From contig OX597815.1 in the NCBI GenBank assembly GCA_951406725.2, positions 89,218,001 to 89,282,000 of the forward strand: DNA of 64,000 nucleotides, written 5' to 3'. The position numbers were made by a program, and so were the translations under genes. Below are positions 1-64,000 of the stretch, piece after piece (positions within the stretch are counted from its first letter, which is position 1; every line of letters starts with the position of its first letter). This DNA is from Octopus vulgaris. Lineage: Eukaryota. Below the pieces are notes generated by a model. The model was not told the DNA's origin, ran no database searches, and was given only the letters and a program-made list of their open reading frames with translations.

Positions 1-2018
1 TTCATGTACTTTGAATGACATGCACAAGTATGTTGTTGATGCCAGCATTCATTCCTTAACTTTCTTCATATACATGTCATCCAAAATCATGCACTTTTTC
101 GATGAAGAATATTCTCGAAAACAAAGTTTATTGGGCACATGATAACCAGGCTGCTATTCAACGAAGACATAACAAATATTGTTCTCAAAGATAAAGATTT
201 CTACTTTTTATATACACAGAGAAGGACCTCAAGGTCGTCAAAAATGCTACAACTGGCAATATTTGAAGATCCCTCCATGCACACTCTGTCAGGTAATGGA
301 ATGAATTCCTAAAATTTTCTAACCTGCACTAATTCTCAAGTGTGACAAACATTACAATGCTGCTCAAATCTCTGTTGCTGTAAATAGAAATATACCATTC
401 ATGTAATCACTATATAGGGTTGCCTTTGTATATAAGCGACGTAGACTATATAATTACTTTTTGTAATATTTGTTGTATGTGAATGGAATATGAAATTTTC
501 CCTACTTAAAATTGTGACAATTTTTCTACTCTTCTATAATTTTAATTCCGTTCACCAAATGATCGAACTGTCAAATTAACTTCAAGAAAAGACATCACAC
601 CAGCAACTATCGAGCCCATCATTAGAAACTTTGTAAGAAATATCAATGAGCATACCTAAGGAATCAAGGAGCTAATTTCAAAGCGTAGTTAATTTTCATT
701 TTGATTCTGAGAAGTAATGTGTAAATGCCTTTGAAATATCACTTCCTGCTAAAGTTTAAATATTAGAAAGAGTTTATGATATTAACACATTGGTCTTTGT
801 CTTTATTTCTGAAAAGATTCATTTCAACGCGAAAAATTTATTATCGTTTCTCCCGCAAAATATTTGTCGTAACTCTTGACGCGATGCACTTCTTATAGGG
901 TGTGAAAATGGTGTTTATATCTATCCATTGATTTCTCAGACTATACTTATACAGTTTTGTTTCAATGTATTCACAAGAATTGACATTTGTTTTCAGTTAA
1001 TTGTGTTTTACAATCATTGGTTTGATCTATTATTTATAATAAACCGTGTCTTTAATGATAGAATAACAAAATAGTTGAATTATGTCCGAAAACACTTCAT
1101 GTAGTTTCATTGTTTTAACCTTAAGAAGTGTATTGACATCAGTCAGAATTTTACATTTCATTTCTTTTTAACAAATATATATGGAACATATCTGTAATGA
1201 ATACCTTGTACAAGTAGAGCTCGCTTTTTGTACTGTATATGAAATAAAGTTTTGATATCTTGGACAAATGAAATCTCTTGGCAATGCAGTTTCTTGCTCT
1301 GCAATAACCTCCCTTGTTAGATAGTTTCCTCCAACTTGTTCAGTTCATTTCGCTGTAAAGTACTTCGTTTGATTTAAATTAAACTTTGAAAGAAGTTATA
1401 ATTATTATATTAGCTTGCAGGGCTTACAATAAGCCATTGTTTAGGTTTATACAATGTTAAGAGTTACTCGTTTCATAATTGATTTTAGTAATAGGTCTTT
1501 AAGGACAAAGATCATAAAAAAATCCCAACATAATGATAATTGGATTGTAGCCAAGGTTCCAATTATAGGCTATGCATATTGGATGTATACCAAAACAATC
1601 TATCCGGTCTTGAAATTCATTTCGCACGAGTAAACACCAGGTGGATATATTACTATACTACTAGGTGTTCGATATTAAGGAATACATTCAAACATATTTC
1701 ATTATAAATATCCAATTTATGTATTTTTGTCATCTGAAATGAGAGAAGATAAACTAGAATGTTATTTTTAGTGCACATAAAAATTTTGTTAGTGTAATCA
1801 TTAGATATCTGAGATTTAATATTTTCTAAATTTGTTTTAGAAAATAATTAGATGTAAAGATTTAAATTTGGTTAGACACTTGTAAAACCTGAATTATGGA
1901 TCCAATTGAAAATCTTATGAGATTTTCCACAGGGAAACGCAAATATCAAAGTAGACGCAGAATATTTTCTTATGAAAGATTCCATTAAATTTAGCTTTCT
2001 AAACGTTCACATACTCTT

Positions 2019-2365
2019 ATGTGTGTGTGTGTTTGTGTGTGTATGTGTGTGTGTTTGTGTGTGTGTGTGTGCGTGCGCGTGTGTGCATATCTATATATGT
2101 ATAATCTGCAAATATGCATATGATGCATATATGCACATATATATATTTATGTAAGTGTATATAAATGCAAGCATGCACACACTCATGCATCTAAATAAAT
2201 ACATATACTTACGCACACAACTATCTATTACTTTCTCATATATATATGTACATACATACACACACACACACACATATATATATATATGTATACATATATA
2301 CACACACATATGTACACACTCACATACACATATATACACACACATGCATATCTATATATATATAA
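2019..2365. repeat. compound (TG)n/(TA)n/(CA)n microsatellite
   Basis: Directly visible dinucleotide runs; source of the spurious CV/YI/HT ORFs. Confidence 0.95.
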
Positions 2366-4284
2366 TTAAAAGAAAACAAATATTTAAGATGATCCGAAAC
2401 GATATTTCTTCAGAAAAGAATGTAAAAAATCCTATATAAAATGCATTAAATTTTCATAATGATTTCGGAACATTTCACAGAAATTTATATTTTATTATCC
2501 TGCTCAGTTTTCTTTGCTACTTCGTATTTGACGTTTTCAATGTAGCTTATAAAAATCGCGAGAAAATATCATATCTGGCTGGTTAAAATACAGCAACTGC
2601 CTAATTGGTGTGGTAAATACGCTTTCAGCAAAATATTGATTTCTTTCATAGTTATAAAGTCTTATATACAGAGAAGGGGAAGGGAAATATATGTTACCAA
2701 ACTTTCACATTTAACTAGAAGTAAACGCAGAAAAGGGAAAATGATTTAAAACCGTAATCTACAAAGTATGTTGATTTGGCTCACATGACACCCGTTTCTG
2801 ATCTAGGATCCTAATCTAGTCTAAACTAATATCATTGTGCTATATACAGGCACGGCAGTCATCGTGTCTAACTATAACACGATAATATTAACAGATAAAC
2901 TACAGGGCCAGAATGGAACGGCGGAGACATATTGGTGGAATAAAAGTATTTTATGATCCATATCTAAACGAAAGTTGATGCCAATCAAAAATTCTAATTT
3001 CAGTATGCAAAAATTTAATTTAGTGTATTACACACGAAGGCGTCGAAACGTCACACTTTTTCTATAATTTACATTGTTGTTCTTAGGGTAAAGAAATATC
3101 ACCAATCAAAGTAGCCTGAGCTTTCAAGTCAAGGAAATATGATTTTAGCATTCCGCTAATTTATTATGCTAATATAATCAGTAAAATATGAATGTCAGTA
3201 ACATTTTCTCATCTATTAAAGAACAGTATTTTGCATCTTATAAAAATTAGACTTTGAAAAATAATCATGTTAGCTTTCATTTACCAATTTCCCTTTCCAT
3301 TTTAGGTCATATCACTTGGCCTATACCATTAATTGTCCTAGAAGAGACATGAAGCTAAGATAATCAAATTATTTCACTAAACCTTGTACCTTTGACCATA
3401 TTAAGAAATCACGTATGACACGAATTAAGATATATTCTGATATAAAGTTCTTCTGATATTCCCTCCCAACACCTCTTATATCAGACGTACACACACATAC
3501 ATAAATACTGACGCGCACATGTACACATACACTACGTATATGTATTCAAGTAATTATCTCTGAGTATCCTCATTATTAATATTTCGGTATTACGAGAAAC
3601 TTCTTAGGTATATCGGAACATTTAAAATATATATTGAAACTAATTAGACTCATGACACATTTCCAGTTGACAGTCGATCTATATTTGCTTATTGATCTTT
3701 ACTAAAAGCTTGTATATATTTATTTCCAGCATTGAATATTGATTTATATTAATAGAATATACTTGTTCATATTCATTTACTAGCATCTAAAAAGTGGTCT
3801 CATGATGTGCATTTACCAATTTATGACAATATGATTTCCTAATTTTTTCTGAACTAAATAAAACTGGTTTGAATATCACGCACACAGCCATGATTATTTT
3901 ATGTTCCTAATAAATATTGGTTTAATATAATCATGTATATATGTTTATATAATGATTCGACTGTACCTCTGAGAGTAAATATCACCAAAGTTGTGTCTAC
4001 ATTGGTTATATTAATTTGAACACTAATTAAACAAGTATTTATGTGTAAATAGAAGCTTGAATTTCAATGATTATATTTACTGAAACTTCATGGCACTTTC
4101 GGATATTAAAGTGAACTGTGCACCATAAAATAAAAGAATATTCATAGAAGAAACATGCAATTCGATACTTGTTTAGCGATGGCATGCATGCCTTACACTG
4201 ATATCATTTGTGGATCCGTCCAAATTTATGAAAATTGTACAAAAGTACCTGATTTGCATAATAAATAAGTGCACGCACACACGT

Positions 4285-4326
<42 letters not shown>

Positions 4327-4363
4327 ACACATAAATAAAATGTTAAGTTTATGTTCAGTTATA

Positions 4364-4575
4364 ATGGTTTCAAATTTTGGCACAATGCCAGGAATTTCGG
4401 AGAAGGAGACAAGTCGATCACATCAACCCCAGTATTCAATTGGTACTTATCGGTGCCGAAAAGAGGAAAGGCTAAGTTGGCTTCAGCAGAATTTGAACTT
4501 TGAAGTTTAAGGCGGATGAAATGTCACTAAGCATTTTCTCCAGTGTGCTAACGATTCTGCTAGCTGACCGCCTTA
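4364..4575 (-). mobile_element. tRNA-derived SINE, family A (diverged)
   Basis: Reverse complement reads TAAGGCGGTCAGCTAGCAGAATCGTTAGCAC...GTTCAAATTC...GTACCAATTG...GTGCCAAAATTTGAAACCA; colinear with copies at 9432, 49719, 55892 and 56127. Confidence 0.85.
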
Positions 4576-5673
4576 TTTTAAAGTATAATAAAAACAATTT
4601 TACAGTAGGCTGATGGGTTATTCTACACTTTGGTGGAATACAAATTTATGATTCTTAAACAATGTTGACTGTGACCTCGAAGTTGTAGCTTGTTAAAGCC
4701 TTGTGAGGTTTTGTTCTAATAAATCGTATCACATTCTAAAGTTCATGGACCAAATTCTGAACCGAGACAGCGAACTAGTCCTTTCATATAAGCACATATC
4801 TTAAAATCACTAAAGCACTTCAAGTCAATATTCTTTTCTAGCGGCTAAACTTGTCACCACTTCCCTTTATCCACATACACGATTATCTATCCCCATGAAA
4901 TAAAAAAAACACAGACAAACTCTCTTAGCACTAAACACTTTTACAGCTTTGCACAAAACAGGTACTCTAGAAATTATAAAAATCTTTCCCTCTCTCCAAC
5001 CAGCATCCCCACAAAAGATATTCTAATATAACGACACGAACTTACACAAGCATAAAAAAATGTATATTCTATGCAAGAAAACTGATAGACCCCTCACCTA
5101 GCTTCTTCGTCCTTTTTTTTTCATTAATTTTTTTTATGTTTATTCCCATTTTCATATATGAATATATACATACCTACTATAATTCTACAACATATGTAGA
5201 ACAAAAAAAAAACTAACTGCATTAAACACGGAGATTAAAATCTCTATATACTAATCAAATCGTATATAGAACAATGAACAACTAGGTACAAACACACATA
5301 TCTATAACCTTATCCAAATACGTTTATGAACATAAAAGCACAAGGAAAACAATTTTCTATACTAACAAAGCCATGATGTGCTTGTCAAATAACTCCAAAC
5401 TTACAATTGAAAACAAGAAAAGCTTTAAATAATTACAAGAACCGACCAACATTACCATCTGACCTACATTCTCTCAAGCAAAAAGTTGACACACACAATT
5501 ACCACGATCATAAACTCTGAACTTTGTACCTTTCACCTATACATTGTCAAAGCAAAGGTTTAAAAATTCAATAAACCAAATGCCACAAAAATACTGTTCC
5601 ATTAAAAAAATAAACACCTACAGGCTTGCTTAAAAATGTTCTAGATATATGAATAACTTGGATTCGTTTGCGC

Positions 5674-5707
<34 letters not shown>

Positions 5708-6066
5708 TTAGATATATACGTATATATACATACATGAACATATATGCGTGTGTATGTGTATGTGTGTATGTGTGTGTATGTTTCTCAACATGCATGTATG
5801 CTGTTAAGCATGTTTTTTTTAACTAAGATGTCAGGTATGACCATGCCCAGCAATATAGAGACGTAATTGTTGGCACATGTGCCCAGTCATTTACTACTTG
5901 TCTCTCACAATATTTGAAAGCACATTCAAGACTTGAAAAGTTATTCGTATGTTTAAAATATAGTTTGTCTTTCGGTGGAACTAATTTTCTTATACACCTG
6001 AAACTAAATTTGATAACGGGAAGAAAACTTTCGAAATATTAGTCTAGATTTAGGCTAATGTATATA

Positions 6067-6122
<56 letters not shown>

Positions 6123-6246
6123 AGAGAGACAGAGAAAGACAGAAACAAAGAAAATGCCACTTGTATTTGAACACTATACAAATATTCTTTTTTAAAAAAA
6201 CTTTTCTTTTAATTTTTCTAAATTTAATTATTTAATTAATAGAGTT

Positions 6247-6468
6247 GAGCGAAAACACCTAAAAGCTCCACGTGGCTCCGGCAGGGGTTGGTGATCCCTG
6301 CTATACTCTTTCACCACTCTTTCTCCCACTGCTTCTTCTGCTGGCCTGCTCGCTTTGCCAGCGGGGTGGCGTCATTCGAAGGCTAAAACAATGCGAACGA
6401 ATTGTGACCAGCGATGTGTGACTACATCTGATGGACTGGTCGGTCACGTGATCATATGGTCACGTGAT
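6247..6468 (+). mobile_element. 5'-truncated SINE, family B body with a distinct 3' tail
   Basis: GAGCGAAAACACCTAAAAGCTCCACGTGGCTCCGGCAG...TACTCTTTCACCAC is shared with the 22521 and 54702 copies. Confidence 0.75.
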
Positions 6469-7001
6469 ATATATGTATATATATATACAGAGAGAGAGTG
6501 AGAGAGACAGAGACAGACAGACAGAGAGTAAAAAACAGTACCATGAACATGTGCATGCGTGTATTTTAAAGCTATTACCAAAACCGAATTATTTTTCAAA
6601 TATTGGAACATGATATGCAAATTAGTAAGTTAAAATGATATCTTAGGAAAACGTGTTTTATGCAAAACCATTCTCGAAACTACAATAAGACAAAACTTGG
6701 TTATAATAACTTATTTTAGATACTTCAAGCCTCTTAAGCTATCCTGTGACTTGGCGAAGTTTGCATATTCTATACAGAGTGTATTTTATGAATTATGTTC
6801 ATTTCAGTTAAACAAAAATCCCGTTTAACCATTATCCAAATATAATTGTATCCTGAAGAGATACTGAAAGTAATTAAACTATATACCTATATATAATCAT
6901 TAAATAAAATAGTAAAATGTTTATTCATTATACTGAGAGGAATTTAAAAGCATTTTAGTCGTGAAATAAGTATGAACATTTCCAAATATGAATAATATAT
7001 G

Positions 7002-7391
7002 TTTATTACCTCCGCCTAAGCCAAGGCGGAGGTATTGTTTTCAGTCATTTTGTTTGTTTATCCGTGGACAAGTTATCTCAAGAACCGCTGGATGGATTCA
7101 GATGAACCTTTCAGGGATATTTGGCCTCGTTATTGGCGCGAACTGATGAGATTTTGGATCGATCCGTTTCTGGACAAAGATTCTGGATTATTTCTTTTAT
7201 TGATTCTGGATTATTTCATTTTTTTTACTTAATTTTCGAGAGTGGTCGGGTTCATTTTTAGTATTCTCGTGTGTGAGAGTAGTCGAGTTTATTTTAGATA
7301 TTTTCATTTAAAAAACCCCCATCTCCAGCTAATCGTTGAGAGGACTTTGGTGTTGCCTTGGCGGGGTTTGCGCTGTTTGAGTGCTCTTGTT
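7002..7391 (+). mobile_element. non-autonomous Helentron/HINE-like element
   Basis: Starts TTATTACCTCCGCC with hairpin TACCTCCGCCT-AAGCCA-AGGCGGAGGTA. Ends with the subterminal inverted copy TTGGCGGGG, then a GCGCT..GAGTGC stem-loop and TT. This is the typical Helentron terminal layout. Confidence 0.75.
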
Positions 7392-7561
7392 ACTATTAAT
7401 ATGCTATCAAAAGCATATCGGGAGACAGTCTATGCCATCTGGTATAGAGGAGCGTATAAAACTCAATTCCAGATGATACATTCTATGTCATTTGGACGTT
7501 GAAGAGAATAATCTTGGATAGAAACTGAAATATTTATGACGGCAAACACATCTTTTATCTC

Positions 7562-7675
7562 TTCCTTCTTTCATTTGCTGGACTGCGACAGCGGCTTTAG
7601 TGGGACACCGCCTTGAAGGGTTTTGTCAAACAAATCGATCGCAGTACTTATTTTTTTAAAGCTGGGTACTTATAG
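7562..7675 (-). mobile_element. 3' fragment of SINE family C (diverged)
   Basis: Reverse-complement similarity to 61500-61610 (ATAAGTAC...CGATTTG...AAGGCGGTG). Confidence 0.5.
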
Positions 7676-8287
7676 ATAGAGATGGATGTGCATCTGTATA
7701 TGTGTGTATGTGCATATACATACGTATAATATGCATATATGTGAATATACAAATATTTAAATACATACGTACATATACATATACATACGTATATAAATAT
7801 AATATATATATGTGTGTGTGTGTGCGTGTGTGTGTGTTTCTTTATATTCATATATATATGCATATGCGTGTATGCATATATAGATACATATTTATATCTA
7901 TATGTATATATAGGCATGTATATATGTGTGTATGTGCTTATGTGTATATATGTATGTGTTTGTGTGTGTATGTGTATGCGTGCACACGTACAATGCAGGT
8001 AATACTTCTAATTAATTTTTTCCCAAATATTGAATACGGTAATATTTCGTGTCCCTGAAAATAAGTGCAAGCATAATTTACTTCACCCCAATGTGTGAAT
8101 ATCAAGAGATTCATATTTTGAGTGTTTTTACGACAAATATTTTATGGCGTATTTAAATATATTTCCATATAGAAAATGGAGGCAGTTGCTGAAGATTAAA
8201 TGCTCCCTAGATTAAATACTTCTTTAGCGAATACATGTAATCAACGTTACTCATGTTTTTTACACTATAGTTATAGTTAGAGAAAAA

Positions 8288-9410
8288 TACGTAAGTAAAA
8301 AAAGTTGATGCACTCTTGTTTCTGTAATTTATTAAAACAAAAGCAGAGGTTGAACAATTACATCATCTTTCTACATAGTCTCCTTGCTTTTCGATGCATT
8401 CCTTCCAGCAGTCCTGAGGTTTGCTTATTCCAATCAGAGAAGGTTTACGGCTTGTCGCGCAGTCATTTATGCACTGCTTCTTGTGCTTCTTCATCCGTAG
8501 CAAATCGACGATCGCGTAAAGGAGAATGCGTGATCCAAAGAGGTGTTAGTCAGAAGGGAAGATTTCTAGACTGTATGTAGAGTGTTGCAGCAGCGCGAAG
8601 CCCAATTTTTCAATGGTTTCAACTGTGTCGGGGATAGTAGATCACCGTGCATTTTCGTGGTCAGCAATTCATTGTAGACCCACATTTCCAAGTAATGTTC
8701 CAGTATGAACTCTTTTGTGTGCCAAAAAAGATGAGTATCACTTTTTGTGCGAAAGTTTCAGTCTTGAATTTCTTTCACTCTGGTGATTTTGTGTGTTTTC
8801 TTTCCATCAGCTGTCTTTTGGATTCTGGTTCAAAGAGATGAACCCAAGTCTCATCTCTGTCTCATATTGTCCCAATACAGATTCGCCTTCATCGTTGAAA
8901 CGGTCGAGTTAACATTGACAGATCTCCACAAGATTGCGCTTATATATTTCAGTAAGATCTCTTGGCATTCATCTCGCACAGTCTTTATGAAAGCGGAGCT
9001 TGCCGTGGATGATTTCGTATAGAGAACAACCTATCGACGATCATTTGTCGGTTGGCCGGAACCATCTCTTGAGCTTGTTGAATCTTCACGTCAGTGATGG
9101 ACGTTGATGGATATGTGGCTCTCATTCTGTGCTCCACGCTCGTCCGACCATTCTTAATCTTTTCGACCCACTCATACACACTTGTACGCAATAGAACACT
9201 GTCTCCATATTGTACTGAAAGCCTGCTATGAATGTCAGCACGTGAACCAGCTTCAGACTAGAGAAATGGGATTATTGACCTTTATACATCCTTGGTGCAT
9301 ACTGTCAGCGGAACGGCCATGTTTAATCCGTTACACACGAACAATATCTGGATTGATCAAGGTCAAACCTCAGTTATGTAACCATAAGCGCATCACTTTT
9401 TAGCACGCGA
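8288..9410 (-). mobile_element. decayed mariner (Tc1/mariner) transposon
   Basis: ORF 8985-9191 SVYEWVEKIKNGRTSVE..PSTSITD is a mariner HTH. The C-terminus WKECIEKQGDYVE lies near 8370-8410. Degenerate TIRs: AAAAAGTTGATGCAC / GCGCATCACTTTTT. Confidence 0.85.
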
Positions 9411-9431
9411 GCGCTGAAGGCTGTGAGGCCA

Positions 9432-9666
9432 ACCTATTTCTTTATTACCCACAAGGAGCTAAACACAGAGGGGACAAACAAGGACAGACATAGGTATTAA
9501 GTCGATTACATCGACCCTAGTGCGTAACTGGTACTTAATTTATCGACCCCGAAAGGATGAAAGGCAAAGTCGACCTCGGCGGAATTTGAACTCACAACAT
9601 AACGCAGACGAAATACCGCTAAGCATTTCGCCCGGCGTGCTAACGTTTCTGCCAGCTCGCCACCTA
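9432..9666 (-). mobile_element. tRNA-derived SINE, family A
   Basis: Reverse complement has a B-box (GAGTTCAAATTCC) and central GCCTTTCATCCTTTCGGGGTCGATAAATTAAGTACCAG; matches 49719-49940 including the tail. Confidence 0.9.
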
Positions 9667-10317
9667 CAGAACGTTTTGGTGAAAGTGTGGATAATTTCTA
9701 ACACCCCTTGTGCATTTATTTGACTAAGCTAGCTCTCACTAATTGAATAGTTTAGTTAAGGCGGTGAGCTGAGTATAATTGTTAGCCCGAATGTAACGGG
9801 CTATAGTAAAAGTTATTTCCTGAAGGGACTGTATAATTCCAAACCAGGAAAAGGGTACGAAAATGTTTCAACCGCAGAGCAATGTTTGTGATTATATATG
9901 TGCTCAGGGAAGAGAGTATGTGAATCAGTTCAGTCCTGGGTTGAAGCGAATTTACACAGGCCATTAATGCCATTTTCTATAAATCTTCAAGCCGGTGCTG
10001 AAGCAAATCACGAAACCTCTGTTTAATAGAGTTGATTTCACAAGGATGCTTTGCAAGGTATACTTTATTTTTTAACATCCTGTTCTGTCCTTTGATAAGA
10101 TGATGGATACTTGCATAAAATATAATTTAATCACTATTAAGTAATAACGTTATTTGCACTATTTTAAAATTACCTGCATTCCGTGCTGTGAAGCGCCAGC
10201 ACAAGCCTCGCAAAAATTTGCTTTCATAAAAGAGAATCTGAACAAAATAAGCTGTTATTGAAAATAAAACATTGCAAACGACTATTATAAAATATATTAA
10301 TTTTGCCTACATTACTC

Positions 10318-10387
<70 letters not shown>

Positions 10388-12185
10388 TGTGTGTATGTAT
10401 GTATATATGTGCATATATATGTATGTGTGTATGTGTGTGTGTGTGTTTGCGCATATATTAATTTTCTTGTATGTGTATTTCTATATAGATTCTGTATGAT
10501 ATACGAATTCATATAGATTCACTTGTATGAAATGAAATATGTATATTAAAGAAAATCTCTAATTTAAATGTTAAGAACTGACCATAAAAGCTGTCCGAAA
10601 TTATCAAATCTTATTGGAAATATTTCAGTATTTTAGCTTTTAATATTCAAATCAAGAAACACATGAAAATAAAATCAATCATTTGCTTTAAAGATTATAG
10701 AAGTTAAAATCGAGTGTTTGTAAGAAACATATAAACCACACAATCATATCTTTATTAAATCAGCTTCTCGCATAGATTCATAAGTTCTACAATTTTTTTG
10801 GAATAATGTTTCAAAAATTTCTGTTTGAAAGGGAAGTGGTTAAAAAAATGTATACTTTTAAATTCTGAGGAATATATTTTCTTTTTTGAAGTATATTTAT
10901 CCATTATTTTAGCTTCATATATAATACCATGCATTATTCATTTCCATTTCAATTTTGAGTCACGAATTTCTTTTGTATGTTCAAAGAAGCCAAAAGGATT
11001 ATTATTTGAATCAAGCTATCTTCGATGAGCACTGCTACAAACACATCTACATTTGTGAACTTTATTTTAGCAAACCATAACTTTCCGTAAGATATTATTG
11101 CCATAAAATGTAATGATAGAAAACATCATATACGATTCCTCACACATGTTGTTTACTGCAAATAATTCATAGCAGTTCAGTTGTTCATTCATAATTGGAA
11201 AATTCATATCTAACTCATATTCCAAAGTATTCTTCTGTAGAGATATATTCCAGAATATCATCATCGAAATTTCTCATTTTCTAATGCATGTCTATATTGC
11301 AATGAAATTCAACGAAATTCATATCGAAAGTCCTTGTTTTCTTAAGAAAGTATATCAAATTAGCTGTAGCATGTAAAATTCCTGGCAGAATTTAAGGAAT
11401 TTTTCGCTCAAGCATAAATGTCATTCAGAATATATGGAGTTAAATAATTGCAGTCAATTAATGTAGCATAAAAGTATTGTGTTGCAATGAGAAGTATACA
11501 AGTAAGCAAGCAAGAAATCTGGATATGGTAGTATAAGTAATATAATATTTTATATATGCCTATATATTATATATAAAGTATATTAAAGTAATTGTATTCA
11601 GGAAAAGAGTATTGTCAATTTATATATCTGTTACTTAAAATATATATATTTTCATTCTCTGCGGACAATACACCCAATACATCTTTGCTTACTTGCTTAT
11701 TTACGTGCCTTTCTCCCATTCCAACACACCAATCCTGCGATTCTAACTTTGCATACATACATACCTATATACATATGTACATACATACACACATACATAT
11801 ACGTGCATACATACGTAATATAAGCATACATACATACACAGACTCACACACCAAACACACACACATGTATAAACAATAACACAGATGATAGATGATATTT
11901 CACCACGCTCAGAACCTCTCCTACGTTGGATATTGAGCCTATAATCGACTGTGGGATACGTACCATAAGTGTACTCTTGTGTGACTTAGCGTACACGTGT
12001 TTTCAGTCAGTATTTGTTAATGTGTGCATATATCTCGAGGGACAAATCTTTATTTACTTTCGTAAGCACATGTGTGTCCATACGCAGTATATCTATACAG
12101 TGTTTCCATACACATAGTGCACATTTGTCTTATCCCTGATTTTACCTTGGTGCCTTAGCTATTTTAGCTTGATTCTATCGAACCC

Positions 12186-12221
<36 letters not shown>

Positions 12222-12227
<6 letters not shown>

Positions 12228-13144
12228 AATCCAAACAGGAAACAAAAAAACAACAACAATGGAACAATTACAGTATTATTATTAATAGGCGCTCAGGAAA
12301 TGGAAGCAGGGAGGTATGACGTTTCGAGCGGAGCTCTTCGTCGGAAACATAAAGAAGGAAGAGAGAGGAAAGAAAGATCCCGGAGCGGGCAACGGAGATA
12401 GAGAAAAAAACGACTGGTGTTAGGAGTTACACATGGTGAAAGGCGGATGTTTACGATAACAAGAGCAAAGTGGGTTTTAAAGGCAAAAGAGTGGAGACAA
12501 GGTTGGTAACGCAACAGATGTGTGTGTATGTGTGAGTGTGTGCGTGTGCGTGTGTGTATGTGTGTGTGTGAGGCGAGATAAAAAAACAAAAAATATATGT
12601 ATGTGTTAGTGTGTGCGTCTGTGTGTAGGCGTGTGAGGTAGGGCGAGACGGTGGTCAGCATAGCAGCAGCATAGCAGACAAAGGTCAGTAGTAAGAAAAG
12701 GGAGGAAGGAGGAAGGGAGGGAGGGGAAGGGGTGGGGGCGTATGTAGCGTAGCAGCGTGTGTTGAGTAGTAGTGTGTGTGTGTGTCCAGTGTCGTGGTAG
12801 TATTAGTGGCGAGTAGATTGAATGTGTGTAAGTGTAATGTATATGTTTAAGCAATGTGTGTATATGTGTGCGCGTGTGTGTAACGAAAAAAAGGGGGGGT
12901 TAAGGAAAAGGACTCCAGCGGAGGGGAAGATGGAAGAGTGGTCCCGCGGAGACGGGCGTGGGAAAACCCAACGACAAGCGACATCCCAGGAACGGGCGGG
13001 AGGTCTCGTCGGGTCCAAGGGCGCGGTGCATGCGGCGCGCATGCGTGCGCGAACCGGCGCAAGCGCGTGTGTGCGCGCGCCTGCGAGTGTGCGCGTACGT
13101 ATGTGAGTATGTGTGTATATATGTGTGTGCATAGATGTATGTCC

Positions 13145-13175
<31 letters not shown>

Positions 13176-13330
13176 AGTGTGTATGTATGTGCGTGTGGGT
13201 GTGGGGAAGTGTGTGTATGTGCATGTGTGTGCGCGAACATACAGGTGTGTGAGTGAGTGCGTGTGTGTGTATGTATGTGTGAGTGTGTATGTATGTGTGT
13301 GTAGGATGCATGTATGTGTATGGGTGTATG
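12222..13330 (-). mobile_element. non-coding PLE-derived/retrozyme-like element with HHR, GC/CpG-rich body and TG-rich end
   Basis: Abuts (TA)n at 12222 and contains an HHR-like motif at 12313-12349. The ACAG..TATTA..GGCGCTCAGGAA block resembles the 17463 family. The right boundary is lost in microsatellite. Confidence 0.6.
12313..12349 (-). ncRNA. minimal hammerhead-like motif (U4C core variant)
   Basis: Minus strand: GTTT-CCGACGA-A-GAGC-TCC-GCTC-GAAAC-GTC-ATAC; stem I is weak. Confidence 0.55.
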
Positions 13331-13351
13331 TATACATACATACATACATAT

Positions 13352-13393
<42 letters not shown>

Positions 13394-13407
13394 CTTATCT
13401 ATATATC

Positions 13408-13446
<39 letters not shown>

Positions 13447-13475
13447 GTATATACATATATGTATATATATAAATG

Positions 13476-13534
<59 letters not shown>

Positions 13535-13535
13535 A

Positions 13536-14156
13536 TACAATATGTTACATTACTCGGTAGTCAAGATAAAACTCTGAGTTTCAGATGCCGAAGTGGAAAT
13601 CCACAACACCATCTCTTCGGTTATCTGGCTATTTGAAAACGTTATGAAAAAATACCGTTAAAAATGAAGGGAAATTACTCTGTTATAACTCTGCTTTGCC
13701 TGCGTACTTATACATCGCTCGCATTTTTCGTCATAAAAATTATATAAAAATACATAAAAATATATAAAAATATATAAAAATATATAAAATCTTCTTGGGA
13801 CATAACACAGAAAGCATGTTCTATCCGTTTTCTTTAGGGGACCAAAAACGTAACAGAAATTTAGTCACATGTGGGCATGAACCGAAAAGCTCTGTCCTTG
13901 TATTTAGACATGTGGTAGGGTCTAAGCTGCTTTTCCAGATAAGCCATCTCTCCATGTCGCATAAACCGCACCTTCCGCTGCCGTTAGTGTAGGGCTTACA
14001 TCTGGCCAAAATCTTCCATTGTATGTTATAATCGACACCTTTATCTCTTAAAGACCAAATATGATTGGATAATTGTGTCGCTTTTCTTTTGTTCCAGTGC
14101 CTAAAGCTCAAAGTGTGGTTATTGAACCTGGCCTTGAAATTACCATATACATACAT
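13536..14156 (-). mobile_element. 3' end of a Penelope-like element: C-terminal half of GIY-YIG endonuclease plus pseudo-LTR
   Basis: ORF 13821-14156 FKARFNNH..SF..TQLSNHIW.L..IQWKIL..CGLC..E..LNTRTEL..CPH, followed by a 10-mer tandem (13733-13790), an HHR and (TA)n. Confidence 0.85.
13564..13626 (-). ncRNA. type I hammerhead ribozyme-like motif (U4C variant)
   Basis: Minus strand: AGATAA-CCGAAGA-GATG...CATC-T-GAAAC-TCAGA-GTT-TTATCT. Stem I is a perfect 6 bp; stem III ACTC-A-GAGT. Confidence 0.7.
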
Positions 14157-14888
14157 ATATGTATAGTCAGTAGGAAGTCAGTAACTTCATATATTTATGC
14201 GGTTAGTACAAATGACAAAAAGCGAACAATACACGATAAAACATGTTTATTAAAATCGTAAGTTACACACTTCTTTCCAAATGGAAATTTATATGAATTT
14301 CGATAAGCTCATGTTCAACACCCAACTCATGGCTTAACAACTAAAGCTCCTAAGAATGGGAATAAAAATCCTTAAAAGTAAGGAATGGAAGAGATAAACC
14401 GCGGACTGTAACCGAATTATACCAAAATGATACTTGTTACATAAATTGTGAGAAACACAAAACCAACTTGACTAATCTTCAGGTTTTGTTACTCCTACGT
14501 TGCTAACATTGCCGCTTGGAGATGAGCAAATAAGTTATCTCAATGACCAGTCCAAAACGAACAAACGAAATAACAAAATCAAATGACCAATGAAATTATT
14601 AGTTAGTTGGAAGGTCAGCCCAAATACAAATAAGTTGGGTGTGGTTAAGTAGGAAAAATAAATGCTAGGTAGAGGAAAGATGGAGTGGGTAGGATCAGCA
14701 ACAAAAATTTATTACTCAATAATGTCAAAGGGATAGTGAGCGACAGAGAACTAACAGCATGAAGGTTTTAGGTAGGCATGCATGTATGTGTGTATATATA
14801 TCTATGTGTATAGTTCATGGGTGAGATCCAAATGTTCTCCGTTTAGAATACACTTTGCATTGCTCAAGAGATTCAAACTTGAGCCGGT

Positions 14889-15158
14889 ATACAAGTAAAT
14901 GTAGAGAAAGCAAGATAGACAGGTCAATATATATATATATATATAGTATATTAAATACATGAAATACAGAACTGTATGTAATTATGCATACAGAAAGGTG
15001 CGACTATGTAAGAAAAGAATTGCTCTATATCATTTCTTTTCTGTATAAGTCGAACCTTTTTATATGTATACACATATATACATTTTTGCATTTCATGTAT
15101 TTAATATACATTATATATTCATCTTTCTAACTTGCTTTCCCTATATTTACTTCTGTAT
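14889..15158. repeat. imperfect ~130-bp-arm foldback (MITE-like or inverted pLTR)
   Basis: AAGTAAATGTAGAGAAAGCAAG..GTATATTAAATACATGAAAT..AAAGGTGCGACT..AGAAAAGAA is mirrored by TTCTTTTCT..AGTCGAACCTTT..ATTTCATGTATTTAATATAC..CTTGCTTTCCCTATATTTACTT. Confidence 0.85.
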
Positions 15159-15695
15159 TAATGTGTATGTACACGGTTCGTGATTTTATTAATTTTCATA
15201 TTAAATGTTACGTGTCTTTGCATTCTGCGTACAACCCACTCTCTCACCATCCCTGAGGTCATCTAAGCCTTTCGTGATTTTTTCTGGCTAATGAACCTAT
15301 GTACTTGCCTTGCAAATTTAATGGACAATAAACATTTCACAAATTGTTTAGGTCTTATACACTGAACAAGCTTACATATTTGTCTACTAATCCCAGCATT
15401 TGCATCGCTAGACTAGACACTTTATTTTTGATGTTTTTTTCTGCTTTATTCTTACTTTATATTGAAGCTTGAATCATAAAATTCGCTACATTTGTGATTT
15501 TATCCATACACTAAGATCAATTTATCCAGCGATTTCTCGGGGCATATCTAAGGTTTGATGTGTCTTAGTACCATTAGTATTGGACTCACGCTGAAGGTAC
15601 GTTTACTGAAAAATAATGGGAGTAAAATCTTAGTTCGTTCTTAATCATTTGTATATATTTATATATGTGTGTGTGTGTGTGTGTACGTACATATG

Positions 15696-15758
<63 letters not shown>

Positions 15759-16100
15759 GGCACTATTACACATAGATGCCACACGCTAAGAGGGACAAAA
15801 AGTCATTTCTACCAAAAATTTTACTAATCCCACCGAATGCAATCTTTCAAAGCAAGACATTTAAAAAATATAGACTTGTATCACCTGTGATTTCGTACTT
15901 CTGTACACTTCAGTAAGCCTGGACGTATCATAAATAAACGGCCCTGTCTCGTCGAAGCCAAGCAACCAACTGTTCAACGTCAACGAAGCACATGGGGTTT
16001 ACATATATTACATCCGGTAAATGGCAGGCTTCTTCGAATTGCATTTCGGATAGGAAAAGTTTTTTCGGAATAAAGTTCATAAAGTTTAATTGCTAAATTG

Positions 16101-16165
<65 letters not shown>

Positions 16166-16228
16166 CTTATACACACACGCACACATGCACACACACACAC
16201 ATATGAATGTACATATGTATATATATAT

Positions 16229-16837
16229 AATAGAAATATTAAAATAACTAAGTCTCTCTAAAAGAGAACAGCGGCAGCGTTCCCGGAAAATAATAGTTAT
16301 CGCCATACTAATATGGCATTCTTATAAAAATAAGAAAAAAGCTGTCCGCTTATTAGCTCCATGAGGCCATCGCCTTAAGTTAGCTATTTGATACACAAAC
16401 TGTATCCATATAACCTTCGAACAAGGGAGGTCAGTCGCTCCACACTACTTGACCGGCAGCTACAGACGCGTTTCGGAGTATTGCCCCTTTTCAATGCAGC
16501 GTAGCCAGCCAGTAGGTGTCGCTTCCGACAATCTCTGTTCGATGGTTTTATTTACCTAGTTTCGGTGGAATACATCCACTTGTTTTCAATAATAGAAATA
16601 TTAAAATAACTAAGTCTCTCTAAAAGAGAACAGCGGCAGCGTTCCCTGAAAATAATAGTTATCGCCATACTAATATGGCATTCTTATAAAAATAAGAAAA
16701 AAAGCTGTCCGCTTATTAGCTCCATGAGGCCATCGCCTTAAGTTAGCTAACTTAAGGCGATGGCCTCATGGAGCTAATAAGCGGACAGCTTTTTTCTTAT
16801 TTTTATAAGAATGCCATATTAGTATGGCGATAACTAT

Positions 16838-16843
<6 letters not shown>
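16229..16843 (-). mobile_element. HHR-bearing ~361-nt unit, partial tandem plus terminal foldback, embedded in (TA)n
   Basis: 16229-16385 is repeated nearly identically at ~16590-16749. 16649-16843 is a spacer-less palindrome centred on TTAG|CTAA (16746/16747). Confidence 0.85.
16459..16500 (-). ncRNA. minimal hammerhead-like motif, degenerate core
   Basis: Minus strand: GCTGCA-TTGAAAA-GGGG-CAATA-CTCC-GAAAC-GC-GTC-TGTAGC. Stem I pairs and stem III is the ACGCGT palindrome, but the core departs from CUGANGA. Confidence 0.6.
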
Positions 16844-16887
<44 letters not shown>

Positions 16888-16944
16888 ATGTTAGTCTATA
16901 TATATATATGTATATGTGTATATTTATCTCATCTATCTACCTAC

Positions 16945-17011
<67 letters not shown>

Positions 17012-17412
17012 CACACATGAAAAAGTTCGCTATTTTGTAACAATTTCCGATTTCAACTTCTCTCAAACCAGATTTATATCGGCTTAAGGTCATATCATTG
17101 AGCTTGTAGAAGAAAAAGCGTACTGTTGAATCCAGGTTGTAATTTGTGATTTAAAACTTTTCCATAATTTTAACATATTAACTCACATCAAGTCCATATC
17201 ATCTTCTTGTTCATTCCAATGGAACTGATGGAGAAAATATTCGAATATATAAGTCATTTATATTCTGAAAGAGGAAAGTCCAAAGAGAAAGAACGAAAAA
17301 TAAGGAAACATTGCCAACAACTTACATGCGGTTACGTTTCCGAAATATATATATATGTATATAAATTCTTACATTTATGATTATACAGGCATATATAACT
17401 ATACATTTGTGC

Positions 17413-17462
<50 letters not shown>

Positions 17463-17468
<6 letters not shown>

Positions 17469-18046
17469 AGAATTCACAAAAAAAAACAATAAAAGACGAA
17501 GACAGGTGGTGTAGACAATAAACAGATGTATTAGTATGACGCTCGGGAATAAAAAAAAGGTCTTTATCGTTTCGAGCCTACGTTCTTCCACAGAAAGGAA
17601 CACAGAAAGGAACAAGGAGAAAGAAAATCTGAGTAGTGGCTAAGGTATAGTTTTACGTAAAGTTCATAAAGTTTAAAGGCTTCGAACGTCGTGGTGTATT
17701 GGAGCGATTTTTTATCAACAGAAGATTCCAGAGTAATCCATAGACAGGAGAGGTGCAGCCGGAGTGTAGAAAGTCCAAAAGAGAATCCGTAAAGGGTAGA
17801 AGGTCCAGTGGAGTAGTTCGTGGGTGATGAGAGGAGACAGGATCAACTGGGGCGAGCACGTGAGCGTGTGATATATGGGGAGAATTCACAAAAGAAAGAA
17901 AAAAAAGACGAAGATAGGTGGTATATAAAACAAACAGATGTATTAGTATAACGCTCAGGAATTGAAAAAAGTCTTTAACGATTCTAGCCTACGCTCTTCC
18001 GCAGAAAGGATCATGGAAAGAAACAAGGGGAGAAAACAGGAGAGAA
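17463..18046 (-). mobile_element. tandem HHR-bearing element, ~411-nt period
   Basis: GGGAGAATTCACAAAA..AAAAGACGAAGA.AGGTGGT..AACAGATGTATTAGTAT.ACGCTC.GGAA occurs at 17464 and 17878. HHR-like motifs at 17562-17597 and 17973-18008. Flanked by (TA)n. Confidence 0.8.
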
Positions 18047-19920
18047 ATATATATATATATACTTATTCTTTTAATTGTTCCAGGCATTTGACGTACAAGT
18101 GGAGCACAGAGGTTTGAAACGATTGTTCCTTAAGTAGGATCGAGTTTCACTTACTGCAGAAACCCTGTAGGGTTTGAGAAGCAATGTGTGCGGATGATTT
18201 GTCCTCTCGATTACTGGGTTCGTCAACCATCTAAAGACACACGCGTCGGGGAGAAATAAAGCTGCTTGGGAGATGATCGTGCTGATGCTCGTACCACGGT
18301 AGATTCGTACTGAAAAGGAAAGGAAATGTCACATCTGAGAACGTTCCAGAAGAACGAAAACTGTCCTGAAAACCCATCTGTACGCATATTATAGTACAAT
18401 ATTTAGCAAAGTCATAGCATTTCGATTCCGTGCTAGTTCAGGATTAGCAGGCCCGGAAGTAGCACGGGACCCAATCAAACTTTTTTAAATAATAGATATA
18501 ACTCCTTAAATGTCTTGACTTCACTTTTCTTTCGTTTGTTCACTCTCTAGTGTGCATATATATATATATATATATAATATGTATATGTGTCCCCCACCGT
18601 GTGTGTATGTGTATGTGTGTGTGTGTATTATATATGATATATACAAATGAAAATTGATCTATGTATGTGTGCAAATGCGTAAATGAATAGGGAAACTTGA
18701 AAGAGTGATAAACTAATTAATGTTGATTACCTCTTTCATTATATAAGGAATACTAACGTGTAATTCGATAATGGATTTTTCTGAAAGCTATAGCATCCCG
18801 CTATCCAGTATCATATTGATGTTCTCTTTTTCATAAATCATTCTTAAAGCCAATACATCTAATATGTATCTATTTTGAAGATTTAAAATTCCCACTGACT
18901 GATAAAATATATAGCGCAAGATGTCTAATTTTATTAAATGCTTTCGAAGGTTGTAATTTAGAGATTATACACTTTCTGAAGTTTTCATTTGAATCATTCA
19001 AAAATGAACGAAGAATCGCGAAGAAAGAGTGAAAGAAAGCATAGTGTCGTTTTTGAAATTAGTTAAAAAGAAATGATACTGTTGTGCGCCTTTGATATTG
19101 AAATATCACAACAGATTATTGTCTCGATGGACATCTTTGTTTCCTTTCTTGAAAGGTAATTACTGTTCAAACGTTATGTCTTAATTAAGTTTCGACGTCT
19201 TCAAACAGTCTCTAGGTCAAAAAGAGTTTGCGTTAGTAAAGCATAGCATACTAGATTAATTAGGAAAGGAAAGAAAACAAAGATTCGAACGTTACATTAT
19301 GATACCAGGGAGTGCAATCAGAACATTCTCTCCTTTTGAAGAGAAATATTTAAATGCGATCAATATTATATAGTAGGAGGGAAATAGCATCGATACCGTA
19401 AGAAAATTAATGAAATAAATCTTTTCTTTACAATGTGTACCAAATGTCCTTTTAGTTGCAAAGTCATTGGGCGAGTTGATCTATTATGAATTACAAAATG
19501 GTTTCTATTTGCGTTTCATCAGGTTCATTCTAACATCAAATTTGTCCTAAGAGAGATATCACAGATCTTTATCTAAGATGCGAAGCCCATTTGAAATAGA
19601 CTTTTATTTTTCTCAGTTTTCTTTCATCGTAGTGAGACTGCATGTACAATCATCTGTTACACAGTTCTCGCAGACAGGCAAATAGCATTGGTTGTATTAT
19701 TCAACTGGTTGCGACAAGGCTGTCGTATAAAAGTAACACTATACATAATTAGAAAAGAAAGAAAGGAGTTTTAAATTATCTTAATAACATTTAATATTCA
19801 ATATAGGTATTCATCAAAGCGTAACATCTTGAAGTCTAACACGCCACCATACTTATATATCAGTAGAATTAGAAATCTGCAGACAAGTAGTAACACAATT
19901 ACGTGCATTCAAAAAACACC

Positions 19921-20022
<102 letters not shown>

Positions 20023-21169
20023 GAGGTAGTCAGAATTTTTGATCATGCTTTATTAGCGCTTTGGTTTCATTCGTCGAGACTGCTCAGGTTTGCGTTTAAC
20101 AGAAAATTTCTTTGGAAGACGATGTTTTATGGTTTGTCTTATCTATGTGTGTCTACACAGAAAAAAAAGTGAGAAAAGAAGGAAAAAAGAAGAAGAGAAA
20201 AGAATAGAGGAATATAGAAAGGACAGGAAATAAAGAGAAAAGAAAAAGAATGAAGAAAAAGCAAAGAGAGAAAAGGGATGTTTTTTCATTTTTCTGTGAG
20301 AAGGCTTATAGTGTTATATTTGGGGATTGTCTATTGTCAGTAGTTTTACTGCTGGTTGATCTTAATGACGTTTCAAGATGTCAATTTGGTTTTTGAAGAA
20401 AAGAAGAAAGACAGAAATAAAGAGGTAGGCAGAGAAAAAAGACAGAGAGAAAGAGAAAGAAAGAAAGACAGGAGCAAAGGAGCTTTTTTAAACTGTAATG
20501 TGCCCATGTGGCCAGCCTGCTGATATCGGCATGTATTACAGCAGTTGAACACATCAATATCACGCACGAAAAAGTACGAAACTATGGTGGTCGAGAAGCA
20601 ATTATGAAGTTAGAAATTTTACTCTTTCAAACAAACGAACTGTGAAGAATTAATTCGAAAATGTAACTTAATAAACAGGCTAAAACTAAAAACAAGTTTG
20701 TGCTTTGAATAAATTGTACGTATGTTTATAATACATACAACTACATGGCTACATTTGTATAATGTATATGAATGTGTGGGTATATAGAAACTTAAACACA
20801 CTTCAGACTTGCATATTAGCATGTATTTCACAATAAAGATATTTTTCTGAATCAACTTTGAGTATATAAATGATGCAAGTCAGATATTTTAATAAGTTTG
20901 ACAAATGAGGTGCTTTATATCTGAACCTTTTCAAGTTCTGAAATAATGAAGTATATCAATAGAGTTACTAACGACGGAATATGTAAAACGTCGCATAATA
21001 TAGCTTGATACCTGTTGGTATAATATTTCAGTCGAAGAAAAAAATTAGTTCCGGTCTGCTATTCGGTTTTCAATTTACCAAAGAAGGTAAACATTTCTAT
21101 CTATTTTCTTTATAAACTTCAAAACAAAATTTGAGCGACAGGCAACTAATGATTATTATGTCTTGTATT

Positions 21170-21330
21170 TATTATCATCATCTTCATCACCTTCATCACC
21201 TTCATCATACGCATCAACATCATCATCATCGTCATCGTTTTCTTCTTCTTCTTCTTCTTCTTCTTCTTCTTCTTCTTCTTCTTCTTCTTCTTCTTCTTCT
21301 TCTTCTCTTCCTCCTCCTCCTTCTCTTCTC
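21170..21330. repeat. (CAT)n/(TTC)n trinucleotide tract
   Basis: Directly visible; abuts a LINE 3' end. Confidence 0.95.
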
Positions 21331-21965
21331 TTTATCACAAACTTTGTTGGAGCTCCTGCAGTCTTGCATATGTTGCGGGCTTACTACATACAGCCCACGG
21401 TACCATGCCATTCGTCCTTCTGATTATTCTGGCCGTGCCAAGGAGGCAAACATTTGGGCACTTCATTCCAATTTCCTTCATATTCCCAAGCACCCAACAA
21501 TAACTGGCACTATCTTCACCTTCTTCATTTTCCATAGCCGGGCGATTTCGTACATAAGAAGGTTGTATTTATCTATCTTTTTGTCTTCCTTCTTGACTAT
21601 TAGTGGATCAAAGGAGCATACAACATCAAATATATAGCATATGTGGTGCAGCTTCTCCACCAACATTAGGTCCGGTCTGTTATGATCTAGCACCTGACCT
21701 GTTTGGACTGGGAAATCTCAGAGGATTTTGCTGGTCTCCGACTCTGCCACTCTATGCGGTCTGTGCTCTCTCTAAACCCCACTTTTCGCACAGTTCCCAA
21801 CGTAGCACATTCGATACTTGGTTATGTCGCCACAACTTGTAGTGGTTTTCATTCGTGATATGGGCAATGGCTTCATCCACTCTATTGCAAATGCGACACA
21901 GCGGAGATATTTGCTCATTCCTAAAGTTGCCCCTCCAGTACGTGGCTAAATCTTTATCCTTCGCT
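21331..21965 (-). mobile_element. 3' end of R4/Dong-type RLE non-LTR retrotransposon
   Basis: CRICNRVDEAIAHI (zinc finger), HNRPDLMLVEK..IFDVVCSFD..KIDKY..LWKMKKVKIVPVIVGCLG, LLGTARIIRR. Confidence 0.9.
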
Positions 21966-21990
21966 GACTATATTTAATATCATTATAATA

Positions 21991-22029
<39 letters not shown>

Positions 22030-23320
22030 GTCTTCGCACAGCTTCTAACGCTGGAGATGTACTACACTGTCAGTTGTTTACTACCAGTGAACTAAGGTAA
22101 CACCCCATTTTTTTTTCGAGCGGTTCCAAGCAGTGCTGTTTTCTGCAAGTGCTCTACCCTTATTGCAGTACATTTTGTTCCATATACTTCTCAAAATTTT
22201 TTACTCACTGTTCCCAGGGCTCCGACGATTATTGGAACTACTACCACCTTTTTCATCGATCATAACTGCTTTACCTCCCATATAGATAGCCATATCTCTC
22301 AACTTTTATTTCTTCCTTATCGCATACTTTGTTGTCAGCTGGGCATGCTATATCTATGATCCAACTTAGTTTGCTTTCTTTCTCAATTAAGACTGTGTCT
22401 GGCTTCCTATTCTCTATCTCATGGTCGCACTGAATCATAAAATCATGGTAATATGCCAATAAGTCCTCTTTTCCCTCTTTTTCTTGTTATATACAATCTG
22501 TCTGTGTCACTTTTCTGGTGTGGAGGCACATGGCCAAGTGATTAGAGCAGCAGACTCGCGGTCGAGGGATCGCGGGTTCGAATCTGAGACCGAGCGATGT
22601 GAGTGCTTATGAGCGAAACACCTAAGCTTCACGCGGCTCCGGCACAACTTTCTGCCACTCTTTCCTCCTGCATCAAGCAGCTCCTCTGCGACGGATCGGC
22701 GTCCTGTCCAGGTGGGGAACCTTTACGCCAAGGAAACCGGGAAACCGACCCTTATGAGCCAGGCCTGGGTCGAGAAGGAACAAACAAAAAAAAAACTAAA
22801 ACTTTTCTGGTGGTGTGTCCCATATCTAGTTAGCAACTTCCTTGTCTTTCTGTCTAAGCTGTTTAGTTCGTCTGTTGCCCATGCGATTACCCCTGCTCCG
22901 TATCTAAGGAGTGAAACCGCCCAGGTGTTAATAGCTTCAATCTTATTCCGTACGTTTAATTTCGACTTAAGGATCAGTCTCAGTTTGCGCAAGTACTACA
23001 CCCTAAATTTTTTTGGCTAAGTTACTTTTCCTCCTCTAATACATTTTTGTCTATGAGGACTTGATCCTAGGTACCTCTGCACTTACGCTTGTGACCCTTC
23101 TGCTCATGTGGCAGGACTCCATTTTTTGTCCAGATGTTCGTGCATTGACACTGTGAGTATTCCAGTCAAAAAATTCCACATAAGTGTTAAACAGGATATC
23201 GGCCTGCAATTGTCTACCGTATTGCCTTTTCCGATGTTTTTCAAGCACAGTACTGTCCTACGCAATGTCAACCACTCTGGTGTTACTTGTTGCATGCCTC
23301 TCCTGATTTCTCCAGATGCC
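22030..23320 (-). mobile_element. internally deleted R4/Dong-type LINE with (TAA)n tail, interrupted by a SINE
   Basis: Motifs in order: [13 protein letters not shown] (RT start), ILKSKLN..AINTWAV..LDRKTRKLLT..HQKSDTDRLY..GKRGL, then RKPD..IIDIACPAD (RLE), 3' UTR and (TAA)n at ~21985-22029. Confidence 0.9.
22521..22800 (+). mobile_element. tRNA-derived SINE, family B, with 12-bp TSD
   Basis: A-box TGGCCAAGTG, B-box GGTTCGAATC and A-rich tail. ACTTTTCTGGTG is duplicated at 22509-22520 and 22801-22812. Confidence 0.92.
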
Positions 23321-23540
<220 letters not shown>

Positions 23541-23866
23541 ATTCAGTAGTTTTATTTTTATAACGTGCTTTCACTTCACTACCAGGTCTTTGTATTTTGA
23601 AAGTTTCTCCATTTCTTTTAGAGACACGTTGTCATCTGCTGGTATTGATACATCAATTAGAAAGCATTTTTTTTTCTTCATGATCTCTGACAACTATATC
23701 TGGTCTGTTGGCCTTAATTTCTCTATCTGTGTGTATCGGCATATCCCAGAGTATGGTTGCTTTCTCGTTTTCTGTGACCTTTTCTGGTGTGTGCCTATAC
23801 CATCTTTTTTCTGTTGTTATTCCATAATGTTGGCATAGCTTCCAATGTATGTAGGTTCCAACTCTG

Positions 23867-23868
<2 letters not shown>
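23541..23868 (-). mobile_element. RLE-domain fragment of R4/Dong-type LINE
   Basis: Hand translation DRVGTYIHWKLCQHY..WYRHTPEKV..ILWDMPIHTDREIKANRPDIVV..LIDVSIP..EKLSKYKDL, then a jump to a 3' UTR-like segment. Confidence 0.9.
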
Positions 23869-23957
<89 letters not shown>

Positions 23958-23977
23958 TATCATTATCATTATTATTA

Positions 23978-24061
<84 letters not shown>

Positions 24062-24063
24062 TT
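23869..24063. repeat. (TTA)n/(TCA)n tract
   Basis: Directly visible; corresponds to the (TAA)n tail of the adjacent LINE. Confidence 0.95.
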
Positions 24064-25000
24064 GCCTTTGCACAGCTTCTAACGCTGGGGATGTACTACG
24101 CTGTCAGCTGTTCACTACCAGTGAACTAAGGTAAATCCCATATTTTCGAGCACCTTCCTCACAAGTCTTGTGAGAATCAACCCTTCCGTTTCTACTTTTA
24201 GTCAAGAGCATTTGCACCATTGTTTGCTTTCACTTAGGATTACTTCTTTGTCAAGATTTTCAGGCTACTGACAATGCCATGGAGTGATTTTCCTGTCCAT
24301 TTCTTCTTTAGTATGTTTTATAGTGTGTTTTCATGTTATTTTTCGTCTTTTGATAATGTGTGTCGTGTTGTCATACATGTGAATTCGACGATTCAGTGTA
24401 TTTGCTTCTGATTTGTATTATTATCGTCTCCGTGCGTATAAAGAAAAGCGTTTTCTTTTTTTCGTGTTATTTCATTATATGTAGCAGTCGTCCAATTTTG
24501 CTGCTATGTATTTTTCTAGTCCAACTATTGTTATTTTATAATAGTTCTCTATCTGTCGGGCCGCGACCTCCTTGTAAGTAGGGTAGATATATTCTATTTG
24601 TGTTGGCTTTTGGGTGGTGTCGCTTGTACGCTGTTAATAATTTCCTGGATTTTCTACCTAAGTTTCTCAATTCTCTATTGTTTACGGTATTGTTCACTTA
24701 TTTAATACGAGCTGTTTTGAGATTCAAGCAAAGAACTCGCGAAATAGCAAGCTGGACGTTTTCTATTTGTGTGATTTTTGATTAGCAATGATATATTGTA
24801 TGAGAATGAGACCCGAATGTGAAAACTAGGACTCTGTTGAATTTGTAATATTTCAATTTTGAGCAAGGTTTAAGAAAATCAGGTGTTTTTAAGATGTCAA
24901 TGTCTGTATTACAATGTGGGCAATAACGTTTTGTATTTCTGATATCTTGCGATTCTTGGTATGTGGTCGTAATGTTTAAGAGTGTTATTTGCTATTGTGT
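24064..25000 (-). mobile_element. old R4-type LINE fragment fused to the 3' end of the 22030 family
   Basis: 24064-24160 matches 22030-22110. Upstream hand translation: RKSRKLLTAYKRHHPKA..GGRG and KKWTGKSLHG..LKVETEGLI. Confidence 0.75.
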
Positions 25001-25039
25001 TAGAAACTCAGATGTTTACAGATACAATTGTTATTAATA

Positions 25040-27290
25040 GATGACACATTTTTGAGGCCACTATTTCAAAATGCTTATATTTTCTTAAATTCTCAAATGT
25101 TTTTAAAGAAGTGTTGCACTATGCTGCGGTGGACAAATCTACGAGTAGATATATTTTGTCGATGCAATATTTTACCACAATATCTGGTAGTACTATATAG
25201 CATGATCGGCCAGTTTAAAAACTAAAGTTCGAAAGCTCGGTGATAGCTTTATATTCTGCTGCATTGGCAGGCTTTTGTTCCTACAAGTCCTTTGCAGATG
25301 AGAGTACAGATTTTCGGTATATGATCGAGTACAAATCTTGGCGATTAATATATTCGTTCCGAGCAAGTACAGAGCCTTCAAAAACGGTCGATTGTTTCCA
25401 AGGCTGCACCAGAAAAGTGGTGGGTAGGATCACCACCATTGCTTGGTAGTTTCTGGTGGGTGAGACACTGATACTAAACTACTATAATAAAACCCTCTGC
25501 TTCTGATTTAAATCCAGATGCAGTCATTTGATGATGGGCCTTATTTGTATTTACTTCAAGATTTTATGGCCCTTCTAGAATATTTGCTGTACAGTGCCTT
25601 AATTTTCCATGTTTTTCGCAGCACTGAGATTCTTTTTGATTTGGTTTGTGTATTTATTTTGATATCGCAATGGGTTTTTCTATTTCATCTTCCTGCACTT
25701 CAGTCGCGTCGATCTTTAATTCCAGAACGTAATACATTTTGTTTTAACTTTCGTATTTTGCACACAAGTTTAAGCATCCAGTCACTGGTGTTCTTCATTT
25801 GATGATGTATAAGGTGCATTGGGAGGAGGTTGCGTATTTTTGTAACAATTTTACTGATCTCACTGCGGGACCGTTTTATGAATTTAAAACTGAAAGTTAC
25901 AACAAATATAGCTAAACTATTGAATATATCATTTCTCTTTCTCTCATTATGTTCGAGTTTTAGGATAGCGTTGATCTACATTGACATTCCATATTTTTTC
26001 AGGCATTTGTGAGTGTTAGATGCCATCAAATTTACCTTCACCAAAATATTAAAAATTTTGTTTGGGATTTCATTTGTTGACGTTGCTGGACTTGTTTGTC
26101 TGTATGTTTTCATTTTGAGGAGTCTCCCTTTTATCAAGACCGAAATCCATTCCAGTACCGTTACTGAACCGTTTCATCACAGTTAAAAGATGTTCCAGTT
26201 GTTAACCATCTTTTGTGGAAAGCTTTAGGGCATTCATGTAAAGAAGGCCATTGATTTGTCTATCATATATCCTGTAACCATGTTTTGTATCATACACAGC
26301 TTATTTAGAGAAATGAGAGCCACACAAAAGTGTAGTGGTGATAGACAATCACCCTGAAAAATACTGCAGTTTTATATCGATGTGGCCATCGTTCATAGTA
26401 CTTGTCTCTGAATTCAGTATGAGTGTCATTTCCCATCGACAGACAATTATGAATCATTGGAGATTTTATATATTTTCAAGCTTTTCTCTTCCAGCGAAGG
26501 GGAAAGCTGTCAAGCACTTTTTTTGCAATCAACCACGTATCAGTCCTCAAGAACCGTTTACTCCATTTACCAGCCAAGAATAGATAGATTTTCTCTGGAG
26601 TCGTGCATAATACTATCGTAGAGTCTCCTTTGAGATTCTTGGAAAGCATTCAGCCAGAAGTTAAGAATTTTATCTTTCTCTGGTGATTATCATTTTCTTA
26701 TTTTTGTTCGTCTTTTCTCGAAAGTATGACACTAATTCATTATATTGGTAAACATCTACTGCATCTGCCACCTCATAATTCACTGTGAAAGTTATACTTC
26801 TATACCACTTACGAGCTACTTGCTTGTTTTCTGATTTGGTTTGGAGCACATTCACACATGAGAAACGGATAATTCTTGTTCTAAAAATTAGGTCGGGTAT
26901 TCACATTTATTGCTCCTTTTGTGGATGGGACTAACACTTTTTTTCAGTCCAGTTATTTACTTTAGAAAAATGGCGGTTACTGGTGGTTGATATAGGATTA
27001 CAAATCTTTCGACAATGCAAACCCGGGGAAAGTAAGACAACTACTGTAATGGAAATTTCAGTTTTACAGTAAAATGAATTTGAGGATATAACATATATTT
27101 GCAACTGTTTCAATCTGATTAGATACTCCTATGCTTACGAGAAATTCACCGGCTTTTGTTGCTGGGGATAGATGATTAGAAGTAAGCTGTGATGTTACTC
27201 TGGCGTGCATTTAACAATCAAATAATTTTGTTTTGAACATTCAGGTTATGCAAAGTGTGTCTTGAATAAAATCTAAAGACAAAAGAATTT
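25040..27290 (-). mobile_element. heavily decayed R4/Dong-type LINE (RT to RLE)
   Basis: IFQGDCLSPLHFCVAL (~26315-26365), INGLLYMNALKL..GMDFGLDK (YMDD region), FKSEAEGFI..PTRNYQ, PDIVVK..LLVDLS. The upstream limit is uncertain. Confidence 0.8.
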
Positions 27291-27919
27291 ATCGTCATGA
27301 CGTTACGAAGTACTCTCTGAAGCACACCAATTATTTTATAAAGATGAATATATTTACTAAATGAATATTAATAGTATACAATAAATGCTACTTCAGCAAA
27401 CCAATATTTAAAATATAAAGGACGTTTTTATGCATTTCATAATCAAAATATATCTGTAGCGTTCACAAAGTCTTGTAACTTATTAAATTATGTAGTAGCA
27501 TATATGAAGATATATTTGTTTTATAAAGATAAAAGCAAGCTTATCGAAAAGTTCAACAGACACACTCACACATACTCACACATATATTCAACCTGATACT
27601 AACACACTCTCATGCATATATGCATACGCACATACATATATGTAAATATTATGCCTACAAGCATATATGCATACACGATATAGGCATATATTTGAGAAAC
27701 GTTTTGCATGGTACAGAGTTAGATAAAGTTATATAACTTTTGAGATATTATTAGCTTTAGGAATATGCAATGATATTTATGGTAAATATATTTAAATATT
27801 AAGAGGAATTTGCAATACCGTGACAACGTGCATGTCACCATATATCAATTTCTCTTTATATTACCTATATCTAGAATTATGTAAATTTGTATGTATCTTT
27901 CTCTGTCTATTCCTGAAAC

Positions 27920-28056
27920 TACACATCGACACACAAACACACACACACACCCATACATGCATAAAACAGGCATATACATAGACACATACATGCACATTCT
28001 ATATATATAGCTTTATCTTTTTCTATCGGTGTCTTTCTATATCTCATTCTCTCTAA

Positions 28057-28107
<51 letters not shown>

Positions 28108-28510
28108 ACACATACACAACACACACATGTATATATGTGTGTGTATGTATATATATGTGTATGCGTATGTATATGTATATATACAAATATGTAATATATA
28201 TATATATATATGTATATAGATATATAATATACATATACATATATATATGTATATATATTTATGTATATATACATATCTATATATACATAAATATATATAT
28301 ACACACACGCACACATATACACACATACACACACACACCAACACAAACAACCACACACATACACACACACACACACATACACACACACACACATATATAT
28401 ATATATAAGTGTTTGAATATACAGGTATAAGCGTGTGTGTATGTATACATGTCTGTATATGTTGTGTATATACACGCGCGCACGCACGTGAACACGCATA
28501 TACGTATATC
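27920..28510. repeat. compound (CA)n/(TA)n microsatellite field
   Basis: Directly visible. Confidence 0.95.
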
Positions 28511-28861
28511 CAAACACTTGTATTTTAGATAACTGTCCGCGCTCCCTAGAAATAGAGAAAGATTATTAGATATAAATATATATGTATATAATGTCATTTT
28601 CAATAAAATATGCTTATATTCATTATTCTTTGTATTCATGCATATATTTCAAAATTCACTCGCATTTTCACATAAAAATGCATTCACAATAAATTTGCAA
28701 TCGTTTTAGATTAGAAGAATAAAACGAAAGTATTGATCGCTTCGGCAATTGAAAATTCATCGCAGATTCAGGCTTCAAAATATCACCAAAGCCATATGTT
28801 AAGTTATTGCAATAAAATACAATATATTCTAAACGTAAAAGAAATATATATAAATATACAT

Positions 28862-28917
<56 letters not shown>

Positions 28918-29453
28918 TATATGTATGTATATATATATGCAGGCGTACATACATACAAACATATTTATATATGTACGCATGCAGGCATACATACATACAT
29001 ATATATATGTCCTCACACATATCCATAATTATATATACATACACAGATATGCGTGCCTGTGTGTATGAGTGTGTGTATGAATGTTTGTAAGCGCATACAC
29101 TTTACTCATGCACATACACGGTAAGACGTCTTCTTCAAAGTTGTGACATCAATGTATCACAGATATTGATTTTACGAACAACCTCAATAGCGCCTCGTTA
29201 ATGGTTTAAGCTATATAATAGAGATTGTCTCACTCTCTCTCTCTTTCTCTTTCTCACTTTCTCTCTATCTCTCTCCTATCATTTCGTTCTTTTCTCCCGG
29301 TCCCTCTTTGTCTGTCTGTCTCTACCTACACAACATATATACATGCCTGTTTACACATACACATCCAGTCCTCTAAATCCAACTACATCCTCACCCAAGA
29401 TTACATATATAAAAGTTTATATAAATGGAAGCGCAAGCAGTGTGTTTCAGAAA

Positions 29454-29583
29454 TGTATGTATGTACGTACGTACGTATGTGTGTATGTATGTATGTATGT
29501 ATGTATGTATGTATGTATGTATGTATGTATGTATGTATGTATGTATGTATGTATATGTATGTATGTATGTATATGTATGTATG

Positions 29584-29617
<34 letters not shown>

Positions 29618-29740
29618 TGTATGTATGTATGTATGTATGTATATATGTATGTATGTATGTATGTGTGTGTGTGTGTGTGTATGTATGTATATATGTCTGT
29701 ATGTATGTATTCATGCATGTATGTATATGAATACATGTTT
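29454..29740. repeat. (TATG)n tetranucleotide tract
   Basis: Directly visible; similar tracts at 32898-33050 and 62337-62490. Confidence 0.95.
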
Positions 29741-30335
29741 ATGTGTGTACTTTTGCACGTCTATGTATGTTTTTATTTTATGTATAGAACTGCGTATATT
29801 AACGTATAATCTGGAAACAATATAAGCATTTATACTTTTTCAATTTATATTGTTTATACCCATCCACACACACTCAAACGCACACACACAAACGTACACA
29901 CGCACGCACACGCGTACATACTGATGTGTACATTCTTGTCTGTTTTATGCATTCTTATACTGGACATCTTACAATGCTAAAAGGCAGTTAGAAAGAGTAA
30001 TCTCAATAAATGCATCGCACATATTTTCAAAAGTATTTTCCGCATAGAAAATATAAAGAAATCTCGTATAATCCACGAAATCGTTATGTAAGCAAACTGT
30101 AAAATATATGAGCGTTTGATACAAATAGTGATCATTTGCTTCTTAATTCCCATTAATTCTATTCGTAGCTAATGCAGAAGAATTTACATAACATGCTGTA
30201 ATTACTCACCGTATTTAATCTGTATGGCACATTAGTATGTGTAGATTCCAATGGGAGATTTGAAATCTGGAAATATTATATTGAAAATCAAATAAATTAG
30301 ATAAAGGGGCGGCAATTTCAAATATGTGAATTTCT

Positions 30336-30580
30336 CAAATCTTTTAGCATTCAGATGACTCTGCCAAATGTAATACTTAGTCAAATGTAGTACTTGGTTA
30401 TTCACATTATTCTAAATCCATAATGCATTTTCTCATAGCTTTGACCTTTCGGTAAAGGGGTTGTTTATTTATAGAATGACACTGTAGAGTAGGTGTGAGA
30501 GGCCTGATCTGGCCAGTTTGAGCATGAAACAGGCATAATATTTAAGCCTTATATGGCAGGTTTGATTACGAAAAGGCTAT
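30336..30580. mobile_element. degenerate MITE (piggyBac-like termini)
   Basis: Ends CTTTTAGCATTCAGA / TTTGATTACGAAAAG are imperfect inverted repeats. Resembles, from recall, an abundant TTAA-CCCTTTAGCATT octopus MITE. Confidence 0.45.
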
Positions 30581-31168
30581 GACATATTAGATGGTGAATT
30601 CAAGGATACAATTTGGTCCTAGATTTGAATCACCACAGCACACTCATATAAATACATACAAAGTAGTTTACTAGATAGACCTCAGTAAAGCAGTCAGACG
30701 ATGTCAGCTTCATTGTTCATTGAGTTATTTCACTTTTGGCTACTATTTTTAACGGTTGTTGTATTACGAATGTTAATCGATAAACTGCTGACTGATGGAC
30801 TATGCGCGCTTGCCCATTGCTCTCAAAGAAATGTGTTAGAAATATTCCCCCGAACCCAAAGAGACAAACACATACACAAGCGCACTCAAAACACACACAC
30901 ACATACACATACACACAAACACACACATATACACACTCACACACACACTTACACACACACACACTCACACACTCACACACACACACAAGAGCACACAGAA
31001 ACATACCCACATCCAGAAACACACACATTAAAAAATGTTATGACTGTGTTCTCACTTTTTTTTTACTTCTTTGTGCACATATGTATATGTGTGTGTGTGT
31101 GTCTTCATGTATATATGAGTATGTATGTATATGTATTACCTGTATGGGTATACTGAATCATGTTATTT

Positions 31169-31758
31169 CTTGGGCCATGCCATAAATAATGCGGCTTTTT
31201 CAATTGCATGAACTAAAACTCGGAGGGGTATGGGATAAAATACTTGCATGGACTTGCTATAAAAACGGGTAGTAACTTTACCTTGGCTTTACTCTTAGTG
31301 CAAGTTTTGGAGAGTGCAGTTTTAACAGTTATTAAAGGCAGTCTAGTGCGAGCAGCTTGAGCGGCTTTAGTCAGCACCAGAAGAAACACGACCATCTTTG
31401 GTTTCAAGACGAAAGCTATTCTTCCATCAGGATAATGCTCGGCCACATACAGCGAGGATGACATCCCAAAGGCTGGGGCAGTTTCAATTGGAAACCGTCC
31501 CCCACCCAACATATTCGCTGGACATTGCCCCATCTGATTATCATTTATTTCGCAGTCTTCAAAATCATTGGAACAGAAAAAAATATGAGGTCAGAAGAGT
31601 AGTGGAGGAGTATTCTTCAACAAGGATAAATATATTTTGGAAGAGAGGGTTTTCAAGTTTACCAGATAGACGGAAGGGTATTGTAGGAAATGTAGGCGAG
31701 TATATTGCAGATTAAAAAAGAACTTTGTTTATCTCAATTTTGAAAAATAAAATAGGTT
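31169..31758 (+). mobile_element. internally deleted mariner
   Basis: ORF 31398-31715 FHQDNARPHTA..PHPTYSLDIAPSDYHLFRSLQN..GEY (YSPDLAPSD motif), joined directly to a 5' TIR/UTR-like segment. Confidence 0.9.
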
Positions 31759-32150
31759 TAATATGTTTTTAATATATTTTATGTTGTACTTGTCGACCGA
31801 TTTTGCTTTCGCTTCGTATTTTCATAAGATTTTAGTCAATGTTGTGTGTGGAGTTTTTGAATGAATGATTCAACAAGTAGAAGCATCTAAGGGGAGGTAA
31901 TTGGTGATCGTTAATATTGGTGAAAGGGGGATTAATTGCTCATCGTTTAGGAAGGGTATAAATAAATATATATACACAAGAACTCAAAAGCTTCAGTAGT
32001 GAAATGATATATGTACAGTGATGAGTATGTGATCAGGAATTAAAATAAATACGTTCATATTTAGACATCTTCTGTAATTTTCGATGAACAAATTTACTTT
32101 ATTTAAACGTTCTTGTATAGAAATTGGTTCTTTGCAGTGTTAGATTGGGA

Positions 32151-32244
<94 letters not shown>

Positions 32245-32285
32245 GTGTATGTGTGTGTATGTATATATATATATATGCGTGTGTG

Positions 32286-32360
<75 letters not shown>

Positions 32361-34639
32361 GCATATATGGGGAGAGGTAGGGAGGGAGCGTGTGTGTGTC
32401 TTCGTGTGTTTGTGTTTGTGTACGTGAGTATGTCTGTGTCGGTGTGTATTTTAAGTATATAATATATATGCATGTATTTTAAATATATATTTGTATGTAT
32501 AAATTAGCTATTTGCGACAGAAATACTTTTTGGGAGGAATATTAATTAGCTCTCTAAATTGGATGTTTCATTTTTAATGCCTTAGACTGTTGTACACGTC
32601 CTGAAAAATCAATTCATATTGACGACAAATGCCACAAAGCATCTGAATTCTATTACCGGTGGACAAAATTCTATCAGAAAACGGGCGGATGGCACAAACA
32701 TATCACGTGATTTCTCAGTATCGTTGATCATCAGTGGTCGGTAACCAAGCAGATAGCCAGATAGAAAATCAGTCTTATCGATATAGAATAATTCTGGTCG
32801 AAAACCATTTTTGCAAGACGCTTAAGGCCGTCTAAAGCGTTATAATCAACTCATACGGATTAGGTTTGGTGTGGTAATTAGTATTTCCTGTATTATGCAT
32901 GTATGTATGTATGTATGTATGTATGTATGTATGTATGTATGTATGTATGTATGTATGTATGTATGTATGTATGTATGTATGCATGCATGTATGTATGTAT
33001 CTATGCATGTATGTGTGTATCTATCTACCTATCTACCTATCCATCTATCTGGCTATATGCAATAAAATACTCGTCGACAGCTAGGTCCGGAATAAATATT
33101 TGCATATTTATTCGTAACATGTCTTGGCAGGTTCAGACGCAAAACATGCTTGGCTCTGTAGTGTATGTCGTAAGAGCATGTCTATAGAATAACTTCCTCT
33201 TTTAGACAATAATCTGTTCAACACACTCATTTCATTTGTGTGGGGCATTCTGGGACACCTGTGTTTTCACATGTTATGTCTTATCAGCCAGGTGTGGGCG
33301 GAACTTTGATGGGGCAATATCTGCTGGTATTGTTTATCATTTCAACGAACAGAATTGTTTGCTAATCGGTGCTTATATCTAATTAAGCATCAGAACGCGA
33401 AATCATCGATGATTTGGCTGTATCTGCGACGATAGGGAGCTTGGCTCCCTTCTCCCCTCATTAATATAGCGCTTTTGCTCGCTTTGCAGATGTTTTGAGT
33501 CTTATTTCTAGCGATACTGGTGATTATTAATGTCTTTGTTCACTTTAGTGACATATATTTTTGGAATCCGGTGTATTTATATATTTTTCCCCGAACGGAT
33601 CTGATTTTTGATTCGTTAATATACTGATGACGTCTTGTTTTTCCTGTGGTCAAATTTTTCGTTCTGCCTGGCTGAACTTCAAAATGGAAACAGAACTCAG
33701 TCCCATTAAGAAAAGATTACCGCAGTTGATGAAGAAATGAAGATTGAAATCGTGAGAAAGCTCAAGGGGAACCTTTTGACAATACCATTTTACTCTGGAG
33801 AGAGAAATGTAAAAACGAGGAAGTAATCTTATTTCAAAGATGGGAATAAAACAACGATTAGTTCAATCATTATGAGGAAAAATTCAATGAGGAATACCAA
33901 TCTGATGACCATTTCTTGAAAAAAATTTACGAACTCCACACAACCGGAAGAAAGTTGCTACTGGAACAATACTTGAATGCCCATCCAGAATCAAGAATAA
34001 CCGACACAAAATGGAAAATTCCAATGCATCCTTCACCACAAGACGAAACCACTCAAAAATACAGAAACCCATCTCACCCCAAGAACCCCCCACGTCTCGG
34101 ATGTAACGTCTTCGTGAATAACGCTTTCAGACGGAAGTATAAGAGAAATAAGAACTCCCCACATCAGACACACATGCCACATAATGAAGAGTTTTAACAG
34201 GAAAAAAGAATGAAGATATATCTTCCACCTTGTTCATACCACAAGATATAACCATTACGACGACCCCACTCAGAACCGACCACAACGGTGAACGCACAAT
34301 AGACCAAGGGTCAACGGAAGGACAATCAACACGGGCACTAATTCCTTATATAAAAATCCAAGAAACCATTTTTAAGCAAACTGGGCCAAATCCGAAACAC
34401 TTGATGGCAACAACCAAATGTGAGATCTCGAAAGTGATAAATCTCTCACATAAAACCCTTTCAAACCAACAAATCAATATTCTCGCAAAATGACTGAAAT
34501 TCACCTCAATACAACAAAGATCGAACCTAGATGATATACAAAATGATATCCAGGAATTCTGCAGAAAACGTCGAGTCACTGAAGTACTATTGGATAAAGA
34601 AGCTAATCGTCACTCAATACTTCATGATAAAAGTAATTG

Positions 34640-34870
34640 AGACCCCGCTTCGGTCGCGACACTGGCCATAGAATTGCACCTAGAAAGTTACCCACCGAGG
34701 CACAAGTTTGAGCAAGGTTGTTTATGGAAGACCAGCAGTCGCCCATGAATACCAGCCTCCCCTCTCCACGCCACCAGTGTTATCCAAGGGAAAAGCTACA
34801 GCAGATACAGCTTGGCACCTGTGAATTGGAGCAACGTGAAATAAAGTGTCTTGCTCAAGAACACAACACG
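34640..34870 (-). mobile_element. SINE fragment inserted in the PLE
   Basis: 34650-34820 is the reverse complement of the 55030-55200 tail; 34820-34870 is a different central block (TTCTTGAGCAAGACACTT). Confidence 0.8.
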
Positions 34871-35806
34871 TAACTACTGTCCGACAAAAGGAAGAAATCA
34901 AACTCTGGATAACTTTTGTCATTTGGAATCCAATTATCCATGCTACAAATTACTCCCACCTCGAAAATTTAAAACAAATACAAGTCGAGAAGAATGGGAA
35001 ATCATTAATGATCTCAAGGAGGATCGTAATATAATTATAAGAGAAATCGATAAAGGGAGTGCTGTAGTAATCATGGAATTAGAAAAATACATAAACACTA
35101 CCCTAATCCTCCTTTAAGACTTAATGGTAAAGGAGAGAGATTACTTGACTAGATTTGACTGCAAAATCAGCAACTTTAATAGATTTCCAAAATCCAGAAA
35201 AGTGAAACCATAAACGAAGACTTTAACAAATCGACTTCTGTAGTCATAAATATTCCACAGCCGAGAGATATCAAAATGAAACCAATTGTGGCCGGTCCCT
35301 CGTGAAAGACACACTAACTCAGTAACGTTAACGACGTCTTCCTTAAATCTATTCTCCAACATATACCGAGCTTTATAAGTAATGAGTTGAACATTTTAAA
35401 CCATCTCCCGAACAAAACCAGCAAGGACTCCCTTTTGGCATCATTCGATGTAATAAACCTCTACACCTCGATTCCTCACAAAAACGGAATAATAGCCATA
35501 CAATACTGGCTGGAAAAATTCCCAAATGACATTCCCGACCGAATCAGAAAAGAATTCATCGTTGAAGGAATAAAATTCATCCTACAAAACTTCAACGAGA
35601 ACGCTTATAGACAAACATCGAGCACGGCAATGGGAACGAGAGTAACCCCTACTTTTGTCAAACTTGGAAGCACAAATATACGAGCACGCTATGCTGAAAT
35701 TTGGAGACAAGTTCCAAGAATATTAACTCACCAACTGGAAACGCTACCTGGATGACTGTATCATTGTGTGACCACATAAACTTGAGCAACTCGCAAAATT
35801 TAAAAG

Positions 35807-35908
35807 CAAAATCAACAGAATTAACCACAGTATCCAGTTTACAATGAAATACAGCTACAAAATCAACAGAATTAACCACAGTATCCAGTTTACAAGGAAA
35901 TACAGCTA
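35807..35908 (+). repeat. 51-bp in-frame tandem duplication in PLE RT
   Basis: CAAAATCAACAGAATTAACCACAGTATCCAGTTTACAA(T/G)GAAATACAGCTA x2 with one mismatch. Confidence 0.95.
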
Positions 35909-36508
35909 CAAACAACTACCCTTACTGGACATCTTTATCGAAAAAAAAAAAGAAATACTGAAATTGAAATCGACATCTTCAAACCAACAGACTCAAAATA
36001 AGAACTTCTCTTCTCCTCCGGCCACCCAAACATGCTAAAATAAATACACCGTTCAATTTAGCAAGACAAATTTGTACGATTGCATCTAATCTCAAAACCC
36101 AAGAAAAGCGACTCCAAGAACTTATGAACACATTACTAGATAGATAATACGCGGCCAGTCTAATCAAAAACTGAAAAGAACTTTCAAAAATGATAGACAT
36201 CCAAGAGTGACGGAAAACAAGAAAACACCATAACACACTTAAAACTTTATCTAATGTATCAACACAGAATTCGAGGAACATACATACATCATACAGCATA
36301 CAACATCATCCACCAAAACATGCTCCTCTGTATTAAAGACCATCGAATGAAAAAGGCAACCGCAATCCTTAAAAATGTCATTCACCAGCGCCAAATTACT
36401 CCCCAAAAATACTTTATTTTAACGTACCGAACTACTTGGCCAAATGATTAATTATTAATTAATTGATTAATTGATTAATTAATCAATTTTACCATTTTAT
36501 TATTATTG

Positions 36509-36609
<101 letters not shown>

Positions 36610-37749
36610 TCATACATACATATATATATATACACACATACATTTAAATGTATATACACATATATCGGTACATACTTATGTATGTACATGCGTACATATA
36701 TGTATGTATATATAGATGTGTGTGCGTGTGCATGTATATCTGTGTGGGTATAAGAATAATATAACACGAGGATGGAGGATATCAAGGTTTAATAGTAGAT
36801 CACAAGATTAGTTGTTGCCCTACACACCAGCTTTCAGTTGCTGATTTTATATTCATATACCATTATATAAACTCATTATTTATAATTTCTATATAATTGA
36901 GTATTTTTTCAGCAACAACCGTGTGTTGGCGCTTCATCTGGTGGAATACGATTATGTTCCTTTGGATTGTTCTGATATCTCTTGGTATACGATGTACATT
37001 ACTTTCCACCAATCAAATTATCACACTCTGGGCCATACAAGAATAGACAAATAAGTAATATTACAATAATAGCATCAATAACAATAGCAACAACAGAGTC
37101 AGAGCGACCTTCGAAGTACTCATGATATTAAACAAAAGGGAAAAAATCACAAATATAATCTTACTTGAGTGATAGTAGTAGTTCAATAAGTTCATTTTTG
37201 TACAAACTAAGCGAGACCAACTTAAATACATTTGTTTTTTCGGCATGATTACGAACCCAACATTATAAATCCAAACTAAAGAATCATTAATTAACAACAA
37301 CAACAACAACAACACGAACAGCTGAAAAGCACAGAAACGCCAGAATATCGACATGACACGTACACAAAAATCACAAATGGTCTGATAGTGAAATCGAAAT
37401 TTTCCCTAACGCATGCTTCATTGTTTTGCAAAATGATAACATCCATGCCACATGTGTAAATCTCGTTGCCTAAAGATTTTCCCACCTGTTTGATAACCAC
37501 CGGGAAAGAAAATTCCAAACAAACTGAAGCAAATTACTACTTCATATCGTATGATGTGGATAAATACGCTCAGATCATAATCTCAGGGCTTGACGTACTA
37601 TCAAAAACAACACTTCTAGCCATCCCCCAAATCTCCATACAATCATACTATGTTACAGTAGTACCGGCATGTACCTTTCCCACAACTCAGGTGAAAAAAA
37701 AAAAGCATCCAGCTTGAACAAAACCGAAAAGACGCCAAGATCAACAGCC

Positions 37750-38130
37750 TCGGCACGGATTTTTCCACAAACTACGGAAAGTGGAGAACATTCAGTAGGA
37801 CCACTAACAAATCAAACAGCCAGCAAAACACCACAACTTCAGCCAACAAATTGTATCTAACAATGTAAATTCTTTTTTATCAAAGCAGAACCTAGAAAAA
37901 TAGATTAAAAAAGGATCCTCTTCTCTGTAGATAAGCCATAACTCTCTATTTAGTGCAACTCCAGTCTCAACAGTTTTGCTCAATGCACAAGGCATCAGTC
38001 AATCCTCCAATCCATAAAAAATGGAAAAATTCCCTTAAGATTGTTCTGTCAATTACCCACATCATATTAGCCCCTTTGTTCTACGAAACACATTTACCAC
38101 AGATACAAATATCTCATAGATGGCGTTGGA
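37750..38130 (+). pseudogene. possible very old PLE RT fragment
   Basis: ILFSVD..SLFSATPV and YLIDGV resemble RT motifs S.DV.SLFT.IP and YxQxDGV, across frameshifts. Confidence 0.3.
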
Positions 38131-38589
38131 GAAGTAATGGGGCATATCTTCAGGGAACAATGAGGTGAGTATAAGTAGTAAAGAGCGTATAGAGAGAGAT
38201 GTTCCATAAGAGATCGAGGGGAGAAGTTTAGAAATGGAGAAAACATGGCTGTAAGGAGTGATGGTGAGAGAAAATGGAGTGGATAGTGGGGATAGATATG
38301 TTAGAGCATGGAGAGAATGTGGAAAGGCACTTGAGGTAGAGTGGAGGAGCCAGCAGTGGGTGGTGGTCATGGGTAGTGGGATGGAGGGATGTGAGAAGAT
38401 GGATTGTATGAGTGTTTTGACAGAAGACAGACTGTGTGTAAGCATAGTCGTAAAGGACATACCTGTATGTATGACCACGATTTTACTGACTCAACGAGTC
38501 TCCTTAAGCACAGAAAATCGCCAGAGAATTTTGTGTTTCGTTATCTACTCTTTGAGGCTCAAAATCTGAAAATAATTTCTCATTACCCC

Positions 38590-38990
38590 GCCCCACATCT
38601 TCTTTCACGTGTTCCTCCATAATTAGATATTTCTATGCAGTCCTTCTCATCTATACCCATCACATGACCATAGCAGTGCAGTCTTTTCTCTTGCACACCT
38701 CATCTGATGCCTCTTATACCCAATTTTCTCCTTAATTCATTTACACTTTGTTGTACATGCGCACTGACATTGCCTGTCCTGGGGATAGGCAAGCCTTTGT
38801 GTGGCCTCAGTAGTCATAGCCCATGTTTCAATCTTATGTAGCATACCAGTTCGTATAAAGACGTCATACCATCTATTTTTCACGTTGAAGGTGAGACCTT
38901 TCGTACACCAGCCCGTTCTTATTCTACTGCTAATTTGCTCCCATAGGTAGCGAAAACTACCTACCATTTATAAGCATCACCCGGAACATT
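38590..38990 (-). mobile_element. RTE-clade LINE 3' fragment with deletions
   Basis: VGSFRYL..RIRTGW..KG..VK.RWY..IRTGMLHKIETWA and LHCYGHVMG are typical of the RTE RT thumb/C-terminus. Confidence 0.75.
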
Positions 38991-39294
38991 TCAGGAAATC
39001 TGGTTTGTGTATAGTCTTAGTGTTTATTGTATTAGCCTGGTATATACGTGCATATATATGTATGTATACGTGTGTATATGTAATTATTCGTATGTTGTAT
39101 ATATATATATATAATCAAAAGGGTAATAATATAGATTACTACCAGTGGCCCAGCACAAAAGACGAATTAGTCATTAGACAAAATATTATTCATGTAGAAA
39201 TATAATTAAGGGCTCCTAAATAAGGATGCCAAATGCTAGGGACACAAAAAAGGGATAAATTTATCGAGAGTGAAAATCAAAAACATTTACTAAC

Positions 39295-39624
39295 AACGAT
39301 ACATCCCGGACTGATATCAGTTTCTACCTCTTTCTAGCAAAACAGACAGAATATGTTTGCTAAGGCCGATTTCATCACATATTACTTGATAGATTTATTC
39401 GTAAATTTTTTTCCCGGCATGCCCTATATTACCGGGTAGATTTTGCGTCTGCGCAGAGATTTGAAAAGTTAAGATCTGCAAGTTGTTTAGATCAACGTAT
39501 GGTCTAACGCGCTGCGCATCTCGATGTAACTCAGGCGTCTCGCTGATGAAACCGGCCTTAGCAAACATATTCTGTCTGTTTTGCTAGACAGAGGTAGAAA
39601 CTGATATCAGTCCGGGATGTATCG

Positions 39625-39626
<2 letters not shown>
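39295..39626. repeat. 83-bp inverted repeat containing a hammerhead
   Basis: 39295-39377 is the reverse complement of 39544-39626 with two mismatches; (TA)n follows. Confidence 0.95.
39535..39620 (+). ncRNA. type I hammerhead ribozyme, intact core
   Basis: GCGTCTCG-CTGATGA-A-ACC..(TAGCAAA/TTTGCTA hairpin)..GGT-A-GAAAC-TGATATCA-GTC-CGGGATGT. Stem I is 8 bp with wobbles; stem III is the palindrome ACTGATATCAGT. Confidence 0.8.
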
Positions 39627-39680
<54 letters not shown>

Positions 39681-40866
39681 ATATATATTTTTAATTACGT
39701 ACTAATTTTGGTATATCGCCACTGGTGAAGGTAAAGCATCTTATTACTGAGCTTGAAATCGTCGATCTGGGACCAACCGTTACTTTTTTGCTAATTTCTT
39801 TTGTTCGTTTACCTTTTCACCTGTGCTATATAATTACATGATGTAGTTTTAGAGCCAGTTTTGACTTCTATATCTAGTATGGCGGTACCTCCCCAGTACA
39901 CTTAATTATAAGTGTATTTCTGTAAGTATATATCTATAGTAATTATTACCTACATCGTTTTTTCCATGCTGACCACTTGTTATGATCGTTATTTTAAATA
40001 ATGGACTTACCTTTATAAATAAATATATATTCGCTCCGTGTCATCACATTCACAGTGATGATATTCCTGATGATATAGCACATGGTGTCAGACGGGCAAA
40101 TGTATTAGTCCGGTATATACGTGTATATATATATATGTATACGTGCGTATATGTAAGTATTTCTAATTTGTAGTATGACATTCATCGTGTACTCTCGTAC
40201 ACGTTCTGTGTGTTGTTTTACAACTAGATCAATTCAGATTACCCTCTTATTTTCGTACTTGACGAAACATTTGAGTGCATTTTCACGTGTCCAGTACTTT
40301 GGGATAAAAGTTTTACTTATCGGGATGAAAAACATATATTTCAATTGCGTGTGACTCCATATTATTTTTATTCAATTGAGTTTGCATAGTACTTGTAAAT
40401 ACATATTGTTTGAAATCCGTGTTTCTGTATATATGTGAATGTCTGTGTGTACGTGTTAGAGGTTGTTAAATATCCTCTTACTAAATTATTTAGTACAGCT
40501 AGAAAAACGAAGTGACTGCTGGAGTACTATCTATTATCTTGGTGAAGTGTCTACTAACATTACTTTCTGTCGACTAAATCGGTGTGAAATTTGTCCCACA
40601 ACATCTTTGTGGGAGAGCGTCGTATGATTTTGCCTAACATTCAACTGCATTGGATACCATGTCGTACTGATTCAGTCTTGGGAGAAATTGAAGGAAATGT
40701 GCGACCACGGAATACTCAGCCATTTACATCATATGTGAATGAGTAGGTAGATAAGTTGATCGAACAAAATATTTATTAATAATAAAATCGAACAGAGATC
40801 CAGTTAGATCACTTTCAAACTTTTATCATAACTTTTTGCGTCTGTCTGTCAGTTTACGTATGTATG

Positions 40867-40973
<107 letters not shown>

Positions 40974-43256
40974 GTGTGTATGTGTGTGTGAATACATATG
41001 CACATATATATGCACATACACACACATTTATATATAAACATATATTCGTATACTTGTACATATACTTATATATACACGTGCGTACATACAATTCAACATT
41101 TTGTCCCTTGTCTCGCTGACGTCGGCCCACATATAATTCACATAACAGCGTCTTCTCTAAAGCTTTTACTTCCATAATTCTTCAAAGAGCAATTTCTTTT
41201 ATCAATTCTCAAAATTTCCCCTCTGTCTATCACACATTACAATTATAATGCTTTCATAAGACCATTCATATTCTGAATATATACTTTGTTTGTCCTACTA
41301 GCGTGTGCGTTCCCTTTTGACAAAATTTCCTACCGAAATTATTGAATATATATGAAACAATTTTCGGTTCGTTGAAAGAATCACCAAAAGAATAGAGAAT
41401 TATATATATATATATAAAAAAAGAATTCCATTTTGTGTCCCATAATGAGTTTTAGATTTCCATTCTATCTAGGAGAACAAAAGGCTATATCTTGTTTAAT
41501 TTCTCTCCATTAACTTATTTGGCAAGATACATCATATTGCTTCAGAAGACATATAACCAATCAAGCACGTTTCAAATTCCTGTGACATTGAAGCATTCTT
41601 TGAAACAATTCCAATGAAATGGCTTCGCTTATATCGTGAATAACCTATTTTACATTATTGGCGCTATCTCCCTAAACATAATAAAAATATGTTGTAGTAT
41701 TCTTTATTTTTTTATCTACTTTTGGTTTTCCTTGAAAGAATGCTGATCACTTAACTGTAGGAAAATGGTATGATGGTGTCGTTTTTTAAACTCTATTGCA
41801 CAAATACACCTTTAATTTCAGTAATAACAAGTAGGAAATGAGATTCACAATACATTTCTTATTGTGTTCTTGTATTGGCATTCATATCCAGTATGATCAT
41901 CAAATCTGTTAACTACTTATATATATTAATTTCTCTTCTCACTAGGGTATATGATAGACAATTTATATTTATAATTATGTTCTTTTATTTAGATATAGGT
42001 ATGTGAAAATGGCTGATGATTATTAATCGTAATGCACTCTTGATATTTTGCCACAAGAAAAATATTATGCATCTATGAGACACAAAAGTAGTTAAAGAAA
42101 GACGTTTCGAAAATTGCTTGATCGAAAACTCTTCTTTCAAAAGCGTGTCTGAATGCGTGTCTACTAACAATAATTGATACTTTACACTCGTACACAGGTA
42201 TCATGTTTGTCTGGAATGGATACAATCGATTTAATCCTGCCTTCTGTTCGGATTATAATCATTATATCGTCGCCAGTAGGATGAAAAGTAATGTTGTCGA
42301 AAGAATTTGAAGATGATATTAATGAAACATTTTTCGCTGGACAAGTGTAATAAGAGCGGAACATGTAAATGACTTTCAACAGTTGATTTCAAATTCCAGA
42401 TTCATTCTCTGATTGGAGTCCAAACTTTCTCATTTCGTTCAAATGTTTGATTTTATCGAAAATCTCAATCAACTGATTCTATTCACTCAAGTTCTCTCAT
42501 TTGCTTGTACATTTTAAATACAGCTAGAAGAAACTTAACGATACCAATTAATTAAATGACTGCAGTTGTTCAGTCTTGATCAGACTATATTACTTACAGA
42601 AAACACTACTTTATATGCACTTACTATGTAGAAATACCTCCACTAAAGGATATACTTTCATTTTAAAGATGTAGATGAATTTCTGGTTCTGGTGTGTGAC
42701 AATCAGAGTAACACTTGCTGCGGATAGGTTTTAGAGAAAATGTTGTTTCTCATATACAGAGAGATAAGCTTACGAATATTTTGACAGATTATGAAGGTTG
42801 GGTGATACCTTCCTCACTCATTTGGTACGTTAGACATTTTGTATTACAACGTGGAGGTTTAGCCGCGTATTTATTTCTTATCGATCTGGTGTTTAGTAGA
42901 CTCTTGTTCTTGGATGGCAAAGGGGTAGCTGCTTAAGTGAGATGTAATGTAAAAGGTAGATCTAGGAGACCCTGCTATTCTTGTCGGTTTTCTTTGGTAT
43001 CTTGTCTAACCTTGTCTATCCTTGATATTCTGTTTCTTATCCAACATTCTGGTAAAGTAGTTCTGTCCAGCCACTGTTGTTTCACACGAGAGAGCGCTAC
43101 ACTTAGAATACCTATTCATAAATCCATCACCTAATTTTATAATTTTATAATATTCACTGTTGAGTACACGCATGATGCACTCCACTCTCTATTCAATACA
43201 CAATACTGTTTTATAAATGACACGATGTGACACTGAGATGCTGTATCGTCTGTCCA

Positions 43257-43495
43257 TACGAGGTGCGTTCAAAAAGTATCCAACTTTATTTCCCCCCACC
43301 AAAGCTATGCCGCGTGGGGAAAAATACTTTGGGTGAGAGGTAACGCCACCCTTTCTGCACATGTGTGAACATTTTCGCGCCAGCAGGCCGCATCAGTTCT
43401 CGGATGTTATTCCTAGAGTAGAGTACAGAGGTGTAGTGCACGCTCGTCAGTTTTTCGGTTTCAAGAAAAATGAGCGAACGCATCGACACATGTCT
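43257..43495 (+). mobile_element. mariner 5' end (TIR, UTR, start of ORF)
   Basis: TA-CGAGGTGCGTTCAAAAAGTATCC TIR; similar to the TA-CGAGGTGGTTCCGAAAAG terminus at 58319. Confidence 0.65.
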
Positions 43496-43565
43496 CATTA
43501 CTAATGATGGTAGTCTATATATGTGTATGCATATATAGATGTATATATATATATATATATCTATA

Positions 43566-43615
<50 letters not shown>

Positions 43616-43631
43616 CATTTATCTATCTATC

Positions 43632-43680
<49 letters not shown>

Positions 43681-43880
43681 GAAAAAAATAAGAGAAAAAA
43701 ATCAAATCAGAAAGGAACTCTATCTCACTCAAAATATCTTTTGATAAGCATAACAAATGCGCAACCGGTAAAAAGAACTTCACCTAATTAAATACACTCT
43801 CCCTTACTTAAATTATTTTGTCAGCATTTTCTTCATTTCCTTTTTTATATATCACAACTCGTGTTCCACATCTCCTTTTT

Positions 43881-43936
<56 letters not shown>

Positions 43937-43992
43937 CATGTATATATACATACATCCATATATATATGTGTGTGTGTGTGGGGGGGGATTCT

Positions 43993-44260
43993 ACATTATT
44001 TACATAATTTACATTATTGACATATATATATGTTGTTACTTGTTGTTAACACAACGTTTCGGCTGATATACCCTCCACCCTTCAACAGGTGTCTTGAGGA
44101 AATTTAGAACCTGGGTTCTCCTTCCTAAGTTGTTTTTCGATGGAGGATATATCAGCTGAAACGTTGTGTTAACAACAAACAAGATGAGTGCAAATATCCG
44201 TCAATTGTAAATAATGTAAATAATGTAAATAATTCCTCATCTCTTAAATATAGAACTGTG
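43993..44260 (-). mobile_element. PLE pseudo-LTR foldback with HHR-like motif (44048-44093)
   Basis: 44040-44077 is inverted at 44141-44178, with outer arms of (ATTATTTAC)n. Minus strand: GACAC-CTGTTGA-AGGGTG..CAGCC-GAAAC-GTT-GTGTT. Confidence 0.75.
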
Positions 44261-44288
44261 GGAAATTCTGTCTGTGGGTGTTTTTGTG

Positions 44289-44322
44289 GATGTAGGTGGA
44301 GTTACCTAACTCCACCTACATC
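44289..44322. repeat. perfect 16-bp inverted repeat in a probable Helitron/Helentron remnant
   Basis: GATGTAGGTGGAGTTA-CC-TAACTCCACCTACATC followed by CGATTTTGATGAAACTT; a hairpin+CTAGT Helitron-like end lies at ~45095-45124. Confidence 0.7.
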
Positions 44323-45631
44323 GTTTTATCGATTTTGATGAAACTTGAAGCTCATTTCTGGAAACCTCATGGGGTTTTCAGATTGTTGAAAAAATCGATA
44401 ATAGGGCCCCTGGTAAGGATCCTTATATATATCTAATATATTTCATTTTAACACTCAAGGGAAATAACCCATTAGCCAAGATTTTAACAGCCAAGAGAAA
44501 TTTTCCTAAATCATTTTGTATAAATCAAATTGAATATGCTTACTTCTCAGTATTCGAACTGGTACAATTATTTTCGCAATTTATCCAGTAGAACCCTTAA
44601 ATAAGTAAATAGTATTTTCCTACACAATACATCAACTTATTTCGGTTAGTGACTTATTCACGAATATACCAAAACTAGTGCCACTGAGTGTAATATTCTC
44701 TGGGAATGCACAAAAGCCATTTTTCAGAGTTATTTACTTTGAATTGTTAATATCTCATATCTGATTAGGCTGTTATTACGTAACAGGTTTCACGATTTTA
44801 GTATACATACCTTATTAGTATTTCCTCCTAAGCTTTATAATCTCTGGGGACGCATTAAAGCCCTTTCGGGGCTACTTTATTTGAATTCTTACTATCGGGT
44901 AACTAATTTCATGTTATTACATAACTTATTCACAATTTGGGTATTCATAACTTATTGGGAATTCCTAAAAACAAGATCCCGCGTAAGAGTGTTCGGTATT
45001 CTCTGTAAATGCACAAAGGGGTACATATTTTGTATTGTTGTTATTGGATTAGCTAAACAATTATGAGAACGGAACCAAGGGATAAGCCCCGCTTTCCAGG
45101 CAATTACCGGGTTCGTGAGCTAGTATATACATATACGTATATAAAAAAAAACATACACAAATAAGCATATGACAATGAAGTATTATATATGAATATATAC
45201 ATACTATACACATATATGTGTGCGTGTTTCTGCATACACAGATAGATAGAAAGAAAGAAAGAGAGAAAACGAGGGAGAGATGGAGAGAGAAGAGAGAGGG
45301 GAAGAGAAAGAAGAAATGAAATGCAACAGACGGAAATAATGTTACCGAGAAGATGGTGTGTTCCGTGTATTTGTGTGCCCCAAAATATGACACCTGAGAG
45401 AGTGAAATTGGCAATTAAAAATAAATCTTATAGTATATTGTGCGGTCAGGAAATTCTTCACAATCAGGATCAGTGACCTTTATTATGATGAACGTTGCTT
45501 CCAGACTGATATTAATTTGTATTAATTTATTTTCATATTTTCATATAACACGACTAGCACATATAACTTTAATTCATAATGATTAATTAATGCTTCTAAT
45601 TTGAAGGAGCCTTAAAGTCACATAAACTTGT

Positions 45632-45697
<66 letters not shown>

Positions 45698-46149
45698 GAT
45701 AGGTAGATATGCATATATATGTATGTATGCATGTATGTATACCTACATACGTTCATATATCGATATCTATCTACAAACACAGACACATGGGAACATACGC
45801 ACACACACATACGCACACTTACACGCATACACGCACATACACGCACGCACAAACACATACAAAGATAGGTATGTACACCATCATCTAAAGGTGAATAACT
45901 CACATAATCATCAGATAAATATAAACTTTCCAAAATTAAATTGTGCATTAACACGTGCACAACTGTCGATGCTCATAATCCACCAGATACATAATTAATG
46001 TTTTATGTCAACAAATGTCTTACAACTGCATGGGTTCACGCACATAGACACACTCACACATACATATATGCATATGTGTATATATGCATATGTGTATATA
46101 TATATATATATATATAATATATATATATATAAATACTTATGCGCCTTTA

Positions 46150-46237
<88 letters not shown>

Positions 46238-46641
46238 TATCACTTGAAAAATACCGAATGGGTAGGAAATTTTTGACCTTCGCATTGAATTTGGCTTTTA
46301 CACCTAAAATATAGATATTTTTTAGTGTTACAATACTGGTACATATTTTGCCTTCATAATATACAAGCGACTTGTAAGAAAGCCTTGGACTGTTTTGCGA
46401 ATGTAAATAAAAATTTTGGCGAGATTAAATTTTTTGTCATTTCTTACTCATTTTCATATTTAAATTTTAAATTATTTTTTGAATTTTATATATTTTTAAA
46501 AATCTATATATTCATGTTACATTTAATTATATTCTATTAATTTAGAGTACAATTTTCTTATTTTAATTTTCTATATAACAGACAGTTTAAAAATATATCT
46601 GTATGCGTATATAGGTTATGGTGTACATATGTATATTGATG

Positions 46642-46677
<36 letters not shown>

Positions 46678-46897
46678 TATATAAGCAATAATAAATCTCT
46701 GAACGAGATATAGACAGTAACTGCACGACAATGTGAAGTATATCTCCCTTCTAAATATGGCTAACCACTAAGGGTGGATGTTACTGTAGCTTGTAGCCCC
46801 AGGAGAACATCTTCTCTAGCTGGCTATTGACACACTTTATGTGACCTATCGGTATTTGCAAAGGGAGGTCATCATTCCCTTGTCAACCTAAGTGATA

Positions 46898-46942
46898 CGC
46901 ACGGACTGCAGTTTCTGGGTATTGACCCGTCAACAGCACACG
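46898..46942 (-). ncRNA. type I hammerhead-like motif (A6U core variant)
   Basis: Minus strand: CGTGTG-CTGTTGA-C-GGGT-CAAT-ACCC-A-GAAAC-TGCA-GTC-CGTGCG. Confidence 0.7.
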
Positions 46943-46948
46943 ACAATC

Positions 46949-48598
46949 CGCTTTCTCTTTATTATAGGCATGTAGCCTGAATATAAAAAGGACATTACAA
47001 TTCACATAGAAAACAATGCAAAATTTGGGGTACATAAAACAAATAATGAATATGAAACGAGTTATGTGTGATGGGAAATGGAATGGCTTACGAGTCCCCT
47101 AAGCTCGCAGTTTCATTTATACATTTTGCAACTGTTCCACTTATCCATCAGTTATATGTTCGATAACATCCTCCATCCCAATCACGTTGGGCAGACTATC
47201 ATAGCGAACGTCTATATTACTTACTTTAGTCTTTCCTTTAAATGTCTCTATCAATTTGTCTATTTTTTTCTTTTTCTATTAACACCGCTCTAACGCTTGG
47301 TTCGAACATGCCGTTTTCTAATTTCACTCGTGTCAGTCCTTTTGTTTTTGTTAATTGTTTTTCAATCTTCATATTTTTTTCGTAAAAAATTAACCTTCTT
47401 ACATTCTCTCCCCTAGGTCGTCCTGTTTGTTTTACATAATTTACTCTTTCCATCACCTTCCTCATCCATTCTTCGTATTTCTCTTTTCTGGTTTTACCTT
47501 CTTCACTCATAGTCATTGTCTTCAGTTCCTGGGTTCGACTCTCTGTACTTTTTCCACTTGCTGTTGTCTTTCTTCCTTCATTTTCTACTTTACTTTTCTT
47601 TGGGCTTTTTGGTGATGACTCCACCCTTTTTCTCTTTTTTTCTGCCGTTTTTTCTTCAACTTTTCCTCTTCCTCTTTTTCTTCTTCCTCCGCTCTCGCAG
47701 CGTCACTGCACATTTCTACCTCTTCTGCCTGCGCTTCTCTTAGGGGACACCTTGCTTGCATATGTCCCATTCTTTTACAGTTATAACATATTGCTGGTCT
47801 CCCCTCCACCACAACTCTCAGTAGGGTTTCGTCGGGGAGCACTAACTATTCCGCAATGTTATACAAATCTGGCAGGGTCATATGTATCAGTGCTTCCACA
47901 CCATAACCCCACCGGTTGACGTCTCTCGAGTTTTCAACCTTTAGGATGTCCACATCCTCCTTACAGTTATAAATTATCGCTGCTACAAGTCTCTCTACCT
48001 TTAACTCCGGCGGCACCTTTCCTATTTTCACCATAACTGCTCGTTTTCCACAATAGGACGGAAGAAGCACCCACCTAGCTGTTCTTAATATCATGGTAGC
48101 GTGTTTCTTGGCCTCCTCCTCACTTTGAGACCGCACCTCCACGGTGGCGAACTTCCTTCCTCTTGCGTAGAAGGTCGTTCTGTCTTTAATTTCCGTAAGA
48201 CATTCCTTAATGCCGTCTGTTCCTACCACTTCTATTTTCTTGTTGGCCACACTCCAACGTTCTATATACAATAATCTTTTTCCTCGCTTTTTCTGCGTCT
48301 TCCTCCGACGGTGTGATCCGTAAGCAATCACCCTCCTTCTTGAAATCCTCGAAGTATTTCTTCAAAACTTCCTTCTCAATTAATACTTCTTTCAACTGCG
48401 ACATGTCGGCCGACAGGACTTTGCCTGCTGCCTGGGCCTAACTTGTTGTTTGCATACCCACAAAGGGTAGCTACAAAATAATTTTCACAATTCAACTACA
48501 ATAGTACTTTCAACAATAAAATTTCTAATAACAATTTCTGCAACTCACAATATCGTAAACTCCAACTCCGCAAAAAGCAACACTTCAACGACGCACGT
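46949..48598 (-). mobile_element. ORF1-only (HAL1-like) L1/Tx1-related retroelement
   Basis: ~190-nt 5' UTR, single disrupted ORF, T-rich 3' UTR with AATAAA and a short purine tail. GACAATC is duplicated at 46942-46948 and 48599-48605. No RT or endonuclease motif seen. Confidence 0.75.
47115..48404 (-). pseudogene. ORF1/Gag-like protein with CCHC zinc knuckle (~430 aa, disrupted)
   Basis: ORFs 48207-48404, 47846-48331, 47585-47842 (in frame after one stop) and 47238-47624 join up. Contains LRVVVEGRPAICYNCKRMGHMQARCP (Cx2Cx4Hx4C) and a K/E-rich C-terminus. Confidence 0.8.
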
Positions 48599-48871
48599 GA
48601 CAATCACCGGTTTTCGATGGAAGGATCTCAATGCAAATACATATATCCTTTTTCCAGTGACTTTTCGTCACTGATCTTGAAAAAGTGTAAACAAGCAATA
48701 ATTAATCTCTGAACGAAGTATAGACAGTAACTGCATGACAATGTTCCACTTATCCATCAGTTATATGTTCGATAACATCCTCCATCCCAATCAGCTGGCT
48801 ATTGACACACTTTCTGTGCCCTATCGGTATTTGCAAATGGAGGTCATCCTTTTCTCGTCAACCTAAGTGAT

Positions 48872-48918
48872 TCGCACGGACTGCAGTTTCTGAGTATTGA
48901 CCCGTCATCAGCGCACGA
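48872..48918 (-). ncRNA. type I hammerhead ribozyme, intact core
   Basis: Minus strand: TCGTGCG-CTGATGA-C-GGGT-CAAT-ACTC-A-GAAAC-TGCA-GTC-CGTGCGA. Stem I is 7 bp; stem III is the palindrome ACTGCAGT; GUC cleavage site. Confidence 0.82.
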
Positions 48919-49421
48919 CAATCACCGGTTTTCGATGCAAATACATATATCCTTTTTCCAGTGGTTCTAAAAACTGAATACCAACACACACAGTGAACAG
49001 ACTACAGCGATGAGGCACTACATTACTGATTTATGATTACAAAATGGAATATTTACTGTCAAAGAAACTAGGGCATGCGGATGGTTTAGCCAGACTGATG
49101 CCAAAACACTGCGAGACATTCGAAGATACAGTATTTGTAACATAAAGATCAACAGGAGAAATGAAAAATGCAATGTGGAGTGTGGTACGCAAACTACCGG
49201 TGACACTTGGTGACATAAAACGAAATTTCGGAAAAGGTCAAGTTCATAACACAAATGAAAAGAATACTGTGGATAAGAAAAGTAAATAGGAACAGGATTG
49301 GTGCAAAACGTGAAACTATACTCAATTTGCGATGGTGTACTGATGCACGCACAGAGAGTTGTAAGACCCGAAACATTGCAAAAAAGAAAAAAATGGAGGG
49401 AATTTCATGTTGGACACACAT

Positions 49422-49458
<37 letters not shown>

Positions 49459-49616
49459 GGCGCAAGTGAAGGTCTGTGGTAAGAAGCTTGTTTCCCAACC
49501 ATATGGCTTCCAGTTCAGTCCCACTGCGTTGGACCTTGGACAAGTGTTTTCTAGTATAGCCTCAGGCCGTCCAAACCTTGCGAGTGAATTTGGTAGACAG
49601 AAACTCAAAGAAACCC

Positions 49617-49620
<4 letters not shown>
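49459..49620 (+). mobile_element. SINE family C, 5' half, flanked by (TA)n
   Basis: Colinear with 61216-61380. Confidence 0.85.
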
Positions 49621-49657
<37 letters not shown>

Positions 49658-49718
49658 GCAGGGTACATATCTGAGTATGTGTGTTGTGTGCCTTCATACG
49701 CTAGCGTTCAAGTATTCT

Positions 49719-50083
49719 AAGGCAGAAACGCTAGCACGCCGGGCGAAATGCTGAGCGGTATTTTGTCTGCCGTTACGTTCTGGGTTCAAATTCCGCTGAG
49801 GTCGACTTTGCCTTCCACCTTTCGGGGTCAATAAATTATGTACTAGTTACGCACTGGGGTCGATGTAATCGACTTGAACCCTGTGTCTGTCCTTGTTTGT
49901 CCTCTCTGTGTTTAGCCCCTTGTGGATAGTAAAGAAATAGGTATTTCGTCTGTCTTTACGTTCTGAGTTGAAATACCGCCTTTCGGGGTCGATATATTAA
50001 GTACCATTTGCGTACTGGGGTGGATCCTATCGCCTGCCCCCACCCCCAAAATTTCGGGCCTTGTGCCTAGAGTAGAAAAGTAT
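49719..50083 (+). mobile_element. dimeric SINE, family A
   Basis: Full unit to ~49940, then a second headless unit restarting at GGTATTTCGTCTG with a different tail. Confidence 0.85.
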
Positions 50084-51811
50084 TCAAATATCTGTAGATA
50101 AGATCTTTTTCTTCATTATTGGGGATAACCGGACATAATATTTCCTTTGCTTAATTGTTTTCTTAGAAATTACTTCTCATATTTCTTTTTATTAAAACGC
50201 AAGATATCACCAAAAAATTCCTTCCGAGTAAGTCGTGCGAGTGAAAAATACCATCAGTGGGATCGAACCGAGGACCGCGTACTTGTGAACTGTACTTCAG
50301 AACTTCTCGATGTTGCATATGCATTTTCCTGTACAAATCCACATAAAATTAATGCGTTTTCATTTCCATCTAAAATGAGAATTTACTATTCATATGTAAT
50401 TATCAGAATAAAAGAATATTTGATTACCCGTGTGAGCAATTTCAGTTATTTTCTCAATTTTTCTGCTTTAAACTTCCTGTAAAGTTATTTGAAATATCTT
50501 CAGGTGTTAAATACAATTACAAATCACTGATACTGTAGCATAATATTCTATTCTGTTCGATTATTGCGAACTATTGAAGGAAGATGTAACTAAGAAAGTA
50601 TAATCGTGTTAATTTCATTTCCTATGTTTTGATATTTTCAAATCGATATTTGATTAGTAGCTTTAAAGCAAATTTTTATGTATCGTTGTTTCTATTAAAT
50701 ACCTCTTTCCTTAAACACACGCACACACGCACACACACACACGCAGATGAATATGTTTCCTTACACACACACACACATACACATGTATATGTTTCTATGT
50801 GTGCATGTTTGTATATGTACACACACAAACAAGCATTTATAATGAAAACGCTGACACAAGATATCTGAAAAAAATTGTCATGTTTAGTAATATCATTTGT
50901 TCACTAATGTGGTATCAATGACAATATTTTGAAATGTGGCTTCCCCTATTAAGATGACATGTCTAATTCTAAGAATATTTGTGTAATATTTTCAGCAGGT
51001 CAAGTAGCTTCATAATAATTGATATACATGGCAAACAAATTTAATTAAATTTAACCCCTTAACTTTTTCTTCAGCACTTCTTGTTCCTTTCATCTCTCAC
51101 TATTTTCTATACAATTCTATTTCCCTCCAGTTTATTCCCTACTACCTTACTACTTTTATGTGAAAATGCTTCTGTATGGAGATCATTGAAGCAGATCTCT
51201 AACGGAGGTCAGTTTACGCTTCTATAACTATTTTCGCAATCTACATGCTGTAGGCTCCTAATTTCTCCATAACACTTTTTTCGATGCTTATTCATTGATC
51301 CCATTTAATATAGTTTACTGTGCAACTTCAAACAAATTTCTCGTTTCTGCTTCCTTTTTACCCTTATCTTATACAAATTTGCCTTTGGCTGCTTCTTTTT
51401 TTTTTTTAGCATCCTTTTCATCTTTTACCCTATTCTCTATTACTCCTTGCATTTTCTCGCCTCTTCATGAACATAAAGTCTCATTTCTACATTCTATATT
51501 CTTCATTACGTTGGCATCCATTTTTTCACATAGGTTACAATACTTCATAAAAAGAATGAAAAAAGAAATAATCATAACTACAGGAATTAAACTTCGGTAC
51601 ACAGTACCTAATGCTTCCCAAGGTTTTCTCTGCTAATAGTTGAAGCATGTACCCGTTGACTATATATGTTGAAAATAATTGCACCAGAGAAGCGTGTTAT
51701 ATTCGCGAAAACACTCATACTCACATACACACGCACGCACACCAATATATACATACACACACACATATATATATATATGCATATTTATATAGACACCCTT
51801 TCATACATCTT

Positions 51812-51870
<59 letters not shown>

Positions 51871-51878
51871 GCACACAT

Positions 51879-52695
51879 AGGCGCAGAACTGGCTGTGTGT
51901 TAATACACTTGCTTTCCAACCACACTGACCCGAGTTCAGTACCACTGCATGGCACCTTGCGCAAGTGTCTTCTACTATAGTCTTAGGCAGACGAAAACCT
52001 TGTGAGTAGATTTGGTAGGCGGAAACTGAAAGAGGCCCATCCGTGAAGCATCTCTTATATTTCTACCCATGACTTTCATTGCTTATGTCCCAGCCGTAAG
52101 GTTTCACTTCCACACATGCCAGCTTAATTTTATTCGTCTTTAGTCGAAAGACACCTGTTGTTAGTGCCCTCTTTTGCGTACTTGTAATTATGTACGTTTT
52201 CTCCATTTTTCTCGTTCTTGTTTTCGTCCAAGGAATTTAGTACTCTTAGCTTAGATTTTCTTCGGGCTGGCCAGATTGGAGTAGTCTCGAGTGCAACCGG
52301 CGGAAACTGCAAAGATAATCTGGTACTCGACTGAAGATAGGAAGTTCCGAATGAACCGCCCTTGCTCTTTTTCCTGTCCTGTTTTCTATCGTCTAACTGT
52401 CCGGATGTTTTGTTGCCGCCTGTTACGTTACTGTAAATTTTTTTGTTTGATATATAAATATATATATATCTGTATATATATATATGTATGTATGCATTTC
52501 TGTGTCTGTGTTTGTCCCCTCCACCACCGCCTGGCAACTGATGTTGTGTTCACGTCCCCGTACCTTATTAGCGGTTCGGCAAAAGAGTTCAATAGAATAA
52601 TGACTAGGCTTACAAACAACGAGTGCTGGTGTAAATTTATTTGATTAAAGGCGGTACTGCAACTGGCCACAGGCAACTGAATAAAAGTATAAAAC
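51879..52695 (+). mobile_element. SINE family C split by a ~410-bp insertion at its internal (TA)n
   Basis: 51879-52040 and 52470-52695 match the two halves of 61216-61627. Confidence 0.8.
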
Positions 52696-52717
52696 AATAT
52701 ATATGATAGTGTGTGCG

Positions 52718-52753
<36 letters not shown>

Positions 52754-52782
52754 CAAAATAAGCAACAGGGTATCAAGTAGTA

Positions 52783-52870
52783 ATGCAGTACGACCGTTTG
52801 AAGCGACCCCATTTAATTGAACAATGCTATCATTACATCAATTTAAATGCAATGCTATCTTCAGCTGCAC
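52783..52870 (-). ncRNA. hammerhead-like motif with long stem II, GAAA mutated
   Basis: Minus strand: GTGCAG-CTGAAGA-T-AGC...GCT-T-CAAAC-GGTC-GTA-CTGCAT; about 30 nt from (TA)n. Confidence 0.55.
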
Positions 52871-54701
52871 AAATAAAAAATGGAATTTTAACAAGTAGGC
52901 CATATTAATATAAATTTTTCTTAAATATTTTCAGAGTAAGAGGATGGAAGAAAATTATATTGTCGCTATTGTTGCTAAGAATAATCTAACAACTTCTAAG
53001 AATCGCACGGAACATAGTGGGGTTCATATGTGTGTAATGTTTGTAATTCATTTCTAATTCAATTATCTCTTTATCAACTACTAAATTTGAGACCAGAAGT
53101 CTGTGCCTAATTTGAATAAACGACAAGAGTCAGATGACAGCTCATGGCTAGATATGGTCATAAATATTATCATATGTATCCCTTTTTCTCAGGGAGGAAA
53201 TAGACATTAGGAGTAGTCAGTTGGATATAAGTAACTGTCTATAAAAAAAGGCAGGGTAGGGGTAGACTTTAAATCATAATGTTAATTACCAGTTAAAGGG
53301 GCAAGACGCTAAGAAACTAAGATGTTAATACAGAGGAAGTTTTATTTAGGGGCACTATGAGGTAATGTTTATAAACAATATTGTTATTTTGTATAAAAAT
53401 ATAATTGAAGAATTTTAAAAATGATATTATAACCAAAATAGGTAAAAGGTGTGTATTTATCAATTATAAAGACTAAAAAGGAAGATTGCATAGAATAAAT
53501 TTAATATCCATTCATGTACTTAATTAATTATTAGGTGGTTTCTATAAAGACTGCTCAAGGCATTCACATATGGAGTAACTGGAAAGATATACAACATATC
53601 TATTAATTTAAAGCTATGAATCAGGAAAGTGTGAAAATGCATACAGATACACATACATATATATGTGCATATATGCATTTACATAAATATTTATACGGAT
53701 ATAGTATAAAATATCTCGCATAGACTTAACTAATTGAAAATATCAATTTAAGTAAAAGATAACAATTTATAAAGGATAAGAGGTTAATAAGTAAAGATCT
53801 CTAAATAAGAAAAACAAAATAATAAGAATTTATAGAAAATAATAAGAAATACATATAACCTACATATAAAGAGACAGGGGATTAAAATTAGATGCAGGGA
53901 AAAGATAAAGATAACCCGAAAAGAGTGGGTAATAGGTATGGAAATAGTGAGCGTAGTTAAAGGACCGAAGACATTCTATAAGTTGTAATATTACAGGTGT
54001 TATTTGATGTATAATTTTATAGTTTCTAGGACAATATACATATATATGCATACATATATACACGTATCGATCGAAAGGAACTTTACTTATAAAGAGGTAA
54101 TTATCATAGGAAACCACAATGTATAGGTACTAATGGTAGGCATGCTACGCTTAAATCACACAGCGGGTTTTTAAAGGGGGCGATTAGATATTTAGTCCTG
54201 TAGATGCATGATTGATTTCTAACGGCTGCCAGAAATTTGATCATACATCTAATGATCAGACCCCATCTCGCACTAAACTACATCAAAAATAACAACTTAA
54301 AAGAACACAAGAATCCGTTGGCAACTGTATCGTACATCACAAATAACTTATAATGAGAGTATACATGAAGGCAGACTCAAACACATATAATTTACATACA
54401 GTAGCACTGAAATACAAATACAAGTAAACACGACAGTACACTGAAAGATGAAAATGGCTTTAAAACCCGGAGAGACGCAAGGCCTTTGGAAATTTTTCTT
54501 TTTAGCCTTTAGTCCTAGATGTTTTGAATATGTTGGTACGATTAATCAAATAATTGGGATGATACGGTAGCTGGAATATTGTCCTTCCTTTTGAATGTTA
54601 GGTTAACATTTTGTACAAAGATCTTGACAAAATTCATAATCACTACTTTCATGGCATGCCAATCGTTTTGGTAAGATTATTTTAGGATTGGTAGTGATAG
54701 T

Positions 54702-55210
54702 TGGAGGCGCAATGGCCCAGTGGTTAGGGCAGCGGACTCGCGTTCGTAGGATTGCGGTTTCGATTCCCAGGCTGGGCATTGTGAATGCAAATAGAGCGAA
54801 AACACCTAAAGCTCCACGAGTCTCCGGCAGTGGGTGGTGGTGAAACCTGCTGTACTCTTTTACCACAACTTTCTCTCACTCTTTCTTCCTGTTTCTGTTG
54901 TACCTGTATTTCAAAGAGCCAGCCTTGTCACACTCTGTGTCACACTGAATCTCCCCGAGAACTAAGTTAAGGGTACATGTGTCTGTGGAGTGCCCAGCCA
55001 CTTGCACGTTAATAAATGAGCTGCGACGTCAATGGTGCCAAGCTGTATCGGTATTTGCCTTTCCTTTGGATAACATCGGTGGCGTGGAGAGGGGAGGCTG
55101 GTATGCGTGGGCGACTGCTGGTCTTACATAAAACAACCTTGCCCAGACTTGTACCTCGGAGGGTAACTTTCTAGGTGCAATTCCATGATCATTCATGACC
55201 AAAGGAGGTC
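54702..55210 (+). mobile_element. full-length tRNA-derived SINE, family B
   Basis: TGGCCCAGTGG A-box and GTTTCGATTCC B-box; body shared with 22521/6247; tail shared with 34640. Confidence 0.9.
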
Positions 55211-55891
55211 ACATATCATAGTAATGATATTTATAGATTTATATTGAGTCTCAGTGAAAACTATCAAGAAATGGCGCAAAAGAGAAAGGTAGAATTTGAA
55301 ATCAAATTCTAAGCAAAATAAAATAGGAGGACGTTTCAGATAGCTTATGTTTGGCTGACAAAACATCATTACATTCTGAATGAGAATCTTAAATAGAATC
55401 TGGAGCGCTATAATATTAAAGAGGCTGGGTATATCTGTCACTCGACTAATATACTTCACGAGAGTATATAAATGCCACATAACTATTAATTAACTTCACT
55501 ACAAATTTAATATCTCATACTTTCATACATCTAAGTTGCTTGAGCAATTTGAAATATGAGCCTAATTTCGATACAGCACAAGAAGCGTGAAATATCGTTA
55601 TAACTGCATCTTATTTAATTATTATGGATTTATACTCTTCATTTGGTGAAGGTGCGTGAAACATCGTTATTTCATATTTAGAATTTTATCAACTTTCTAT
55701 GAATTTATACTTCACCTTTGGCGAAAGAAATATAGTTTATATGAAAAAATTACGTCAACTAATTTGTCAAAATACAGTATAGGAGAGTAGATTAGTTTCT
55801 TATGTATTTATCTCTGACAATATTATTTATTACCATAAATACGAACACAGTAGTGCATTTATATACTACAGCCTATTGATATTACCTACGC

Positions 55892-56336
55892 TAAGGTGGT
55901 GAGCTTACAGAATGGTTAGCACACCGGGCAAAATATTTAAAGGTATTTCGTTTGTCTTTACGTTCTGAGTTCAAATTCTGCCGAGGTGGACTTTACCTTT
56001 CATCTCTTCGAGGTCTATAAAATGAGTACCAGTTGTGTACTGAAGTCGATTACATTGACTTATCTTTCTCTAGAAAAAATCGCAAGCCTTGTTCCAAAAA
56101 ATTTGAAACCAATATTACCAACACTTAAAGAGGTGAGTTAGCAATCGTTAGCACGCCGGGCAATATGCTCAGCAGCATTTCGTCTGTATTTACTTTCTGA
56201 GTTGAAATATCGCTGAGGTCTACTTTGCATTCTGTCTTTTCGAGGTTGATAAAATAAATTCCAGTTGTGTCCTGAGGTCGATATACACTTACACTTCCTC
56301 AGAAATCGCTGGCCTTGTGCCAAATTTGAAACCAAT
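55892..56336 (+). mobile_element. two adjacent family A SINE copies
   Basis: 55892-56112 and 56127-56336, each ending in AAATTTGAAACCAAT. Confidence 0.88.
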
Positions 56337-58318
56337 CTTACCGACAGTAGACAGTCACATTACATAAATACTACCCACCCAACCTCTGAAACCGATGTAG
56401 TTAAAACTACCCGGCGTATTTTGTAAAACAATCTGTTGTTTAATGACTCATATAATCGTCTTCAAGTCATTAATAAGGGTGGCGCTGTGGTGTATCCTTT
56501 CAAGTCAAATTTGTATATATTTCTCTAGAAAGCAATTGTTGCCTGTAAAGTAACAGAGTATCTTTAAAGGCAGTTATTGAAAAAGCAAAAATTTCTAGAA
56601 ACATAAAATTTTCTGACATAAAATTCATTCGAAATAACATTGTTTTCATTAGTGTTATGTAGTTTAAAGATAAACTATACTAGAAAAGAATCTAGGCTAC
56701 GAAAGGTAGTTTTACCACTGGAAAACGTTATTAAACAACTGAAATTTGAACAAACAATTTATCAATTGCAAATTACTATCGCAGAATAGAGTGGTAGTAA
56801 TTGTCAGAAGTAGATACGGAAAAGAAACCTATCTGTTTAGCCAGGCATTTAAAGTTTATTTAGAAATTCAACACTTGTGCTTGGATTAATGCTAGAGAAG
56901 TGGACTGCATTTAACACGGACATTTAATTGATCAACATTCTGTCATATGATATTGGTAATGTGCTGTGTGTTTGGTCTGACAGTTACTTCTGAATCACCT
57001 CGAGCCTCAATCAAATAACAAAAGATATTCGATATATGGTTATGAAAATGTAACGGATATTTCGATCCTGTATATTTTACCTTTGAATATAGTTTGCAGA
57101 AAAAATGAATTTGACTTGAGTGTTATCTAATGTGAGAAAACTGGGCAAATGTATATAGTGATATGCATTTCTCGAGAAAACCAACCCAAGTCGGAGAAAC
57201 CGAGGTCTGGGCGAGTATAGTATGTTTGTGTGTGTGCGTGCGTGTGTGTGTGTATTGGGCCATTCACCCAATTTCCAGCACTAGACATTCCACTGCACGT
57301 CATCTCTCTAATTGCACATAATTTTGATACCCCTTATATCTCTTACTACCCGGAACTATTTCACTTATTATATATTCTTCATCCGTTTAAACAGAAGTTT
57401 CCACCCACACTATACATTTATTAGACCCCCGACAATGAGCCACTAAATTATACCTCCTTCTCTACCAACATATACTTCTCATCTTCTTCATGCACTCTCT
57501 CTATCTATCACATCTGTCAACTACCGAACGGCATGTAGTCTACCACACGTCCTTTCCCCATCTGCTTTATCGTCATTACTACCATACTGTCTCTCCCGTT
57601 TTACTTGCATCGTTACAAATCTCTTACCCTAACCTTCCAAGCCATGTAACATTCGTTATCACTCATACATTATCCTTCATTCAATTCGTTTGTTTTTCAA
57701 CTCTACCCAATCACTACAGTTGTCACCTACTTTTCCTCTCGTCGCCATTCACCATCTCTCCTTCTGCATACACTCTTCTAAACTCAACCTGATCAAATAC
57801 CTGATTCTTCGGGCTCCTTTCACTTCTACTCATCTCGTTCATTGAATGTCTATCATGACATTCCATTACCTCTATTTTATCTCTTTCCAGCCTCACGCAA
57901 TCATTCCCATTTTCTCTGAAATGTGAGTTGTGAAGAACTTCCTTTACAGCAAGAATCCTGCTTTTCTCTGACCGCTTCTTTCATAATTTAACCCCTTATA
58001 CCCAAGCACAAAGATGCTCTCCTCATGATTCACATTTCTGTACGTTACCTGGTTCACTCGCCAGTGATGGTAGCAGTGAAATGCACCTAGTTTAAGCTGT
58101 AAAATTTTGGCATTAGGCGATCTTCTCACACTCTCCAATCCAATCCAATCCAATCTAATCAGACACACACACACACACACATTTATATATGCTATTCTCT
58201 ATCACATATAATGAACTACGCAGGCATAACTATGAGCGGGTTTATTTATGTGTGTGCTTATAAACATCGGTTTTATGTAAATTTTTCTACTTAAAACCTA
58301 CGATGTAAAAATTACCTT

Positions 58319-59221
58319 TACGAGGTGGTTCCGAAAAGAAACCGGAATTCTGAAATGTTTTAAATATTTTACATGTTTTCAATTTTTACATCGTTATACT
58401 TTTATCACCTTCAAAGTATTTTCCATGTGAAGCAATGCACCGGTCCAGACAGTGCTGGAACTCTTGCAAAGTGATGTGTTTTAACGCCTCCGTCGATTTT
58501 TTTCTTCACGTCTTCCACATATGCAAATTCCATAACACCAGCTTTTGTCACCACTGATGACTTTCGTAAAAATGGTCTGGATCAACTCCCAATCATTCTT
58601 TCAGTTAACGACATGCATTTAATCGTGACTGTTTTTTTATCTTCCGTGAGCAAGCGAGGTACAAATTTTGTCGAAAACTCTTTTCATTCACAATACCACG
58701 CCCAAAATGCGTTGGCAAGGGCTTCAGGACACACCAGTCATATCAACAAGTTCGTTAATTGTTCGGCAACGATCCTTCAAAATCATTTCATTAATTTTCA
58801 TGATTTTTTTTCCCGTTCGGGAGGTCGATGGTCGACCTGAGCGAGGCTGGTCTTCAAGCGACAAGTGACCATTCCTAAATCGAGAAACACACTCGTAAAC
58901 TTGTGTCCTGCTCATAGCACAGCGCCCTCGTAAGCTCTTTGCAGCTTGACAGCTATTTCGGTCGCCGTTTTCCCCAGCAGAAAACGGAGTTTCACGGAAG
59001 CACGTTGTTTCTTCGTTTCAGCCATCGCAAAAATCGACGATCAGGGGCAAAGCACTATAAAGCAAAAAACGCACCATGTGGCAGTAAGACCATATAGGAT
59101 GATAACGGTCGAAAAAATAATGTCTGAGAGTTGCATCAAGTGGCTTCTAGCGCGACGCTCAAATTACGACGAGTTTGTCCCACACAGAATGTTTCCTGCT
59201 ACTTTTGATTACACCAATGTA
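58319..59221 (-). mobile_element. internally deleted mariner
   Basis: ORF 58724-58915 MSRTQVYECVSRFRNG..LEDQPRSGRPSTS; ISGDKSW (first Asp region) fused to CIASHGKYFEG; TA-flanked degenerate TIRs. Confidence 0.9.
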
Positions 59222-59729
59222 ATTTCTCTGGTTTGCAAAAGTAAGGTAAGCTTATATTGAATAGTTAATAAATTAGACAGATATGTTACATCATTATCCG
59301 TGCATATAGAGTTACAGCCGCATTCTATTGCCTATGGAGATAAAATGTATTGATGGGCATATTTACAGGACAATTCTGTTTGTTCACTGGTCATTAACCA
59401 CAAGTATCATAGCTAGTTGTCAGGTTGTGTGTGAGTATGTGAGTGTGTATGTGTGTGTGTGATTGTGTGCGTGTGTGTATGTGTGCGTGTGTGCGTGTGT
59501 GCATGTGTGTGTCTGTTTCTGAGTGTAATGGGATAATGTATTGGATATTAGATACGGACGTGGTTTTTGTTTTGTTTGGTGATAGAAAATGACGTAACAA
59601 TTATCCTCCAATATATTCAATACACTCGTGAACTAAATGCATATTTGCATCGTACTTTGCCTGTGACTATAGACCTCCTGTCTGATCACCTCCGTCCAGC
59701 AAGCCGCCATGATTGACCTCTAGCTTTTT

Positions 59730-59890
59730 TGTATTCTCTCTCTGTTTATTTTCTCGTGTTCCTTTCTGTTGAAGAGCGTAGGTTCGAAACGTAAATGACT
59801 TTCTCACCTTCCCGAGCGTTAAACTAATACGCCTGTTTGTTGTTTATATACCTGTCTTCGTCTTTTGCATTTTTTGTAAATTCCAACTAT
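59730..59890 (+). mobile_element. solo copy of the 17463-family HHR element
   Basis: Reverse complement of 17464-17620; CTTT-CTGTTGA-A-GAGC-GTAG-GTTC-GAAAC-GTA-AATG at 59762-59797. Confidence 0.8.
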
Positions 59891-60755
59891 GTGTATATAT
59901 GAGAATCGAATGTCGTTGGCAAACCTACTAAAATATAGTTAAAATAAAGTTACGGATGAATAGAGAGTAAAAAAAATTGTCTTAACTAATTCAACAGAGC
60001 ATTGTTTCCTAAACCTAACCGTATGCTCGTGACTTCAATATATTACAAAATACCGAGCTGATAAAACGTCTTTATCAATACGAATTTACAAACACGTAAA
60101 CCAAAAACCTACTTGAAAAATCCAATGCAGTATACACATTTTAGAGTAAACGTTAAATTTGTATGTGAATTATTTTGAATTGTAACATCAGATACACAAG
60201 TGTGTCATTTTCACTTCCGGTGAACAGGCTTCATAATATGGAGCCAGACAATTCTATATTGCAGTACGCTAAATATAATTAGATAGATGAAACTACGATT
60301 GAACAACGATACAGTTGTAATAAATTTCCAGCAAACAGCAGAACTCCCACTATAAACAAAATATAGAAGTAATTCAACTGACAGATCACGTTAAAAATTG
60401 ATTTTAAAATATTCTGTTTTTTAAACATTGTATAATTTTGAAAACAAGCCTTGACAATTTTGTCATTTACAACAATCGTCTCCTGATTATTTGTAATCGA
60501 CTGCTAAGTGAGGCAACACTATATTATTAATGATGTCAATTTTATTCAGATATACGAGAGTGTTAATAAACACATGGATAGAGATAAAATACGCATGAGG
60601 AAATATGGAGAAAGTCCTTAATGAAATCGAGAACCAAACATAATACACACATGCTGATACACACGCTAAGACACCTACATATACATACATCCATATATTT
60701 ATATACATGTGTATACAACCTCATATATATATTATGTATGTAAGCTACATATTGT

Positions 60756-60786
60756 ACTAGCTGAGTAGTCCGTCGTTGCCGGTATT
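60756..60786 (-). mobile_element. Helitron-like 3' terminus
   Basis: Minus strand CCGGCAACGACGG hairpin, 8 nt, then CTAG|T. Confidence 0.45.
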
Positions 60787-61178
60787 TTTTTTCACGATAT
60801 TTTAATTCTTTTTTTTTTAACTCTACTTTAATACTTTTTTTGTTCCGTGTCAGACCATATCCTATCCGACAGACCGGTCTTTTGACCAGGATGATTTTCT
60901 GCATTATTTGAGTTAATTTATATTATCTCAGTAAACGAAGATTTTGTTTTTTCAGTTGGTGGACAAATGAAAAAGTGTTTCTTACTTCTTACTCTTGAAC
61001 ATTCAGCGTAAAACTGATTGTGGGTGAAGCAGGGCTTTCGAAGGTGTAAACTGGCAACCGAAAATATTCGCCCTGAGGAATTTGTTGATGGTCATGGCAA
61101 AACTAAGAATTGAATTGAAGCCGTTTGAACTGAAATACGGCATGGTCTCTGGAGGTTCTTGTGTGCTTATCATCTCAT

Positions 61179-61215
<37 letters not shown>

Positions 61216-61217
<2 letters not shown>

Positions 61218-61627
61218 CGCAGGAGTGGCTGTGTGGTAAGTAGCTTGCTAACCAACCACATGGTTCCGGGTTCAGTCCCACTGCGTGGCATCTTGGGTAA
61301 GTGTCTTCTACTATAGCCAAGGGCCGACCAATGCCTTGTGAGTGGATTTGGTAGACGGAAACTGAAAGAAGCCTGTCGTATATATGTATATATATATATG
61401 TGTGTATGTGTTTTTGTGTCTGTGTTTGTCCCCCTAGCATTGCTTGACAACCGATGCTGGTGTGTTTACGTCCCCGTCACTTAGCGGTTCGGCAAAAGAG
61501 ACCGATAGAATAAGTACTGGGCTTACAACGAATAAGTCCTGGGGTCGATTTGCTCGACTAAAGGCTGTGCTCCAGCATGGCCGCAGTCAAATGACTGAAA
61601 CAAGTAAAAGAGTAAAGAGTAAAGAGT
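61216..61627 (+). mobile_element. full-length tRNA-derived SINE, family C, inside (TA)n
   Basis: TGGCTGTGTGG A-box, GGTTCAGTCCC B-box, internal TA/TG run, (AGAGTAA)n tail; TA tracts on both sides. Confidence 0.92.
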
Positions 61628-61641
61628 ATATATACATATAC

Positions 61642-61696
<55 letters not shown>

Positions 61697-63491
61697 CACA
61701 CACACACATACACTCATGAATATGTGTGCGTGTTCCTTTGTGAGTTTAATGAGATATGAGTGTCATCAGTTTGCGAGTTCGCGACGGTAGAAAATGTATG
61801 TTCGCTATTCACTGATGGTAGAATGTCATTATCTATTGAAAACTGAGATTCGACCCAATTTCAAATCAAACACAAATAACCAAACTAAATGTTATAGATG
61901 TTTTTCATAACGTCTGTTATGCATATCGTCAGGAAACAGAAAATAAAACAAATTATTTAGGAATGTAGCTTAATTTCATGAAATTGAATCTACGATGTTC
62001 TCCAAATTTGGATTTTTAAAATCCATAATAAATATTACAGATAAGAAATTGATTATGCAATTTTTTTTTTTTAATGGTGGTGTTACCAAGCGTGTTGTGA
62101 TGCCTAGATGGACGCTGTATAAAATGAGTATTATATAACCTCACACTTAATATTGTCTCGTAATGCTATTAGCCGTCACGCTGCTTCTTTTCTGTTTACT
62201 TATATTATTTTACTAACCGGGTAGCATAGTTGCATATTCATTACTTCATTTTCTTATACTGAGGTAGATTCGATTAATATTCAACGTAAAGCATAAAGTG
62301 AAAATCAATTGTAGTTAAAATTAAATATTCTTTTATGTGTATGTATGTACATACGTACGTATATATCTCTCTATGTACGTACTACCTACGTATGTATGTA
62401 TTTATGTATGTATGTATGCATGTGTATGCATGCATGTATATGTTTGTATGTATGCATGTATGTATTTATGTGTATATGTATGTGTGCACATGAGTGAATG
62501 GTTCACTTCACCATATGTAGACTGGCTTCCATATGTAGATCGAATCTATATAGGTCAGACACAAATGGATGATAGATTTATGCTGTTTGCAAATTTAAAT
62601 CAAAGATAAGTTCTTTAAATGGTGTGTAAAGTTGGCATAAAATATAGGATAAAATGGTATGAAACAGTTGAGCGAATAAAGTTATTTATTGTTTCGCCCA
62701 TCAAACTGGAACACCTTCATCAAAATTTAAATGTGTTTCTTCACGTATACATTGTATTTAACGGTCGTAATGTTCTGCTTGGCTTGTATGAAACCGACAT
62801 ATGAGGTACTGTATAATTATTCTCTCCGGCCAATAGCCAAAATCTGATTACTTACATGGCTTTATAAATACAAAATGACTCCAAATTTTTCTTTCGCCTA
62901 TATAAAATTTTCCATTCTCTCGGAAGCATTGCAGTAATTACCCAATCATTGGAATATTATTCTATATGATAAATTCTATTAGTGTAGCATTGTATATTTT
63001 ATACTGATGGGAAAAATGATAGGAAGAGAAATAGAGAGAGATAGAAAGATATAGAAATAAACGGGAAACTATAGAGGAAGTCATGCGTGTTAAATTTTTC
63101 ATTAAGTGTGTACGATGTTAAATATATTACAAATTATTACAGACATTTATGCGTATAATTTATATTGGAAATTTCCTTTATAATGTGTTAGGATATTTAC
63201 TTCTAGAACTCGTCATTGTCATGTAAAAATTGTCTTGGAAAACAGTAACGCCCATTATGAAATGAAATATATTTCGTATAACTTCCAACTACTAGCGACT
63301 AATGATCACTTTACAATCCACAAATTTGTTTGAAAACACCACCCGTTGTTCCCATTTATTTAATAGAGTAAGATATATTTATGTATCGATACTATGTATA
63401 AGGTGTGCATGGTGTAGCACAGAGTACGCTACGTAGTAGATGAAGAGAGCTAGAAATATCTTAAATAGCGCACTTATAACCCGTTATTATT

Positions 63492-63532
<41 letters not shown>

Positions 63533-63544
63533 TATTATTATTTT

Positions 63545-64000
63545 TTTTTTTTCTTCTTTCAAATTTGCTTCCATTTCTTGCCGAGTGTCTTCCCGACTCC
63601 TAGGGCAAAGAAACTCATAGTATACATTGGTCGGCCATTAAACCAAACTCAGTAGTTCGTTCATTTTATTTAAAAAAAATTTTTTTTTAAGTTAAATTAA
63701 AATACATGAGCAGCAACAGTTCTCACATCGACAATGCTCTTCTCAATACGTGTGATGTACCAGTGAAGACAATCTTTTGCACTTCTTGCAGGGATGGTAA
63801 GCCAGGGATCATTCTCATATATTTTTCGGTTCCCTTCTTGATCATTCCTAGTGCTCCTACGATCACTGGTATTGTAACCGCCTTGAGATGCCACATTTTC
63901 TCAATTTCAATGAGTAGGTCTTTATATTTTCTGAGCTTGTCAAACTCTTTCGCTGAGATATTATGATCACAGGGGATGCTCATGTCGATCAATAAGCAAA
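63545..64000 (-). mobile_element. 3' end of R4/Dong-type RLE LINE (continues beyond window)
   Basis: ORF 63723-63992 IDMSIPCD..KYKDLLIEIEKMW..IPVIVGALG..QKIVFTGTSHVLRRAL; 3' UTR, then A-tract and (TAA)/(TGA)n at 63484-63545. Confidence 0.92.

Follow-up and report, generated by a model that had tools for sequence, protein, structure and literature searches.

What a broken protein-coding sequence means between two hammerhead ribozymes was the question raised by one locus of Octopus vulgaris contig OX597815.1, within the 64,000-nt stretch of DNA analysed here (the window). The preliminary description of this DNA had offered two answers: a non-autonomous LINE with a ribozyme repeat as its target, or a retrozyme that carries a protein. 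The first was supported and could be extended, autonomous partners being found to use the same site: the insert is very probably a dead ORF1-only copy of a LINE of the L1 group (likely of the Tx1 clade), which lies, flanked by a target duplication, a short way upstream of the core of an abundant hammerhead retrozyme and was likely placed there by the endonuclease and reverse transcriptase (RT) of an autonomous LINE with the same target site.

All features of the locus lie on the minus strand, on which a truncated unit with a hammerhead is followed by the 5' part of a second unit, the insert, a second hammerhead, a tail and (TA)n (Table 1). The two ribozyme regions were 92% identical across 131 nt, with a spacing of 1,975 nt; of the two units of ~350 nt described before, this repeat was recovered, but neither unit is full length. 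The insert measured ~1.64 kb (previously ~1.65 kb) and its AATAAA, also noticed before, ends 6 nt ahead of the ribozyme flank. The duplication reported at the 5' strand of stem I was confirmed, being of ~15 nt in the family with 7 exact bases left at the window locus. The single disrupted ORF, earlier given as ~430 aa, extends from an ATG at 48455 to a stop at 47141-47143, and was broken near 48257, 47846, 47665 and 47269 when the intact copy at locus L002 was taken as reference; the zinc knuckle attributed to it scored above the Pfam cut-off. No RT or endonuclease was found in the insert, as had been stated, and an ORF in the flank (49014-49142) had no Pfam match. The structure of the window locus agrees both with a new insertion into a dimeric retrozyme and with copying as a composite.

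Table 1. Positions (within the window) of the features of the locus, contig OX597815.1
Feature	Position	Strand	Details
Upstream retrozyme unit, family A (~352 nt)	48683..48965	-	5'-truncated, ~283 nt
Type I hammerhead	48862..48928	-	CUGAUGA core intact (48911-48905); stem III short and palindromic; cleavage predicted 3' of C17 (48879)
52-nt patch	48742..48793	-	Exact copy of the 3' end of the locus's own ORF (47133-47184); stands for ~90 nt of retrozyme tail
Interrupted retrozyme unit, 5' segment	48609..48682	-	CAGTGAC/GTCACTG hairpin and TATA-like box (48645-48638)
Target-site duplication, 5' copy	48594..48608	-	Stem I 5' strand
ORF1-only non-autonomous LINE-like element	46952..48593	-	5' UTR, ORF, 3' UTR, AATAAA-GAGA end
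Broken ORF1	47141..48455	-	~437 codons, three frameshifts and one stop
CCHC zinc knuckle	47744..47788	-	PF00098, 25.4 bits (cut-off 20.8)
AATAAA	46958..46963	-	Within the 3' end motif common to autonomous LINEs
Target-site duplication, 3' copy	46937..46951	-	Decayed; acts as stem I 5' strand
Downstream hammerhead	46887..46936	-	Stems intact, core CUGUUGA (46936-46930), C17 at 46904
Retrozyme tail	46683..46886	-	Stops at the long end-point of the family, then (TA)n

The type I hammerheads had been placed on the minus strand, and both were found there with C17 at the positions previously indicated. The hammerhead motif is not a chance match, as a genome search with the core pattern gave 782 matches vs. 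0 for the control. Across 83 distinct copies stem I was paired in 468 of 498 cells vs. 351 ± 10 (maximum 378) after re-dealing of the 3' strands, a figure that is not a probability because the copies are related, and it covaried by swaps such as G-C/A-U and C-G/G-C among copies. Rfam gave no hammerhead match, whether for the window or for the locus alone, and minimum-energy folding placed neither motif above its shuffles (z of -0.74 and -0.05); the hammerhead call thus rests on motif and covariation. A6 is a conserved base of the hammerhead core and is needed for cleavage. Survival of both folds, as claimed before, holds for the stems but not for the downstream core, which reads CUGUUGA instead of CUGAUGA and has lost A6. 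Because of this change, the release of a ~1,975-nt RNA by double cleavage, envisaged in the preliminary description, is unlikely at the window locus.

A search of the 2.8-Gb genome of the species with the retrozyme unit returned 4,717 candidates, dispersed genome-wide as monomers, partial tandems (period ~352 nt) and inverted pairs. Copies ended in microsatellites, at one of two end-points ~45 nt apart (~300 and ~350), and some plain copies started near positions 77-98. The octopus genome thus holds ~352-nt hammerhead retrozymes of several subfamilies, of which A and B were 62% alike and C was also targeted. Metazoan non-LTR retrozymes are described as non-coding elements of 170-400 nt with a type I hammerhead, present as monomers to dimers (PMC7229834, in part), and a 2026 preprint derives them from Penelope-like elements (PLEs; bioRxiv 10.64898/2026.07.22.740005, in part). 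The octopus unit resembles them in hammerhead type, non-coding nature, monomer-to-dimer form and size, presenting a type I hammerhead, covarying stems and a non-coding tandem unit within 170-400 nt. Judged by size and ribozyme type it fits the metazoan non-LTR class, with self-cleavage and circular RNA as putative properties; octopus is absent from the main text of both sources, and no LINE or ORF cargo appears in the parts cited. Retrozyme sequence and some stretches of the ORF were covered by assembled contigs from three presumed-RNA runs, much as they were in a fourth run of unknown kind.

Autonomous and ORF1-only elements were inserted 16-40 nt 5' of the CUGAUGA core, with duplications of 14-25 nt. 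When the 30 top copies of one autonomous family were picked by LINE sequence alone (one being the query's own locus), 28 ran into retrozyme at unit position ~77, vs. the >20% of flanks in one repeat by which target preference is recognised in the Tx1 clade (PMC4494074, in part); the remaining two ran into a target remnant and then the next LINE. These copies were 95-97% alike, whereas their retrozymes were 74-93% alike to unit A, and such near-identical LINEs in far more divergent retrozymes therefore indicate repeated site-specific insertion. Among the 30 top ORF1 loci, picked by protein alone and including the window, the 3' end was scored at 22, with 17 in retrozyme (A, B or C), two stacked at a target remnant and three elsewhere. 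Most copies were thus not in unrelated flanks, so that chance insertion, an option raised in the preliminary description, was not indicated. Eight full-length LINEs of ~5.3 kb, picked by their junction and hence no sample, were preceded by the 5' half of the retrozyme, followed by the ribozyme and flanked by a 14-nt duplication. A pattern in which TAATAAA is linked to the hammerhead core gave 149 matches vs. 5 for the control, with many tails and offsets; among the first 30 of these loci were ends of ORF2 and members of several ORF1-only families, along with some unrelated hits.

In the ORF tree (rows L009 and L015, long-branch artefacts of deletions, being ignored) the retrozyme A and B labels each appeared in several separated places, and different LINE families were stacked at the regenerated site (L104, L165). 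The gap between LINE and retrozyme divergence, this stacking and the scattered labels indicated independence from a single founder. Autonomous LINEs and several ORF1-only families thus occupy one retrozyme position, and later insertions stack at the site that is regenerated. Seen from the retrozyme side the LINE load is small, a LINE end being carried by two of the 46 ribozymes with an intact core on contig 1. The hammerhead core is not the site signal, since the duplicated target sequences differed among retrozyme subfamilies, insertion was also found at the 5' duplicate, which is followed by no core, and the core had decayed in several of the retrozymes hit. The insertion site lies ~27-33 nt past the TATA-like box, near the U6 spacing in the same genome. 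No clear match to the upstream element of these U6 genes was seen in the retrozyme, TATA spacing alone being in agreement; as this element is not common to the retrozyme, promoter capture can only be suggested.

The autonomous LINEs, of ~5.3 kb, code for ORF1, an AP endonuclease, an RT and a C-terminal zinc motif, and PF03372, PF00078 and PF13966 scored above cut-off in their ORF2 at L114 and L166. An intact relative of the insert ORF shared 35% identity over 211 aa (E = 5e-40) with an ORF1 located directly before an endonuclease-RT ORF2. Against solved structures, where few clades are represented, human L1 ORF2p was nearest to ORF2 (E = 9e-62; R2, 1.7e-24), and no homologue named Tx1 occurred among the named matches. 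Domain order, nearness to L1 ORF2p and behaviour place these LINEs in the L1 group, probably in the Tx1 clade. A partner LINE sharing its UTRs with the insert had been proposed as something to look for, and autonomous LINEs with the common 3' end motif were found in the same genome; at L158 and L175 the AATAAAGAGAAA end matches the end of the window's subfamily, which may suggest the exact partner of that subfamily.

The insert is a decayed member of a large ORF1-only family with ORFs of 430-480 aa. The protein search yielded 14,238 candidates, and the 150 that were scored included many open frames of 440-490 aa and none >517. Some copies formed head-to-tail arrays with a period of ~1.8 kb and no ribozyme. 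Continuation into an ORF2, which according to the preliminary description would mark an ordinary deleted LINE, was not observed in these units; 3 of 15 stretches beyond or around the arrays ended in an element whose ORF1 precedes AP endonuclease, RT and zf-RVT domains. Six off-target copies presented target duplications of their own (L005, L021, L029, L067, L068, L089), and the youngest ORF1-only branches stacked at other repeats, not at retrozymes. The dN/dS ratio was 0.05-0.24 in the 16 computable ORF1 pairs (11 further pairs being saturated), values that place ORF1 under purifying selection. The named homologues came from Octopus and Argonauta. As a separate observation, these ORFs are filed among host proteins under the name 'CCHC-type domain'.

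Predictions for intact ORF1 relatives gave two RRMs and a CCHC knuckle, together with a charged helical region and a domain at the C-terminus. A model built from 18 natural sequences (pLDDT 73.5) placed two RRM-like domains ahead of the knuckle and matched tandem-RRM structures (E = 4e-5, Z up to 8.7), and its Atlas neighbours included ZCCHC3-type RNA-binding domains. An ORF1 with RRM-type domains and a CCHC knuckle is a type known for the L1 group and the Tx1 clade, to which the predicted octopus ORF1 corresponds. HAL1 (half-L1) is a non-autonomous, L1-derived element coding for ORF1 alone (PMC5753468, in part). The octopus element works like HAL1, with ORF1 alone, a LINE-type 3' end, a target duplication and an origin from an L1-group ancestor, but is not HAL1 by descent from mammalian L1; it differs in its ORF1 of the RRM-RRM-CCHC type, its site specificity and its head-to-tail arrays, some of which end in an autonomous LINE.

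LINE sequence was also found inside inverted arms of retrozymes. At L002 a 676-nt arm that matched the main copy at 98.2% identity comprised the 3' part of the ORF, the UTR, the ribozyme and the tail, and the outer ends of the locus were the two retrozyme end-points, in microsatellites. Further arms with LINE sequence occurred at L159 (385 nt, 97.1%), L172 (932 nt, 87%) and L158 (several blocks, 82-94%). Ends of the composite arms fell at ~300 and ~350, as in plain retrozymes. In other cases (L151, L154, L167, L170, L171) a 5'-truncated LINE end was followed by ribozyme and tail with no upstream retrozyme half, and at L095/L117 a ribozyme-to-ribozyme unit of ~4.1 kb was repeated head to tail at 96%, for which local duplication could account. 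As LINE sequence lies inside inverted arms of Penelope type, composites have likely been re-mobilised as retrozyme cargo.

The marks of Penelope-type mobilisation (partial tandems, inverted arms, a one-sided tail and microsatellite targets) were all present in the retrozyme; a tail of 30-40 bp and similar insertion marks have been described for PLEs (PMC8557442, in part). Compared with PLEs, including Chlamys-2_cBra and Terminons (PMC8557442 and PMC6431247, both in part), the retrozyme is alike in its partial tandems, its inverted arms with 5' truncation, a tail of ~45 nt confined to one end, microsatellite targets and a 3' hammerhead, whereas it has neither PLE RT nor GIY-YIG and the associated ORF is of LINE and not of PLE origin. 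No autonomous PLE with the ribozyme or tail of the retrozyme occurred among the PLEs examined in the genome. One young, abundant PLE family (811 aa) has (TA)n targets and two end-points like the retrozyme; no hammerhead core was seen in the 3' region examined, and the match between the tails was not significant (757 of 1,000 shuffles being as good). A PLE or LINE ORF directly upstream was seen at none of 40 ribozyme loci of contig 1, a set in which the ribozyme position was not fixed in three and from which 5 of the 46 listed places, two of them composites, were left out. The idea that the ORF is a Penelope or Terminon accessory gene was dropped once LINEs with ORF1 and ORF2, and target duplications, had been found.

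These observations suggest a mechanism in which the ORF2 protein of the autonomous LINE would nick the retrozyme site and copy ORF1-only RNAs in trans through the common 3' end, with the conserved ORF1 protein likely acting as an RNA-binding chaperone. Less firmly, from the spacing of the TATA-like box, the insert would capture the transcription start of the retrozyme while leaving the downstream ribozyme whole. The structure of the composites suggests that read-through RNA, made of LINE, ribozyme and tail, may sometimes be integrated by Penelope-type machinery, which would provide a second route of spread. A wider proposal, which we regard as doubtful, is that LINEs home to the retrozyme transcription start, where promoter-bound proteins or structure would set the site in place of sequence, and that ribozyme-to-ribozyme RNAs of 2-6 kb coding for ORF1 or a complete LINE would be cleaved, made circular and spread by enzymes of Penelope type; circular RNA mobile elements that code for protein would then arise repeatedly within an animal genome.

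The copying of composites, evident at several loci, together with the truncated LINE ends that keep ribozyme and tail but no upstream half, would also be expected if a few chance LINE insertions had been amplified by Penelope-type machinery, with no real target preference. Such an account is very improbable in view of near-identical LINEs placed always at the same position of retrozymes that are only 74-93% alike, the stacking of different families at the regenerated site, the many distinct types of tail-to-target junction and the target labels scattered over the ORF tree. Insertion directed to the retrozyme is thus the preferred reading, and it has also to be set against a dedicated protein-coding retrozyme or Penelope-like accessory unit, whose ORF RNA, after cleavage by two ribozymes, would be circularised and copied, in the manner of the zinc-knuckle ORF upstream of Chlamys-2_cBra or the accessory ORFs of Terminons.

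The position of the ORF in sense between two ribozymes, in the window and at L004, speaks for such a unit, as do the ~4.1-kb repeat at L095/L117 and the record of a PLE with a 3' hammerhead and a zf-CCHC ORF (PMC8557442, in part). It is nevertheless very improbable, the ORF being homologous to LINE ORF1, with target duplications of its own and a LINE-type 3' end, and forming large arrays with no ribozyme, while most composites have one ribozyme only and just two of the 46 intact-core ribozymes mentioned above carry such an insert. What remains of the protein-carrying retrozyme of the preliminary description is likely a secondary hitch-hiking, the ORF also moving alone with duplications of its own. 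The junction could in principle reflect transcription starts and not a DNA nick if RT reaching the 5' end of retrozyme RNA jumped to the 3' end of LINE RNA; the 3' junction is near the likely start site, some plain retrozymes begin near 77-98, and template switches are visible at inverted loci (L004/L083). Chimeras of this kind, however, leave unexplained both the retrozyme half that precedes the LINE, whose 5' end has a matching duplication of 14-25 nt, and the off-target copies with duplications; the paired duplications have largely refuted them and we give them hardly any credit.

Known targets of Tx1-clade LINEs include DNA transposons, snRNA genes, microsatellites and LTR elements; non-autonomous partners and insertions that stack are likewise on record (PMC4494074, in part). 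According to the same source, Tx1L inserts in Tx1D, Keno in U2 genes, Kibi and Koshi in microsatellites, and Tx1-Mar and SINEU-3 in Mariner-N4_AMi; a tree legend names 'satellites' among the targets, one of which could itself be a retrozyme. The octopus LINEs are alike in having an AP endonuclease and an RT, a fixed site in a multicopy repeat, duplications of ~15 nt, stacked insertions that sandwich a duplication, non-autonomous partners at the same site and a possible use of the transcription of the target. They differ in that this target is a hammerhead retrozyme, struck across subfamilies with different local sequence, and is itself mobilised through RNA, likely carrying the LINE along. A literature search over titles and the starts of abstracts gave no report of a LINE directed to a hammerhead retrozyme, and none on octopus retrozymes or on ORF1-only families of this kind.

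A self-cleaving retrozyme would thus represent a new class of target for site-specific LINEs, and ORF1-only LINE derivatives flourish under purifying selection in a mollusc. As one position is struck across diverged sequences, the site choice of LINEs with an AP endonuclease becomes directly testable. For genome annotation, caution is advised with host proteins named 'CCHC-type domain', which include these LINE ORFs. Two retrotransposition systems, LINE and Penelope-type, are linked at these loci, and, judging by the inverted arms with LINE sequence, cargo of several kilobases may be copied by Penelope-type machinery when ribozyme and tail stand at its 3' end. The composites may therefore offer a handle on the still unexplained mechanism of PLEs, and on how retrozymes could gain genes.

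Sequence passes from the 52-nt patch of the upstream retrozyme back into the retrozyme tail at the short end-point. The template of this patch was likely the ORF copy of the window locus itself (the broken, LINE-like ORF1-only insert), because the two have one base in common that was absent from eight other family-copy matches. Coordinates are collected in the table.

Features located in the window and an example array
Feature	Position	Strand	Description
52-nt patch	window 48742-48793		inside upstream retrozyme tail; exact match to window-locus ORF 3' end, 47133-47184
Short frame	window 49014-49145	+	HADGLARL motif
SINE-like repeat	window 49700-49945	+	3' end GCCCCTTGTGG..TAAAGAAA
ORF1-only array	G000:C4:70032000-70052000		example

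The core of the hammerhead unit varied among retrozyme subfamilies. In subfamily C (L076, L077, L081, L082, L088, L095, L102, L103, and L110) the stems were intact and the conserved core read CCGAUGA, with C in place of U4, and subfamily D (L100 and L101) presented UUGAUAA-like cores; judged by sequence, both are natural hammerhead core variants. A young and abundant Penelope-like family of 811 aa, with many near-identical copies (L188-L217, e.g., L194 1501-2547), encoded an RT and a weak GIY-YIG match, targeted (TA)n and displayed two end-points with ~40 nt between them; no hammerhead core was seen in its 3' region in these loci. Variant U6 genes formed a tandem array with a period of ~1.0-1.4 kb (L184-L187, G000:C1:139.42 Mb), with octamer-like and TATA elements upstream.

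The HADGLARL motif is reminiscent of the RNase H end of an LTR-element pol; a Pfam search of this short frame gave no match. The 3' end of the SINE-like repeat was similar to those of the L091 ORF1-only family and of the autonomous LINE at L114, and these LINEs may be its partner.

Public databases file the ORF1-family members P0126, P0127, P0129, and P0138 as octopod host proteins, labelled 'CCHC-type domain-containing' and 'EPM2A-interacting 1-like'. Several ORF1-only families occurred in long head-to-tail arrays, stacked at one target (L091-L099, L112-L115, and L121-L124) and terminated in three cases by an autonomous LINE, and younger branches were placed in other recurring repeats (3' flanks of L105, L107, L109, and L094). 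Intact, near-identical ORFs were numerous in the arrays, which indicated, at the sequence level, that the array-forming ORF1-only families have been active recently.
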